Of a DNA stretch of 64,000 bases, positions 1-64,000 are shown in pieces. The notes beneath the pieces were generated by a model that searched no databases, was not told the origin of the DNA, and saw nothing but the letters and a program-made list of their open reading frames with translations. Origin of the DNA: a virus (Duplodnaviria; Caudoviricetes); the IMG/VR virus record IMGVR_UViG_3300031867_000001, positions 186,504 through 250,503 of that record. The stretch is one strand, 5' to 3'. Both the position numbers and the translations under genes were made by a program. Position 1 is the stretch's first letter. The number at the start of each line of letters is the position of its first letter.

Positions 1-234
1 ATGCATTGGTGTATGCTGGAGAACATCATTGTTGTATTTGATATTCCAGCAACAAACACACACATCAACAACCCGGTTGTATAATTGATCATATAAATCG
101 GGATCTGTATATCGATCCAGAATGATTAAATCACCAAGCAATTGATACACCAATTCAGGTGTATCAATCGTTTGGTACTGACGGATGTCTGGGAATTGCG
201 ATTCATTCACATCTGTGTCACGATTAAAATTCAT
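1..234 (-). CDS. Hypothetical protein, truncated by window edge (MNFNRDTDVNESQFPDIRQY...)
   Basis: AAGGAGG SD just after the gyrB stop, ATG at 234, open for 78 codons to position 1. Not in the ORF track because no stop lies in the window. Confidence 0.7.
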   Translation of the reverse strand, partial: MNFNRDTDVNESQFPDIRQYQTIDTPELVYQLLGDLIILDRYTDPDLYDQLYNRVVDVCVCCWNIKYNNDVLQHTPMH

Positions 235-258
235 AATGGAATCCTCCTTCTCATTACA

Positions 259-2601
259 TTAAGAATCAATATCTGCTTTTGTGAACTTGAAATTCATCAA
301 CATATCTTTTCTTTGGTTGATATAGTCCTTACCTTGTCCGACTAATGCACCCATCTGAGACATTACAATCGCATCGTCCATTGTGACACGATAAATACGT
401 CTGACACTTGGATCCATAACCACTTCCCGCAGAACTTCTGGATCAGAAGATCCCAGTCCTTTGTAACGTCCTTTGATCTGAGGATAGATGTCTTCGATAT
501 ATTCAAAGAAGTGAGACAATTCACACTGTTCATCAATCTTACGTTTGTTCGATGTATAATGAATCATCAAACCATACTTCTTCAAGATATCAATCACGGA
601 TGATAGTTCGGTAATTAATTCGTCATCAATCATTACGAAATTATCCGTCAATTCAATGACTGAATAAATCTGATTGGTGTTATGGTCATATCCGATCTCA
701 CTAAAGACGGATGCAACAGACTTCAACCATTTGTCGATATGCTTGATGAATGCTTCTTTACTTCCGTAATGTGCAATACCAAATGCAATGTACTCCAATA
801 AGTATCTATTAACGGAACGATTGATCGAACACTCCTTCAGAATATTCAAGTAATCAAATGCATCTGTCACGAAATCAGAAGTTGAGATTTTGATTTTAGA
901 CATCGGGAATTCGGTCTTTAAATCACCAATGGATTTGATACACTGCTGAATGTATTCAGTTTGTGTTGCAACATACTTGACATCCTTACCACGCACGAGT
1001 TTGTACAGCGGTGGTTCTGCAATATACAACTTTCCTGCAAGAATCAACTCTGGTAAGAATCTCATAAAGAATGTGCACATCATGACACGAATATGGAATC
1101 CATCAATATCTGCATCAGTTGTGATAATGATCTTATCATATTTCAATTTCTTTAAGTCCGGCGGATATCCACACTCCAATGTCGGAATGACATGTTTCCA
1201 TGAATCAGATGTTAATGCCTTTTGTGGATCCGATTCGTATGTGTTTAATGGTTTACCCTTGAAGAAGAGAATTGCTTGATACCGTGCATCACGTGCACCA
1301 TTCAATCCACCACCTGCGGAATTACCCTCAACCAAGAATAACTCTTTTGGATGATCGGTTTTTACATTGGAACACGGAATGAATGAATCTGGGGTTGACC
1401 ATTGTCTCTTGACCTTTGTGACAGATTTCAAATCACGTGCTTGTTCACCTGCCATACGAGCACGGTGATTTCCAAGGATTGCTTCCACAATGGAACCAAT
1501 CGCTGTATGATTCGATTCATTCAATGCATCATAACACTTCTTGGCAATTTCTTGTCCAAGTGATTTTGATAATACTTTATGTTTCGACTGAGATGAGAAG
1601 ATGTGTGCCATATCACATTCTCCACGAACAACCAACTGCATATGTGCAAGAATGTCTTTCCGCAAATCTTCACCTTGTAATCTCTTATTACGACGAACAC
1701 ACTCTTCGGTCAAATACTTTGTTAATGCACGAATGATACCATCGACATGATCACCGTTCTCTGGTGTATAAATCATGTTCATCCAAGAGTGACGGATGTC
1801 TTCTTGATTATTGGCATACATCAATGCAAAATCAATCTTGTATTTACGATGTGTGGTTTTGTCCATAAAGGTTTCATCAATATCACCATGGAAGGATAAA
1901 CTCAAAGTATCGCTTAAACACTTTTCATCTTCACGATCAATTCCGAAGAATTGTTTCAATGGTTTATGTTGTACTTTATATGTCTTGCCATTTGCAATGT
2001 AAGTGACGTTTGTGTTCGGATGTAACGTGTAATCAAAGTCTTTCAACCAATCCAATACTCGATCGACGGGAATGTTTCCATAACCCATGACTTTCTTAGA
2101 CGGAGCATAAGTGACATCCAATCCATGTTCATCACCATTGTACTCTTCCAAGATTCGATCAACCAATTCCGCTTCTTTGTAAATCAGCGTCAAACGCTTA
2201 TGTTCATTTGGACGTGTTGATACGACTTTGAGATATGATGATAGTGCCAACAAACATGTGGAACCACCAAGTGAGTTTTCACCACGTGTTGCACCATTGG
2301 ATCGTGTCATATTGGTACCAGCTTGCATTGTCTCGTAAATCTTCTGCATAATGTCGGTCGGAATACCACGTCCATTATCAACAACTCGGATTTGTTTATC
2401 CGTCATAGTAATGGTGAATGAATCACATGGTGAATCTACTTTCATTGCTTCATCCGATGCATTATCAATCAATTCTTTACAAAGGTGAAATACTCCCGCT
2501 TCACCAATTGCGGAAATGAACATTGTCGGACGAGTTCGGATTCTTTGTATATCAACTTCAATGATATCATATTTGTCATCCTTGAATTGTTTCTTCTTCA
2601 T
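259..2601 (-). CDS. gyrB: Type IIA topoisomerase / DNA gyrase subunit B
   Basis: IRTRPTMFI, GHKL motifs ELIDNASDE and DNGRGIP, TOPRIM LVEGNSAGG, KGKPLN, TDADIDG, RYKGLG. Start moved to ATG 2601, which follows a GGAGG. Confidence 0.92.
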   Translation of the reverse strand: MKKKQFKDDKYDIIEVDIQRIRTRPTMFISAIGEAGVFHLCKELIDNASDEAMKVDSPCDSFTITMTDKQIRVVDNGRGIPTDIMQKIYETMQAGTNMTRSNGATRGENSLGGSTCLLALSSYLKVVSTRPNEHKRLTLIYKEAELVDRILEEYNGDEHGLDVTYAPSKKVMGYGNIPVDRVLDWLKDFDYTLHPNTNVTYIANGKTYKVQHKPLKQFFGIDREDEKCLSDTLSLSFHGDIDETFMDKTTHRKYKIDFALMYANNQEDIRHSWMNMIYTPENGDHVDGIIRALTKYLTEECVRRNKRLQGEDLRKDILAHMQLVVRGECDMAHIFSSQSKHKVLSKSLGQEIAKKCYDALNESNHTAIGSIVEAILGNHRARMAGEQARDLKSVTKVKRQWSTPDSFIPCSNVKTDHPKELFLVEGNSAGGGLNGARDARYQAILFFKGKPLNTYESDPQKALTSDSWKHVIPTLECGYPPDLKKLKYDKIIITTDADIDGFHIRVMMCTFFMRFLPELILAGKLYIAEPPLYKLVRGKDVKYVATQTEYIQQCIKSIGDLKTEFPMSKIKISTSDFVTDAFDYLNILKECSINRSVNRYLLEYIAFGIAHYGSKEAFIKHIDKWLKSVASVFSEIGYDHNTNQIYSVIELTDNFVMIDDELITELSSVIDILKKYGLMIHYTSNKRKIDEQCELSHFFEYIEDIYPQIKGRYKGLGSSDPEVLREVVMDPSVRRIYRVTMDDAIVMSQMGALVGQGKDYINQRKDMLMNFKFTKADIDS

Positions 2602-2700
2602 GTATAATAACCTCCAAATCATAAAAAGTATACGTAAAGAGAAGTTTCCTCCATTCGCATCTTAAATATGTAAATATGAAAAATGATAAAAAATGCATTG

Positions 2701-2726
2701 GATTGCGGGGGATATCCCCCGCAATC
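2701..2726 (-). terminator. GC-rich intrinsic terminator-like hairpin
   Basis: GATTGCGGGGG-ATAT-CCCCCGCAATC, with a T-run shortly downstream on the minus strand. Lies between divergent genes. Confidence 0.65.
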
Positions 2727-2856
2727 TAAATAGCATGATGGATTCACATATACTCCCGACCAATATATGTGAATGTGTTATCAGCATTAAGCCAATTCAA
2801 TTGATCATGAATTGATTTATTATCAGAGTAAGTATGTGTGGATAATTATTATTAAC

Positions 2857-2870
2857 GACCAAAATGTAAC
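2857..2870 (+). promoter_or_regulatory. Candidate late promoter RAC(C/A)-N6-TAA
   Basis: GACC-AAAATG-TAAC. The same motif precedes the sheath gene, the 29377/30418 divergent pair and gene 54842, and resembles the AR9 late consensus AACA-N6-TA. Confidence 0.5.
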
Positions 2871-2910
2871 TTTCTTGTTTTTCCATAATGATTAAAGGAG
2901 GCTTATTATA

Positions 2911-4419
2911 ATGAAAATCCAAAGCTTATATGATATTGAAACAGAAATCAAAGTCAATGGATTGAAAGAAGTGACTTCACAAAATCCATACAAGACACAG
3001 AACCAATATAATCCAGATGGTTTGTTCTCGGAAGAGATATTTGGTCAAACCGAGAATGAACGTCGATACAGATGTGGTTATATCAAATTACCAATTCATG
3101 TCTTTAATGGTGGAATATATAAAACCATCATTTCCAGAAGCGGTGGTATTATCAAGAAAATGGCATGTGGTGAAGTCAAATGTAATTTGATTGATGGTGT
3201 ACTCACGGCAGATGAAAATGGTAAATATTGTGGATTGGTCGATTTATATAATATCTGGGATAAGATCGATATTGAGAAAACATTATCGTCAAAACGTAAA
3301 GTGAATTTGGATATCTTAACCAAAAGCCCAAAGCGTTTGATATTCATCGATAAAGTATTGGTTGCACCTCCCAGTATGCGTGCAATTGGTATTAGAAATG
3401 GAAGACAAGTAAAGAGTGAGTTGAATACCTTCTATATGACTTTATTGGGATTAAAGAGCGTCATGGCTCATACAACAACCGAAGATACATATCAAGTGTA
3501 CAACAAGTATCAATCCACCGTTGTTTCCATATATGATTATATCAAGAACTTATTTGGTTCAAAGAATGGATTTGCACAAAAACACTTAGTAGCAAAGACA
3601 ACAACGTTCAATGCACGTAATGTCATATCTGCTCCAAAGTATAATACGGATAAACCAAACATTGGTTTATTCAGAACCGGATATCCATTACATTCACTAT
3701 GTTCCATGTTTAATCCATTCATCAAATTCCAATTGAAACAATTCATGTCATATTCCAATATCGTTTCGTTTCATCCAAATAAAGAAGAAGTAGATGCAGC
3801 ATTATTGAGTCAAATTTATGATGATAAAATGATTGATGATTTGGTTAAAATTTATATGAACAATCCCGGATCACGTTTTCGTATTTTGTACTTAGATCCA
3901 GATAATACAAAACCAATTATCTTTGAAGCGTTTGATATCAAGAATCAACAGCGTATTTCACGTCCATTAACATTAACCGACATTGTTTATATTGCATGCA
4001 AACATGGTGTTGTGGATGCAAATAAAATGGCATATACGGTTCGATATCCAATCGGCGATTATATGGGCGCATTCTTCACCAGAATCCATATCTTATCAAC
4101 CAACAAAGTCATGGACATTATGTTTATGGGAGAAACCTTTGAACAATATCCCGTTGTTGATTTGGAAGCATCACATGTTCGTGTATCAACCATGTTTGCA
4201 GAAACATTAACTCCATCCAATTCTCGGTTGAAAGCAATTGGTGGTGACTATGATGGTGATACCGTAAAGAGTGTTGGTATTTGGAGTGATGAAGCAAATG
4301 CAGAAGCAGAGAAGCTTATGTTAAGTAAGATCTACAATATCACAACACAATGCACAACCATGTTTCCTATCGAGATAGAATGCTTGAATGGTTTATATGC
4401 ATTAACAAAAGATGAGTAA
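2911..4419 (+). CDS. rpoC: Phage multisubunit RNA polymerase beta' subunit, N-terminal/catalytic part (probably virion RNAP)
   Basis: DGLFSEEIFG, CGYIKLP, ARNVIS, VRYP and catalytic GGDYDGD (NADFDGD equivalent) in only 502 aa. Split-subunit architecture typical of phiKZ/AR9-like phages. Confidence 0.9.
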   Translation: MKIQSLYDIETEIKVNGLKEVTSQNPYKTQNQYNPDGLFSEEIFGQTENERRYRCGYIKLPIHVFNGGIYKTIISRSGGIIKKMACGEVKCNLIDGVLTADENGKYCGLVDLYNIWDKIDIEKTLSSKRKVNLDILTKSPKRLIFIDKVLVAPPSMRAIGIRNGRQVKSELNTFYMTLLGLKSVMAHTTTEDTYQVYNKYQSTVVSIYDYIKNLFGSKNGFAQKHLVAKTTTFNARNVISAPKYNTDKPNIGLFRTGYPLHSLCSMFNPFIKFQLKQFMSYSNIVSFHPNKEEVDAALLSQIYDDKMIDDLVKIYMNNPGSRFRILYLDPDNTKPIIFEAFDIKNQQRISRPLTLTDIVYIACKHGVVDANKMAYTVRYPIGDYMGAFFTRIHILSTNKVMDIMFMGETFEQYPVVDLEASHVRVSTMFAETLTPSNSRLKAIGGDYDGDTVKSVGIWSDEANAEAEKLMLSKIYNITTQCTTMFPIEIECLNGLYALTKDE

Positions 4420-4622
4420 TGTGTATAATAAGAAAAAACTTTTTCATTGTACATATATTCTTTGATTGACCGGAGGTCAATCTTATTATATAATATTATA
4501 TAATAGAGAAAGAATAAAGAAAGATATACACATAAAGAGATATAACATGATACACATAAACAGCATACATAGGTATCATAGTATATTTTTTCCGCAAAGG
4601 AAATATAAGGGGCTGAGGATTT

Positions 4623-4934
4623 ATGGCTAAATTCTATATAGATGATCACAACAATATATCCGGAGACCATTACTTGGATTTATTCGGGAATAATGATGTA
4701 AAAGATCGGTTGGTGGAAGATATGGATATTAAGAATTATAGCGATAAAATCGCCAGTAAATCAATTGGTGATACATTGGTCAAAATTCAAAATGGTATCA
4801 ACAATGGTGACAATTGTTTGTTACATATTCTTTTTTGTAATGAAATGAATATTGATGAATCATGTAACCATGATGATTGCGAACAATGTATCTTGAAACA
4901 CATCAATGATCGCATTCATAATAACAAGAAATGA
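4623..4934 (+). CDS. Hypothetical protein with Cys/His-rich C-terminus
   Basis: 103-aa ORF with GAGG SD; C..C-N-H-D-D-C-E-Q-C pattern. Confidence 0.6.
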   Translation: MAKFYIDDHNNISGDHYLDLFGNNDVKDRLVEDMDIKNYSDKIASKSIGDTLVKIQNGINNGDNCLLHILFCNEMNIDESCNHDDCEQCILKHINDRIHNNKK

Positions 4935-4969
4935 TGCGATTGATATAATAATGATAACAGATAGGAGAG

Positions 4970-5935
4970 TTGTTTATGAAGTTAATTGATGGATTACAGA
5001 TGGCTTACGACATGTGTCCAGATGTGGATGAAAGCGAACAAACGAAAGAGCTGAATAAGTTATACCCAGATCCACAAGAATGGGCGGATGCTTACAATTC
5101 TTACAGAGCGCAACCCCAGTTATATCCCAATATCGCAACAATGTTATGTTCTCCATACATTGAAGACAATTGGGGTGATGTCAATGGTATTGTCGCTACA
5201 TTCAATGAAGATGTACAAACTTCATTCCGTGAAGATTACAAGATCGATCCAAATAAGATCTTTACACAAGACATTGCTGCATTGCGTAGTCTTGCAGCGG
5301 ATCAGATTCGTGTTAAGAAGTTATTTGAAAAACGTTTAACCGAGTCTTTGAAGGATAAGGATAAGTATGGATTGAATGAAAATGATATCATGGCAATGCA
5401 AGCTTTAACTGCAGCGAATAATGCAGTAACAGCAATCAACAAAGAACAGATCAACATTCGTAAAAATATTGCGGATATTCGACTGAAACAACAGCAGAAT
5501 CAAATGCGAAATACAAATAATTCCAGCGTTGACAGTGGTTCTATGGGTAATCAGTCATACAACTCTTCTTCGATCGGTCGTCAAATCATGGACGACTTGT
5601 TCAAGCAAGCTGGAACCAGAGTTGATCTTGATACGGTTATTCCATATACTGATTCAGTAGAAGGATCCATTGATCAAGCAGCGAATGTATTGGACGAATT
5701 AATTCCTTCCAATCCTACCTCTACCAGATATGAAACATTAAATCCAACAACATATGTTCTGGTAGATGAAGCTGGGAATAATCTCGGATATGAAACAATG
5801 GATGAAAACGGTAATGTCATCGAAGATTATAATAATCCAACTGCATTAATCCGTGAAATTGATCAATCAGCTGAAACTGCAATTGATGAATTGGATCGTG
5901 TATATCCAATCAAAAGAGTGAATAATCATGAATAA
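4970..5935 (+). CDS. Hypothetical protein with central coiled coil
   Basis: 321-aa ORF, AGGAG SD, followed by a terminator hairpin. Confidence 0.75.
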   Translation: MFMKLIDGLQMAYDMCPDVDESEQTKELNKLYPDPQEWADAYNSYRAQPQLYPNIATMLCSPYIEDNWGDVNGIVATFNEDVQTSFREDYKIDPNKIFTQDIAALRSLAADQIRVKKLFEKRLTESLKDKDKYGLNENDIMAMQALTAANNAVTAINKEQINIRKNIADIRLKQQQNQMRNTNNSSVDSGSMGNQSYNSSSIGRQIMDDLFKQAGTRVDLDTVIPYTDSVEGSIDQAANVLDELIPSNPTSTRYETLNPTTYVLVDEAGNNLGYETMDENGNVIEDYNNPTALIREIDQSAETAIDELDRVYPIKRVNNHE

Positions 5936-5946
5936 GTAAATGTATA

Positions 5947-5971
5947 ACAGTGGGGGATTATCCCCCACTGT
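5947..5971 (+). terminator. Intrinsic terminator-like hairpin
   Basis: ACAGTGGGGGA-TTA-TCCCCCACTGT immediately after the 5935 stop. Confidence 0.7.
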
Positions 5972-6600
5972 ATATTATATGAAATATAATTTCTTAATTT
6001 CTAATTCAAAAATTCTACCCATTCAAATCAAATAACGTTTTTATTTGATTTGAATGGAAGGAAGAAAACCTTTAATTGATTCTTTGATTTTAACCCTTAA
6101 GCGCAATCAAGAATCTAATTAAGGTAGATTTTAGAAATAAATTTTTGAAAATTCAATTTATCATGTAGTATTAGCGATTTATTTTTATTAATTTTTGAAA
6201 TGGGGTGTTATTTGCTTATACCAATAGATTTTTAAAATCGAAAAAATCGAAAAATCGGCAAATTTCAAAAAATTGATGAAAATTTTCATAAAATGTGAAT
6301 ATATTTATAAAATATATTATAATTAATTATATAAAATTATTGATGAAATTTATGTCAAAAATGATAAAAATTGATTGATCTCCACCAATCAATTTTTCAA
6401 TGTGAAACATGGGAATGTTCAAATTTGATATCAAATTGAAAACGGATATCCAAATTGATGATTCAATCAAAAATGAAGAATGATTGATATGATCAATTTG
6501 AATTTGTATGTAGATCAATCTCCTCAATTCTTAGCAGTTTTAAGTAATTTATATAAACCCACCCCCGCCCGCGGGCGGGGTGTACCTTTATATTATAAGA
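5972..6600. other. Very AT-rich non-coding region with long inverted repeats (candidate replication origin)
   Basis: 17-bp perfect IR at 6019-6057, nested IRs at 6005-6150, AAAATCG x3 at 6234-6257, IR at 6366-6397, GC hairpin at 6560-6582. Confidence 0.4.
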
Positions 6601-6612
6601 CCAAAATATAAT
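6599..6612 (+). promoter_or_regulatory. Candidate late promoter
   Basis: GACC-AAAATA-TAAT upstream of the tail sheath gene. Confidence 0.5.
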
Positions 6613-6686
6613 TGTCCGTGGTATTGTAACCGATTCTGCAGTACCTTAAACAATTAAAAATTCAATGTAAAGGAGATTTAAGGAAT

Positions 6687-9600
6687 ATGATTGATCCTAA
6701 ATACAGTTTGAAATATCATTTTCCACATAGTGTTGTCCACATTGTAGACAATTCCATGTACACTGGCGAAACTGTTGTACAGCAAGTGCCTGATCCTTCA
6801 CTGTTTTCGACAATCGTCGTAACGGGATTGCCTATGGGTGAAGACAATAAGTTTATCAGTGTTTCACGTTCTGATGTATTGAATACTGGTTTTGGAATCA
6901 ATACTCTGACAACGTCTGATATTAACAAATATTCTCAAGCTGTTGAGTATCCTATGGCTTTACTTCAGCAGAATGTTCCGGTTAAGCTGATGCGTATTAC
7001 ACCTGATGATGCAACATACGGTCTGGCTATAATCATGGTTCAGTGGAAGAAGACTGATAAGATCAGAAACAACAAGTTTGAAGTTCGTTTCAGAGTATTA
7101 CCTGAATCTGTAATTAATACCGACTTTGCTGATTTGAGCGAGTACAAGAACGTATCTCGTTTGAATAAAGCAATCATCACCAAGTTCAATAATCGTACGG
7201 AAGACGATTCCATGTACGAGTTCTCACTGCTTGAGTCTCAGCCGGCTGACTGGTCTACAAACTATAAGAAGTATTATGTATACAATGCAGAGACTCAGAA
7301 GTATGAGAACATTACTGGTGATAAGGCACCGGAGTTTGCTGCTAATACTTATTATACGAAGGAACTCGTATGGAATCAGAGAGTGTTCATGACTGTTATT
7401 TCTGCAGGACGTGGTTCTGCTTATAACAGAATGAAGTTCTTCATTAATAAGGCTCCCCAGTCTCGTAGACAGACTGCGGTGGCATACAATTTCGGCACGA
7501 TTGATACACTGAACGGTTTGGTTGTTGAGAACTTTGTTGCTGCATTGATCAATAACTCCAACAGTGTACTGACCACTGATGTGATCAACTATACTGCTAC
7601 GAAGATTGATACTGTAAACATTGCAGTTGCTAAGAGACTGGAAGGTTCTTCCGTCCTCGTTCCGACTGTCAATGAACAGGCAGTTCAGGAAGTATTTAAT
7701 GAATACATGGCTTACTTCAAGTCCAAGAAGGAAGTCAATGATACGGAATATGCAAACTATGGTCAAGCATATGATGAGATCTACAGAACTCTGAATTCTT
7801 CCAAGTTTGATATGCTGTATGGTATGTTCAATTACAAGGAGGCAACATTCAAGCTGCCGTATTACCAGGTAGACATGTATGATACTGAGCTTCCGAAGCT
7901 TCCTGTAAACCAGCTCATCCAGACTCGTGAAGCAAACGCTCCGACCGGTGATACCAATCCTGATTACACCAAGGACGGTCCGGTATACAATACCATCCAA
8001 GGTTATGGTGCGACCGTCTATGATGATGCGGCAACCAATACCAAGACCATTGTTGGTAATGTCGATGTAGCTGCACCGAATCTGGTATTCGATTCTTATA
8101 TCAAGCAGGCAATCTCCCAGACATTCAATGATAACAATGCACCGGCTCCTGGTGACTTGTATCTGAGTGGTGTGAATAACAAGAATCCGTTCTTGACGCT
8201 TGTAACAGGAATCAATCTGAAGAGTGGCGCTGTATCTACAATGACCTTTACCAAGGTTTACCAGCTTGACAGAAACGGTGCTATTGATAAGACAGTTCCT
8301 TCCAAGCTGATTTCTCGTGCATATTCGAACGTATCTCCGTTGTTGGTTTCTGGTTCTTCTACTGCATCAGGAGACTTCGTCAAGAAGCTGAATGCAATCG
8401 GTACTTACGGTCTGAACACGGACGATGTCATTGCAGTATCTGGTATTTATGGCGAACAAGGGTCTGCTAATGGTGGTACGGCTGATGAGTATACTCAGTT
8501 CCATCTGTATAAGGTCACGATGAATACTGACGGTGTTGGTATTAAGAATTTAACTCAGTATCCGGCAAACCTGTACAGTGTAATTGACTATAACTCCAAC
8601 TATCTCTATGAAAAGGGAGTAGACGCACAGATCTGCAGAAAGTCCAAGTATAATGAGAGTACGAGACCTGCTTCTTATTCTCGTCTTGGTTCTTTGTGGA
8701 TCAATGATGTTTCCACTACTGTTAGTCATGGTGGAAATGGCAAGACCGCGGGTACTGCATCATTTGATGGTCATACTGGTGAAGGTCTTGGTACTGCTCC
8801 GTGTTATCTGGCATACTTCGATAAGAGTGGTGAACCTGTATTCTATACAGTATCAGCATATGCAACTTATGTTTCTGCCACTGGTGCTGGCGAATATAGT
8901 GGTCATACCACGTTCTTCCGTGCATTTACTTCTGTTCCTACTGGAATTGCGGTTAATGTAAATACGGATATTATCGGTGAGCAGTTCGATGTCATGGTAT
9001 ATGACAGACCTGGTACAAATGACAATGGTTCCGGTCCGATCGGTCCTGTGAATATCGGCAATGATCCCGCTGAATACATCTTCAGATGCAATGTTCAGTC
9101 TGCCGTTAATAACACTTATCGTGTTACTTATGCGGCTGGAATTGATGTTCCTGCGAACTACTATCTGAATGATTATGGCGATATCGTCTATTCTACAATC
9201 TCTACCTCTTCTTCTGAAGGTGGTATTCCGATTGTATGTGGATCTACTGGATTCTTCGATGATAACACCATTTCCGAATTGGAGTTCAAGTGGAAGTATT
9301 CCGCACTTCTGGTTCGTGCATTCCGCGGTGAGATCGATCCTCGTATTCTGTCACCGATCCGTGTTCCGGCATTCTACCTGTTTGATGCAGGATTCAATAC
9401 GGTATGTGGCATGAACGTACTTCCGTACACTGTTCCGAATGTAGAGGATGTCATTTATGCATCCACCATCTTCACGGAAGAGGAGAAGGAAGCTGTTATG
9501 TACGACAAGTCTACAATTGCATCCATCAAGTCTTATGAGGATATTGATGTTAAGCAAGCAATGTATGATTTGATGATTGAGCGTGTATACCAGAGAATTC

Positions 9601-10331
9601 CTGAGCAGAATAGACCTGTTGGTCCTGGCTCTGGTCTGTCTCTCCATCTTGATGCAGGTGTTACAGATGCAGCTACTGCAATTGCTGTTAACAACTCCTT
9701 CAAGCAGAGATTCGACAATCCGAATGCTTCTTGGGATATCGGTGGTTATGTATCTGCAGAGAATGGCGTATCCTATACGTACCTGATGCAGATCGTACGC
9801 AACTGCTTCAATCACTTCCGTGCATATTCCGTCAACAAGCCGTTTGTTGGTGACTACTCTGCTATTGACAGAACACAGTACCTGTCGTTCTTCCCGGATC
9901 TGGACGCAACGGATTGGGAGATGAGAGAGCTCTACTACAATAGCGGTGGTAATGCATGGATCCAGGACGCTCAGGGTAACTTGACGAGACGTTCTCAGAG
10001 ATCTCTCTATCGTGAAGAGACCGGTACATCTGATCTGTATCAGGAGTCCAATATGAGAACCCTGTCTCAGTTCTGTTATCTCATCCAGTCTGAGATCGAT
10101 CATTATCTGCTTGAGTATAATGACGATGGTGTTATCAAGACCATGCAGGAGACTGTAAACAACAAGTTCGCTGGTTGGGCAGGTAACCTGGTTCAGTCTT
10201 ATGACATTTCGTTTGCTCGTGATTACAACACCGATGGTGGCGACATCCTGGTTTGCAATGTAAATGTTGTATTCCGTGGTCTCATCCTCCGTGTTCCGAT
10301 CATTGTAAACGTCAATAGACGTACTTCTTAA
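6687..10331 (+). CDS. Contractile tail sheath protein (large, with insertion domains)
   Basis: 1214 aa. Sheath-like N-terminus and C-terminal domain (LFDAGF, SQRSL, ESNMRTL, CNVNVVFRG), strongly biased codons, directly upstream of a tube-like gene. Confidence 0.8.
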   Translation: MIDPKYSLKYHFPHSVVHIVDNSMYTGETVVQQVPDPSLFSTIVVTGLPMGEDNKFISVSRSDVLNTGFGINTLTTSDINKYSQAVEYPMALLQQNVPVKLMRITPDDATYGLAIIMVQWKKTDKIRNNKFEVRFRVLPESVINTDFADLSEYKNVSRLNKAIITKFNNRTEDDSMYEFSLLESQPADWSTNYKKYYVYNAETQKYENITGDKAPEFAANTYYTKELVWNQRVFMTVISAGRGSAYNRMKFFINKAPQSRRQTAVAYNFGTIDTLNGLVVENFVAALINNSNSVLTTDVINYTATKIDTVNIAVAKRLEGSSVLVPTVNEQAVQEVFNEYMAYFKSKKEVNDTEYANYGQAYDEIYRTLNSSKFDMLYGMFNYKEATFKLPYYQVDMYDTELPKLPVNQLIQTREANAPTGDTNPDYTKDGPVYNTIQGYGATVYDDAATNTKTIVGNVDVAAPNLVFDSYIKQAISQTFNDNNAPAPGDLYLSGVNNKNPFLTLVTGINLKSGAVSTMTFTKVYQLDRNGAIDKTVPSKLISRAYSNVSPLLVSGSSTASGDFVKKLNAIGTYGLNTDDVIAVSGIYGEQGSANGGTADEYTQFHLYKVTMNTDGVGIKNLTQYPANLYSVIDYNSNYLYEKGVDAQICRKSKYNESTRPASYSRLGSLWINDVSTTVSHGGNGKTAGTASFDGHTGEGLGTAPCYLAYFDKSGEPVFYTVSAYATYVSATGAGEYSGHTTFFRAFTSVPTGIAVNVNTDIIGEQFDVMVYDRPGTNDNGSGPIGPVNIGNDPAEYIFRCNVQSAVNNTYRVTYAAGIDVPANYYLNDYGDIVYSTISTSSSEGGIPIVCGSTGFFDDNTISELEFKWKYSALLVRAFRGEIDPRILSPIRVPAFYLFDAGFNTVCGMNVLPYTVPNVEDVIYASTIFTEEEKEAVMYDKSTIASIKSYEDIDVKQAMYDLMIERVYQRIPEQNRPVGPGSGLSLHLDAGVTDAATAIAVNNSFKQRFDNPNASWDIGGYVSAENGVSYTYLMQIVRNCFNHFRAYSVNKPFVGDYSAIDRTQYLSFFPDLDATDWEMRELYYNSGGNAWIQDAQGNLTRRSQRSLYREETGTSDLYQESNMRTLSQFCYLIQSEIDHYLLEYNDDGVIKTMQETVNNKFAGWAGNLVQSYDISFARDYNTDGGDILVCNVNVVFRGLILRVPIIVNVNRRTS

Positions 10332-10357
10332 TTCTATAGAAAGGAGAGCGTACAGTT

Positions 10358-11527
10358 ATGTCTGTTATTAGTTTCCAATCAGGTATTCGCGAATATAATG
10401 GCGACCTTACACAGTATACTGGTATGCTCGGTGGCTTGACTCCGGATGTCCACACACTCCGGAGTTTAAACCCCGAAACTACCAACCGTGTAATCTGTGT
10501 AATGACGCGTGGACCATACTTCTTGATGCATTACTTTGGTGGAGATGGTGCTAATGCATATTCTTCAACCAGCCCGTTCATGCAGTACAAGAAAGTCATT
10601 GAGTATTACAACATGGGAATTACTCCAAACTTTAATACTCAGGATCTTGGTACCACTCAGCTTCAGGGCGGTTTTGCAGGTAGAACCATTCCGATTCCTA
10701 CCACGCAGAATGCACAGCAGGGTCAGACTTTACAGATCACGGTTCCTGAACTTGTCGGTCGTATCATGGCTAACGTTCATAATATGTGGGTTGATGGTAT
10801 TGCCGACAGCATTACCGGTTTGACCACATATCATGGTTTGGTAGCAGGTTCTGAAAGTTCTGAAGATCACACACCTCAGAGAGTCTTCAGTAATGTAAAT
10901 GGAACTGGTTCCACTGAAGCACTTGATCCTGGTCCCGCATGGGAAGTTGCTGAATTCATGTTGATTGCACTTGACAGAAGTGGTGCAAGAGTTGAAGGTG
11001 CTGTTATGGCACTGGGTTGTTTCCCGACTGGTAAGGTTGGTAATGACACAATCTTCACTCACAACAGAAACGGTCAGTCCCAGGTTCAGGAGTTGCAGCT
11101 GACATACAACTGCCAGTTTGTTCAGTCTGCATATATCAACGACTTGGCTTCCAGATATGTTCGTCAGTTTGCAATCTTCGGCAATAGCCTGAACTTCAAT
11201 CCTGGTGCAGGCGATGCATTCTTCACCGACAGAAACAACAGCAATTCCGAGATCAACACGCCTATGTTCAACAATGGTGTACGTCCGACATTGGATGCTG
11301 TTCAGTCTGGTGTTGGCAATGCTCCTGTATTCAAGGCAAAGGGCGATTACGTATCTCGTCCTGGCGCAAAGGAACATGTCATTACTCCTGCAGATCATTC
11401 TCAGATCTATGGCAACAATGGTACGAGTGGTCAGCTTGATCCGAATCCGACACCAATTGACAATCCATACAGCCTGGTATCTCCTGGCGCACTTCGTCAG
11501 AATGCCGCAACTGGTGCGGGTGTTTAA
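10358..11527 (+). CDS. Tail tube protein
   Basis: Follows the sheath gene. Tube-like pattern (LQITVPEL...MWVDGIAD...GCFPT...ELQLTYNC), SD AAGGAG. Confidence 0.7.
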   Translation: MSVISFQSGIREYNGDLTQYTGMLGGLTPDVHTLRSLNPETTNRVICVMTRGPYFLMHYFGGDGANAYSSTSPFMQYKKVIEYYNMGITPNFNTQDLGTTQLQGGFAGRTIPIPTTQNAQQGQTLQITVPELVGRIMANVHNMWVDGIADSITGLTTYHGLVAGSESSEDHTPQRVFSNVNGTGSTEALDPGPAWEVAEFMLIALDRSGARVEGAVMALGCFPTGKVGNDTIFTHNRNGQSQVQELQLTYNCQFVQSAYINDLASRYVRQFAIFGNSLNFNPGAGDAFFTDRNNSNSEINTPMFNNGVRPTLDAVQSGVGNAPVFKAKGDYVSRPGAKEHVITPADHSQIYGNNGTSGQLDPNPTPIDNPYSLVSPGALRQNAATGAGV

Positions 11528-11549
11528 TCAAAAAAAAATAAGTGGTATG

Positions 11550-11573
11550 TGGTGGGGACGTACGTCCCCACCA
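11550..11573. terminator. Bidirectional terminator-like hairpin
   Basis: Perfect palindrome TGGTGGGGACGTACGTCCCCACCA between convergent genes. Confidence 0.7.
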
Positions 11574-11582
11574 ATCCATTTA

Positions 11583-11975
11583 TTACGTTACGATGAATAA
11601 TTCCAAAATGTCAAATCGTTCATAATACATTCGTAATGCAAAGTATCGAATGTCTCTGAACGTGAAGAATGACGTGCCAATCTGATTTAATTTCTTATCA
11701 GACTTTGTAACCATCTTCTTGGCAACAATCATACCATTCTCAATACGAGTTGGTTCTTTTGCTTTACCGATGATGGTTCTGTCGTAATACTTGTATTCTG
11801 CGTGTAAAGCAGCTTGAATTAATTCGTCATCATGAATCGTATCCAAATTATCCAAATCATATCCATCATCTTGCAATTCTTTATATAAGGAATCATCATG
11901 AATGATGAATCGATATTTGTAATTCTTTGGTTTATGTGATTCAATTAATTCTGCACCGATCAATGTTTTTGCCAT
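11583..11975 (-). CDS. Hypothetical protein (MAKTLIGAEL...)
   Basis: GAGG SD before ATG 11975. The ORF-track start at 12107 overlaps the upstream gene. Confidence 0.65.
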   Translation of the reverse strand: MAKTLIGAELIESHKPKNYKYRFIIHDDSLYKELQDDGYDLDNLDTIHDDELIQAALHAEYKYYDRTIIGKAKEPTRIENGMIVAKKMVTKSDKKLNQIGTSFFTFRDIRYFALRMYYERFDILELFIVT

Positions 11976-11985
11976 CTCATTAACC

Positions 11986-12618
11986 TCACTTAATAATATT
12001 CTTGACAAAGTATCTGATATATGCTTCCAAAGTAATTGGTATGATTTCACCTGGAATGATTTTGAACATGAATCGATTGTACAAATCATCAATCGATGAA
12101 TTATCATACATCATATCTTCATGAGAATCAAATTCTTCCATTGTTGCTTTCTTCACTGTGAAGTATGATGTGTCGATCGCTGGTGATCCTTCTAACATGT
12201 CAAAATCAAATGGGAAGACATATGGTAAGTCATCTAATGTATCTCGAATCAGTTTTATGAATGGAATGTTGTCATTCAATATACATTCACCAAATACAAG
12301 ATAATTGGATAATGATATGACAATTGATTCCACAGCACATGTTACAAATGATTGTGTTGTTGCAACATTAATTGTTTTATTTAATACATTACTTTTCATT
12401 TGATAAGATTCCAATGTATGTAACATCAAATCATCTTCATCATAATTGTCTGGCAATGTCTCAATAACAGAATTGTGTTCATCAAAGTTATGTTGTTTCA
12501 TAAATCTATACATCATATCAATATCCATTGAATACACACGATGACATTGCAGTGTCATGTCTTGGTTGACACAACCCGGTGGTGTGTTTGTGTATGGCGA
12601 GAATCGAATACGATACAT
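11986..12618 (-). CDS. Hypothetical protein
   Basis: 210-aa ORF, GGAGGTG SD. Confidence 0.7.
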   Translation of the reverse strand: MYRIRFSPYTNTPPGCVNQDMTLQCHRVYSMDIDMMYRFMKQHNFDEHNSVIETLPDNYDEDDLMLHTLESYQMKSNVLNKTINVATTQSFVTCAVESIVISLSNYLVFGECILNDNIPFIKLIRDTLDDLPYVFPFDFDMLEGSPAIDTSYFTVKKATMEEFDSHEDMMYDNSSIDDLYNRFMFKIIPGEIIPITLEAYIRYFVKNIIK

Positions 12619-12624
12619 AATGTA

Positions 12625-13326
12625 TCACCTCCAATGTTTTGTTTCTTCAATTACAACATTTGCCAAATATGCAAGTAATTGCATATTGTATGCTTTATAG
12701 TCAGCACCAATTCGTCCAAACGGGACATAGAATTGTTGTGGCAATTTGTCTTGAAGATATTTTGTTTGAAACTTACGTAAGTATGTGAATATCTCATCAT
12801 CGTAATCTTCAATCATTTTGAATATCTTCTTTAAATGTAAATTCATACCAAGTGTTTGTTCCATTAACATATCCTTGTTGATGTTTTGATATTTGATATA
12901 ATCATTTGCATAATACATGTCAATGTTTTTATATCGAATGAATGAAGACCATTCACCTTTCTTGGAAAATTCAACACCTTCAATATTCGTAATGACTTTA
13001 CGTTTTGTTCTCATAAATATTGCATCTGAATGTAAAGATATAATATCATCTTCCGATAATTCATTTGTTGTAATAAATTTTTGTCTTATATTTCGAATAC
13101 CTGATAATAGGCTTTCTGAGAAAGCTTTATCTTCCTTTTGTATCAGTCCAATCCGGACGACTCTATCTTCTTTTTTCATTAGATTCAATTGTGTGATCAA
13201 GTCATTATCCAACAATTGAAATCTTTTTGATATGGATAATGACGCCGAGACCATATCATATTCACAAATATGCTCATGGAACATATACTGAATATTCGAG
13301 TTGGTCCAAACTTGTTTATCATGCAT
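12625..13326 (-). CDS. Small family-B DNA polymerase palm-like protein
   Basis: EYDMVSASLS (motif A-like) and SLHSDAIF (motif C-like) in 233 aa; GGAGG SD. Confidence 0.5.
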   Translation of the reverse strand: MHDKQVWTNSNIQYMFHEHICEYDMVSASLSISKRFQLLDNDLITQLNLMKKEDRVVRIGLIQKEDKAFSESLLSGIRNIRQKFITTNELSEDDIISLHSDAIFMRTKRKVITNIEGVEFSKKGEWSSFIRYKNIDMYYANDYIKYQNINKDMLMEQTLGMNLHLKKIFKMIEDYDDEIFTYLRKFQTKYLQDKLPQQFYVPFGRIGADYKAYNMQLLAYLANVVIEETKHWR

Positions 13327-13415
13327 AATGATAAAACCTCCATTCGTGTATTGATAATTCTATTTAAGAATATAATTATCAATCAAAAAATTATTGTATA
13401 GGAGCGTGAATGTAA

Positions 13416-15332
13416 ATGGCTGAAAATAACAATAATGAATTTCATGACTCATTGGACGATGTTATTGCTCGTGCAACTGAAAAGTTCAAGCTGACAAATG
13501 AAGATGTTCCAGAAGACACTTCTTCACAGATCATCAACCATGAAGAGTATGAAACACAAAACGAAGAATCATTCGATGAAGAACCAAACAGTTCTATCAT
13601 TCCAAAATCCATTCTGAATCATATTCCAAATGATACATTGGACGATGTTGACATTGAAGATGATACACTGGGTGATGCTGCTGATGATTTTGACGATGAT
13701 CCGTATGGCGTGAATGATGCCAATAGAGAAATCGAAGAGGAAGATCGTATTCGTGAAGAAGAGAGATTACAGAAGATTGAAGAGGCTCGTATTGCAAAAG
13801 AAGCACTTGAAAATTCCAAGAAGACATTACCCCCCAGATCTCTGGATATGGAATTCCAAAACAAAGCAATGAAATTCCAGGAAGATAAGTTAGCGATTGT
13901 CACAGGAATGGTTGAACGTGTAAAAGCCAAGTATCATTTGGTCGGTGGTATCAAACCAGAACGTCAGAGACATGTCATGGGTGATCTCATTGAGTATTAT
14001 GAGAACTATGGTGAAGAGATCACTGACACATTTGAAAACATCATCTTGAACAACTGGCAACATGTCGATGAAAATGGTCAAGCTTATGGCAATACCGAGA
14101 ATGTTGCAAATGAAAATACCGATGATATTCCATCCAATGATATTCCATCCAATGATAATGGCAATGTAAATGTCAACATTGATGTTGCACCAAACCAGCC
14201 GGTTACTGTAAACATTGATGATGATGTTGTGAAATCCATCAACAAGAAAAGAGTCGTCAATATCAATGTTCGTGAAATGACGAATGCTGATATGGATAAG
14301 ATTGTTGTCATTGAGAATTCTCCAAAGGAAGGAATCATTCGTTCTTTTGAAACTGGTATTGGATATACACCTATTACACTTCCATTGTCCGGTTACAGAT
14401 GTATGATTAAACCGTTGAACTTCTTTGATATGATTTCAATGACTGCTCCCAATAATAATTCCATTGTGGATTATCAGCTGAAGCGTTGGAGAACAATCTA
14501 TGATCATTTAAAGAATCCTTCTATTGGAGAATTCGAGAGCTTTGAAGACTTCTTGAAGAAGACCAAGTACAATGATCTTCCGTTGCTTGAATGGGGATTG
14601 TTAACCGCAACATCTGATGATGAAGAGAGTTTGACATTGGAATGTGGTAATCCGAAGTGTAAGCAAGAGTTCGTACATATGTACACACCACGTACGTTGA
14701 TTCATCCGAATCCAGATAAGCTTCCGCCGGAGTTTGATGAGATTTCCAGAACCAGTGGTCAACGTGCAATTGATATCTTTACAGCGTTCAATACCAAGAG
14801 AGTTCGTTATAAGTTGCCGATTTCTGGAATCATCATTGAAATCAATGAACCTTCTGCATATTATCATCTCTATACGACACTTCCGTTGATTGTGGATCGT
14901 TATCGTGCAAAGTTCCCGGACGATCCGACAATGGAACATTTCCAGAATATTCAGCAATACATGCAGCGTGATCCGCGTATCATGGAATTTGCAATTACTT
15001 CTTCTATGATTACACGAATCTCTGCAATTGTAGTTCCACCCCCAGAGGAAGAGAACTACAATGAACCTCATGAATATCGTTTCACAAATTGGGACGATAT
15101 TGAAGAACAGCTTGGAATGATTCCTATGGATGATACATTGGCAATCTTTAAGATTGTATCCGAAGCAGATGATCATCAGCCAATGGAGTTTTATGTATCT
15201 GGAATTCAGTGTCCTCACTGTGGACGTAAGGAGCCAAGAGGTCTGCCTGTAACTAACCTTGTGGAGAACTTGATTTTCCGAGTATCTCGAAGGCTTCAGA
15301 ATACAGAAATCAACTTGACCAAATTGGATTAA
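13416..15332 (+). CDS. Baseplate-hub/tail assembly chaperone-like protein (T4 gp26/gp51-like C-terminal half) with acidic N-terminus
   Basis: ITLPLSGYRCMIKPL and YKLPISG repeats, ECGNPKC and CPHCG Zn pairs; D/E-rich first ~250 aa. Confidence 0.5.
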   Translation: MAENNNNEFHDSLDDVIARATEKFKLTNEDVPEDTSSQIINHEEYETQNEESFDEEPNSSIIPKSILNHIPNDTLDDVDIEDDTLGDAADDFDDDPYGVNDANREIEEEDRIREEERLQKIEEARIAKEALENSKKTLPPRSLDMEFQNKAMKFQEDKLAIVTGMVERVKAKYHLVGGIKPERQRHVMGDLIEYYENYGEEITDTFENIILNNWQHVDENGQAYGNTENVANENTDDIPSNDIPSNDNGNVNVNIDVAPNQPVTVNIDDDVVKSINKKRVVNINVREMTNADMDKIVVIENSPKEGIIRSFETGIGYTPITLPLSGYRCMIKPLNFFDMISMTAPNNNSIVDYQLKRWRTIYDHLKNPSIGEFESFEDFLKKTKYNDLPLLEWGLLTATSDDEESLTLECGNPKCKQEFVHMYTPRTLIHPNPDKLPPEFDEISRTSGQRAIDIFTAFNTKRVRYKLPISGIIIEINEPSAYYHLYTTLPLIVDRYRAKFPDDPTMEHFQNIQQYMQRDPRIMEFAITSSMITRISAIVVPPPEEENYNEPHEYRFTNWDDIEEQLGMIPMDDTLAIFKIVSEADDHQPMEFYVSGIQCPHCGRKEPRGLPVTNLVENLIFRVSRRLQNTEINLTKLD

Positions 15333-15352
15333 ATCTGTTAGAAGACGCAGAA

Positions 15353-15538
15353 ATGTTTAAGCATCTGATTCCATTGGATATGCTTGAATCGTTACCGCTT
15401 CCTTTGCTGCGTCGTCTTCGAGAAATTCAACGGAAGCGCATGGAATATAGAGAAAATCAAATGAGGAGTGCCAAAGTAAATGGCACTCCCCAAGTAAATC
15501 CATCAGCATTAAGCGAATTACTCATGAATGAATTATAA
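15353..15538 (+). CDS. Short ORF, probably the -1 frameshift extension of the upstream chaperone
   Basis: No clear SD. Its frame is open from 15257 and overlaps the last 25 codons of the upstream gene in the -1 frame. Confidence 0.5.
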   Translation: MFKHLIPLDMLESLPLPLLRRLREIQRKRMEYRENQMRSAKVNGTPQVNPSALSELLMNEL

Positions 15539-15568
15539 CCATAATCCATCAAAAGGAGAGTGATTCGC

Positions 15569-15736
15569 GTGGAACAATCAGCACCACAAAATGAATTAAA
15601 ATTGAATGATATCGTCAGTATGTATTTTTCTCAGTATGGTATAAACTTTACTGTTGATCATTTTATTGAAATCCGACAATCATATTATGATAATAAGAAT
15701 ACAGCATCTGATAACGATGAGACTTCTTCCCAATAA
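15569..15736 (+). CDS. Small hypothetical protein (55 aa, VEQSAPQNELKL...)
   Basis: AAGGAGAG SD, GTG start, TAA at 15734-15736. Below the ORF-track cutoff. Confidence 0.5.
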   Translation: MEQSAPQNELKLNDIVSMYFSQYGINFTVDHFIEIRQSYYDNKNTASDNDETSSQ

Positions 15737-15749
15737 GAGGTGATTTAAA

Positions 15750-16580
15750 ATGATAATGATTCCGAATTCAACACTGAATGAATTCAAAGAATGTTTTGAT
15801 AAATACAGATTGTGTGTGAATACAATGAACATTTACTTCAATACAATCCGTATGATCAATAAGCATCATTGTTATTTGGACAATGATACCTTCATGAAGT
15901 ATTATTGGAACTTCACAAAGGATATTGAAATCGAGAGTATTCCGTATGAATGTTTCATTCCCGATCATGGTCAGTTTGAACAAAATGAACATGTCAAGAG
16001 AATCTTCATCATCAACAGAGATGCGAAAGAATACGTACGTATTCAAAAGAGAGTAACAATGGAAGACTTGTTCAAGACAATTCCTTCTACAGAAGATATT
16101 GTTGCTTTATTGAAGGATAAGCCGGATAAGTTTGTTGATGTTGTTGATGACATCTTCATCTACTGGAGCGTCCATAAGTATCTTGACTCAATTGACATGT
16201 TGCGGATTCAATCCATTTCCGTAATGACTCCAGTCATTGAGTATGTTGTTAACAATATTACATACGACATGTGGAAAGATTATTTATCCACCAAAAAGAT
16301 CAATCCAGAGAAATGTGATAAGTATTTGACGGATAATTTGTTTGGACCTGATTATGATTACACAAACAAATATTATCTCGAAGATCATATCGGTTTTGCT
16401 CCATTTAATGTGGAAGAATTGATATGTAAATTATGTACCAATATAATTGTAAAAACTGATATCTATATGATTATCGCGGTATATCTGATACTAACGTTTG
16501 CAAAGGTGGATATCAATGATGAGAAATACGATGAATCTCCATGTGCAACATATGTAAAGGATGTATTGAGTAAATTATAA
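15750..16580 (+). CDS. Hypothetical protein
   Basis: 276-aa ORF, GAGGTG SD, co-oriented directly upstream of the RNAP beta gene. Confidence 0.75.
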   Translation: MIMIPNSTLNEFKECFDKYRLCVNTMNIYFNTIRMINKHHCYLDNDTFMKYYWNFTKDIEIESIPYECFIPDHGQFEQNEHVKRIFIINRDAKEYVRIQKRVTMEDLFKTIPSTEDIVALLKDKPDKFVDVVDDIFIYWSVHKYLDSIDMLRIQSISVMTPVIEYVVNNITYDMWKDYLSTKKINPEKCDKYLTDNLFGPDYDYTNKYYLEDHIGFAPFNVEELICKLCTNIIVKTDIYMIIAVYLILTFAKVDINDEKYDESPCATYVKDVLSKL

Positions 16581-16605
16581 TGATTTGGTTTAGGAGGTAT
16601 GAACG

Positions 16606-18894
16606 ATGGGAAGAAAGAAACAGACCACGTCACCAGAAGAGCAAGCTGTTACAACAACACCAAAGAAACGTCATAAGAAATATGTCATGAATTCAATTGA
16701 TGACATCAATGAACGTTGTGCTGCTGCAACATCATTGTCTTTGGTTGGTGCGTCAGCGATGACATTTCCTGACAAGATTTCAACAGTTCGTTCCAATATG
16801 GCTGTTAAACACACTTCGCAGTATGTCGTTTTGAGTAATCCGGAATTTCCCCGTGTGTATACCGGAGCAGAAAATGTATTCGGTGAACGTTCTTCTTGGA
16901 ATATGAAAAATGAACATTCTTGCAAACTTGTCAAGAAATTTGTTAAGTTTAAAAATGCACCGATTTCTCCAGTCGTATATGTGTTTCTTGATCTTGAGAC
17001 AAACAAGTATCTGTGTAAACAAGTGAATGTTGCAGAGAACTTGATCGAGAGATATGGATTCAGAATGTATGATCGAATCAAAGGGAAATATAATGAAGGA
17101 GATATTCTCCCATCAAACACACCAGTTGCACAATCGTCTTCATATGTGAATGGAAATTACTGTTCTGGCAGAAACATCAGAATGCTTTATACAGTATTAC
17201 CAGAGCTTACTGAGGATGCCGTTATCATTTCCGAATCTGCTGCAAAAGAATTGGAATATGATATGGTCGATATTGTCACAGTGAATTTGAAACGAGATGC
17301 ATATTTGCTGAATAAATATGGTGATGCAAATTTGTATAAACCATTTCCCAATATCGGTGAATATGTTCATAATGACGTGATTTGTTCCATTCGTGAAAAT
17401 TCGTTCATGTCTTCTTATGCAGAAGCACGTAGAAGTCATGTCAATGATAGAAACTACTATTCTCGTGGTCAAATTGTTGACATCGATATCTTTACAAATG
17501 TTGACTTAGAGAATGAAGAGTTGAATGGATACTTGACGGAAATACAAGAATGGTATCAAGAGATATACACGTACTTGTCAACCATTGTTGAAGATCCATA
17601 TCAAGATGATGTATCATTGATTGATATCTATCATCGTGCAGAAAAGTATCTATCCAAATCATCATGGGTTACAAAGGAATACATTGTTGATACAATCATT
17701 CAGTTCAAGGTATTGAAACATGTACCAATTCATGTTGGACAGAAGATTGTTGGACGTTGTGGAAACAAATCTGTTGTTACTGGAATTATACCAGATCGAA
17801 TCATGCCGCATACGGATGATGGTAGACCCGTACAGATGGTATGTAATGGATTGGCAGTACCAAACCGAATCATCGGTTTCCCAACATATGAAACAACAAT
17901 GACATTCATGGAAGAACGGATGCATCAGCATTTCTTGAAAATGGAACAAGAAGGACATTCGCAAGATGATATTGTTGCATTAGCCGTTGAGTTTCTGTCA
18001 ACCTTTGAACCACAAGAAGGTTCAGAACTTGCGAAGTTATATCGCGTCAGACCCAATGAAGTATACAATGACATTATGAAAAATGGCTTGTTCATTCAGA
18101 TCATGCCTTTGAATGATAAGTGTGTTCGTGATGCATTGGTTGAATGTTACAACAAATGGGGAAAGACCATCTTCAAGAAATACAAAGTTCGTACAAAGCT
18201 CCGTCACAGATGGATTGAGATTGAAGGTGAGTATGCAATCGGTTATCAGTACACATGGGTATTGAAGCAAGAACCTTCCAAAGCAATGTCGGTTGTTTCG
18301 ACATGTAAAACGACATGGTATGATCAACCGGTTAAATCACATTTGTATGGTAAGAATCTGCGCCATTATTCGGATAACCCAATCAAGTATGGTGAATATG
18401 ATTCTTACAACTTCTTAGCGGCAGTTGGTCCGAGAGAGTTCTATCTGTTAACAACACTCTTCCGTGGTTCTCAGTATACAATGAATTCTATCTTGATGAG
18501 TCATTTGAACAATACACCGATTGACACAACCAAGGCGAACCAGTTCCCACAACTTGATAATTTCAGAAATGTATTGAAATTTATTGGGTATAGATTAACA
18601 CCTGAAATCTTTAATTACAATTCAGCTGGTGGATTCGACAAACTTTATACTGTCATGATGGGAAATAACAAGATCAGAATCTCTATTCCTGATCTGAGAC
18701 ATGTCCTGATTCTGAATTCGTATTATATGCAATATCAGAATTACAAGAATGAAACAGTAGAGTTTGACGATTTCTTTAAACAGATAGATGGTACAAACTT
18801 ATTCGACAATTACCCAGATGGATATTCAACACATTGTAAGAAATTATTCTTGGAATTGTTGCCAATCATTCAGCAGATGAAGCAATATCGTTAA
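16606..18894 (+). CDS. rpoB: Phage RNA polymerase beta subunit, C-terminal half
   Basis: RSNM...Q, GRNI, TEDAVIIS, GQKIVGRCGNKSVV (GDK..GRHGNKG with both catalytic Lys), PHTDDGRP, NGLAVPNR, KYGEYD. Confidence 0.9.
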   Translation: MGRKKQTTSPEEQAVTTTPKKRHKKYVMNSIDDINERCAAATSLSLVGASAMTFPDKISTVRSNMAVKHTSQYVVLSNPEFPRVYTGAENVFGERSSWNMKNEHSCKLVKKFVKFKNAPISPVVYVFLDLETNKYLCKQVNVAENLIERYGFRMYDRIKGKYNEGDILPSNTPVAQSSSYVNGNYCSGRNIRMLYTVLPELTEDAVIISESAAKELEYDMVDIVTVNLKRDAYLLNKYGDANLYKPFPNIGEYVHNDVICSIRENSFMSSYAEARRSHVNDRNYYSRGQIVDIDIFTNVDLENEELNGYLTEIQEWYQEIYTYLSTIVEDPYQDDVSLIDIYHRAEKYLSKSSWVTKEYIVDTIIQFKVLKHVPIHVGQKIVGRCGNKSVVTGIIPDRIMPHTDDGRPVQMVCNGLAVPNRIIGFPTYETTMTFMEERMHQHFLKMEQEGHSQDDIVALAVEFLSTFEPQEGSELAKLYRVRPNEVYNDIMKNGLFIQIMPLNDKCVRDALVECYNKWGKTIFKKYKVRTKLRHRWIEIEGEYAIGYQYTWVLKQEPSKAMSVVSTCKTTWYDQPVKSHLYGKNLRHYSDNPIKYGEYDSYNFLAAVGPREFYLLTTLFRGSQYTMNSILMSHLNNTPIDTTKANQFPQLDNFRNVLKFIGYRLTPEIFNYNSAGGFDKLYTVMMGNNKIRISIPDLRHVLILNSYYMQYQNYKNETVEFDDFFKQIDGTNLFDNYPDGYSTHCKKLFLELLPIIQQMKQYR

Positions 18895-18911
18895 TGATAA
18901 AAAAATATTTG

Positions 18912-18934
18912 ATGCCGGGGTCAATCCCCGGCAT
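18912..18934. terminator. Terminator-like hairpin
   Basis: ATGCCGGGG-TCAAT-CCCCGGCAT after the rpoB stop. Confidence 0.6.
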
Positions 18935-18972
18935 TAACATATCAAATAATTTTAATATTTTTTATCAAGGAG

Positions 18973-21132
18973 ATGATGATATTGAGTAACATTATTTGTT
19001 TACCAGATGTGAATGGTAATAAAGGATATTACGATTTTGGAACAAAGAATGTTTCTTTTTTGCAAACTGCACAAGAATTAAAGTCACTTGGTATCAAACA
19101 TTGGTATTTACCATTAAAGGTTAAATATCCACAATTCAACATAACCGATATCGATCCATACGATCCATCTTTGGATCCAAGTACCATTGGAAAGATCCAT
19201 ATGGAAAGTAAAGATAACGTTTGGTACTGGACTCGAGAAGTTGCTCGTATTCCTGCGAAAGGTGCCCCAGAACCATTCTTACCAATGTTAACCCGTGCTT
19301 CATGTGCATTAATGTGGAACTTTGAACACAATATTGATTTCATGGTCGTCCAACCTCGTCAGACACATAAGACGACATGGATCAATTTATTATTATCACA
19401 TGCATTCATTTATGATTTATCCAATGCAGAAATCCCAATGATGCATTTGCAAGATAAAGACGTAACGCGTAACGTTGAAATGTTTCGTGATTATATATCA
19501 CAACTTCCAGATTATATGAATCCGTGGAGTGATCGTCCAAAGCCACCTGGAGTAAAATCCATCAAGTATGAAGCACATAAGACCGCAATATATCCATTGT
19601 GTCAACCTGATTCAGAAATCACTGCAATGGATAAGTTGCGTGGTATGACGTTGTTCTCTGGATTCATCGACGAGTTTGAATATATTAACTGTATATCACA
19701 CGTCATTGCCGGTGCAAAACCTGCAATGGAATCTGGACGTTTGATTGCACAACAAACCGGTGCAAGATGTTGTTTTATGTATGCCTCCACGCCAGGAAAC
19801 CTTGAAACGCCAACTGGTAAAGAAGCACAAAAATTAATTGATAATACACCGAAATGGTCCGAGAAGTATTATGACTTATCAGATGCAGATGTTGAGAAGT
19901 TGTTTGAACATAATATTGATGAAGACGGTGTTGATAGAACCATGATTCGTCGGTTCTATATTGAATACAATTATAAACAACTTCGCAAAGATGATATTTG
20001 GTTGGAGAAGCAATATAAAGAAGCGGAAGCATCTGGAGATATGGCAGAGTATAAACGTGGTTATTTGTTACAACGTTTCCGTGGTACACAAGGAGCATTG
20101 TTTAAGCAAGCCGATATTGATTATATCAATCAACATGTTCGTGAGCCAGATGACGAGATATTGTTATTGAAAAAATATCATTTGTATATTTATAAACACC
20201 AAGTCGTTATGACGGATTTAAATTCTGATACACCATTCTTCGATATCACATGTCCATACATGATTGGTATTGATATTGCCGGTGGAACGGCTGGAGATAA
20301 TACCACCTTTGTTGTTGTTCATCCATACACCTTCCAAGTTGTTGCAGAATTGGCATCACCATATATGGGCGCATTAGATTTGATTCGTTGTATCATTGAG
20401 CTTGCAAAGTTAATGCCAAAAGCAGTATTCTGCCCAGAGACAAATTCTATTGGTAAAGCATTATTGGAATGGATTCAAGATTCTAAGTTGGAGTATCGAT
20501 TCTACTGTGATCCAAAGTTGGACATCACAAAGAATGTTACAGAAGATGATGAGAAGGATTTTGAAAAGAAGATTAAGAATAAAGCATTACAACGTAAATA
20601 CATTGGTACAAATGTTACTCCAAAGATCCGTGAAAATATGATGACGTTATTGCGTCGATATGTTCATGATTACAGACATTTGATCAATACGAAATTGCTT
20701 GTGAATGATATCAACAACTTAACCATCATAAAAAATAAAATCCAAGCAGATAATGGAACACATGATGATATTGTCATGGCATATTGTCATGTATTGTATG
20801 TATTCACATATGGATATGATTTATCCAGATATGGAATTGTCAAGAGCAATTGTACCTTCGAGAAAGCATATATCGAAGTAAAGAATTATGAATTATCCAC
20901 TGAGCAAAACCATGTTAACAACATGAAGCCATATGGTAAAGATGCATATGGTTATGAAGAACAATTGCTTCATGACATTATTGATTCCAATCAAAATGGT
21001 TTTAACAAATCAGGAATGGATCCATATGGATATAATCGAACTCAATACAATCAAATGAATAACAATGATCCAGAACCAGTCAGAATGACACGTGCTGATT
21101 TGGCATTCTTTAATTCTGTTCAAAACTTTTAA
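18973..21132 (+). CDS. terL: Terminase large subunit
   Basis: Walker A QPRQTHKT, LRG, Walker B FIDEFE, motif III ASTP, nuclease GIDIA and HDDIVMA. Confidence 0.9.
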   Translation: MMILSNIICLPDVNGNKGYYDFGTKNVSFLQTAQELKSLGIKHWYLPLKVKYPQFNITDIDPYDPSLDPSTIGKIHMESKDNVWYWTREVARIPAKGAPEPFLPMLTRASCALMWNFEHNIDFMVVQPRQTHKTTWINLLLSHAFIYDLSNAEIPMMHLQDKDVTRNVEMFRDYISQLPDYMNPWSDRPKPPGVKSIKYEAHKTAIYPLCQPDSEITAMDKLRGMTLFSGFIDEFEYINCISHVIAGAKPAMESGRLIAQQTGARCCFMYASTPGNLETPTGKEAQKLIDNTPKWSEKYYDLSDADVEKLFEHNIDEDGVDRTMIRRFYIEYNYKQLRKDDIWLEKQYKEAEASGDMAEYKRGYLLQRFRGTQGALFKQADIDYINQHVREPDDEILLLKKYHLYIYKHQVVMTDLNSDTPFFDITCPYMIGIDIAGGTAGDNTTFVVVHPYTFQVVAELASPYMGALDLIRCIIELAKLMPKAVFCPETNSIGKALLEWIQDSKLEYRFYCDPKLDITKNVTEDDEKDFEKKIKNKALQRKYIGTNVTPKIRENMMTLLRRYVHDYRHLINTKLLVNDINNLTIIKNKIQADNGTHDDIVMAYCHVLYVFTYGYDLSRYGIVKSNCTFEKAYIEVKNYELSTEQNHVNNMKPYGKDAYGYEEQLLHDIIDSNQNGFNKSGMDPYGYNRTQYNQMNNNDPEPVRMTRADLAFFNSVQNF

Positions 21133-21142
21133 ACAACAAAAA

Positions 21143-21169
21143 AGAACCCCCGCGTGTTGCGGGGGCTCT
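21143..21169. terminator. Bidirectional terminator-like hairpin
   Basis: CCCCCGC-GTGTT-GCGGGGG with a preceding A-run, between convergent genes. Confidence 0.7.
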
Positions 21170-21202
21170 CTTATCACATCCTTTCATATTGTTCAGATCT
21201 AC

Positions 21203-21613
21203 TCAATGGGAGTTGAGCAGGTCCTTCTTATAGCGCATCATTCCATGTGCTTGAAGCGTCTCATACAGCACCCATAATGCATCTTCAACATACTGATCGA
21301 TGTCAGTGCTGTTAAAATAGCCATCGTAATAATCGCTATAGTAGTTGGGATTATTAGGACGAACCGCCTCAAGCTTCCATACATATCTATCACCGTCATT
21401 ATGACGAGTGATGATAATAGAGTCTTCATCGTCAATATCAATATGCGACAGCTCGATGAGCGTGTCGAAATATTTGAATTCACCACCGTCGATCTTCTGG
21501 TGGAACACAGCCTCCAGATAGCTCTCTACAGCAGTATAGAATGTACGGGTTCCTCTGACCTCAGAAAGGTCGAGGTTTAGCTTGTTGATCGCCATCTCAA
21601 TGCTCATTGTCAT
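21203..21613 (-). CDS. Hypothetical early protein, paralog of 22261-22656
   Basis: GGAGGAGG SD before ATG 21613. The first 42 aa align without gaps to the 22656 protein. Confidence 0.75.
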   Translation of the reverse strand: MTMSIEMAINKLNLDLSEVRGTRTFYTAVESYLEAVFHQKIDGGEFKYFDTLIELSHIDIDDEDSIIITRHNDGDRYVWKLEAVRPNNPNYYSDYYDGYFNSTDIDQYVEDALWVLYETLQAHGMMRYKKDLLNSH

Positions 21614-21615
21614 AA

Positions 21616-22149
21616 TTATTCCTCCTCCTTGTTGTTGAGCTCGTGGATGAAGACATATCCCCATCCGCCGATGCAGGTTACATGATAATTCTTATTGTCT
21701 TCGATCTGGCTGCGATCTTTGATCCAGACCTTGGATGGATCTGGCTCCACGAGACCCCAATCGTCCTTCTCCTTCTTCCAGGAGACGTTCGTCATGGTTC
21801 TGGCGTAGTCCCAGCCGTCTCCCTGCTTCAGAATGTGGAACGACCCGTTCTCCTCCAGAGCGCCACGGAGCTGCTCTGCAGCGAGGTCGAATTCAACTGT
21901 ACCCTGGTTATCCGGGAACGGCTCAACCCCGTGTGTATCAAGGATGACAGGGTCAACCGTGTCCTGTCCCTCAGATGTTGCTGTAAACCCGTTCCACGGA
22001 TGCGGCTTTTCGGAATCCAGTCTGAGAAGTGTATCCGGATCATGATCCGGATTGTCTGCGATAGATCGTGCCCAACGCTCTTCTGCACGTTTGTTCCATG
22101 CGGTCAGGCTGATGATCTCGTTTGCATTCAGAATAATCGTAGTTTTCAT
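21616..22149 (-). CDS. Hypothetical early protein
   Basis: 177 aa, AAGGAGG SD, GC-richer codons. Confidence 0.75.
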   Translation of the reverse strand: MKTTIILNANEIISLTAWNKRAEERWARSIADNPDHDPDTLLRLDSEKPHPWNGFTATSEGQDTVDPVILDTHGVEPFPDNQGTVEFDLAAEQLRGALEENGSFHILKQGDGWDYARTMTNVSWKKEKDDWGLVEPDPSKVWIKDRSQIEDNKNYHVTCIGGWGYVFIHELNNKEEE

Positions 22150-22223
22150 TACTAATTCCTCCTTAAAATTGTCCCTCGTTTGAGGGGTTTGTTTACGTTC
22201 AGTTTATGCCCTTTCGGGATGGC

Positions 22224-22254
22224 GGGCGGTTTTTATAGAGCATGCCCAGGCTCT
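22224..22254 (-). ncRNA. H-type pseudoknot element, copy B
   Basis: AGAGC-CTGGGCAT-GCTCT-ATAAAAACC-GCCC; both stems covary with copy A. Confidence 0.6.
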
Positions 22255-22260
22255 TGAGAA

Positions 22261-22656
22261 TCATACCAGATACAGGAAGTGATTCTCTACAAGTGTCATG
22301 ATGAGATTGTAGATAATCGAATCTACATAATTCTCATCCATAAACGCGGATCTAAACGTGTCTCTGAAAGATGTCCAGTAGTTTCTGGCGATGGTATAAA
22401 CATTTCCACGCCCATACTGGTACATTGTAATGTAAGCATCACCGTGCATGATCTTGATTGTACGGTTCTCGGCGCCGTGTGCTCTGGTGACAACGATCTC
22501 CGTGTCACCGTGAGCAATCGTGTTGTTGTCATCGAACTTGTCGTGGAGACAGGTTTCCATGAACTCCTTGATATGCATTTCGAGCATGCCGATGTCGGTG
22601 ATCTTGGGCATGTTAAGGGACAGAGTATTCTTTGCCATTTCAATGATAGTGTTCAT
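22261..22656 (-). CDS. Hypothetical early protein, paralog of 21203-21613
   Basis: 131 aa, AAGGAGG SD. Confidence 0.75.
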   Translation of the reverse strand: MNTIIEMAKNTLSLNMPKITDIGMLEMHIKEFMETCLHDKFDDNNTIAHGDTEIVVTRAHGAENRTIKIMHGDAYITMYQYGRGNVYTIARNYWTSFRDTFRSAFMDENYVDSIIYNLIMTLVENHFLYLV

Positions 22657-22726
22657 AATGATTCCTCCTTAAGAATCTTCCCTCGTTTGAGGGGGCTTAT
22701 GGTTTATACATTTTGGGATAATGATT

Positions 22727-22753
22727 GAGCAGTTTACCGTCTTGCTCAGGACG
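22727..22753 (-). ncRNA. H-type pseudoknot element, copy A
   Basis: CGTC-CTGAGCAA-GACG-GTAAAC-TGCTC, starting 5 nt after a stop codon. Confidence 0.6.
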
Positions 22754-22758
22754 TGTGT

Positions 22759-23055
22759 TCAGATGGTAACCCAGAGTACAGTGTACACGCTGTTGCCAGC
22801 GTTTACCTTCATGCAATCACCGTTTCTTACATGAAGATATTCGAGAGCTTCTGCAGCGGCGTATCTGCCGTGCACTCTCATTGTCATCTTGACTGCGTCC
22901 AGAGCACGCTTTGCGATTGTGTCGGTGGGGGTTGTTTCGTTGTGGTTTACACACACAGCGAAATGATGTCCATCTCTTGACTTGCACACTGTTTTGTTAG
23001 TGCCACAGTCGGCGATCATGTTCCTCGCGAGCTCATTCATCAAATAGGTATTCAT
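22759..23055 (-). CDS. Hypothetical early protein
   Basis: 98 aa, AAGGAG SD, first gene after the candidate early promoter. Confidence 0.7.
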   Translation of the reverse strand: MNTYLMNELARNMIADCGTNKTVCKSRDGHHFAVCVNHNETTPTDTIAKRALDAVKMTMRVHGRYAAAEALEYLHVRNGDCMKVNAGNSVYTVLWVTI

Positions 23056-23240
23056 AGTATACTCCTTCTCTCGGTCTATCCCGAGTGTTATTTTAAGGGA
23101 AGCATAGAAAGTTTGTTATTTACTTCCCCATAGGTTTTGAATGTGTCATGATGGTTAACCAATCCATCATGGAATAGATTCAACCCTACCTACTCGCGGG
23201 TTTAGTTTCAACCACATTCACTATTGCGAATATGATTTAC

Positions 23241-23269
23241 TCCTTCTTATTCATATTAATTATATATAT
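23241..23269 (-). promoter_or_regulatory. Candidate early promoter (29-bp repeat, copy 1)
   Basis: ATATATATAATTAATATGAATAAGAAGGA, identical to 37928-37956(+). Confidence 0.6.
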
Positions 23270-23306
23270 ATGAAATTTTAAAATAATAGAAAGAGATGGC
23301 TAAGTA

Positions 23307-23326
23307 GACGGGGCGAAAGCCCCGTC
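23307..23326 (-). terminator. Terminator-like hairpin
   Basis: GACGGGGC-TTTC-GCCCCGTC on the minus strand, followed by a pyrimidine-rich tract. Confidence 0.65.
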
Positions 23327-23546
23327 AACAAAGCCACAAAAGAATTGGAGGTATATAGAAAGGAATATAGTTATAAGAGCCATCCGGATCGGTCATGTCA
23401 TCAGCTGCACGAATTTTGACATGACACTGTACCGGAGATGAAATGCGAAGAGTCATCCCGCCCAATAAATAACTCTTCTCATATTAAGAATGTCTCTGTC
23501 TTAATATGAACGCGACCCAGATGGATTACATCTAAGTACACGTATG
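23327..23546 (-). ncRNA. Candidate structured sRNA / 3'UTR with anti-SD tracts
   Basis: Four hairpins followed by unpaired UUCCUUUCU and ACCUCC before the terminator; no ORF. Confidence 0.35.
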
Positions 23547-24995
23547 TCAACAATAAATATTCGGTAACTTTTTATACTTACTATGAACTCCAGGAAAAAA
23601 TTTCAAGATATTCCTACGTTTCATGCCCCACTTCTCAAATGCTCGAGCATATTTCACATGATCACATATGTCAAAGTAGTAACATGTAAAACCACGATTA
23701 CGCAATCTACCAACGATCTGTTCAAAGATAATTGGTGAAGACTTTTGATCAAAGTTTACAACCGCACCAAGGTTTGAAATATCAACACCCGTTCCACAGC
23801 TCATGGTTGTAGATAATATGATGTCACATTCAAATGCCTTTTGTCGTTCTGCAATAGGCATTGAACCATCTACATGTGCAATTGAGAATTCTTTGAAATA
23901 TTCTTGTTTATGCATTTCTTCTTCAACAAGTCTGATTGCATCCAACAAAGGTAGAAGCAATAATACTTTACCTTGTTCTTTTGTCTTTTGTGCAATCTTT
24001 ACCAAATGAATGACATTTGCAATGAATGGTCTTCCACCACGATAATCCATTAACATTCGATAGTATGTTGCAGATATCAAACCTTTCTTACCATACTTAA
24101 AATGTTCTTCACATATAGCCCGAGATGCATTGTAATAGATATCCTGTAAGTATGGAACGATGTACTCATCTTGATATTCTTCATACTTCTTTGAACCAAC
24201 GAATCGTTCTGCATCTGATAAAGCTCTATTCAGAACCCGATCTTCAGAATCATCAGATCTACCAAGTGTTGCTGACAAGTAGTAATTGCGTTTGATATTA
24301 CATATCGCATCAAACTTTAATAATCCTTTTAAATGAAGATGTGCTTCATCAACGATACGAATACCAAAGTTTGCTTTATCAATAACATCCATTAAGCCTT
24401 TCCAATCATCACGTAATTCATTTTCAATAGAAGAAATCGTGACAATACATACTTTCTTGGAAGGTGCATCATAGATGCGTTTTGCAATATCATCTTCATC
24501 AATACCGAGATCTGTGAAGTTTTCGATCCATTGATTCTTTAGATTTGCAGTCGGTGCAATGATCAGAGGTTTTTTACCAATCAAAGAGATTGTATACAAT
24601 GCCATGAAGGTTTTGCCGACTCCAGGCTTAACTTCAATGGTTAGTTTTGGTGATTTACATTTCACCATTCTATCAATACAATCTCTTTGCAATTGAGAAC
24701 GAGGTTCTCTGTTCATTTTAATCGTAATATCCGCACCTTCTCGTGATGGAATGTTTTTGATAAATGATTTTAATGGAACAACGTTCTGGTCTTTCATGGT
24801 TAAGAATCCAGATGTAATGTATAATACATCATGTTCTTTACCGAAGATTGGTTTTTTATCTGGATCAGCACCCGAATAAATGAAGTATTCTCGTAACGGA
24901 TCTTTCAAGGAGAAATATCGTAATGCGGCTCGTTTTATTTCTGGAGATGGATGATGTATAATAACACCTGTTGATGTTTTCTCAACCTGCTGCAT
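23547..24995 (-). CDS. Superfamily 2 DEAH helicase (UvsW-like)
   Basis: PGVGKT, IAPT, VDEAH, SAT, GTGVD, QIVGRLR. Confidence 0.88.
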   Translation of the reverse strand: MQQVEKTSTGVIIHHPSPEIKRAALRYFSLKDPLREYFIYSGADPDKKPIFGKEHDVLYITSGFLTMKDQNVVPLKSFIKNIPSREGADITIKMNREPRSQLQRDCIDRMVKCKSPKLTIEVKPGVGKTFMALYTISLIGKKPLIIAPTANLKNQWIENFTDLGIDEDDIAKRIYDAPSKKVCIVTISSIENELRDDWKGLMDVIDKANFGIRIVDEAHLHLKGLLKFDAICNIKRNYYLSATLGRSDDSEDRVLNRALSDAERFVGSKKYEEYQDEYIVPYLQDIYYNASRAICEEHFKYGKKGLISATYYRMLMDYRGGRPFIANVIHLVKIAQKTKEQGKVLLLLPLLDAIRLVEEEMHKQEYFKEFSIAHVDGSMPIAERQKAFECDIILSTTMSCGTGVDISNLGAVVNFDQKSSPIIFEQIVGRLRNRGFTCYYFDICDHVKYARAFEKWGMKRRNILKFFPGVHSKYKKLPNIYC

Positions 24996-24996
24996 A

Positions 24997-27408
24997 TTAC
25001 ATTACACCACCCATCATATCATTATCATTTCCTTCCGGTGCATCATTTAATGCATTATGATTTGCATTCGCATTATCATTTAATTTAACACGATTTGCTT
25101 CATCACGTGCTTCATTTACCAAACGATCGAACAACTCAACATCAATCTCTGGCATATATTCTTGAAGAATCTTCTTCTTAAACATACGAGCAACTTCTGA
25201 TGTATCATTCTCTGCATCTTTATTGTCTTTACGTTCTTTATCGCTCAACCAAATTGGAATGATAAATTCCATGAAAGCTTGCATATTCTGAATCTTTTCA
25301 GTTGTAACGTTCAAGAACTTAGCAGATGGCATTCTGAAAGAGAACTCTAACGTCTTGATGACTTCTGGATCAATGTCGGTTTCCCATCTCATGATACGAC
25401 GATAGAAATCTGTTAAGTATGGATTTAATTCCAACTTCTGTCCACTGACGAAAGAAACGAATTTGGTATTAGACAATTCTGCTTCTTTTGCAAAGTCAAT
25501 TTCAGATACTCCACCATTTGTCAACAGCAATGCAGGAACAGGTGTACAGTTAACAGCTTCCGTCTTCATCTGATCCATCAAATCGGTATTGATTGGTGTT
25601 TGAGCCGCTTCAACTGTTTCTACAGAGATTGGTGGTGTGTCACCAGCGCCAAGTGGCATAATCAATTCAGAACCACCACTGACTTTTGTCATAGATGTTC
25701 TGTAATTAAAAATGTCATTTGCTGTGATACGTCTTGCAGCAAACTTACGCATTGTATCTTGTACGAATTGTTTGTAATTCGTATCAATACCACTCATTCG
25801 CAAATTATACATACGAACTTGAGAATTGTTGATCTGATACAAGATGGAATACAGCTTCAAGAACATGTACATTCTGGCGGTGATCAATCCAGGTTCCAAC
25901 ATAGAATGACCATGTCCTAAACCATCTTCATTGACAATGAATGGACAAACATGTTCTGCTGGAATAAAGATAAACCGCATCATTGCTTCATTGAATTTAT
26001 GCGTCTGCAATATTGCAACGATTTGTGCATGCAATGCAGTATTATCGCGCATGAATTTCAAATCAAAGTTATTGATGATTTTAGTAGCCAACTTTTCACA
26101 GAACATTTGGTCTGGAGAAAATGTATCATATCCAATGGATGGAGTTCTTAATGTATAACCACTCAATCCAGAATTACGTCTTTCACCACTCTTCTCTGGA
26201 CGGGTCTGATCTGCGATATAATAGTAACCAATGATGGTTCGATCAATACGCAATGGAATCAATTTTGTTGCCGGTAAGATTCTGATATAACAACCTTTGA
26301 CTTGACCGAACTCTTTTTCAAATTCACTCGTATTATCGGTAGCATCATTGATCACCGCTTCGAATATGGCTTTTGTATTCTTAACATATTCCGGATGGGA
26401 CTGATTGTATTTGGTATCATAAGCCAAACGTAAATCATGTGGTGAATCTTCAATAACAGGAAGTGCGATATCTTCATTGATGTAAGAAATGTTATCACCA
26501 ATTTCACGCATAAAGGATTCAACTTGTTGATCATATTCCTTGATCATTTTCTTCTCTTGTAGATTGAATTCTTGATTCTCGGACATTGGCTTTGCATGAT
26601 ACATCGGAACAACATCCATGATTTCTGGTTCTGAAATCCAAGCACCTTCCATGATGTTTGTTTGTTTATTCTCGTTATTATAAACAGAATGACTTTCTTG
26701 GATCACAGTCGCTTTATTCAAAGATATTTCAACTGATTCACCATATCCATATCCATTCATCCGAGAAGACGTTTCAAACATATTCGCAACAGTTTCAGAA
26801 TTACGTTTGTCTTTCTTGTTTAATTTGTATTTATACAAGTCAGAAAAGACTTTGGCATATGGAACGGTATACACATAAGATTCACCATACAACTCTGTGT
26901 TGAATACAACATGATTCTTGATAATATGATGAAGCTTTAATCGATCTTCAACATCTTCAACCTTTTCCAACAAAGTATCCTTTTCCGTATCAGATAAGTC
27001 GGAATGATCGAATTTAATCGTTCGAGATAATTTACCATTTACCGTATCTGCTTCACATATTGCATCGCGTGTCACTTGTAATGCCGTATACCATTCTGGA
27101 ATCTGAGATACAATCAAATCCAAGTCTTGACGTAATGCAATATCAGCAATTGTATTAACGGGCAAGAATGCAGCATCTTGTAATTCATTTGGTAAATCAC
27201 TGATACTAACTTCTTCACCTTTATTATTCGCAAACTTTAATTTTGCAATCTTCTCAACAAATGACAGATCTGTACTTAAGTTATACTTCTTTAAGATTCC
27301 TTCAATTGTTGCAACGATTTCATCTTTCTTGACTGGTTTACCTTCACTATCACCAAGAACATCAGTGAGTAACCCATTCAGAATATCTTCATTAATTTTA
27401 TCCGCCAA
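24997..27408 (-). CDS. Portal protein
   Basis: 803 aa. ELYGESYVY, GHGHSMLEP and VPALLL patterns typical of jumbo-phage portals; TTG start after GGAGG. Confidence 0.7.
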   Translation of the reverse strand: MADKINEDILNGLLTDVLGDSEGKPVKKDEIVATIEGILKKYNLSTDLSFVEKIAKLKFANNKGEEVSISDLPNELQDAAFLPVNTIADIALRQDLDLIVSQIPEWYTALQVTRDAICEADTVNGKLSRTIKFDHSDLSDTEKDTLLEKVEDVEDRLKLHHIIKNHVVFNTELYGESYVYTVPYAKVFSDLYKYKLNKKDKRNSETVANMFETSSRMNGYGYGESVEISLNKATVIQESHSVYNNENKQTNIMEGAWISEPEIMDVVPMYHAKPMSENQEFNLQEKKMIKEYDQQVESFMREIGDNISYINEDIALPVIEDSPHDLRLAYDTKYNQSHPEYVKNTKAIFEAVINDATDNTSEFEKEFGQVKGCYIRILPATKLIPLRIDRTIIGYYYIADQTRPEKSGERRNSGLSGYTLRTPSIGYDTFSPDQMFCEKLATKIINNFDLKFMRDNTALHAQIVAILQTHKFNEAMMRFIFIPAEHVCPFIVNEDGLGHGHSMLEPGLITARMYMFLKLYSILYQINNSQVRMYNLRMSGIDTNYKQFVQDTMRKFAARRITANDIFNYRTSMTKVSGGSELIMPLGAGDTPPISVETVEAAQTPINTDLMDQMKTEAVNCTPVPALLLTNGGVSEIDFAKEAELSNTKFVSFVSGQKLELNPYLTDFYRRIMRWETDIDPEVIKTLEFSFRMPSAKFLNVTTEKIQNMQAFMEFIIPIWLSDKERKDNKDAENDTSEVARMFKKKILQEYMPEIDVELFDRLVNEARDEANRVKLNDNANANHNALNDAPEGNDNDMMGGVM

Positions 27409-27429
27409 TGTGAAGACCTCCTTTCTGTA

Positions 27430-29361
27430 TTAACGAATAACTGTCGCCATCATATCACTGCGATATTGTGTTACTTTAGAACCACTCGCAATTTTTAATG
27501 CAGCTTCTTTACGTGCTCTTTCGTCTTTAGTCAAACCATTGAAATCAACACTCCGATCATTCGATGCAATATTCGTATCGTCCGACAAATTTGAACCCTC
27601 TTGTTGATTGGATGCAATATACTTATTATTTGCATCTGCATAAGAGGTTGGACGATGTGTTGATGCAATATCACTCTCAATGTTATTATTCATCTCATGA
27701 TACTTTCTATTCTTAGTACCGCCATGATTCATAACCATTGGTTTGAAATACAATACGGGACGGAATTGATTTGGAGCTGAATTATCAACTCTGGATCGAT
27801 CATTTGTCATAATGATATATGGAGCACCGGTAAACATACCAGCAGCTCCCATATATGTTTTAGATGGTCTGGTAGTATCATCAGATGGAAGATCTTCATA
27901 ATACATCCATGGTTGAGAGGAATATACGTTTGTACGTAATGTACCATTTGCATTGACAACACCCGAGTTGTAATTGAATTCAACAAATGTTTTTTCATTC
28001 ATTTCCATTTTACGTTGATAACGGAATGTCGCATTCACAATCATCTCTTGCGTCAATGGACTGTTGTTGGTATTTGACAATCCAGATGGTGTTGCTTGGA
28101 TTGGATAAATACCATAATACTTACACCAGTACAATATTTTCGTACCAGATTCATTTGTCACAATATCAAACAATGAAGCACAATAATCCAATGCACGATC
28201 ATATGGATGTAATTTAACCAACCAATCTTCATGGTCACTACCATTGGTTATTTTAATATCATCTTTACCATTTCCCAATGCATAAGAATTGTGATAATGA
28301 TATCCATTATATGAAGGCGCCAGAATTCCTTTATATGTTTTATATTGATATTCCATCCATAGACGTAAACAATTGTAAACGTCCAATGTTTTGGTTTCTC
28401 GGAATTGGATGTCCAATGTTGAACCAACGTTTGATGTCATCAACCGAGCTGGATTTACAGAATAACCATCGATTGATTTTTGAACGGTTTCATCAACACT
28501 CATTTGTGTTGATGTCGCATTTAAACCCAATGCTGCATTTGATAATAAGTAATTGAAATTATCATCCGATCCTGTGACATAACATGGAGAGAGTATTCTC
28601 AAGATATATGGGAATTGATGATAAGCCGTTAAGAACTCTTCATCATACATGCATTGTTCACTCAGACACAATGTTCCATTATCACTATTCGCCATAATAT
28701 AACATTCTGGACGAGTAATGAAGATATGACGAAATCCCTTTCTCCAAGTTGCATCAGCTACTGGAATTTTTGTTCGATTGTAATAATAGAACATCGTGGA
28801 TTGTGCCAAGTCTGGATCAGTGCGATAGAATGGATATAATGGTGAAATACGTGGCATCTCACCATTGTTCAATTTTACTTCATGATCATACAATCCATTT
28901 TCGACGATATCTTTCGTAATGACGTCATTATATGGATTGACATTTGTTGTCGATCCAGTAAAGCTTGGACCAATCGAATCTGGATCGCCTAAACCACGTG
29001 CATGAGTTGGTCTACCTTGTGAATCATCATAACGCTCTTGAGCATGTGGTTCTTGTTCAAATACGGGCATGTTTGGATCACGTGTAAAGTGGGCATCCTT
29101 TTCAACAAGAAACGTATCCGCAGTTGTTGAATCTGGATTCATGATACTTGGCACGTGATGATTCCAGTGATCATCTGTTGTAATTACAACACCTTGTTCG
29201 TCCATTACGGATGGACGATACAATGGTTTTCCTTTAGGGTAACCAGTTGTGTATGATAACTTTTTCTCTGGGACATTATCCGCAATTCCAGAAGCACCAC
29301 TTCGTGTTTCAGTAACACCCGTTCCAGTTGGATAATTTTGATAAGTTGGCATATGTGTCAC
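27430..29361 (-). CDS. Virion structural protein (tube-like/baseplate fold)
   Basis: HIFITRPE, IQFRET, YWCKYYGIYP; in a late structural operon. Confidence 0.5.
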   Translation of the reverse strand: MTHMPTYQNYPTGTGVTETRSGASGIADNVPEKKLSYTTGYPKGKPLYRPSVMDEQGVVITTDDHWNHHVPSIMNPDSTTADTFLVEKDAHFTRDPNMPVFEQEPHAQERYDDSQGRPTHARGLGDPDSIGPSFTGSTTNVNPYNDVITKDIVENGLYDHEVKLNNGEMPRISPLYPFYRTDPDLAQSTMFYYYNRTKIPVADATWRKGFRHIFITRPECYIMANSDNGTLCLSEQCMYDEEFLTAYHQFPYILRILSPCYVTGSDDNFNYLLSNAALGLNATSTQMSVDETVQKSIDGYSVNPARLMTSNVGSTLDIQFRETKTLDVYNCLRLWMEYQYKTYKGILAPSYNGYHYHNSYALGNGKDDIKITNGSDHEDWLVKLHPYDRALDYCASLFDIVTNESGTKILYWCKYYGIYPIQATPSGLSNTNNSPLTQEMIVNATFRYQRKMEMNEKTFVEFNYNSGVVNANGTLRTNVYSSQPWMYYEDLPSDDTTRPSKTYMGAAGMFTGAPYIIMTNDRSRVDNSAPNQFRPVLYFKPMVMNHGGTKNRKYHEMNNNIESDIASTHRPTSYADANNKYIASNQQEGSNLSDDTNIASNDRSVDFNGLTKDERARKEAALKIASGSKVTQYRSDMMATVIR

Positions 29362-29376
29362 CTACCTTGTTTACCA

Positions 29377-30312
29377 TTAAACCATGCTGGTGATAATATT
29401 TAAAATCTTTTTACATGGAATGGATATCAGTTTATTCAAACCAAAGTTTGTGAGTTTTGTTTTGTATGCAGCCGAGGTGATTAACATCATTAAGTACTGT
29501 GGATTCTCCAATGCAAATACCAAGTAAACACCACAAGAAGCATTAAAGTAATTCATGTACATAGAATCCAAGTTCTTGTAACGAACTGGATTGATGTTAG
29601 AAATCAACTGCAACAAATCCATGAAGTTACAACCTTCCATCTCTTTGACTTGATCAACGATTTGCTTTACCATGGAAGGTTCAACCTTCTGATTCAACAT
29701 CCGCTTTACATTAATCTTTTCAGCAGACATATTCTCGCCGTCAATCATCTTATAGAAGAATGCGATGGAATATAGCATTGCTTTCACCAAGTTATCACCC
29801 TTCATATACAACCGCTGTTCCAAAGGTGTATTGACCATGTATTGATAAGCCGTGCATAATGCAAGCATCAAATCACGATTGTTTGTAAAACGATTTGGAG
29901 TTCTATACATACACAATGCAATGTATCCAGCTTCCAATCCAGCCATTAAATTGATAATTTCAGATTGGTTCGTCAATTTTGACATGAGTGTGTTTCCGAA
30001 TACATAACACTTTGGTGTTTCTTTACCAGCAATGATGTAAGGCAATACTGGCGGAATCTTAGAGGCTGGATTAAATGTAACAACAATGTCACCTTTGTCC
30101 CATGCAGCAATTGCTTTCTTTAAGATTGCATCACCATTCAAACGCATGAATGATACAACGTCTTGAATGTCAGTTGAACGAATCATGAAATCATTGATGT
30201 GTGCAAATTCGGCTTTAACAGCTTCTGTAATACCGGAAGCTTTATTGTATTTATCATACAACGAAGTTTGTGACAGCTTTGGAAGAGCTGCTTCTATAAA
30301 AAATTGAATCAT
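29377..30312 (-). CDS. Hypothetical (probable virion) protein
   Basis: AAGGAG SD before ATG 30312; first gene of the portal operon. Confidence 0.65.
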   Translation of the reverse strand: MIQFFIEAALPKLSQTSLYDKYNKASGITEAVKAEFAHINDFMIRSTDIQDVVSFMRLNGDAILKKAIAAWDKGDIVVTFNPASKIPPVLPYIIAGKETPKCYVFGNTLMSKLTNQSEIINLMAGLEAGYIALCMYRTPNRFTNNRDLMLALCTAYQYMVNTPLEQRLYMKGDNLVKAMLYSIAFFYKMIDGENMSAEKINVKRMLNQKVEPSMVKQIVDQVKEMEGCNFMDLLQLISNINPVRYKNLDSMYMNYFNASCGVYLVFALENPQYLMMLITSAAYKTKLTNFGLNKLISIPCKKILNIITSMV

Positions 30313-30348
30313 ACTTAAAACTCCTTTACAATGTATTTTGCCCATAGA

Positions 30349-30370
30349 GACAAATTGTTATCATCTGGTC
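30349..30370. promoter_or_regulatory. Overlapping divergent candidate late promoters
   Basis: GACA-AATTGT-TATC (+) and GACC-AGATGA-TAAC (-) between divergent structural genes. Confidence 0.5.
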
Positions 30371-30417
30371 TCGGGGTGTATTTTTGTTAAGGGATTCTTA
30401 TGAAAGGAATTATTCAT

Positions 30418-31662
30418 ATGGCAAATAATCAATATTCAGTATTATATGACATTAGTTTGATCTTTAATGTCCATAATAAAACATATACAGTTGATACAAG
30501 TAACATCACTTCCGTCTCCATGTTACATAATTATGATACATTAACATTTCCGATATGTCGATTCAAATTGGAGTGTGACCTGTCATTGATTCAAGACTTA
30601 TTGGATTATCCAAATGAAATTGAGATTGTATGTTCATTGGATGCAAACGTATACCAGATGTTTGACAATTCATCAGAGTTGAACGTTGTTAGTGGCGCAA
30701 AGAATATGTCATTATGTTTGAAAGGATATATTGAAAACAAGAACATTCCGACAAATGTAATGGATCAATATGACAATGGAATCAAACGTGAAACAGATCT
30801 GAATGTATCACGTAAAGTACCAATTGACATATATGGATATCATCAGAATTTCATATATGGATTAAAACGTTTATCCGAATCCGTATATCATAACATCACC
30901 ATTCAAGATATTATCGAAGACGCATTAACCCGTCAATCCATACAAGATTTCAAAATACAAGTCATTGAACAACAAACCAAGTTTGATCAAGTATTAATCC
31001 CCAACTTAGACATCATTCAGATGTTAGCATATTTCGATCAATACTATGGAATGTATTCGACAGGTGCACAAGTGTATGGTGATTTGGATAATGTCTTATA
31101 CATTACTTCAACAGATACATCACATGTGAACAATTCCATCTTAGGAATCCGAGTTGCTGATTACAAATCCGATTCCGATATGGGTGGATTACAAAAAAAT
31201 GCAGATGATACTTACACAATGAATGTATTATCAGCAAACGTTTCCGTATTAACAGAAACAGATATTGAAAGAATCTTGAACTCTGATGCTGTGAATGCAG
31301 TGAATGTAAATACAGAAGATGTACAATCTGCATCATTGAAAGAGCTGTATCCATCCACAACACTCATTAGTGGTAAAGAAGGAACTCCGAATATTTTACA
31401 TAAACATACAAATCCATTTGTCGCAACAATGAATGCAGCTCGTGTGAAAGAAAAAATAACACAAGTAGATTTGTCATGTAATGGTATGGATATTGGAAGT
31501 TTACATATTGACACACGCATCAATTTAATGTTTGACAATGCATTACGTGGAACAGATATGTCCGGAATATATCGGATGTGTTATGCAAATCATGTATTAA
31601 CACCATTGACAGGACAACTGTTCACTTCCACATCCACCTTCAGATTATGTAAAAATAATTAA
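30418..31662 (+). CDS. Putative baseplate hub-like virion protein
   Basis: Beta-rich ORF, AAGGA SD before ATG 30418. Hub-like FDQVLIPNL...FDQYYG segment; the call is by weak resemblance. Confidence 0.4.
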   Translation: MANNQYSVLYDISLIFNVHNKTYTVDTSNITSVSMLHNYDTLTFPICRFKLECDLSLIQDLLDYPNEIEIVCSLDANVYQMFDNSSELNVVSGAKNMSLCLKGYIENKNIPTNVMDQYDNGIKRETDLNVSRKVPIDIYGYHQNFIYGLKRLSESVYHNITIQDIIEDALTRQSIQDFKIQVIEQQTKFDQVLIPNLDIIQMLAYFDQYYGMYSTGAQVYGDLDNVLYITSTDTSHVNNSILGIRVADYKSDSDMGGLQKNADDTYTMNVLSANVSVLTETDIERILNSDAVNAVNVNTEDVQSASLKELYPSTTLISGKEGTPNILHKHTNPFVATMNAARVKEKITQVDLSCNGMDIGSLHIDTRINLMFDNALRGTDMSGIYRMCYANHVLTPLTGQLFTSTSTFRLCKNN

Positions 31663-31667
31663 AATGG

Positions 31668-31691
31668 ATTGCGGGGGAGAACCCCCGCAAT
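31668..31691. terminator. Bidirectional terminator-like hairpin
   Basis: ATTGCGGGGG-AGAA-CCCCCGCAAT between convergent genes. Confidence 0.7.
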
Positions 31692-31703
31692 TCCACTCAT
31701 TCA

Positions 31704-32216
31704 TTACATTCTTGTCAGCGGATCACTCTGGTATTCCCAACCAACTCTGTCAACCTTGTTGATGCGTGCTTCATCATTCTTAACGAACTCATTCAGCTCC
31801 TTCATGAGCTGAGCAGCTTCCGGAAGCAGATTCTTGAGAATAATGAGATGTTCTACGGGAGTCTTACGAAGACCTCTGCCCATACCAAACATCAACAGCT
31901 GATTGATGATCGGAACTGCATCAGAAATCTTTCTTACTGCATCATCATCGAACTTGGATCCGATCTCTCTGCCACAGCACTTGCAGACGATCTTGCCGTC
32001 TTCATTTCTGTTTGCAGCAAGAACATATCCGCCATCTTCATACATGATATGAACACAGCTTCTCTTCTGAATCTTTGTGTCCTCTGTCTCAGTGACACGA
32101 TTATACATCTTCTTCTGCTGATCCTGAGTGAGATAGATTTTCGTCATATTATAAATAATAGGCGCAATCATCTGCTCGATATCAGGATGAATCTTATTAT
32201 TTGCCATACTAAACAA
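31704..32216 (-). CDS. Zn-finger-containing hypothetical protein
   Basis: CVH...CKCCG motif; AAGGAGG SD. Confidence 0.65.
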   Translation of the reverse strand: MFSMANNKIHPDIEQMIAPIIYNMTKIYLTQDQQKKMYNRVTETEDTKIQKRSCVHIMYEDGGYVLAANRNEDGKIVCKCCGREIGSKFDDDAVRKISDAVPIINQLLMFGMGRGLRKTPVEHLIILKNLLPEAAQLMKELNEFVKNDEARINKVDRVGWEYQSDPLTRM

Positions 32217-32225
32217 CCTCCTTCG

Positions 32226-33188
32226 TTAATTGATCTTCAAACTGATGGCAACCTGCTTCAGGTTTGGATACTGTGTACCACAATCCTTCGGCTGAATGAG
32301 ACACGTCTTCACATAATCTCCAGGGTTGGTAGAACCATATGCGGCAACCAGCAACTGGAGACACAGGGACGGATCAAGACTATTCAGTCTCGAATAAATC
32401 CACTTTGTCAGACTCTCAAGGAACTTAGCCTGGTTTACACTGAGCTTCACCCATTCAGATTTCTGAAGCTGGAGAATACCAGCATAGATCTTCGGGATCT
32501 GATCATTTGTAAACAGAGGACAATTAAGAATCTCGGCAGTGATCGGAAGATCGGACTCCATGAGTGCATATGCAACATGCTCATTACCTGCCGCAATAAT
32601 AGCAGCAAGTGCAAGAACCTGGACATCATCCATCTTAACAAACTTAGACTGGATGTGTGCACAATACGGTTTCAGGAGATATTTACCAAGTGCCAATAAC
32701 ATTCCCACGATCTCCGGATCAACGTGGGACTTCATAGGCGCGGGCTCCTTATCGTCCTTCTTCTTATTTGCCTTTGCTTTTTCTGCATCAAGTTCATCCA
32801 GTTTGAGCATCTCTTCCTGATATTCACGAATAGCTTCACAAACGAAAGAACCGACCAACGCATTGGAATACATGTTCTTCTCATGTTCCATCTGCTTCTG
32901 CAGAATTGCGAGGAATGCAGAATCTCGCATGTGTCTTGACAATGCATACTTAAATGCATTTGCGGCATCATCATTCTCTGGCGCGGAATTGATATAGCCA
33001 ATAATTCTGCTTGCTCTCTGAGCGATATCGGAATAGAAGAAATCTCTGCAATCCGAATAGCTCTGCAGATAAATATCTGGGCGAAGCTTATCAGCAACAA
33101 TTCCACGATCACGCATGTACTTTTCGAGTGGCTCAAGTACAATCGTATCCGAGTTGATGATACTTGTGTAAATCGGGGTGTTGTCCAT
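32226..33188 (-). CDS. Hypothetical alpha-helical protein
   Basis: AAGGAGG SD before ATG 33188; lies directly downstream of the tubulin gene. Confidence 0.75.
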   Translation of the reverse strand: MDNTPIYTSIINSDTIVLEPLEKYMRDRGIVADKLRPDIYLQSYSDCRDFFYSDIAQRASRIIGYINSAPENDDAANAFKYALSRHMRDSAFLAILQKQMEHEKNMYSNALVGSFVCEAIREYQEEMLKLDELDAEKAKANKKKDDKEPAPMKSHVDPEIVGMLLALGKYLLKPYCAHIQSKFVKMDDVQVLALAAIIAAGNEHVAYALMESDLPITAEILNCPLFTNDQIPKIYAGILQLQKSEWVKLSVNQAKFLESLTKWIYSRLNSLDPSLCLQLLVAAYGSTNPGDYVKTCLIQPKDCGTQYPNLKQVAISLKIN

Positions 33189-33275
33189 AGTTGGGACCTC
33201 CTTCTTGTTAATTTTGTATCTATGAGTGGTTAGATACACAAGAATTATATGTATATCTTACCAAACATTTTTTCA

Positions 33276-34373
33276 TTATACCCACTTAAACTCTTTATGG
33301 CTATTGCCATTAGAATCCTTCTTATCCGTGATAGAAGCTTTCTTACGTTTCATGAAAGCGGGTCTCTTAGAACGATTCATGCCGCTGGAGATACCACCAA
33401 CATCTGCATATGTTGCTTCAACGTCTTTGATCTCGGGACGAGGTAATCCAGCAATGATAACAGTTGCTTCACAAACACCATTATTGTCACACTGTTCGAT
33501 ATGTCTATACTCATCGTACGTTCTTTTGATACGAGAGCGAACTTCATCAAATACGCCCTTGAAATCATTCGAAGCGAAGATGGATCTGAGTGAGAATGCA
33601 GACATGAAGGTGTACTTCTTTGCATCATCTTCAGTCCATGACGGTTGGAAACCTGTGAACATCTTGGTTGTGATTTCACGAGTAAGTTTCGGAATGTCTG
33701 GAGCTGCAGCAGTAATTGCGACAAATCTGCCAGGAGTACTGAGAATGACGTCCAAGTCTTGATCATCAATGGAATCCAATGATGTATCATGATAACGTTT
33801 ACCAAAGATGATTTCAATCAAATCAGCAACTTCATTATTGATTGGACCATAATTGGAATCACCTGCACGATTGCGGAATACGTTATATGTCTCCACACCA
33901 ACTTCATCCAGTTCAATGAACAAGTCATTTGTATTCAGATGATATGCATCTGGATCGTCCATGCTGGGGCATACAATGATCGGAATCACGTGAATTCCAA
34001 GTTCAATCAGTGAACGACACAGCGGTACAATGGAACCACTTCCAGTACCACCAGCCGCAGATGAAATCACAACAACTGGACTCTTGGCACTTTCAGCAGC
34101 TGCATACATCTCATCAAATGCACCTTGATCTTCATGATACTTGAACATTGCAGCACCACGTTCACGATCACGACCACTGCCGCTGTTCTCATCAGAAATG
34201 ATCGGAATGAACTTCACATTCGAGTTGATGTTGTCCAGTGTAACGCCAGAAACAACAGAGTCAATTGCAAACATCTTTGTTCCATTGGAACTGGATCTAC
34301 TTGCAAAAGTTCTTAAGATCTGGCATCCAGCGTTACCTGCTGAAATCACAACATGTGAGCTTTTGTTTTCCAT
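33276..34373 (-). CDS. phuZ: Tubulin/FtsZ-family GTPase (PhuZ/TubZ-like)
   Basis: T1 SAGNAGCQ, T3 GSGRDRERG, signature AGGTGSG, T7 IDDQD, basic C-terminal tail. Confidence 0.88.
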   Translation of the reverse strand: MENKSSHVVISAGNAGCQILRTFASRSSSNGTKMFAIDSVVSGVTLDNINSNVKFIPIISDENSGSGRDRERGAAMFKYHEDQGAFDEMYAAAESAKSPVVVISSAAGGTGSGSIVPLCRSLIELGIHVIPIIVCPSMDDPDAYHLNTNDLFIELDEVGVETYNVFRNRAGDSNYGPINNEVADLIEIIFGKRYHDTSLDSIDDQDLDVILSTPGRFVAITAAAPDIPKLTREITTKMFTGFQPSWTEDDAKKYTFMSAFSLRSIFASNDFKGVFDEVRSRIKRTYDEYRHIEQCDNNGVCEATVIIAGLPRPEIKDVEATYADVGGISSGMNRSKRPAFMKRKKASITDKKDSNGNSHKEFKWV

Positions 34374-34413
34374 TTGTAAACACCTCTCTTAATGATTTTA
34401 TGAAATACACAAC

Positions 34414-34438
34414 GAAGGGGGTTTGTGAAACCCCCTTC
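34414..34438 (-). terminator. Terminator-like hairpin
   Basis: GAAGGGGGTTT-GTG-AAACCCCCTTC. Confidence 0.55.
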
Positions 34439-34453
34439 ATCGTATATCACATA

Positions 34454-35164
34454 TCAGAACTTTTTCGCATCACCCTTGATACTCTGCTTCACCATAGAAC
34501 CAGGTGTCAGAATGATCTGTTCACCATCATAAACATCAATTGTGAAGATGTTATACATATTCACTTCGCATTTGTTTTCGATGGCGATCTGTACACCGGC
34601 AGCATACATTGCAGCAATGACAATGAATACAGTCGGTGCAACAATCATGTCAATACCATAATCCGTAATCAACTTCGAGAATACAGCGTTCTCAATCTCG
34701 GATAATGTTTCTGTCAGATTCTCAGTTCTCCAAGCATTATACTTCTGCAGAAGTGTATTCTTGAACGAAGAACCAGGGATGTCATTATGTTCGCGAATAC
34801 GGAACATCGGGATTCTCTTGTGGATCAACTGCGGAACGATGTTGCTGTTCTTCTCATTCTCAGAATGCTCGGTCTTATATTCCATGGAAACACCACAGAT
34901 ATCAACCGAGAATTCCGGAACCTTCTGGCTTGCAACAAAGCTGAGGATCTTCTCCCAGGTCTCAACAAATACGATCGGGAGCTGTCTCGGATTTGTGATC
35001 TTGAACTGGAACTCATTCCAAATGAGATTGGTTGCGACCTCAGGAATGTCCGTAATCAGCATGGGATCACGAGTGAATCCTTTCATCTCCAGATAATTAT
35101 TCTGGATATTGGCGAAATATTTCGCCATCTCTTCGGGGTTGTTTGCGTTTGGTACATTGCTCAT
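34454..35164 (-). CDS. Hypothetical protein
   Basis: 236 aa, AAGGA SD, biased codons. Confidence 0.75.
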   Translation of the reverse strand: MSNVPNANNPEEMAKYFANIQNNYLEMKGFTRDPMLITDIPEVATNLIWNEFQFKITNPRQLPIVFVETWEKILSFVASQKVPEFSVDICGVSMEYKTEHSENEKNSNIVPQLIHKRIPMFRIREHNDIPGSSFKNTLLQKYNAWRTENLTETLSEIENAVFSKLITDYGIDMIVAPTVFIVIAAMYAAGVQIAIENKCEVNMYNIFTIDVYDGEQIILTPGSMVKQSIKGDAKKF

Positions 35165-35313
35165 GGTTAACTCTTCCTTTCTACTTTACCATTATATGGT
35201 GAACTAATCCATACAGTATCCCGTATAGACCATTCAAAAAATATAATTATACAAAATAAAAATTTTGCATGATTATATCATTATCATGTACATAAAACGA
35301 TGGAGGTTTTAAT

Positions 35314-37836
35314 ATGAAAATTATGTATTTGAAATTAGTTAACTTTGCTGATATTTATGCAGCAATGCATTTGACAGAAATTGAGTTTGATTTTAAAGAC
35401 ATCGACAAACCCATTATTCAGATATATGGAAAGAATCGATCTGGTAAAACCGTATTGATTCAGAAGTTACATCCATTCTCATCCATCAATTTAAACGGTG
35501 ATGACAGAAATGATGTTCCGTTAATCATACAATCAGAAACGGGTATGAAGCAAATTGTATATGAGATGAATGGTGACATATATCAATTTACGCACACATA
35601 TAAACCGAATGCACATGGACATACCGTATCATCATCATTTATCAAGAATGGAGAAGAATTGAATGCAGCGGGTGGTGTAAACACGTTCAATCAATTGGTC
35701 GAACATGAATTCGGTATCAATAGGTACATATTTCAATTTGTAATTAATGGAACACAATTGACATCATTCGCGGGATTGAATCAAACACAACGTAAGAATC
35801 TACTCAACAAAGCAATGGGTATAGATATTTATGATAAGATTCATAAGTTATCCACAGAGGATTATCGATACACATCCAAATTGATTACTTCATTAAACAA
35901 TTCCATTGAATACTTATTGCAGAATTATGGATCAATTGAAACGTTGAAAGTTGTATTAGATCAAACCCAAAAGAATTATGATACATTGACGGATAATATG
36001 TCGAATATCAAATCCAAGATTGATCAACACACGGGAGTGATTCATTCTTTACAGTCTCAAAATATTGAACAGTCATTGTTTGAAATCAATCAAAAGATGA
36101 CACAATACAATTCAACCGTTCAATCCATTGGTACATTCAATGAGAATGTGTATGATGATTTGGTCAATGAACAAATCAAGTTGAATCAACGTTTGAATGA
36201 ATTGAACACAAATCGTTTGGTAATGTTAAAAGACCAAGATGCATTGTTTGAAAAACGCAATTCTATCAACGATGAGATTCAATCCAATCAAAGATCCATT
36301 GAAGAATATAACAATCTGAAATCAATGCAAACGGAATTAACAAACAAAATCACATCCATTCAAATTGACTATGACATTGAATCCACATCATCTACGATCT
36401 TATCCACAATGTCACTTGCACAAGCAATCAATGACACTGCTCGTGAAATATCCATTTCCTTGAATCAACAGCATTTGAATCTGTTCTGTGATATGATTCT
36501 GAATCATGTTGATATATCCGGATTCTTGATTAAAGAAGGATCTGTGTTGATGGATTCTGAAAAAGAGAAAACCGTCATAACCAGAATCCGATCCATGTTG
36601 TCAACTGTACCGGGTGATGATATTAAATGTGGACATACAACGGACTGTTTATATCGAAATACATTTGACAAGTTATCCCAGTATTTTGTATCATATGAAT
36701 CCGTCACAGATGGTACATTTACACAATATGATTTAGAGCAGTTTGAACATGCTCACAAGAATTACCAAACTATTACACGTTTAATCCGTTCACAAGTACC
36801 ACCTGAATTATCATATGATTTCTCAATCGAGTCTATCATCACAAATATCAAGAATCACAAAGAACCAGTCAATGTTGAACATATCAAAGAATTGGCAACA
36901 ATCGCATCCAATATCGAATTACGAAACCAATACATCAAACAGCTCCATGATGTTGAACAATATTTATCACACATGAATGCTGTTAAGACAAATATCTCAT
37001 CTGATCCGAATGAACGCTTACAAGCCATCTTAAACAAGATCCAAACTATACAATCCAATGTTGCATCCATCAATACGGAGATGGAATCATTACGTGCATC
37101 CATTGATCAAAATGAACAAACGCGACTTCGTTTATCTTCCATTAAGAATATTGACATTAAGGATTTGACAAAACGTCATAAACAGCTATCCAAACAATAT
37201 GAACAATTAACAGCGTCCAAACAAATGTTATCCGATTTATCCACACAATATCAATCATTACAATCCCAACATATCCAAGTTCAACAGAAGCTCAAATCCT
37301 TACAAGATGCATATCAACAATATCTGAATACAATGGAAGAGATTACGAAACATACTGTGTTGGATAATAAGTATAAGATCATTTCAGAAGCAACTTCATC
37401 CACCAAAGGAAAGCCAGTATATGCAATAAAAGATACAATGCATCAAGCATTACAAATATCCAATCGATTGTTGAATGTGATGTATGATGGTGAGATTGAG
37501 CTATTACCACCCATCATTGATGAGACATCATTCACATTACCATTCCGCTGCGGAATTAATACATCAGATGATATTAAGACTGGTTCACAGTCAGAATCGA
37601 CATTATTATCATTGGCATTGTCTATGTCATTGGCGTCCATGCTGACACATTACAATGTATTCTTATTGGATGAATGTGATGGATATTTGGATACGTCCAT
37701 GCGAGATGCATTCGTGACAATGTTACAAGACATTATGACGACACTCAAGATGGATCAAATGTTCATTATATCCCATTCTATCCAGCCTGGGCAATATGAT
37801 CATATCGTACATGTTATTGATATATCACATGATTGA
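35314..37836 (+). CDS. sbcC: SbcC/Rad50-like SMC ATPase
   Basis: Walker A GKNRSGKT, long coiled coils with central CGHTTDC, signature GSQSE, Walker B LLDE, ISH. Confidence 0.85.
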   Translation: MKIMYLKLVNFADIYAAMHLTEIEFDFKDIDKPIIQIYGKNRSGKTVLIQKLHPFSSINLNGDDRNDVPLIIQSETGMKQIVYEMNGDIYQFTHTYKPNAHGHTVSSSFIKNGEELNAAGGVNTFNQLVEHEFGINRYIFQFVINGTQLTSFAGLNQTQRKNLLNKAMGIDIYDKIHKLSTEDYRYTSKLITSLNNSIEYLLQNYGSIETLKVVLDQTQKNYDTLTDNMSNIKSKIDQHTGVIHSLQSQNIEQSLFEINQKMTQYNSTVQSIGTFNENVYDDLVNEQIKLNQRLNELNTNRLVMLKDQDALFEKRNSINDEIQSNQRSIEEYNNLKSMQTELTNKITSIQIDYDIESTSSTILSTMSLAQAINDTAREISISLNQQHLNLFCDMILNHVDISGFLIKEGSVLMDSEKEKTVITRIRSMLSTVPGDDIKCGHTTDCLYRNTFDKLSQYFVSYESVTDGTFTQYDLEQFEHAHKNYQTITRLIRSQVPPELSYDFSIESIITNIKNHKEPVNVEHIKELATIASNIELRNQYIKQLHDVEQYLSHMNAVKTNISSDPNERLQAILNKIQTIQSNVASINTEMESLRASIDQNEQTRLRLSSIKNIDIKDLTKRHKQLSKQYEQLTASKQMLSDLSTQYQSLQSQHIQVQQKLKSLQDAYQQYLNTMEEITKHTVLDNKYKIISEATSSTKGKPVYAIKDTMHQALQISNRLLNVMYDGEIELLPPIIDETSFTLPFRCGINTSDDIKTGSQSESTLLSLALSMSLASMLTHYNVFLLDECDGYLDTSMRDAFVTMLQDIMTTLKMDQMFIISHSIQPGQYDHIVHVIDISHD

Positions 37837-37843
37837 TTTGAAT

Positions 37844-37870
37844 GATATGGGGGCATTTAGCCCCCATATC
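37844..37870 (+). terminator. Terminator-like hairpin
   Basis: GATATGGGGGC-ATTTA-GCCCCCATATC. Confidence 0.65.
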
Positions 37871-37927
37871 TCCAATTCGGTAGCATACATAAAAATCGCC
37901 CATTTTTCTATTTTTTTAATTTTTGAA

Positions 37928-37956
37928 ATATATATAATTAATATGAATAAGAAGGA
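37928..37956 (+). promoter_or_regulatory. Candidate early promoter (29-bp repeat, copy 2)
   Basis: Identical to the reverse complement of 23241-23269. Confidence 0.6.
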
Positions 37957-38143
37957 ACAAAGGGTTCTTTCGCGGTCCCCCGGCGATTGAAAATAAGGGG
38001 TAGATTAATAGGTTTAATACACCTATGATTGAGAACCGAGATTCCTGAAACATTCATATTATCCAGAAGCCCCCTGGAAAATCAAATGGGTCACGGCACC
38101 GACTGCCACAATCGAAAGATTGAAAACATGGGAAAGGTCTACT

Positions 38144-38491
38144 ATGACTAACATGAATAACACTACAGCAATGGCAAATCTCTTTGACGGTTACGCTCAG
38201 CTTAATCATGACGAAAAACAGTTCGTCGTTGGCTTGGCAAACTATGATCTGGCTGCTGAGAACGCAGCCATCAAGCGCGCCAAGAATGAAGCTAAGGTTG
38301 AGAACTTCAAGGAGTTTACCCACGATCACCCGGTTGCAACTGCAGCAATTGTTGTTGGTACAGCAGCAGCGACTGCTCTGGTAGTAGCTGGAGTCGTAGT
38401 GGGTGTCAAGAAAGCAATCGAATCCAACAATGACGGTTCCTGCTGCGATTCCGCAGCTACCGCTGAAGGTCTGGTAGAGGCGGTGATGTAA
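38144..38491 (+). CDS. Small membrane protein
   Basis: GAAAGG SD, ATG 38144, hydrophobic VATAAIVVGTAAATALVVAGVVVGV followed by KK. Confidence 0.7.
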   Translation: MTNMNNTTAMANLFDGYAQLNHDEKQFVVGLANYDLAAENAAIKRAKNEAKVENFKEFTHDHPVATAAIVVGTAAATALVVAGVVVGVKKAIESNNDGSCCDSAATAEGLVEAVM

Positions 38492-38492
38492 T

Positions 38493-38567
38493 ATGTACAT
38501 CACCCGCCTCGATTGGGATGACATCTTCGACTCGCTCGGAGATGCCATCTCCGATTTCGGATCCTGA
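38493..38567 (+). CDS. 24-aa acidic peptide MYITRLDWDDIFDSLGDAISDFGS
   Basis: ATG separated by 1 nt from the upstream stop, GAGGCGGTG SD, TGA just before the terminator. Confidence 0.5.
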   Translation: MYITRLDWDDIFDSLGDAISDFGS

Positions 38568-38581
38568 CAACGAACATGCGC

Positions 38582-38606
38582 GATCCCCCGCTTAAAGCGG
38601 GGGATC
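38582..38606. terminator. Bidirectional terminator-like hairpin
   Basis: GATCCCCCGC-TTAAA-GCGGGGGATC with a downstream T-run. Confidence 0.7.
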
Positions 38607-38628
38607 AATCGCATAATAATTTTTTTTG

Positions 38629-41586
38629 TCAAGGACGAGTATTTCCGTAATAATCATCTGGATTGATATTATTAGCAGGAATCAATACGGCATACTTGGA
38701 TTTGTTTTTGTCATACATCAATGTGCCAACAACAATGTCATCAGGTCGAATCACATGATATGGCATTTCGGATATAGATTCACCATCATCATACCAAACG
38801 TCATATCCTTTGTCTTGTAAGTTTTGATAAGTTGTTTTCACACGGAATAATGCATCATCATACAGGAACCGATCACGGTTTTCAATCATTCCATACTTCA
38901 ATGTCATATGTGATACATCATGAAGTTTCAATACATCATGCGGCAGCATATGGAATTTGATATGTGCAATTTCATCATAAAGATGTAACATATCGGAATT
39001 ACCACCTTGATCGAATGGTCCACCGAATATGTATGTGAATTCTTCTTTGGTAAATTCAACCATATACGATTTGAAATAAGTAATGACTTCTTTCAAGATA
39101 TTGATGTATTCATTTGCTCCAAGAGATTGCATCAATAATGCGGTTAATTCACTACTCGTATATGTTTCCAAAGCACGAACAATTGAACGGATTGCAATTA
39201 CAATTGCTTCTGGATTGGATTTCATATCAGTGATGTTTTTATGTAACAATGGATTTGTTCGTAATAACAAAGCATCAAATGTTGATGGTCCATATTCCGT
39301 ATCAGATAAATCCAATAAGACTTTATCTCGGATGATATCCCGATACTGTGTGCAGAAAGTTTGATTTAAGAAATCAGCAGATGCAATCACGCTGTCATTC
39401 CATGTTGCTAATACGGTTAAGAATTCTTGTAAGAATGCTTCATCTTTGAGTGGAAAACGTCCGATCCTCTTGGCGTCAGTTGACAAAAGTTTATATGCCG
39501 TGGTAGAATATTTTTTACCATCATATTCGACATCAATTGTTGTATTATCATTCTCATGTAAGAAGTATACAAATCCATCAAATTCTTCTTTGGAAAATCC
39601 ATAATTGTTTATGATAATATCCACAGAAGTTTCATCCACACCATCAAACCATTTTGTTCGTAATGGATCTACCAAAAACAGTTTATTGTATGCTTCATCT
39701 ACTTGACGGAATTCATGGATTGTTTTCGCTTCAAACAATCGAGACATTAAATACTTATACAGATCTCGAATTTCATACATCAACGTTTCACCAATATTTG
39801 GCGTAGTCCGATTTAAGATATGATCCAACATTGGTATGAATTCATCTGGAATTAAGAATTCTTTAAATGGTAAAGAATCATAATATGCTTCATCCGTACT
39901 GCGTAAATCAAAATTGAATGAAGAGATCATATATGGAATGCCGAGTTCTCTGTCATGTGGATCTGCACCATTTCCCAAGAACAACAAATCCAAACATGCT
40001 GGTTCACCATTGTATGTTCCGTTTGGTATTTGTAAATTACCACGGAAATGATTCCCCAGAAAATCCGTATGTTTCCAATTCATCATCACAATCAATGACA
40101 ATACTGCATCAAATACTGGTAAACTTTGTATGCCACCGAAGTTGGTGTCTAAGTTGATCATAATCGATTTGGTTTCTTCTCGATTATCCAATAAACCACG
40201 TAACAATACCGAACACTGCCACCAAATATCATCCATGCTCATATGAGTAGATAATTGAATATATTTGGAATTGGACAAGGTATAATTCATATCTTGAATC
40301 ATACTTTCTACTTCAGGGGTATTCCACCAACGTGGATCTCCAGAAGTAATTTCTTCCAATGAATACTCCTTGGTTTCATCTCGGAATTTGAAGTATGATG
40401 TATTATCTTCTGCAGTACCAAATCGACGAAATACGATATCTTGTTTTGGTTTACGTTTACCATCTTTATCAATGTAATATACCGGTTTACCATTTTCAAA
40501 TGCTTGTTGTTTTACCATGATCAAAGTATAAATGTCGGTATATTCATATCCAATGATGTCTTTCACACGATAAACCGTATTTGTTCCTTTATCCATTAAT
40601 AACAATCGGAACTTCTTCAAGAATTCAACCATCGTATCGGAATTATCCATAATGACACTTGGTAATCCATACAGCTGAAAGTAATCGTTCATGATTTCAT
40701 TATTCATATAAATCAATGATGATGAACGTTTCATACATTCATTCAACATATTACCAATCGTCATATAAATTGTCAAGAATCGAATAAAGGAATTGTAATT
40801 TGCATAGATCATTTCAAAATCACCACGTAATGTGAAATACACATAATCGTGGGTCTTCTTGTAAACGGTTGTGAACAAATGAATCATATCCGCCGATACA
40901 TTGACATCACCAAAGATTTGATGATATACATGTAACTTAGATGTGTTGATTGTTAAAATATCACCATCATGTGCAGGTCGAGAAATCTCCAACGGGATTG
41001 CATAACTACCCAGATGCTTTAAATATTCTACATCTGGATATTGTCTCAATAAAGCTCGATAAGATGTTGATGATAAAAACAACTCCATGTATTTCTCTGG
41101 TAATTCATATACCAATGAATCTTCTCCAAATGCATGTGTTTCCTTATAAGCATTATAGAACTCAGTCGGTACCGTAATCAATGGATCAGCCGGTGTAGTA
41201 TCATTTCCTTCAAATGGTAATCCCATCAAGTTTACGTAATACTTATTCGGTTCTTTATAAGCTTCAATGAAAGCTTCACGTTTGGCTTTCATGATTAAAT
41301 TCATTGCAGACTGCGGAATCATTGCTGGATTCTGAATCATGGCTTCAACTTGTGTTGGAGTAAACTGAAATTGATCCAATAACCGAATCAGTTCTCCTTC
41401 TTCCCAGTCATATGATTCAAACAAATCCGTTCCAAGCTTTGCACGAACATATGCGTCACCTTTCAATCTGGATTCGATTGTTTCATATTGATTTGCAATC
41501 TCTTTGTTTTTGAATTCTGTATTGGTTACCAATAACTGAATCTTCATCAAGTATTCAGACATCGGATGATTCTTGTGCAAATTCAT
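38629..41586 (-). CDS. Large virion structural protein (putative baseplate wedge)
   Basis: 985 aa. YKEPNKYY..L.GLP and LLMDKGTN (wedge-like KGT) patterns. Confidence 0.5.
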   Translation of the reverse strand: MNLHKNHPMSEYLMKIQLLVTNTEFKNKEIANQYETIESRLKGDAYVRAKLGTDLFESYDWEEGELIRLLDQFQFTPTQVEAMIQNPAMIPQSAMNLIMKAKREAFIEAYKEPNKYYVNLMGLPFEGNDTTPADPLITVPTEFYNAYKETHAFGEDSLVYELPEKYMELFLSSTSYRALLRQYPDVEYLKHLGSYAIPLEISRPAHDGDILTINTSKLHVYHQIFGDVNVSADMIHLFTTVYKKTHDYVYFTLRGDFEMIYANYNSFIRFLTIYMTIGNMLNECMKRSSSLIYMNNEIMNDYFQLYGLPSVIMDNSDTMVEFLKKFRLLLMDKGTNTVYRVKDIIGYEYTDIYTLIMVKQQAFENGKPVYYIDKDGKRKPKQDIVFRRFGTAEDNTSYFKFRDETKEYSLEEITSGDPRWWNTPEVESMIQDMNYTLSNSKYIQLSTHMSMDDIWWQCSVLLRGLLDNREETKSIMINLDTNFGGIQSLPVFDAVLSLIVMMNWKHTDFLGNHFRGNLQIPNGTYNGEPACLDLLFLGNGADPHDRELGIPYMISSFNFDLRSTDEAYYDSLPFKEFLIPDEFIPMLDHILNRTTPNIGETLMYEIRDLYKYLMSRLFEAKTIHEFRQVDEAYNKLFLVDPLRTKWFDGVDETSVDIIINNYGFSKEEFDGFVYFLHENDNTTIDVEYDGKKYSTTAYKLLSTDAKRIGRFPLKDEAFLQEFLTVLATWNDSVIASADFLNQTFCTQYRDIIRDKVLLDLSDTEYGPSTFDALLLRTNPLLHKNITDMKSNPEAIVIAIRSIVRALETYTSSELTALLMQSLGANEYINILKEVITYFKSYMVEFTKEEFTYIFGGPFDQGGNSDMLHLYDEIAHIKFHMLPHDVLKLHDVSHMTLKYGMIENRDRFLYDDALFRVKTTYQNLQDKGYDVWYDDGESISEMPYHVIRPDDIVVGTLMYDKNKSKYAVLIPANNINPDDYYGNTRP

Positions 41587-41622
41587 TATATACCACCTAC
41601 CATATTAAATTAAAAAAATACA

Positions 41623-41646
41623 AGTGGGGGCGCTCAAGCCCCCACT
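41623..41646 (-). terminator. Terminator-like hairpin
   Basis: AGTGGGGGC/GCCCCCACT with a T-run on the minus strand. Confidence 0.7.
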
Positions 41647-41663
41647 CATAAACATTCACATGA

Positions 41664-42578
41664 TCATCCATTATCCAAAATTGCATCGATCTGATCCATA
41701 TATTGATTAATGGTGCTTAAAGCGCTGGAGCGTTGTGTAACATCATAAACGACACCAACCTTTTCTGCAGCTTTACCAGCAATGATCGTGATAATCTGTT
41801 CTTTCGAATAGTTACCAGCTGGTAGCGGCTCATATGGAAACAATTGTTCATACACATAAAACAACTTTGGAACTTCCATTGTGGATAAGAACGCCTTTAG
41901 ATTATTCAATGACATGTCATATCCAGATTGAGAAATCAATCCATGAACCTTAACAATCAAATCATAATCTTGCAAATCCCGCAACAGCTTTCGTGAGAAT
42001 TCCTTATTGCCTTGATAGGATACTTGTCCGTGAACAATTTGTGGACGATACTTTGGATCCAAGAACGTAATGTTCTCACCAAAATATGTCGATAAATACA
42101 TACACATTGTATGACCAAATTGACGAACAATATCTTCATCATTGATGATAATAATTCGCATTCCTGCATTGGAATTATGATTGGACAATCTTCCATATAA
42201 CCAATCGCGTACACCAATGATTGTATTCGGATCCTTCAATCGTTCGGTATATACTTTCAATGGATCTTCTGATTGATGACGTCTTTTATCTGAATCAAGT
42301 CCAATGGACAATGATGTTGTTTGATTAATTGCCCACGTTGGATCGAGCCATCCATCACCATATACAATATTGAATCTGGATATGCCACTTGACACAACTG
42401 GTTTGTTTATAATTTCAAAAGATCCATCATCATGATATTTCACCTGTTTGTCAAAATGCATTCTGCTTGCAGCACTGTTGTTGACATCTGGAATGAAATA
42501 TGTTGCACTCATCAAATCTCTCAATGTCATGAATTGAGCCAATACATTAATGAACACACGTTTACTGGTCACAATCAT
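41664..42578 (-). CDS. Hypothetical protein
   Basis: 304 aa, GAGGTG SD. Confidence 0.75.
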   Translation of the reverse strand: MIVTSKRVFINVLAQFMTLRDLMSATYFIPDVNNSAASRMHFDKQVKYHDDGSFEIINKPVVSSGISRFNIVYGDGWLDPTWAINQTTSLSIGLDSDKRRHQSEDPLKVYTERLKDPNTIIGVRDWLYGRLSNHNSNAGMRIIIINDEDIVRQFGHTMCMYLSTYFGENITFLDPKYRPQIVHGQVSYQGNKEFSRKLLRDLQDYDLIVKVHGLISQSGYDMSLNNLKAFLSTMEVPKLFYVYEQLFPYEPLPAGNYSKEQIITIIAGKAAEKVGVVYDVTQRSSALSTINQYMDQIDAILDNG

Positions 42579-42620
42579 ATGGTATCACCTCCTCCCTCTT
42601 TTTAAATAATATATATTTTA

Positions 42621-43145
42621 TCAGTCGATATTAGTGTGTTCAAGCTGTAACCAACACATCATATTCCATATGGAAGAGATCCAGTGTGGTTCATCCGTTT
42701 CATCATTCAAGTACTGACACAGATGGCGGAAACCAGAATCTTCGAATGACCACTGAGGGATTCCATTCTTCCAGTTATTCTCCCCATACTTCTCAGCACC
42801 TTTCTGGAAGTGAATCGCCAAGTCCTTCAGCATCACAACAACTGCATTCCATACTTCGTTGTCACCGATCTTGTCACTGTCAATGCAGTATTTACGAAGT
42901 GTGATTCCGAGAATGGCTTTCTTGAAATCTCTGTTTGTATAATTGATCAACAGATCACATGTGTCACGCAGTCTATTGATGTGTGGGTTTGTATTAAGTT
43001 CGTTGTCCACGAAGTTGAAGAAGTCGACTAATGCGTCAGCCGGTAACAGATCGAAACGACCTTTGCCGTCCTTTGTGTAACGAATTCCGCCACCTTCAAA
43101 CTGGTGGAACTCTCCATCTACTTTGATCTCATACTTATCACTCAT
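42621..43145 (-). CDS. dATP/dGTP diphosphohydrolase-domain protein (DUF5664-like)
   Basis: GKGRFDLLP...KGAEKYGENNWKNGIP...DSGFRHL...DEPH...WN. Confidence 0.78.
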   Translation of the reverse strand: MSDKYEIKVDGEFHQFEGGGIRYTKDGKGRFDLLPADALVDFFNFVDNELNTNPHINRLRDTCDLLINYTNRDFKKAILGITLRKYCIDSDKIGDNEVWNAVVVMLKDLAIHFQKGAEKYGENNWKNGIPQWSFEDSGFRHLCQYLNDETDEPHWISSIWNMMCWLQLEHTNID

Positions 43146-44211
43146 TGTAATCGTCCTCCTTTACTAATTCTGCATCTGCTACATCATCCGCTTTGTCGAC
43201 AGTGACTGTACCATTATCTGCCTCTTCTTCTTCCAATGATTCGATGTATTCTCTATCCAGATCATCAACCGAATCAGAGTCAAAATCAATCATCTTCTCA
43301 ATATATGTCAAGAAGTGACCCATCGCCCAAGCGGGTTCATCTGTGAATGCAATATACATCAACGTCATAGGATTAATGATGTCAGGCTCGTCCTTGTCGA
43401 TACAATCGATCATACCTTCATACAGTCTGTGCGGAATGTTCCATACGAACTGTTTGAACTGATCGGACGAGAACGGAATATCTTCGAAATATGTATCACG
43501 CAAATTGATGATATAATCCATAATCTCAGATGCTTCATCTTCTGTCAACAGAGTCTTTGCTTCTGATGTAGAAGTGGCAAGTTCTTTACGGATGTCCTGC
43601 AACATAGAATACAGTACACTGTTCTGAACTTCATCCGTATCATTCTCAATATGCTCTTTCAAAGATTCCAGCTGACGATTGAGTTCATTGATCTCAAATG
43701 TCTTTGCACCAAGATCATTGTTCAAACCATCACACTGTTCCTTGTAACGTTCCAACTCGGACTGGAGCTGTTCGTTCTGAACATTTGCTTGATTCAGACT
43801 CTTTTCCAGTTCAGCGATCTGTTTCGACTGATTCTCTACCTTGTCCTTATAGTAGTTTACATCACTCTGACGAACTGCTTCTTTCAAATGTTCGATCTGC
43901 TTCTTCAGTTCTTCAACTTCTGTGTTGTCATTTGCTTGTGCGATTGACTGTTTGATCTGTTCTGGAGTGGGTTGTTCCTCACTGGGATATGTGATCAAGT
44001 CATTGATATTATCTGCGACATTCTGCAGTCTCTTTGTACCATCACTCAGTCTCCAATCATAGCTGGTATATACTGTATTGGATTCTTTCTTGGGTTCTTC
44101 TTCTTTCGGCTCAGACTCTTCCGGACGCTCAACGGATGTCAATTCATCATTGACATCCTCAAGCTCATCATGTACAAGACCAAACGCTTTCAGGTAATTG
44201 CTAATATTCAT
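43138..44211 (-). CDS. Acidic coiled-coil protein
   Basis: 357 aa with a heptad-rich central ~120 aa and E/D-rich ends. Confidence 0.75.
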   Translation of the reverse strand: MNISNYLKAFGLVHDELEDVNDELTSVERPEESEPKEEEPKKESNTVYTSYDWRLSDGTKRLQNVADNINDLITYPSEEQPTPEQIKQSIAQANDNTEVEELKKQIEHLKEAVRQSDVNYYKDKVENQSKQIAELEKSLNQANVQNEQLQSELERYKEQCDGLNNDLGAKTFEINELNRQLESLKEHIENDTDEVQNSVLYSMLQDIRKELATSTSEAKTLLTEDEASEIMDYIINLRDTYFEDIPFSSDQFKQFVWNIPHRLYEGMIDCIDKDEPDIINPMTLMYIAFTDEPAWAMGHFLTYIEKMIDFDSDSVDDLDREYIESLEEEEADNGTVTVDKADDVADAELVKEDDYNE

Positions 44212-44214
44212 AAC

Positions 44215-45069
44215 TTATACTCCTCTCCACATTGAATCATTTTTAATTTTATGATCCAATTCATATTGGGCGACTACGGAAGATGCCAACCAAGCGTCTG
44301 GCATATCCGGATTCTTCATAGACATTTCTTCTTCATCAACTTCAATCTCAACACTCTTTGTCGGTTCAGTCATTCTAACACCTTCAATAGATTCGAACAA
44401 CCGAAGTCTTTCATCTTGAGTGATTGTAGATCTTAACGATGCATCGCTATACTTTCTTGGGCATTCAGGACAACGATACTCTGAGAAGGAAGAATCCATT
44501 GTCAATGTCTTACAACCACACAGACACTGAAATAGATTCATACTAACTGGGAAGATGTATGCATAATCAATACATACGGGTTTACCTGCGGAATTGATCC
44601 CCCAATTCGCATAATTCTTATCAACAATTCCGACATCACCAATCAAGAACTGTTTGCACCATTTCGACAGAATGGATACGATTGTATCTCGGCGTAACAT
44701 CATTTCTGAATAAGAACTGAAAGCGGGTGCATATTCAGCAACGAGTAAATGTCCACCACTTGATATTTCCAAAGCTTCTGCAACATTTGGAGCCAACTGA
44801 TCAGACATGACCCATTCCTGTTTATTATCCGCAATCCCTTCTTTATCAAGTGCGATCTTGATAACAAATCCATCATATTTGATAATATGACGATTTGTTC
44901 CAGTACCAATCGATTTAAAATCAATTCCATATTCAGTGAATAATTCATTGATCTTATCTCTTCTTGATGTTGGAAGCATACCTTTTTGAAGTGATACTTC
45001 ACCGAGTTTATCTCTCAATTCTTGTGGCAATGTCAACAATCTCGATCTATACGTTACTGTCTCTTTCAC
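44215..45069 (-). CDS. Protein kinase-like protein with C-terminal Zn ribbon
   Basis: Gly loop IGTGTNR, VIKIA Lys, alphaC Glu (DNKQEW), catalytic GD...NWG, IDYAY, then CLCG...CPEC. GTG start after GGAGG. Confidence 0.78.
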   Translation of the reverse strand: MKETVTYRSRLLTLPQELRDKLGEVSLQKGMLPTSRRDKINELFTEYGIDFKSIGTGTNRHIIKYDGFVIKIALDKEGIADNKQEWVMSDQLAPNVAEALEISSGGHLLVAEYAPAFSSYSEMMLRRDTIVSILSKWCKQFLIGDVGIVDKNYANWGINSAGKPVCIDYAYIFPVSMNLFQCLCGCKTLTMDSSFSEYRCPECPRKYSDASLRSTITQDERLRLFESIEGVRMTEPTKSVEIEVDEEEMSMKNPDMPDAWLASSVVAQYELDHKIKNDSMWRGV

Positions 45070-45100
45070 TGAGATTACCTCCAATCAAAACGTGGGTATG

Positions 45101-45129
45101 ATATGTGGGGCTTTGATAGCCCCACATAT
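45101..45129 (-). terminator. Terminator-like hairpin
   Basis: ATATGTGGGGCT/AGCCCCACATAT. Confidence 0.55.
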
Positions 45130-45142
45130 ACATTCCATTGAT

Positions 45143-45817
45143 TTAACCCCAGTTCTGTTTAGCAATATTCAGTAAGGACTGAGACTGCTGAGCAATATCC
45201 GCAGGTACTGGAATTGACGGATATGTCGGTGCTGTATTCTGCTGACAATTGTTGGGAATATACTGCTGCCAATTAGCAGTCGGCATCTGTGGCTTAATCG
45301 GCACATTACTCATCTCCCACTGCTGAGTCTTCTTCGTCGTAGGAGCTGCATTGTACTGATTATACATTGCCGCATTATATGCCGGATCAAACGGGTTCTG
45401 CTGACACGGAGCCCACGGATTCTGTGTCTGCTGCATCTGCGGAATAGTCGGAACGGGATTCTGATACGGCATCTGCATACCACCGTAATTCGTCTGATAC
45501 GGATTATACTGCGGCTGCTGATAACCACACTGCTCCATTGTCGGCTGGCTGAACTGTGTACCGTTGTACGGCGGTACATTGTTGAACTGGTTGAACATCG
45601 GGTTTGCCTGAGGAACCTGCTGTCCCATCGACATTGCGTTGAACTCTTCCAGTGTCGGCGGAACCGGACGAGCAGAAGCGTCTGCGAATCCACCATTCAT
45701 CATGGACGGATTTACACCAGGATAGTAGTACCCGTTGTTCATGTTGAACTGGGGCTGATTCTGGTATGTGTGTTCCATGAAGTTTCCTGTTTCGATTGGG
45801 TAATCTGGATTAATCAT
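45143..45817 (-). CDS. Prion-like low-complexity protein (Q/N/P/Y/M-rich)
   Basis: 224 aa, AAGGAGG SD, few charged residues, motif PPTLEEFNAMSMGQ. Confidence 0.8.
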   Translation of the reverse strand: MINPDYPIETGNFMEHTYQNQPQFNMNNGYYYPGVNPSMMNGGFADASARPVPPTLEEFNAMSMGQQVPQANPMFNQFNNVPPYNGTQFSQPTMEQCGYQQPQYNPYQTNYGGMQMPYQNPVPTIPQMQQTQNPWAPCQQNPFDPAYNAAMYNQYNAAPTTKKTQQWEMSNVPIKPQMPTANWQQYIPNNCQQNTAPTYPSIPVPADIAQQSQSLLNIAKQNWG

Positions 45818-45844
45818 AGTTAATTCCTCCTTTTTGATTATAAA

Positions 45845-46480
45845 TCAACCACGATAGATCGTTGAGATCAGCTGACTCAAAATGATCATATCGTTTTCGA
45901 TTTCGTTAAGATTTTTGGCATCGAAATACCATCTTGATCGATGACAAATAAATTCGTCATTGATTCTTGTGATCATACCACAAACATACGGAGAGTTACT
46001 CTGAACAATCGCATGTCTGCGATAATTCTCAGGGATTCTGAGACTTCCAATCACATCATCTGTCTCAGTCGGCAGACAATGACCCGATACTGCGATCTCA
46101 CAAATTCCCGTCTGGAAGACTCCATATCTCGACAAGAATCTGATGATTCTCAACATGGATTTCATCTGCGTTCCAATCTGAGATCTCGGAACAGGTGCGG
46201 TTACTACCCAGAAGCATACATTACCCTGAGTTTCAATCGGATCTGCTTCTCTGATGATACAGCCAGAACCAGGAAGAACAAACGGAAGCAAACTTTCGAT
46301 CGCTTTCAGTCTTTCTCCATACTGGAACTTTCTTCCATACTGGTCGAACATCAGCATCTTGTATCCAACGAACGGTTCACTTCTGACCGCATACATCGGA
46401 TATGCTTCCATGACCATAGCCGAATAATCGACAATATGATCCATGGGAACGATTCGGGACTGATAAACTTCAATACCCAT
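45845..46480 (-). CDS. Hypothetical protein
   Basis: 211 aa, AGGAGG SD. Confidence 0.75.
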   Translation of the reverse strand: MGIEVYQSRIVPMDHIVDYSAMVMEAYPMYAVRSEPFVGYKMLMFDQYGRKFQYGERLKAIESLLPFVLPGSGCIIREADPIETQGNVCFWVVTAPVPRSQIGTQMKSMLRIIRFLSRYGVFQTGICEIAVSGHCLPTETDDVIGSLRIPENYRRHAIVQSNSPYVCGMITRINDEFICHRSRWYFDAKNLNEIENDMIILSQLISTIYRG

Positions 46481-46562
46481 AATTCATACCTCCTAAATGA
46501 AATATTGGAGACAGTATACCATTGTGTCACTATCTCGGACAAATTATATACATTTTGATTAT

Positions 46563-48059
46563 TTAAATATTAGCCACAAAGTTTTGTAGTTGTTTACCAA
46601 AGAAGATTGGTTGTGACAATGTGGTTGTCTCCATAATGTCGGGTTGTAATGCAAACGAATCTGTTGAATAGAAAGGATGTCTGATTGCATTAATATCAGC
46701 ACCTTCTGCATTAGAATCGAGATCTCTACGTTTTGCTGCTTTAATCATCAATTCTTTTCTATCACCATTATTCTCGATATTGATAATGTACAAACCATCT
46801 GCAACTTCCAATATCTCAATTGCAGATCCAATTTGAGATCGACCCAATACTTCAGCAGATTTGTTACCACCACCATGAGCAGCCGCATTGTCAACTGCTT
46901 GTGCTGCAGCACGGTTTAACTGATGTCCTGTGACGACTGGGATATTGAATTGAATCGACATGGTTTTGAATTCATTCATAATCGCATTCAATTCACCTTT
47001 CTCAGAAGCTCGTGCAACTTCATCTCTGGAAGCAGGTCTGACGCGTTTCAAATAATCAAAGAATAATGCAACAACTTCAGTTGTTTCGGTGTTAAACGAT
47101 CTGATGATATTCGCAATATCAGCAGTGGACTTTTCTCTGTATCCATAATACAATAATACAGAACGGAAACCCTTGGATGTTAATTTAGAATTAATCATCT
47201 CAACAATTTCATCAACCGTGTATGATGCCATATCCGCCATTGGATATAACAATCCCCACAAACGACGAACTGTTTGAGCCATGGAGTTCTCCATAGAAAT
47301 GTAAATCGATACAGGTTGTTTTCCGTGTGTTGTATTTTTGATATGTTCATTATACAAACACGTGTCCACATGTCCTTGTAACAAAATACCAGATTTGTAA
47401 TTTCCTGGCAATCCTGCATATACGTAGATACACCCAGACAAATATCCGGGCGATAACAGCATATTCAATCCTTTGAAGGACGTGATAATACACTTATCAG
47501 CAGATCGAGAATCTTTTGTTTCAGCAACAACTGTTCGCATTCCTTCAATATTGTCAGAATCGAATTGATGTGATACAGCGGCTATATTCGACACATTATA
47601 CGCTTCAATGATTTTTGTTGACATGGAATACATTGTGTCGACAATTTCTCGAATTGGTGTTTCTTCATCATCCAATAAATCCATCGCTTTAATGAATGAA
47701 TTCTGATGTTTCAACAGTTTTGCATATTTGACATAATCCGATAAGATTGTAGTTACTGTCGTTAATTCTGTCTGTGTATTAATTGTCGGATTATCATGAA
47801 AGAATTTCACATTCTTCACAATCTCCGAATCTTCACCCTCTTCGTCCATAGAATTCAAAATCAGTGTATACGATTTGATGTCTTTCTCAAAATAACTTAA
47901 CAAACGATGTGCCGTTTGATAATATATGGACTTAGATGGATATTCGGATAATACTCGAGAAAATAATACGAAATTCTGAGATGTTTTATATTCGTCATGT
48001 TTCGATACCATAATCGATATGATATCTTTATATAATGACGAACGTAATTGCTTTGCCAT
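46563..48059 (-). CDS. dnaB: DnaB-family replicative helicase
   Basis: AGLPGNYKS, YISMEN, FFDYL, VTGHQLNR, EVAD. Start moved to ATG 48059. Confidence 0.87.
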   Translation of the reverse strand: MAKQLRSSLYKDIISIMVSKHDEYKTSQNFVLFSRVLSEYPSKSIYYQTAHRLLSYFEKDIKSYTLILNSMDEEGEDSEIVKNVKFFHDNPTINTQTELTTVTTILSDYVKYAKLLKHQNSFIKAMDLLDDEETPIREIVDTMYSMSTKIIEAYNVSNIAAVSHQFDSDNIEGMRTVVAETKDSRSADKCIITSFKGLNMLLSPGYLSGCIYVYAGLPGNYKSGILLQGHVDTCLYNEHIKNTTHGKQPVSIYISMENSMAQTVRRLWGLLYPMADMASYTVDEIVEMINSKLTSKGFRSVLLYYGYREKSTADIANIIRSFNTETTEVVALFFDYLKRVRPASRDEVARASEKGELNAIMNEFKTMSIQFNIPVVTGHQLNRAAAQAVDNAAAHGGGNKSAEVLGRSQIGSAIEILEVADGLYIINIENNGDRKELMIKAAKRRDLDSNAEGADINAIRHPFYSTDSFALQPDIMETTTLSQPIFFGKQLQNFVANI

Positions 48060-48124
48060 TAAAAATCTCCCCCAGTTTGAAAAATGAAATCGTATCATTT
48101 CGTTGTGAATTTGCCAGAATAAAA

Positions 48125-48144
48125 GTGGGGGAATTAACCCCCAC
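48125..48144 (-). terminator. Terminator-like hairpin
   Basis: GTGGGGG/CCCCCAC followed by TTTT on the minus strand. Confidence 0.65.
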
Positions 48145-48156
48145 AATATATTCCAT

Positions 48157-49929
48157 TTAATTCATATCATCGAGAATGAAACGTCCCTGGTCTCCCTGGA
48201 GTTGAAGCAAGTTGGAATCAAATATCAATGCACGTGATGTCAGCAGATATTTCACGATAGACAAAGTCGCAACCAACACTTCCAAATCATATTGAGAAGA
48301 AGTTGGAAGATTCTTCATATCTACAAGACTATCCGTAATGATATCGAATGATTTCTCAGGCTTGTTATTGTCATAGAACTCCTTACACAGTTCCTGGAAA
48401 GTTTCCACACCATTGTCAGAATGCTTGGACTTCCAAATATCATAACAGAGTTCCCGAATAGAATGTTCAATTGCCGTGCATACGTGAGAAGTCAGATCCG
48501 TCAGTTCTGTCTTGGGTTTCTGCATTGTATCATAATTGTATCTCGAGATTCTGTCATAACCATACCAAATCATGTTTGGTACAATACCAAATTCCAATGC
48601 AGATTTTACGATAGACACACAGTCATCGATCTTGTCCGTAATCATCTTGAGTTCCAACTGTGTTCCTGCTTTTGCACGAATCAGCGTCTCTTTCTGCTTC
48701 AATGACAGATCACGAATTCGATCATTGATCAATGTTTTGCGAACATATGACTTTTCAGTATCACGTTCAATCTTCAAGTCACGAATGTACTCCGTTGGAA
48801 CTTCTGCATTCATGATACACAGGCAGTTGTAATTATGAACTTTGACAACATATTGTGGGATCTCATCACAATCAACAACGATATGATGTACATCACGAAG
48901 TGTTGTATTCAATACCGCAGCCAAATCATGTAACGTATCTTGAATATGTTCGCCCTTAACTTCTGCAAGGAAAATGGTTGCATCACGCTTTGTCAAAGAC
49001 ATATTGACCAAATACCGTTTGTATTCCGTATCCATAAAGTCTGCACGTACACTTCGACACAGAATCAATACCGTCTCTTCTTTCGCTTTGTCATAATGAT
49101 CATAGAAGTTCTTCCATTCTGCATTACCAAATGCATGATCATATAACAGAATCCGAACAGAGGTATCGTGATCCAGTGCCAAAGCATATTCAGGATTCAG
49201 GAACCGAACACGAACACGGTAATCTCCAGGTAAATGATCCACTTCATAATTTGCATTACTGGTGGATTCAAATGAAGATTCTGAATCAACGATAATGTTG
49301 TTTGTGGAAACAACAACACCATTCTCATCGTATTCGGGCATTAAAGCGTCCATCAACATATCAACGAGTTTGTCATCATAGTTTGATGCAACACGAATGA
49401 TGTTCGCCAATGATTCTTTTGTCATTGGCAGGATTGTACCATCTTCCATATCACGCTTAATTGCCAATGAAGATTGAAGTTCCAGCTCGATATTATCAAG
49501 CACTTCTTTCAAGTGACGTTTGTCTTCGGTATTTGTCATCAGAGGTCTAAGTTGGTTGAACACTTTCTCTGCCAATAGAATACAAGACGTTGTACCATCA
49601 CCAACGGTGCGATTTACACGTTCAATGATGTCTTTGATGGTGATATATACCATCTTCTTGTATTGGTGATTGAAACCAATTGCAGAGAAGATGTTATATC
49701 CGTCCTTTGTACTTGTCATTTGATTTTGAGCAGAGATCAAGATTGTAGAACCATATGGACCATAAGTGTTCCGAAGATTATCCGCAATCACTTTAAATGC
49801 ATCATGAACGAGCTTCTGAAATGCACTTTCTGGAATGATGTTCACATGATTATCATGAGCATACTGTGTGTAATCATATTTGATTCGGTAGTTCTCCGGA
49901 ACTGCTTCATTTTCCAACTGTAACGACAT
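48157..49929 (-). CDS. groEL: Phage GroEL-like chaperonin
   Basis: TYGPYG, TKDGY, GDGTTS, IDDC...A...GIVP; 590 aa. Confidence 0.87.
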   Translation of the reverse strand: MSLQLENEAVPENYRIKYDYTQYAHDNHVNIIPESAFQKLVHDAFKVIADNLRNTYGPYGSTILISAQNQMTSTKDGYNIFSAIGFNHQYKKMVYITIKDIIERVNRTVGDGTTSCILLAEKVFNQLRPLMTNTEDKRHLKEVLDNIELELQSSLAIKRDMEDGTILPMTKESLANIIRVASNYDDKLVDMLMDALMPEYDENGVVVSTNNIIVDSESSFESTSNANYEVDHLPGDYRVRVRFLNPEYALALDHDTSVRILLYDHAFGNAEWKNFYDHYDKAKEETVLILCRSVRADFMDTEYKRYLVNMSLTKRDATIFLAEVKGEHIQDTLHDLAAVLNTTLRDVHHIVVDCDEIPQYVVKVHNYNCLCIMNAEVPTEYIRDLKIERDTEKSYVRKTLINDRIRDLSLKQKETLIRAKAGTQLELKMITDKIDDCVSIVKSALEFGIVPNMIWYGYDRISRYNYDTMQKPKTELTDLTSHVCTAIEHSIRELCYDIWKSKHSDNGVETFQELCKEFYDNNKPEKSFDIITDSLVDMKNLPTSSQYDLEVLVATLSIVKYLLTSRALIFDSNLLQLQGDQGRFILDDMN

Positions 49930-49950
49930 ATTTTGATCACCTTCTTCGTT

Positions 49951-50571
49951 TTATCTCTCATGCATCATTTTGAATTCATAAACTGCTTTACCACGTGGAA
50001 ACATCTTCTTCAGGTCATTACAAGATCTAATGATATCCACTCCGCTTGTGATGCGGAAGATATCATATTGAACAATGGACAATGCTTTTATCAATGCTTC
50101 AATGAGTCGAGCTTGTTTACGCTCGAGACTTAATTGCAGATTATGCATTGCCATGTTGATCTTTTCGCTTTCCCATTCCATATCATCACCATCAGAAGAT
50201 TCAAGGTATTCTTGTCGACGAATAATCATTACATCTCGAACCTTCTCTTGAAGTGTAGAATATTGCATCAACATGTGACGGAATGTTGATGCTTCTTTGG
50301 ATATGGTATTTTGCAGATTGACCAACCGAACTGCATCAAATGGCTTTGCAAATTTATTCTCTTCATACAACAGCATGAGAGTTGTAATAACTTGTACTTG
50401 CTGAAGAAGTATTGTTATTTTTTGATTGTAATTATCGGAATTGATACTTTCTGCACATTCAATTGTATCTGATATGACATCTGATAATGCAATCACAACC
50501 TTCTTCAATACAGTAACTTGTTCGATATCTCGTTTCTTAACACGAATGATATCAAATCCAAATAGTCTCAT
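49951..50571 (-). CDS. Hypothetical helical protein
   Basis: 206 aa, AAGGTG SD. Confidence 0.7.
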   Translation of the reverse strand: MRLFGFDIIRVKKRDIEQVTVLKKVVIALSDVISDTIECAESINSDNYNQKITILLQQVQVITTLMLLYEENKFAKPFDAVRLVNLQNTISKEASTFRHMLMQYSTLQEKVRDVMIIRRQEYLESSDGDDMEWESEKINMAMHNLQLSLERKQARLIEALIKALSIVQYDIFRITSGVDIIRSCNDLKKMFPRGKAVYEFKMMHER

Positions 50572-50577
50572 ATATGA

Positions 50578-51726
50578 TCACACCTTTATTTTGCAAACAG
50601 TTAATGTGATGGAATTCTTCATGAGTGCATACATTTTTCTGCGGGTTAATGTGGAATCGTCTGTGTCGATGTAAATCAATGAACCAAACCGATGTAATGC
50701 CATTGTTTTAGTATCAATGATATTCCCAGGAACGACTTTCGTCTTGTGGAAATCAGGCAGACCACATACAAAATCATGATTCAGATTTTTGTCCGAATCA
50801 TCTTCACGAACATTCATCCAGATCCATTTTGATGATTTGAAGATGCGGAATGGTTGACGTGCATTATGCGCATTCTGTGTTCCAGCAACAATCAAATCAC
50901 CTTTGCTCAAGTGATGTGTGAATTTATCTGAATCTTGATACATCATGATTCGAGAATCCGTAATCAACCAGCGTTGATCCTTGTGGATATTATACACTGA
51001 TTGCTTCTTCCGAGCTTGTTTGATTACTTCTTCATTATCACACACATACATGTATTTGGTATTACTGCCAATGGAGTTACGACGAATCTTTCCATAGTAT
51101 ACTCCACCTTTAGCCGCTTTATTGATCATATCCGTTTCAATGTCCCATACTTCACGTGCCATTCCGATAATATTTGGAACTTTCCGGAATGAACGTGTGA
51201 TGGTTGGTACATTAATCCATGTTTCACCAAACATATCAAATGGATCCACACAAAAGATTACTTTACCGCGGAAATAATCAACGAATGCATCCAGATATAT
51301 TTTGTCAATCAAATGTGCATTGTTGATGATTAACAAATCATATTTGTCAATGAATTTGCCATTCATATACATAAGATAGTCTTCCGTCTTTGGTCTTCTC
51401 TTCAGACAGTATGGATCGTATGGAAATACTTCATCACCTGCAATTGGTTTGTAAGTGAATAAGTTCTTGTAGTAGATATGATTGGCAACATTTTGTTCAG
51501 CCTTCTTCATATAGATGATATCAGGACAACCATCAACGATCAGGATATTTTCAAATCCACAATATACGGTTGATGTATCCAGTACGGTTCTTAACAATGG
51601 AGAACCACAAATACCACCAACCTCAATCACTTTAACATCAACACTGTGGAAAAAATCCACGAGCATATCCATAATCACATCGGGCTCATAGATATTTGTC
51701 GGTCTGAAGCATGTTTCAATACTCAT
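50578..51726 (-). CDS. Dda/RecD2-like SF1B helicase homolog, apparently inactive
   Basis: Motif order kept but degenerate (VGGICGS, LLIINNAH, IFCVDP, ITRSFR, KMYA). ATG 51726 after AAGGAGG. Confidence 0.5.
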   Translation of the reverse strand: MSIETCFRPTNIYEPDVIMDMLVDFFHSVDVKVIEVGGICGSPLLRTVLDTSTVYCGFENILIVDGCPDIIYMKKAEQNVANHIYYKNLFTYKPIAGDEVFPYDPYCLKRRPKTEDYLMYMNGKFIDKYDLLIINNAHLIDKIYLDAFVDYFRGKVIFCVDPFDMFGETWINVPTITRSFRKVPNIIGMAREVWDIETDMINKAAKGGVYYGKIRRNSIGSNTKYMYVCDNEEVIKQARKKQSVYNIHKDQRWLITDSRIMMYQDSDKFTHHLSKGDLIVAGTQNAHNARQPFRIFKSSKWIWMNVREDDSDKNLNHDFVCGLPDFHKTKVVPGNIIDTKTMALHRFGSLIYIDTDDSTLTRRKMYALMKNSITLTVCKIKV

Positions 51727-51766
51727 ATGAACAACCTCCTTGTTCAAAAAATATAATCATGCATTG

Positions 51767-51789
51767 TGTGGCGGGGTGTCCCCGCCACA
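51767..51789 (-). terminator. Terminator-like hairpin
   Basis: TGTGGCGGGG/CCCCGCCACA. Confidence 0.55.
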
Positions 51790-51804
51790 ACTGCACGTTT
51801 GTTC

Positions 51805-52461
51805 TCATCTCTTCAAAGCGAACAGCTTGTCCATGGAGAGATCAATGCCGAACTCGTTATTAGCTCTCAGGTTGTTAGTTACAAACCAAATGAGATCTGT
51901 GTTGGGTTCCTGACCGATCTTTGCTACATAGCGGATCTGATAATGACCCTCGAGCTTATTCGTCTTTACATCTCTCAGCATGTCGAAGATGATGCGCTCC
52001 GGACGCAGATATACGATGAAGTACTGATTACCAGACTTCGGATCACCAACCAGTGTGAGCTTGGAGTACTTAATCAGCTCCTCAAGTCTCTCACCACTTA
52101 CGCCCAGAAGATTCAGATGCGTAAGCGATTCAGAAGTGATCTGATCATATGTGAAATCCTTAGGATACATAAAGGGTTCCAGTGAAGCGAGCGAACCCTT
52201 ATCAAGCGAGTAACCCTTCTTATTTTCCATAAGGAATCTGGTTGCGTAATCAACAGACGCATCGTTGCGATCTACAATCAGATCCTTTGCCTGGATTACA
52301 ACTCTCATACGTACATACGAATTGCCGTTGTATCCATCCCATCTCATGAAGTCCGGCTTGATTCTGAAGCCCAGTACTTCGTTCTCGAGATAATGTACGA
52401 TATCACCTGTCGAGAAATCGTATGTCTCACCAGAGGGTTTAACGTTTCCTTTGTTAGCCAT
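51805..52461 (-). CDS. Hypothetical protein
   Basis: 218 aa, GAGGAGG SD, strongly biased codons. Confidence 0.78.
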   Translation of the reverse strand: MANKGNVKPSGETYDFSTGDIVHYLENEVLGFRIKPDFMRWDGYNGNSYVRMRVVIQAKDLIVDRNDASVDYATRFLMENKKGYSLDKGSLASLEPFMYPKDFTYDQITSESLTHLNLLGVSGERLEELIKYSKLTLVGDPKSGNQYFIVYLRPERIIFDMLRDVKTNKLEGHYQIRYVAKIGQEPNTDLIWFVTNNLRANNEFGIDLSMDKLFALKR

Positions 52462-52474
52462 TTGAATGACCTCC

Positions 52475-52849
52475 TCATATAAATTTTTGTACCTGGATGT
52501 ATACTGCCAATACTTTAATTATTGACTGCTCATCTGCTTCCAGGTCATTGAAAGACTTATCATACAAATATCGACTCAAAGCATATGAAACTCCATCGTC
52601 AATATTCATATCATAATGCTCTTTCAGTATCTGATTGACGCTATTAAGGTCATCAAATACGTGTTCAACGAATCCGATGTGTACACGATCGAGACGATTC
52701 ATTTTCGGCTTGATCATATCCACCAATGCTGTGATATCGGATTCCAGATCGAATGGTATTTCAACAACATTCGGATCTTCGGGTTCTTTTATTGTGATCT
52801 TATCGGCAGTAGCCAATCGATCACATACGGCTTTAAATCCTCCATCCAT
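52475..52849 (-). CDS. Hypothetical protein
   Basis: 124 aa, GGAGG SD inside the upstream gene. Confidence 0.7.
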   Translation of the reverse strand: MDGGFKAVCDRLATADKITIKEPEDPNVVEIPFDLESDITALVDMIKPKMNRLDRVHIGFVEHVFDDLNSVNQILKEHYDMNIDDGVSYALSRYLYDKSFNDLEADEQSIIKVLAVYIQVQKFI

Positions 52850-53306
52850 AGTTTACCGGACCTCCTCCGTTCATATAATCAACCTTACCGTACTGGGGGT
52901 TCTTAATCCCATCATACTCGGTATTTGCCATCGGTCCTTCATAATTACCGAACGGACTTTTGTTGCCGTATCCATAACCATATCTCACAGGCTGGGGATT
53001 GTTATAACCACCATTCTGCATATTGAACGCTCCACTGGACATACGGTTGAACATCTCTGGTGTGGGCGGAATTCCAGGATTTACATTCTCTCTGGAAGCA
53101 TACCCATATCCATAAGATACGGGCTGGGAATTTCCACCAGCATATCCCCAATTGTTGCTCGAGGGTCTGCCGACATTATCAATCGCATTCGAAATACGAT
53201 TAACGCATTCAGATCCCTTCTCGAATGTTCCAGCCATTCCATTGAACAGCTGATCCAGATATGCGGTATTCATACCATCTGGGAAGTTGTTATTGTTATT
53301 CTCCAT
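52833..53306 (-). CDS. Prion-like low-complexity protein (N/G/Y-rich, YGYGY repeats)
   Basis: 157 aa; YGYGY x2, motif PPTPEMFNRMSSG. Confidence 0.72.
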   Translation of the reverse strand: MENNNNNFPDGMNTAYLDQLFNGMAGTFEKGSECVNRISNAIDNVGRPSSNNWGYAGGNSQPVSYGYGYASRENVNPGIPPTPEMFNRMSSGAFNMQNGGYNNPQPVRYGYGYGNKSPFGNYEGPMANTEYDGIKNPQYGKVDYMNGGGPVNYGWRI

Positions 53307-53405
53307 AACAATATGACATTTTGATTCTTATCCAAGATTGTTGACCTTCAATCAGATACAATAAGCTCCATCCGAGATGTCACCTCGGTAGTCTTTGGGC
53401 GGATG

Positions 53406-53441
53406 AATGGTGCGTGTAAATAAATGTTCACACGCACCATT
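53406..53441 (-). terminator. Hairpin after the 53446 gene
   Basis: AATGGTGCGTGT/ACACGCACCATT. Confidence 0.5.
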
Positions 53442-53445
53442 GTGA

Positions 53446-54462
53446 TTAATACACATTACCGTATGTTTCGACACGCGGCTCACGACCACGGTGAACACGA
53501 TTCATCAGCTCGTTAAACTGATTCATCTGGTCCTGTGTAAATGTCGTCTGGCTCTGCTCCAGCATCTGCGGCTGTTCAAACTGCATCTGCGGCTGGAATA
53601 CGGTCTGGTTGTTATAACCATAACCATACGGCTGCTGCATCTGTGGCTGCTGCTGATTATACTGCTGATACGGATACTGACCCATAGACATCATATTGAA
53701 TTCTTCCAGTGTCGGAGCTCTGCCAATAGTGCCATAATTCTGGAAGTTCTGGTCAAAGTCATGACCATTGTTATAGCCATAACCATAACCATACGGCATC
53801 TGCGGAGCATTGAACATAGCCTGTTCTCTCTGCTTACGAGCTTCTTCCTCAAGACCCATTGCATGGTATCTTCTCTGGAATTCCTCAGTAAACGGATTCT
53901 CCCACTGCGGCTCAGAAGAGCTTCTATAATCAGTAAACATGTTCTGATTCATGTTGGGAACCTGATTCATGTTCATCTGCTGCTGCATAACATTCAGCTG
54001 CTGCTGCATTGCATTCATCTGCTGACGCTGGAATGCTTCCTGCTGTCTACGTGCCTGGGCATAACGATATCTTTCGTCATGAGACATGCTCTGGACATCC
54101 GGTGCGTACGGAATGACCTGAGGAGTGACGAAAGAACACGGTACGTTGCCCCATGTATAAGCACTCTGCTGGTACATATTCTGGTACTGCGGCTGGAAGT
54201 TATAATACTGCGGCTGATTGTGCATAGGAAGTGCGTTCACCTGCGGTGCGGGTGCAGACTGAACGGGCATCGGTGCAGGACCCATCGGTACGGGACCCAT
54301 CGGAGCACCACCCATCGGCATACCACCATACGGAAGCATACCACTACGCTCTGCCTCTTCCTGACGCTTCATCTTTCTGACATTTGCGATAATGCCAACA
54401 ACAACACCTGCGATTGCTGCAAGACCCATCACAGCGTAAGAAATCAGTGTCAATACGCTCAT
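53446..54462 (-). CDS. Membrane-anchored prion-like protein (N-terminal TM, Q/M/P/Y/N-rich tail)
   Basis: Start MSVLTL at 54462; TM helix then RKMKR; YGYGY x2; motif APTLEEFNMMSMGQ. Confidence 0.8.
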   Translation of the reverse strand: MSVLTLISYAVMGLAAIAGVVVGIIANVRKMKRQEEAERSGMLPYGGMPMGGAPMGPVPMGPAPMPVQSAPAPQVNALPMHNQPQYYNFQPQYQNMYQQSAYTWGNVPCSFVTPQVIPYAPDVQSMSHDERYRYAQARRQQEAFQRQQMNAMQQQLNVMQQQMNMNQVPNMNQNMFTDYRSSSEPQWENPFTEEFQRRYHAMGLEEEARKQREQAMFNAPQMPYGYGYGYNNGHDFDQNFQNYGTIGRAPTLEEFNMMSMGQYPYQQYNQQQPQMQQPYGYGYNNQTVFQPQMQFEQPQMLEQSQTTFTQDQMNQFNELMNRVHRGREPRVETYGNVY

Positions 54463-54746
54463 TATTATCACCACTCTTTCTACGGGGATTCGAATATTCA
54501 TAATGAATAGACAATATATGTCAACAAAATGTCCAAGATGTGGATTGTGATGCATCATACAATCACACATTTGTTCAGATTGTTAATATTCACTACCAGC
54601 AGATATATGGATTTCTTATTCGTCCTGAACCACTACCGATACGACTACACTTCGGAATTACATTCGAATTACTCGGAATTACATGGATTTTGAAACATTA
54701 TTCATTTGGATTCGCGCGTATATCCAAACGCATATATCTGCTATGG

Positions 54747-54763
54747 TCACATTAATTATATAA
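54747..54763 (-). promoter_or_regulatory. Candidate early promoter (partial third copy)
   Basis: TTATATAATTAATGTGAC matches the core of the 29-bp repeat. Confidence 0.5.
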
Positions 54764-54790
54764 ATAAGCAAAATATAAAAAAATAGAAGA

Positions 54791-54804
54791 AACCGATTCG
54801 TAAC
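54791..54804 (+). promoter_or_regulatory. Candidate late promoter
   Basis: AACC-GATTCG-TAAC upstream of gene 54842. Confidence 0.45.
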
Positions 54805-54841
54805 TTCGTATCGATTTGATATAATAAAGGAGTGATATCAT

Positions 54842-56818
54842 ATGGCAATATTTTTACCAGGATATGGTCAAGTTAAAGATACAAATGTTGGTCAGAGTAA
54901 TCCAATCGATTCAGCTTATTCTCCACGATTGTTTGGTGCACCACCACAATTATCAAACTTATGTGATATGAGAATCCAGAGTTCAAAAGATGGATTGCCT
55001 GGAGCAGTTGGAGATATGTATTTAAACGACATTTTGAAGAATTGTCAAACAGCAAACTTTTTTGTTGGACGAGCTTTGTTTACAGGCGGATTCAATTCAG
55101 TTGTTGCTGCTGGATTGAATTTAGCAGCATATGTTTATGCATATTCAAAGTATGGAATTCATGGTAATAATCAATCCGATGCACCAACTGCAAATGTATA
55201 TAATGAAGCACTACGTGAGATGTCCGTATCATTTAATGAAAAGGCATTAAGTGTTGATGAAGCATCTGCACAAACCGCAACAACAGAAGAAGACGTCCGA
55301 GCACAACAAGAGTTAGATGCATTGATCAATGGAACAGATATCAATTTGGAAGATGAATATTCCACAGATGGATCAATCGCTTCCATTTCAGAAGCTTTGT
55401 CAGCCAGATATGCGGAAGCATTAAATACAGAACAAAACACAGTTGATGAAGAAACAGAAGAAGTTTCTCAAGTAAATGCATATACATCTCTTGACGAAAT
55501 ATCATCTTCATTGGGAGAGAATTATAATAACTTGGAAGCAACCGGTATTGAGAATGGTTCCTTCTTAAGTATGGACATCACCACATTGGATGAAGCTGCT
55601 AATATCATCAATAACTTAGCAAGTGGATTTTCAAATAAAATTAAAGAAGGTGGTGCAACGGTATATGCCGCATTGATGGGTAGCTTATTGGTTGAACAAC
55701 CATTCTACACATTTGAAGCAGATTGGAAGACATACATTAATAATGTAAAGATGATGATCAACTCAGCAGTTGTCATGTTGGGATTACAATCCGCCTACGT
55801 CAGAATTGGTAATGAATATTGTGCAGTTGGTAGAGCCGCATCATATTCAGGTGGTGATGATGTATGGACAAAGTATCGATATATCACACCAGATGATGAT
55901 ATTGGAACACATACCTCTATTGACAATTTAAAAGGTGAGACATCACAATATGTTTCATTCATGGTTGATCCCGTTTCTGAAAGTGAGACATACACAAACA
56001 CATACTGTCAGTCCAAGATATATTCAACCGCAATTAGTGCCGGTAGTGAAATTGGTACTGAAATTGCATTTATTACCAATTCATCACAATCGGCAATTGA
56101 TGATAATGTCATCAAATTGGCAGGTGGTGCAATTAATACTGCTGAGAAGATTATGGGTTCACTTGCAGGTGGCATTGGTAAATTCACCGCCGCAGTTGCA
56201 TCTGGTATGGCTAAATCGTACACAGGTGACCATACCATTTATCCGGATATCTTTAAAGAGCATTCATCCAATGACGGTGGTATGACGTTGCGTGTAAAGT
56301 TGCGTGCATCACGCGGAGACCCATACACATATTTGATCGATGTATTAGTGCCATTATTCCATATACTCGGAATGGCACTTCCAAAAATGTCCAAGAATTC
56401 AGCCGCATCATATCAATATCCACCACTGATTCAGTGTAATGTTCCTGGTATTTGGGGTACAAGACTTGGTGCAATTCAATCTCTATCTATTACCAAAAAC
56501 CCAGAAGGTGATGGTGTATCGATTAATGGATATCCAATGTCAATTAATGTGGACATTCATGTACAAGATTTAATGCATACATTAGTAACAACACCAATGG
56601 ATTCTCCAGCATTGTTCTTAAACAACCAAACTATGTTTGATTATATTGCACAATGTACGGGTGTTGATAAATATCGTGTAAATCCAGCAATTAGAATCAT
56701 AACCAAGATTGCATTAGCTGCATCTTATGCAGATTCTATGTTCTATAACATTGGAGAATCACTCGTATCAGATGCAACACATATCTTGAATTCCGCAAAG
56801 TCAATTGCAATTAAATAA
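54842..56818 (+). CDS. Virion structural protein (tube-initiator/baseplate-like C-terminal domain)
   Basis: 658 aa; IYPDIF...VKLRA...YQYPPLI...GYPMSINVDIHVQDL. Confidence 0.5.
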   Translation: MAIFLPGYGQVKDTNVGQSNPIDSAYSPRLFGAPPQLSNLCDMRIQSSKDGLPGAVGDMYLNDILKNCQTANFFVGRALFTGGFNSVVAAGLNLAAYVYAYSKYGIHGNNQSDAPTANVYNEALREMSVSFNEKALSVDEASAQTATTEEDVRAQQELDALINGTDINLEDEYSTDGSIASISEALSARYAEALNTEQNTVDEETEEVSQVNAYTSLDEISSSLGENYNNLEATGIENGSFLSMDITTLDEAANIINNLASGFSNKIKEGGATVYAALMGSLLVEQPFYTFEADWKTYINNVKMMINSAVVMLGLQSAYVRIGNEYCAVGRAASYSGGDDVWTKYRYITPDDDIGTHTSIDNLKGETSQYVSFMVDPVSESETYTNTYCQSKIYSTAISAGSEIGTEIAFITNSSQSAIDDNVIKLAGGAINTAEKIMGSLAGGIGKFTAAVASGMAKSYTGDHTIYPDIFKEHSSNDGGMTLRVKLRASRGDPYTYLIDVLVPLFHILGMALPKMSKNSAASYQYPPLIQCNVPGIWGTRLGAIQSLSITKNPEGDGVSINGYPMSINVDIHVQDLMHTLVTTPMDSPALFLNNQTMFDYIAQCTGVDKYRVNPAIRIITKIALAASYADSMFYNIGESLVSDATHILNSAKSIAIK

Positions 56819-56826
56819 AAAATAAT

Positions 56827-56847
56827 GTGGGGGCGTTACGCCCCCAC
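56827..56847. terminator. Bidirectional terminator-like hairpin
   Basis: GTGGGGGCG-TTA-CGCCCCCAC between convergent genes. Confidence 0.7.
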
Positions 56848-56856
56848 TTATTACAT

Positions 56857-57402
56857 TTAACTCATGAACATTCCTAACATAACCAATCCAAATGTGATTG
56901 GGTCGAATGATGTGAATAAAGCGTCCATTCCAATTGCATCTTGTAATGGAATTGTTGCTTCACCATGTTCACCAGTCACATGTAAAGCAACATAACACTT
57001 ACCCGTCTCATTCACCCATTTCGTTGGTACAATACTCATTCCATTCACGCGTAAACTCTTTTCTTGTATGAATATCTCCAATGCTTTTGAATTTACTTCA
57101 AATTCATCTTCACTCATATTTGTATATAACTCATTTAAACAAGATTGAATTAACGTCAATGATTTATGGAATAAAGCTACAAATAACCAATATGATCCAC
57201 CTGGAATGAATATTCGATTCTTTTCAAACCCTTCCGAAATTGCTATCGAGAATTTGCTGTCAATAATCCGTGTTCCGGATTGAATCATTTTGATTGTTGG
57301 ATATTCACCAGTTGGTTCATACTTATATCCAAAACTCAATCGCAATTGTTTATTAACACTTCCTCGATACAATGTGTACGAAGCGCGATTATTTCCTTCC
57401 AT
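56857..57402 (-). CDS. Hypothetical protein
   Basis: 181 aa, AAGGA SD, follows RNAP beta exon 2. Confidence 0.75.
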   Translation of the reverse strand: MEGNNRASYTLYRGSVNKQLRLSFGYKYEPTGEYPTIKMIQSGTRIIDSKFSIAISEGFEKNRIFIPGGSYWLFVALFHKSLTLIQSCLNELYTNMSEDEFEVNSKALEIFIQEKSLRVNGMSIVPTKWVNETGKCYVALHVTGEHGEATIPLQDAIGMDALFTSFDPITFGLVMLGMFMS

Positions 57403-57416
57403 TGTGTTATTCCTTC

Positions 57417-57794
57417 TTAATCTGTATCAGTTGTTTCTTCATCATGCTTTGCTTTGAATCCACCTTCAGGAATATGATAATCCACATCGATGTATACAGA
57501 GCAAGCAATCTTATCCAGTATTGTATTATATTCTTCAATGTTATTTGCATTAAATCTCAATGCACGTTGTGGGAATTCTTCTTCGATGAATTTGTATAAG
57601 TCATATTTGATGTTTGGATATTTATTGACATTGATACTGGTTAATGCGGAGATGTCACCCCATGGTGAAATAATACCACTCTGTCCAACATCCTTTGTTG
57701 ATTCAACCAGATCCTGTTTACCAATCATACTCGGATTCATCTGCTTATTGATAAACGTGATCTTGTGTCTGTCCATTCTTCCCAAACTATTTGG
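57417..57794 (-). CDS. rpoB: RNA polymerase beta N-terminal half, exon 2
   Basis: Begins PNSLGR; NPSMIGKQDLVEST..VGQSG resembles RpoB HPTHYGRVCPIETPEG..IGL. Confidence 0.8.
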   Translation of the reverse strand, partial: PNSLGRMDRHKITFINKQMNPSMIGKQDLVESTKDVGQSGIISPWGDISALTSINVNKYPNIKYDLYKFIEEEFPQRALRFNANNIEEYNTILDKIACSVYIDVDYHIPEGGFKAKHDEETTDTD

Positions 57795-58925
57795 CGATGC
57801 GTTCACATAGTTCGCAACACTATGCAGTTCTCTTATGAACTTCCCCAACTTTCATTGGGATACCAGACTATATCTTCAAATGCATATCTACCGACATTCA
57901 TTTGTCTACCGTTTCCAGATCCCACCATTAGCTTGTGGGCGTACTCCTCTTCACGAGGATAGTCGTTGAACGTTTCATCATGCCTTTTTGTTTTTAACAT
58001 ATAATGATTTACAATATTCGATATGTCTTTTATTGATATTCAATATCTTTGATATTTTCACATTGGAATATCCTTTGTCGATTAAATCGAATATCTTTTG
58101 TCTATCATCTTTGTGACCAAAATCAAACTTATTGATGTTATACAATTTTGCGATAGATTTATGTTTATTTCTAAATTTAATATCACGAATTAGAGTTGGG
58201 TTAACATGTGTCTTTTCACAAATTTCAGAATGTGTTAACTTATTTTCTTGAAGCATCCTGCACACATCATGAATCTGTTTATCTGTATAAACATGCTTAT
58301 TTGATTGATGCATTCCTGTTTTTACTGCATGCATCATGTTTTCTCTATTTGTAACCCATTCTAAATTTCTATAATCGTTGTTTTGTTTATTTCCATCAAT
58401 GTGGTTCACATATCTTCGTTCATGTGTTTGTCCATGACAATATGCCATTGCGACAAGTCTATGAACTAACCATAGATGACTTTGATTATCATAATATAAT
58501 GTCACACACCGATATCCATGTGTACCTGTGTATTGATATACAATTTTATTGTCTTTATACACAATTCCGTTATAAGTTATATGATAACCTGTATCGGTTC
58601 CGTTCACATTAATCGGTCTACTGAAGGTTTCTAAAAACCCTTTGACATCAAATAGAATCATTATATCACCTCCTTAATGTTATTTGGAGGCATGATGACT
58701 TCGCTGCGGATCTGAGATATATCTTTAATCTTGTTACCATACCTATGATAGTTAGTCATAGCCACTGAAAATCAGTTTGGTAATTAAAGCTTTACCCAAC
58801 GCTTTGATGATATTATCAGCAATAGTCGCCCATCGTATTTCCAGTCGATGTTTACCCGCAATTAGATAGATAAAGGCCCTGTATAAACGTGAGGAGTTTG
58901 GGACAACTCACGCTTCAATTGTTTT
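57795..58925 (-). mobile_element. Group I intron (subgroup IA2), 1131 nt
   Basis: P AATTGCGGG (58855-63), Q ATCCGCAGC (58703-11), R GTTCAACGACTA (57960-71), S AAGATATAGTC (57866-76). P7.1/P7.2, P3 TCTATC/GGTAGA, P9.0 GGT/ATC, terminal G at 57795. Splicing restores KKG|PNSLG in frame. Confidence 0.9.
57978..58661 (-). CDS. Intron-encoded HNH homing endonuclease
   Basis: VHRLVA, VNHIDGNKQNN..NLEWVT, C-terminal HTH-like segments; enclosed by the P6a stem. Confidence 0.9.
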   Translation of the reverse strand: MILFDVKGFLETFSRPINVNGTDTGYHITYNGIVYKDNKIVYQYTGTHGYRCVTLYYDNQSHLWLVHRLVAMAYCHGQTHERRYVNHIDGNKQNNDYRNLEWVTNRENMMHAVKTGMHQSNKHVYTDKQIHDVCRMLQENKLTHSEICEKTHVNPTLIRDIKFRNKHKSIAKLYNINKFDFGHKDDRQKIFDLIDKGYSNVKISKILNINKRHIEYCKSLYVKNKKA

Positions 58926-60224
58926 TCCTTTCTTGGTATACCTGTAGAAGTGGTAATAATCCAGATCATTCGCAAAATCAATTGGATGCACAGTTCCAAG
59001 ATCATACATCTTTCTGCGAATACAATCCGGAGAGAACTTCACGAGTGGTTGGATATCCGTCATTTTAATCATACAACCAAACTTGAACATCTTCTTCAAC
59101 TTATCAGACACAAGCGCTGTGATGATTGTTGAAATGACTTCATTCTTTCTCAAACGTTTATTCTCAAATGAGAAGAAGTTCATGTCATCAAATTCCGTCT
59201 GTAATACATACTTCAATAATGAAACCATTACGCGTTTATCAATCTCTGGAATTGGTAATACCTCTGCAGAGATAGTATCCAACATTCTTGCTACATACAT
59301 CTGATGACAAGCGCCACGATGTTCCACGTTTGGCTCGTAATAACTCAAATCATAGATCCACCACTTCGGATCACACAACTGTGCATAATTGTTTGGATGA
59401 TGGCGTTCAATCAATTTCATTGCCATAACCAAGATGTTACGAACATAATCGAATTTTTCCAAACCTTTCTTATATGCTTTGATGTAAACATCATCCACAT
59501 CTTCCAGTGGTTTGAAGTATTCGTATTGATCATCGTTATCCAAAACCCGGTCACAGAACTGTAAGATCGGGAACACTTCCAAATAGGAAAGTGGTGAAGG
59601 AATATGCATGAAGCATGATAAGATTGGTTCCATAGTTGTGAAGATCTTTACCATACCAACTTTAGAAGTTACCAGCATTCCTTTGATGGATTGAACGGTT
59701 GATTCTTCATACCGAATGACGACTGGTAATAATGATTTGATAATGAATGAATCTTCACCATTCGGGTATAATAATTTATCAACGAGCTGGTATTCAGAAT
59801 ACCGCAAATTGTCCAAGAAGTAACGACCCTTGTCATCTTCAATCGGAATATGAAGAACATTGTGTACAACTTCTCTTTCAAGATTCTTATTCTTATCACG
59901 TGCTTCAATATACACGTCGAATTCTAATACACCAATGCGATTATCACCAACTGTCTTTGTCTTTAATTTGACGCCGGTTTCACGGCGTCTGGTTTGGATT
60001 TGATCTGGTGATGGATGTGGATTCCATTTCCAATTACAAATCTCAATGAATGGTGCGTTTTCGGCACCCTCGATTGGATAAAGTCGTAATAGATTGATTA
60101 CTTGTAATCCAGAAATGGCTTTCATGACATAAAACCACAACGGTTGATCTTTACCCATATCAACTGTGATTTCTTCCAGTGGATTATGCATGTTTTGAAT
60201 ACACATATCAAGCATTTGAAACAC
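58926..60224 (-). CDS. rpoB: RNA polymerase beta N-terminal half, exon 1
   Basis: LHIP...GRYFLDN..Y...QL, FENKRLR, ends YTKKG; the spliced product is 558 aa. Confidence 0.8.
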
Positions 60225-60332
60225 TCTCCTTTTTTGGAATCTGTTTAAACGAATAAACCAGTAAGTTACTGTTCGATTCGTCCGATTGAATTATATGATT
60301 ACGAAATACAAAAATAAATGAGAGGTGATATT

Positions 60333-63300
60333 ATGTCAACATTCCCTCGTCAATATCCAATGATGACACCAGATTCATTACGTGCCAAATTGCATATTGA
60401 TAAAAAGATATTTGATACGTACTTGTCTCGGTCATTTATGCGTGACCACTGTAATGGATCAAAATATGTTGGTACAATGGAGAACTGGGGTTCTGAAATG
60501 TTAATGGAATCTCATAAATTAAAAATGAAATATCCACCATTCAACGTGTTGGTTGGAACATTTGGTGTACGAAAATATTTTGATTTACATTACGGAAGTG
60601 AGCTTAATATATTCTATGAGCCGAATGCAATTGTTGGTTGTTTGAAAACAGACGTACTTCCTCATCAGACGTGTTATCTCAGATTCACCAATTGTACTCG
60701 GGATACCATATTAAGACCAGGATCCCCCAGTGATCCAAATCCAGAATTACAAGTCATTTATCGAACAAAGTTGTATCCTTCATTTATTACATTACGAGAT
60801 GATGGTACGGAATATCCAGAACCATTAAAGTTATATGACAAAGATCTTCCGGACGAACAGAACACGGAATACTTCTTTAATACCACAACACCAAATACGA
60901 AGTTGACATCAGATTCACAATACATCAGAAATTTCATCGATCCAGAGTCCATTGTTGTTGGTGAAGATGGATTGATTCAATTCAACACAATACCATTGGA
61001 CGAATGGATGTATGGTCAACCATTGTTCTGGGCATCCATTCCATCTGTATCTGTTATGGAACAAGGAAATGTTCAAGGTAATACCGATAGAAACAATAAT
61101 CCATTATTGACATTTGGAACAGATGGAAATGATAATGTCGGTATGTATCCAATGATATATGGTGAAGAAAATCTACCACCAATTGACGAATCATTGGAGA
61201 ATATTCATTGGATGCTAAAAGTGTATGGAAAACATGATGATTTTACAATGACGGATTATCGTAGAAAAGAACTTCGTAAAATCACATTCTGTGCATATGA
61301 TGATGCACCACCATATCAACACATTGTTGCAACATATGACATTACATGGAATACAGAAACATTCCATGTATTCTTGAATACATCTCCGTATAGATTGGCA
61401 AAAACGTATTGGATCGTTCGCACGCCAAGACCCGGAGATTCCGATTATGATGGAACAACATTCAACAATCCACCATACTTGGTTCCAACAACGAATGATG
61501 GTAAAATTGATTACACCATATCTTGTCCGGGAGTTATCAATGACAAATACAATCCATTGTTTATTGTAAAACCAGAAATCTATTATAACAAATTCCGTTA
61601 TATGACTCCGCGTGCACAAGTCGGAATGCATATTGATTTCTCATCTGATTATTCCGATCATGCAGTTGATAAGAAGAATGGTACAATTTACAACATGGGA
61701 GAGTTCGATGGTTTACCTTCGTATTATAAAATCAAAAATGCACGATATGTGAAACGTGCACGTTTGTCATTATATACATTACGTGATTGGATTACATCAC
61801 GTACGCAAACTCCAATGAAACGTCAATCCGCTGGATTGTTGGTTGATTCTGGATTTCCCGTATTAACTGATCCAGATATTGGAATTGATGGTTTGGAATC
61901 CGTTATTAAATACAAAGCATCTGTCGGTAGATTATATCACACAACTGGTGAATCTATTTCCAAGAATAATTCATTATCGGATATTGCGTATTATGAAGGA
62001 AATAAAATGTATGATGTCACCAAAAGAAAAACACCATACCAAATGATTTACCATGGTAATAGATTCTTCTCCACCAAAGTTTCGAAAGATCTGGATTATG
62101 AAAACTATGGACGTGTTTATACGATTTCAAATGATCCAGCCGAGTATGATAATAATCACACCAGTCGTTATCCAAAACCATCAAGAACATTGGCGCGTAT
62201 TTGTGATATCCCAACGGACTTCCGTCAATTAACACATATCTCCGGACTTGTTTCTTCTGTTATAACTGATAAATGGTATGTTCGTACCGAAGCATGTTAT
62301 TCCGATGGAAATATTGAATCTATCAATGGAAATGATTTACAACGTGTATGGAATACGACATCCAATGAAACGAATCTTGTTCATGATGAATCAACGTATG
62401 TGTTTGATAAAGACATTAATTTGAATTCGGATTATGGTTCATACTGGATGGATTTGAATTATCCAAGATGGAATAATCGTAATGCATTCTTGACAATGAC
62501 AAATGCAATGGCATCCGATTCCGATACCCCGGATTACAAATGGAGAGTTCATGCAGTTGGTACAAATTACGACGAAACAAATATCATCACTGATTATGTT
62601 GGTGGACATCCCTTCGAAGCCAGAACATCAGTTGTTGAATCAGGTCATGTCTTAGCAACTTCTTCTGTTCCAAATACAAAAGAGATTCAAATGAATCGTG
62701 CAAATTTGGATGGACAAGAAACGGTATTTTCAGTTGTTACAAAGTCTGGATCTGGTAAAGACTGCAAAATGCGTTTAGAAATTGAAGACGCTGCATGGAG
62801 TCAGTTGCAACCAAAAAGGAATGGATCCATCAATGGTTGTTTTGCATTCAAATTCAATCAATATGATCAATTGACAATTTGGACATACAATCCGGTGGAT
62901 CGTTGGTGGTACGAGAATGTCATCTTAACTGGTAATGAAGTTATAGAAACAATCTACAATGCCAATATGGATGTCACACGAAATACTACTGGTGCAACAT
63001 TGCTTCGGTATATGACCAAGACAAATCCATTGCAAATTTCCGGATATTCCGATGCACCAACATCTGATTCCGTTTTACATCGAGTCATTACCAATACTTA
63101 TTTGGATGGATATGTTGATCCAAATTCAGATGCAACTGATGTATCACAAGATTTGTTGAATCGTGGATATGATTTACAAGATTCTTATTTTGTATTACAA
63201 CCAGACGATGGAACCAACAATATTCTCAAAACATATGAGAACACACCAATGGGTGGAACGTGGATTGATGAGATGGTTCCAAAGTATAGTGAATTGGCAT

Positions 63301-64000
63301 TATATGATAACATTCCACGTGCGAATGGCTTGTTGTACAATGGATTGTTTGAAGGAGTAATCGATCGTGGTTATATTCCCAAACAACCAAACGTATTCTT
63401 GTATAATCCAATCAAAGACACACATACACAATACACATCCATTTGTTCCGATGTTGTGATCCCCGTTAAGACAACTCCAATTACATTCAAATATTATTCT
63501 GGATTGGTGAATGAAGAAACAAATCGATTGAAGTATCATGTTTACAAATACATTGGAAATGAATTGTCGGAAGAATTACAAAGCAAACTGGACGATTATC
63601 ATATCTCGGATCGAAAAGAGTTATATAATAAAGCAATTACATTAACTCCAACATTCGAATCCAATTTGGAAGTCAATCCAGTTGAGTATGCAGAATTCCA
63701 TGGTGTTCCATATTCCAAAGAACAATTGATTGATTATTTGATGGCATTTGACATTGCAAACGAATCAAAAGAGCTTGGTCATAAATATCGACCAACTATG
63801 AATTCCAATCCAATCAAGAAGATTCGAAATGCCGGAGAAGTTGCATATCAAGAAATCAGTGGAGAAATTATTCCAGAAGGTCAACAGCCCACGGGAGATG
63901 TTGTCCCGGTTTCTGCACGTTTACGGAATCATGCGGTTAATATCGGTGACTCAACAAATAGAGTCGATACAAAACCATTCTATGTATTTAAGTTGGATGG
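60333..64000 (+). CDS. Large probable virion protein, truncated at window end (>1222 aa, MSTFPRQYPMM...)
   Basis: GAGGTG SD and ATG 60333. The same frame reads open at the window end (...RVDTKPFYVFKLD). Absent from the ORF track, consistent with no stop in the window. Confidence 0.8.
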   Translation, partial: MSTFPRQYPMMTPDSLRAKLHIDKKIFDTYLSRSFMRDHCNGSKYVGTMENWGSEMLMESHKLKMKYPPFNVLVGTFGVRKYFDLHYGSELNIFYEPNAIVGCLKTDVLPHQTCYLRFTNCTRDTILRPGSPSDPNPELQVIYRTKLYPSFITLRDDGTEYPEPLKLYDKDLPDEQNTEYFFNTTTPNTKLTSDSQYIRNFIDPESIVVGEDGLIQFNTIPLDEWMYGQPLFWASIPSVSVMEQGNVQGNTDRNNNPLLTFGTDGNDNVGMYPMIYGEENLPPIDESLENIHWMLKVYGKHDDFTMTDYRRKELRKITFCAYDDAPPYQHIVATYDITWNTETFHVFLNTSPYRLAKTYWIVRTPRPGDSDYDGTTFNNPPYLVPTTNDGKIDYTISCPGVINDKYNPLFIVKPEIYYNKFRYMTPRAQVGMHIDFSSDYSDHAVDKKNGTIYNMGEFDGLPSYYKIKNARYVKRARLSLYTLRDWITSRTQTPMKRQSAGLLVDSGFPVLTDPDIGIDGLESVIKYKASVGRLYHTTGESISKNNSLSDIAYYEGNKMYDVTKRKTPYQMIYHGNRFFSTKVSKDLDYENYGRVYTISNDPAEYDNNHTSRYPKPSRTLARICDIPTDFRQLTHISGLVSSVITDKWYVRTEACYSDGNIESINGNDLQRVWNTTSNETNLVHDESTYVFDKDINLNSDYGSYWMDLNYPRWNNRNAFLTMTNAMASDSDTPDYKWRVHAVGTNYDETNIITDYVGGHPFEARTSVVESGHVLATSSVPNTKEIQMNRANLDGQETVFSVVTKSGSGKDCKMRLEIEDAAWSQLQPKRNGSINGCFAFKFNQYDQLTIWTYNPVDRWWYENVILTGNEVIETIYNANMDVTRNTTGATLLRYMTKTNPLQISGYSDAPTSDSVLHRVITNTYLDGYVDPNSDATDVSQDLLNRGYDLQDSYFVLQPDDGTNNILKTYENTPMGGTWIDEMVPKYSELALYDNIPRANGLLYNGLFEGVIDRGYIPKQPNVFLYNPIKDTHTQYTSICSDVVIPVKTTPITFKYYSGLVNEETNRLKYHVYKYIGNELSEELQSKLDDYHISDRKELYNKAITLTPTFESNLEVNPVEYAEFHGVPYSKEQLIDYLMAFDIANESKELGHKYRPTMNSNPIKKIRNAGEVAYQEISGEIIPEGQQPTGDVVPVSARLRNHAVNIGDSTNRVDTKPFYVFKLD

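Follow-up and report, generated by a model that had tools for sequence, protein, structure and literature searches.

Three low-complexity genes in a conserved block

The window (the whole stretch of 64,000 nucleotides analysed) is part of the complete 250,503-bp (250.5 kb) genome of an uncultivated jumbo phage, whose species is detected in bovine-gut metagenomes. A block of minus-strand genes (Table 1) includes three ORFs, found exactly where the sequence-only reading had placed them, that encode low-complexity (LC) proteins of 224, 157 and 338 residues, hereafter LC224, LC157 and LC338. Their summed fraction of Q, N, Y, G, P and M (0.61, 0.58 and 0.55, respectively, versus a genome median of 0.26) bears out the claimed residue bias: LC224 and LC338 head the automatic gene ranking by this content, and the score of LC157, replaced in that gene set by its antisense ORF, falls between. 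YGYGY repeats occur in two of the three, LC157 and LC338, as described; the aromatic fraction of the trio is 0.12-0.14 and aliphatic residues are few. The description of the trio as charge-poor applies strongly only to LC224 (15 charged residues of 224), whereas LC338 has 47 of 338, clustered in its Q-rich helical middle part.

Table 1. Genes and sequence elements of the block, in window coordinates
Feature	Position	Strand	Description
Acidic coiled-coil protein, 357 aa	43138..44211	-	part of conserved block
p289	44215..45084	-	probable protein-kinase-like protein with a CxC...CxxC zinc ribbon at its C-terminus; next gene downstream of LC224
LC224	45143..45817	-	predicted disordered, Q/P/N-rich; ORF with syntenic orthologues
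Motif copy 1	45620..45658	-	PTLEEFNAMSMGQ; LC224 residues 54-66
LC224 first RR box, decayed	45665..45682	-	DASARP; [DE]SRRN in aligned orthologues
p211	45845..46480	-	folded, unknown family, directly upstream of LC224; conserved synteny
Divergent DnaB-like helicase	46563..48146	-	PF20307, 1.6e-30; phrog_3213
GroEL-like chaperonin	48157..49929	-	PF00118, 65 bits; phrog_5725, 6.5e-48
Four conserved genes (206, 389, 218, 124 aa)	49951..52849	-	between chaperonin and LC157; synteny
LC157	52833..53306	-	N/G/Y-rich, short conserved N-terminal part, two YGYGY runs
LC157 34-residue insertion	52998..53099	-	only in the window's species; carries motif copy 3
Motif copy 3	53031-53066	-	PTPEMFNRMSSG; in LC157 insertion
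LC157 RR box, decayed	53151..53171	-	GRPSSNN; SRRN in orthologues
LC338	53446..54462	-	membrane-anchored low-complexity protein; N-terminal TM helix kept in orthologues
Motif copy 2	53677..53715	-	PTLEEFNMMSMGQ; LC338 residues 250-262
Weaker motif-core copy	53797..53820	-	AMFNAPQM; LC338, just before YGYGYGY; alignment judged by eye
LC338 basic stretch	54346-54378	-	RKMKRQEEAER, directly after TM helix
LC338 TM helix	54379-54447	-	N-terminal

All three LC proteins are predicted to be intrinsically disordered. For LC224, founder of a family with 97 clusters at 50% identity, AF2 (72 rows) models only two short terminal helices (pLDDT 54.6, pTM 0.19), the ESM Atlas model (ESMFold) has a pLDDT of 0.46, and comparison with Pfam and PHROGs gave no family match. 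LC338 runs from its TM helix and basic stretch through PMG repeats, the Q-rich charged helical part, YGYGYGY and the motif described below to a C-terminal box, the last ~35 residues being conserved with its nearest relative. Its start at 54462 is preceded by AGAGTGGTGA and agrees with the starts of the orthologues; a longer start at 54570 lacks a ribosome-binding site and was rejected. One of the three proteins is thus membrane-tethered, and the basic stretch after the LC338 helix predicts a cytoplasmic low-complexity part: LC338 is best explained as held at the inner membrane face by its N-terminal helix, with LC157 and LC224 predicted to be soluble.

The gene order is kept across a clade of uncultivated phages: membrane protein (LC338 and its orthologues, TM-LC), LC157, p124, p218, p389, p206, GroEL-like chaperonin, DnaB, p211, LC224, p289 and coiled coil. 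In 14 related loci found by scanning with the DnaB-like helicase as anchor (L003, L005-L017), this order is unchanged as far as each contig reaches, and exact-protein look-ups added two more full-length blocks, L033 and L038. No homologues of the trio were found in cultured phages and it has no homology to any characterised protein; judged by sequence comparison, the trio is specific to this clade of uncultivated jumbo phages.

Among the neighbours, the DnaB and GroEL-like assignments hold and the acidic coiled-coil protein is plausible, whereas the supposed degenerate helicase (389 aa) gained no support from Pfam, PHROGs or profile comparison with the PDB; like it, the 206-, 218- and 124-aa proteins have no family match. 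The proposed 289-aa kinase, p289, lacks a Pfam match but has invariant kinase-type residues (IGTGTNR, K76, E90, D150, N160 and D173) and a weak fold match, with protein kinases as 50 of its 50 best Foldseek matches at E-values of just 2e-3 to 9e-3 (AF2 pLDDT 61). It is probably a kinase-like enzyme, and it always adjoins LC224.

A short motif shared by the three proteins

As the sequence-only reading had stated, the three proteins share the motif PT[LP]E[EM]FNxMS[MS]G, exactly at the positions it gave, and scanning all six frames of the complete 250,503-bp sequence found three copies only, all in the trio. The best common 13-mer of LC224 and LC338 matches at 12 of 13 positions, against a maximum of 10, reached once, in 2000 composition-preserving shuffles, while that of LC224 and LC157 matches at 9 of 13 against a shuffle maximum of 8. 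A chance origin of the sharing is excluded. A weaker copy of the motif core, AMFNAPQM, is present in LC338; where LC338 has it, the L003 orthologue reads AMFTTPVM (alignment judged by eye).

The exact motif is restricted to the window's species, a single species-level lineage. The LC157 copy sits in an insertion that is missing in 8 of 8 aligned orthologues and in 15 further clusters, and the LC224 copy occupies the place of a related box, P.M.AF[QN]ALY, which follows the first RR box (see below) in the nearest subclade. The exact motif is absent from orthologues, which the sequence-only reading had named as counting against its proposal, yet the recent duplication that it had in mind is not the cause, and the orthologues carry another shared motif. 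Nucleotide likeness between copies 1 and 2 is confined to the 39 nt of the motif, with 7 mismatches, 4 of them synonymous; because the codons differ synonymously and the edges are sharp, the copies are not a fresh DNA copy.

Within the lineage the motif is near-invariant. Compared with the close relative L033, its 38 codons show no non-synonymous and about 7 synonymous changes, against 46 non-synonymous changes over the full length of the three LC genes; with ~2.6 expected in the motif and none seen, the excess conservation over the flanks is not significant alone. Four further TM-LC clusters, of 87-89% identity, retain the exact motif while their adjacent YGY runs vary, the LC157 copy is unchanged in 15 near-identical variants, and the LC224 copy shows a single L-to-P change in one variant; across variants of 87-100% identity the flanks vary and the motif, apart from this change, does not. 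These comparisons support the view of a linear motif under selection that the three proteins share and a common partner reads. Alternatively, it could be a functionless by-product of recombination or gene conversion among three repetitive, compositionally similar genes: low-complexity genes are prone to recombination, the exact motif is confined to one lineage and one copy lies in a lineage-specific insertion. However, the synonymous divergence, the sharp edges and the near absence of amino-acid change next to varying flanks speak against this, as do the parallel loss and clade-wide equivalent described next, and we consider it very improbable.

The RR box and its in-step variation

In relatives, the same three families have in common a short motif, [DE]-S-R-R-[NFY] (RR box), counted 37 times in 6,700 low-complexity residues versus 4 times in 58,669 other residues. 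In most of the clade LC224 has two copies, LC157 has one and the membrane protein has from none to two (the TM-LC proteins of L003, L008, L012 and L017 are without one); one or two boxes are kept in LC224 of 86 of the 96 family representatives, and one SRR[ND] box in LC157 of 14 of 15 further clusters. The box is just 4-5 residues long. Outside the trio it is at chance level in the relative G001 and is therefore no site of general maturation.

The box varies in step. The window lineage has lost it from all three proteins, with the first LC224 box and the LC157 box decayed and the second LC224 box deleted, and has the new motif instead. In the L038 lineage the form is [AP]RR throughout the trio (ARRM/ARRA in LC224, PRRN in LC157, PRRM in TM-LC), and P0093 has GLRNQ in both boxes. 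An acidic residue at RR+2 is present in both LC224 boxes in 11 cases, in neither in 52 and discordantly in 10 (Fisher p = 5e-7, uncorrected for phylogeny). Because the motif varies in step in all three proteins, one shared candidate binding partner suggests itself; the in-step variation comes from few independent lineages, so gene conversion between boxes could be part of the cause instead of co-evolution with a reader. The proposed docking on a common hub gains from this variation and from the selected behaviour of the motif, but the hub itself is a candidate only. The conserved synteny of the trio in an uncultivated clade, the RR box common to three families and their in-step variation are new compared with the sequence-only reading.

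A recognition site for an enzyme, either dibasic cleavage by a phage or host protease or modification of Arg, Ser or Thr, with the window motif as replacement site, would account for two invariant arginines within almost charge-free chains, for a box as short as enzyme sites are, for the enzyme of kinase-like fold encoded adjacent and for the invariant Thr and Ser of the window motif. Yet a window motif of 12-13 residues with L..F..M spacing resembles a binding helix more than a cleavage site, and no protease was found in the block; we regard this reading as unlikely. Ser phosphorylation of the family-wide box is not essential, because Ser gives way to Ala or Pro in whole lineages.

A candidate reader and a possible membrane assembly

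We favour, at about even chances, the view that the three disordered proteins are tied by a short linear motif to one common folded reader and likely form a multivalent membrane assembly. The motif would link the proteins functionally and be read by a common folded partner or enzyme. Across most of the clade this motif would be the RR box; the window's species, in which the RR boxes have decayed, would instead use the 12-13-residue box, which may have arisen from a pre-existing LC224 box and then been inserted into LC157 and LC338. The aromatic, Q/N/G-rich disordered chains could, together with the reader, assemble at the membrane, and multivalency is likely because motif copies are spread over one membrane-anchored and two soluble proteins.

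p211 is a weak candidate for the reader. It shows a relative-rate excess of +0.084 in the window lineage, compared with -0.026 to +0.033 for the twelve other proteins compared (ten neighbours, LC224 and LC157), making it the only neighbour with accelerated change there, and at 7 of 22 near-invariant columns the window's p211 alone departs from the rest. Complex prediction for p211 and LC224, fed with purpose-built alignments, returned 'weak support': its score of 0.52 (runs 0.52, 0.55 and 0.20; best of three controls 0.00) passes a mark that 58 of 80 solved complexes also reach, as do 2 of 110 mismatched pairs, though at scores of 0.60 or less only 7 of the 80 solved complexes and both passing mismatched pairs do so. 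The runs had at least 11% contact agreement and a partner pLDDT of at least 37, and this single prediction yields no interface. The analysis shows the genes, their predicted disorder and conservation, the motif statistics and the in-step variation; a docking role for the motif, p211 as its reader and the formation of any assembly are what we infer.

Charge-poor spacers and spaced aromatics typify the FUS/Sup35-type prion-like domains and the cohesive FG/GLFG nucleoporin domains. The trio likewise has Q/N/G/P spacers and regular aromatics (YG, FG, NPF, NPW), but its proteins are from a bacterial virus, measure 157-338 residues and hold several conserved islands, and the likeness is compositional only. 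The sequence-only reading had proposed a liquid-like condensate tethered to the membrane, acting as viral factory or selective barrier, driven by Tyr stickers and Q/N/G spacers, tuned by the kinase, positioned by the tubulin and replacing a chimallin shell. The sticker-spacer composition with its YGYGY runs, the predicted disorder, the LC338 anchor, the constant neighbour p289, a tubulin-like gene (phrog_4733, 4.5e-6) and a complete genome in which one single-sequence search with phiKZ chimallin gave no match suit this proposal. Against it, the RR-box serine is replaced in whole lineages, p289 has no lineage-specific change to match that of the motif, the tubulin gene lies ~10 kb away in a separate gene cluster, and the absence of chimallin is that of one single-sequence search only. 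Precedents exist among phages in the condensate drivers SPO1 Gp27 (PMC13401047) and the phage-nucleus RNA-binding protein ChmC (PMC11077065), likewise phage-encoded and partly disordered, which organise an infection-specific assembly, as the trio may do. Unlike the trio, to which they bear no sequence relation, they have folded domains and bind transcription machinery or RNA, whereas the trio is almost wholly disordered, has one membrane-anchored member and is joined by a common linear motif. Phage proteomes have been surveyed for predicted prion-like domains (Tetz & Tetz 2017, PMC5694896), which are similarly Q/N-rich low-complexity segments and which the survey's abstract places mostly in attachment, penetration and release proteins; the trio, by contrast, has no folded domain that can be recognised, sits within a block of replication type and has a motif that changes in step. 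The full condensate proposal appears improbable to us.

Packaging of the trio into the virion for ejection, with the motif as capsid-targeting or cargo-loading peptide and the TM helix inserting into the membrane on entry, is distinctly less probable. The membrane-protein gene is transcribed divergently from a virion structural protein gene (phrog_20401, 8.6e-20), but the setting of the trio is one of replication-type genes (DnaB, chaperonin, dNTP diphosphohydrolase domain). Internal proteins of T4 bear a capsid-targeting sequence, and encapsulin and procapsid loading likewise use one short peptide, common to otherwise unalignable disordered cargo, that directs it to one receptor (PMC11659603, encapsulins); the motifs of the trio, in contrast, are internal, at times duplicated and not terminal, and the trio is known without shell or capsid receptor.

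Returning to the preferred membrane assembly, the part order of LC338 and its conserved C-terminus recall another kind of anchor. ZipA-type tethers have an N-terminal TM helix, a charged stretch, a P/Q-rich linker and a C-terminal binding box; LC338 follows this order, with no homology to ZipA and no folded C-terminal domain evident, and any connection with the phage tubulin would be purely conjectural. Finally, contigs of bovine-gut metatranscriptome libraries contain pieces of all three LC genes, which does not prove their transcription but is compatible with it.

Three low-complexity genes in a block of conserved order

The complete virus record (250,503 bp with direct terminal repeats, the window being bases 186,504-250,503) carries three minus-strand ORFs of low complexity, LC224, LC157 and the membrane member LC338, which we found as the sequence-only reading had described them. 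Their prion-like composition of the FUS or Sup35 type (Q/N/G/S/Y-rich and charge-poor with aromatic stickers) was likewise confirmed, with a Q+N+Y+G+P+M fraction of 0.55-0.61 across the trio (0.61 for LC224, 0.58 for LC157 and ~0.53-0.55 for LC338; genome median 0.26) and an F+Y+W fraction of 0.12-0.14. LC224 and LC338 lead the ranking of ~220 genes by Q+N+Y+G+P+M, the LC157 value lying between the two. AlphaFold2 modelling of LC224 from a 72-row alignment gave a mean pLDDT of 54.6 and a pTM of 0.19 with two short, terminal helices, and the ESM Atlas model has a pLDDT of 0.46; from this low confidence the proteins are predicted to be disordered. The ESM Atlas neighbours of LC224 are eukaryotic disordered proteins with non-significant scores (best 0.75). 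For LC338 the likeliest translation start is 54462 (338 aa): this ATG is preceded by AGAGTGGTGA, the alternative start at 54570 lacks a ribosome-binding site, and orthologues in the membrane-protein family (TM-LC) start just ahead of the TM helix. Two plus-strand ORFs over LC157 and LC338 were rejected as artefacts of composition, low-complexity DNA being poor in stop codons; the minus strand is favoured over these antisense ORFs by conservation, by ribosome-binding sites and by the pattern of synonymous and non-synonymous changes. One of them (229 aa) takes the place of LC157 in the automatic longest-ORF gene set.

Coordinates of the features (window positions unless another source is named)
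Feature	Position	Strand	Remark
LC224	45143-45817	minus	low-complexity trio
LC157	52833-53306	minus	low-complexity trio
LC338	53446-54462	minus	low-complexity trio, membrane member
Motif copy in LC224	45620-45658
Motif copy in LC157	53031-53066
Motif copy in LC338	53677-53715
p211	45845-46480		adjoins LC224
p289	44215-45084		kinase candidate
Antisense ORF over LC157	52635-53324	plus	229 aa, rejected
Antisense ORF over LC338	53491-54510	plus	339 aa, rejected
GTAATTC, three copies	54650-54690	minus	leader of LC338, 10-12-nt spacing
174-aa protein	42621-43145		PF18909, 2.3e-14
198-aa protein	genome 81177-81773		outside the window
Split DnaB, locus L012	9998-12045
Split DnaB, locus L013	10013-12475
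Split DnaB, locus L014	10004-12440
Region related to the DnaB split, locus L039	1106-1678

The sequencing runs holding this stretch come from 14 studies and mostly bear the label bovine gut metagenome. Nucleotide comparison of the block with 50,697 GenBank phages gave no match, nor did protein searches of cultured phages with p289 and p211, so the block has no known counterpart in cultured phages. GroEL-like matches in Staphylococcus, Bacillus, Listeria and other jumbo phages share 19-28% identity, and the gene order near the BpSp match revealed nothing similar to the block. A word-based homologue search with LC224 returned its own cluster only. After a peptide-word search of IMG/VR for LC224 and LC338 relatives came up empty, we collected relatives through DnaB as anchor, obtaining one from IMG/VR (L003, DnaB 83% identical) and 13 metagenomic loci (DnaB identity 53-85%); exact-protein look-ups added two more full-length blocks, L033 and L038. 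As far as the contigs extend, the genes follow the order TM-LC, LC157, p124, p218, p389, p206, GroEL-like, DnaB, p211, LC224, and then p289, a coiled-coil protein, a dNTP-diphosphohydrolase-domain protein, p304 and p985, indicating that the low-complexity genes are real and positionally conserved. They evolve fast (35-48% identity to L003 vs 83-84% for DnaB), and Pfam and PHROGs hold no family for LC224, LC157, LC338 or most neighbours. The trio family is well populated and readily found, with fixed synteny and a 4-5-residue hallmark: searching 1.84 billion representatives with a profile of LC224 orthologues gave 97 clusters (50% identity level), almost all of 200-265 aa. In the full genome of one relative (G001), the counterparts of the trio are the only strongly low-complexity proteins. 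Next in low complexity after the trio in the window's own genome is a 198-aa protein with an N-terminal N/G/Q-rich tract (Q+N+Y+G+P+M 0.39), which has neither of the two motifs described below.

Pieces of LC224, LC157 and LC338 occur at 99-100% identity in contigs of four bovine-gut metatranscriptome libraries, which is compatible with transcription, DNA carry-over being possible. These contigs are uninformative on timing, strand and transcript ends, and they leave parts of the block uncovered (e.g. much of DnaB and the coiled-coil gene), from which neither absence nor level can be read. A scan for sigma-70-type promoters gave 44 sites vs 43.8 in shuffles, hence no excess.

A shared motif in the window lineage and the RR box of its relatives

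The motif PT[LP]E[EM]FNxMS[MS]G, which the sequence-only reading had reported as common to the trio, was recovered at exactly the positions claimed for its three copies, and scanning the entire genome in six frames yielded no fourth. The best shared 13-mer scores 12 between LC224 and LC338 and 9 between LC224 and LC157, while 2000 composition-preserving shuffles reached 10 (once) and at most 8, respectively. The motif has the length of a short linear motif (SLiM; 3-15 residues) and lies in a predicted-disordered region, the AlphaFold2 pLDDT across its area in LC224 being 58 (residues 51-60) and 47 (residues 61-70). It is also conserved above its flanks and recurrent in unalignable proteins, as is the RR box of the relatives ([DE]-S-R-R-[NFY]).

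Absence of the motif from orthologues, as a product of recent duplication only, had been named as grounds for dismissing it. The first part of this holds: when L003-L004 and the 13 metagenomic loci were scanned with up to 4 substitutions allowed, no copy turned up. At the motif site of LC224, the nearest subclade (L003, P0062, P0076-78, P0084) has P.M.AF[QN]ALY, so the LC224 copy is a diverged orthologous box; it comes after a decayed first RR box. The LC157 copy sits within a 34-residue insertion found in none of the orthologues, and the LC338 copy in a part that L003 does not have. The second part is contradicted, since synonymous divergence, sharp nucleotide edges and invariance of the motif beside variable flanks argue for selection on the peptide rather than fresh duplication. 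Specifically, the LC224 and LC338 copies resemble each other at the nucleotide level only over the 39 nt of the motif (7 mismatches, of which 4 are synonymous), with flanks at random level. Compared with L033, whose DnaB is 99% identical, the 38 motif codons show ~7 synonymous and 0 amino-acid changes vs 46 non-synonymous changes over the three genes together, and the non-synonymous share of these genes is far above that of DnaB, p211 and the chaperonin. Across 40 near-identical variants and four clusters of 87-89% identity, a single motif change was seen (L to P in LC224, which is the LC157 form), and YGY runs and spacers beside the motif differ among variants that keep it. Placement of one copy in a lineage-specific insertion is what neutral recombination might leave behind, yet a by-product of this kind is the least likely explanation given the signs of selection: the feature is real and selected.

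In the relatives, the RR box is common to all three protein families, with 37 occurrences among 6,700 residues of their low-complexity orthologues vs 4 among 58,669 residues of other ORFs from the same loci. LC224 representatives (n=96) carry two boxes in 68 cases, one in 18 and none in 10, and a single box is present in 14 of 15 further LC157 clusters. The window's proteins are exceptional, the first box of LC224 reading DASARP, the second being deleted, and that of LC157 reading GRPSSNN. Variation runs in step elsewhere too: in the L038 lineage every member of the trio has Ala or Pro ahead of RR (LC224 ARRM and ARRA, LC157 PRRN, the membrane protein PRRM), and P0093 has GLRNQ in both LC224 boxes. 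The contigs of P0091, P0093 and P0105, three other variant lineages, do not extend to the LC157 and TM-LC genes. Among 73 LC224 homologues the two boxes agree far beyond expectation in having or lacking an acidic residue at RR+2, which is present in both boxes in 11, in neither in 52 and discordant in 10 (Fisher p = 5e-7, without phylogenetic correction). Together with parallel loss and replacement in the window lineage, such in-step variants are the pattern expected if one reader, a postulated common motif-binding partner, serves all copies. A sub-branch of the membrane protein (L012/L017-type loci and P0155-P0161) is short (150-177 aa) and free of RR boxes, and its C-terminal part is well conserved (TTNPWGTMAY... 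and GVGNDIRPSPTGAPPGW...), so the membrane member may work differently there.

A rival explanation makes the motif a site that an enzyme recognises or cleaves. Serine is dispensable, judging from the Ala, Pro and GLRNQ variants, and these [AP]RR and GLRNQ lineages weaken the view that the RR box serves essentially for Ser phosphorylation; a general maturation-protease site was rejected because the box stands at chance level in the G001 proteome outside the trio counterparts. We also rejected the reading of SRRxF as a Tat signal peptide (S/T-R-R-x-F-L-K), as the position is wrong, with boxes found between residues 40 and 160 and frequently two to a protein, and as the sequence after them is polar and uncharged with no hydrophobic h-region.

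A candidate reader and what the trio may build

In a relative-rate comparison of the window with L003, for which both were set against as many as nine outgroups, p211, encoded directly upstream of LC224, was the sole neighbour accelerated in the window lineage (+0.084 vs -0.026 to +0.033 for all others), and it deviates alone at 7 of 22 near-invariant columns. Changes specific to the window lineage at near-invariant sites include A49G, P54Y, D62E and G89C. One complex prediction with LC224, run on our own alignments, gave weak support at a score of 0.52 (runs 0.52, 0.55 and 0.20; best of three controls 0.00) with no interface reported, contact agreement between runs of at least 11% and partner pLDDT of at least 37; of the reference pairs, 58 of 80 solved complexes attained the mark, as did 2 of 110 mismatched ones, and at scores of 0.60 or below stand only 7 of the 80 solved complexes plus both mismatched pairs that passed. 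Searches of Pfam, PHROGs and PDB profiles placed p211 in no recognisable family, and ESM Atlas has no model of it. As motif reader, p211 is thus a candidate, a lead and not a finding.

The best-supported reading is that the trio consists of conserved disordered proteins which a co-evolving linear motif addresses to a common reader. One member would be anchored at the inner face of the membrane, the clade-wide RR box would have been exchanged for the longer motif in the window's species, and a multivalent membrane-proximal assembly, which might take the form of a liquid condensate, a barrier or a factory, would be a natural consequence of shared motif and membrane anchor. The sequence-only reading had proposed a membrane-tethered, phosphorylation-tuned condensate with the motif docking on a hub protein; this mechanism is plausible, with support limited to composition and topology, and we regard a condensate as a special case of the shared-reader reading that probably does not apply. 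The broader proposal, that in a jumbo phage lacking a chimallin shell trio and reader form a new phage-built, membrane-anchored assembly of disordered proteins (for example a condensate or gel) with a role in organising replication or shielding the genome, its addressing motif co-evolving with the reader and swapped wholesale in one lineage, strikes us as rather unlikely. A single-sequence search of the complete genome with phiKZ gp54 gave no chimallin match at E <= 1, a search uninformative for very distant homologues, and a tubulin-like gene lies ~10 kb away. A further rival takes the motif as a capsid-targeting peptide on packaged proteins: the gene divergent from the membrane-protein gene encodes a virion structural protein (phrog_20401), and the trio resembles cargo-loading peptides by analogy of architecture or composition, with no homology. 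The same holds for SPO1 Gp27 (PMC13401047), ChmC (PMC11077065), FUS/Sup35 and FG-nucleoporin domains and ZipA-type tethers.

Disordered motif-bearing scaffold proteins are central in the cell biology of eukaryotes and eukaryotic viruses and, to our knowledge, barely charted in phages. The literature searched holds no description of the trio family, the RR box or the motif swap, and trio and motif thus appear undescribed there. Predicted prion-like segments catalogued in phages are reported to belong mostly to attachment, penetration and release proteins (PMC5694896). An addressing motif of three disordered proteins that varies in step by lineage offers a natural experiment in motif-receptor co-evolution. 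A membrane assembly, if true, would show by what means infection is organised in a large phage that has no recognisable nuclear shell; if there is none, the RR box and its replacement still represent a linear motif new to phages, with a reader that is open to direct search.

Other genes of the block

Two neighbours were upheld as named: the DnaB-like helicase (527 aa) matches PF20307 (106 bits, 1.6e-30) and PF03796 (33 bits) above the Pfam gathering score, and the GroEL-like chaperonin (590 aa) matches PF00118 over residues 48-206 only (65.1 bits, cutoff 34.3) and phrog_5725 over residues 31-574 (6.5e-48). The label "degenerate helicase" for p389 found no support, as neither the protein nor nine orthologues match Pfam or PHROGs, a PDB profile search gave no match, and GxxxxGK[ST] is missing. 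For p289, called a protein kinase, conserved residues speak for the name, the fold match is weak and profile matches are lacking. IGTGTNR (the Gly-rich loop), K76 (catalytic Lys), E90 (helix-C Glu), D150 and N160 (catalytic Asp and Asn) and D173 (metal-binding Asp) are invariant in nine orthologues, which also keep a CxC...CxxC ribbon, and the catalytic D-to-N spacing is 10 (usually 5). The top 50 Foldseek matches of its mediocre AlphaFold2 model (pLDDT 61) are all protein kinases (PKA, Rio2, Aurora, POMK), at weak values (E 2e-3 to 9e-3, TM 0.24-0.34). No Pfam family was found at E <= 0.01, a PDB profile search returned no kinase (nor anything meaningful for p289, p211 or p389), and the one PHROGs match, phrog_4301, is of unannotated function. 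We conclude that p289 is probably kinase-like.

The GTAATTC triple sits in the intergenic region of ~270 nt from which the membrane-protein gene and the 658-aa virion structural gene diverge, and may be a regulatory repeat. The 174-aa protein has a dATP/dGTP diphosphohydrolase N-terminal domain that in relatives is fused into longer proteins of up to 548 aa. In several relatives (L012, L013 and L014 above) DnaB is split into pieces of ~412-428 aa and 75-82 aa with a gap of 0.5-1 kb, and in L039 the position of the C-terminal piece is taken by an 81-aa ORF with an HNH/NUMOD4 endonuclease gene just upstream; the split resembles the result of a mobile intron or homing endonuclease having inserted, and the window DnaB has no such insertion.
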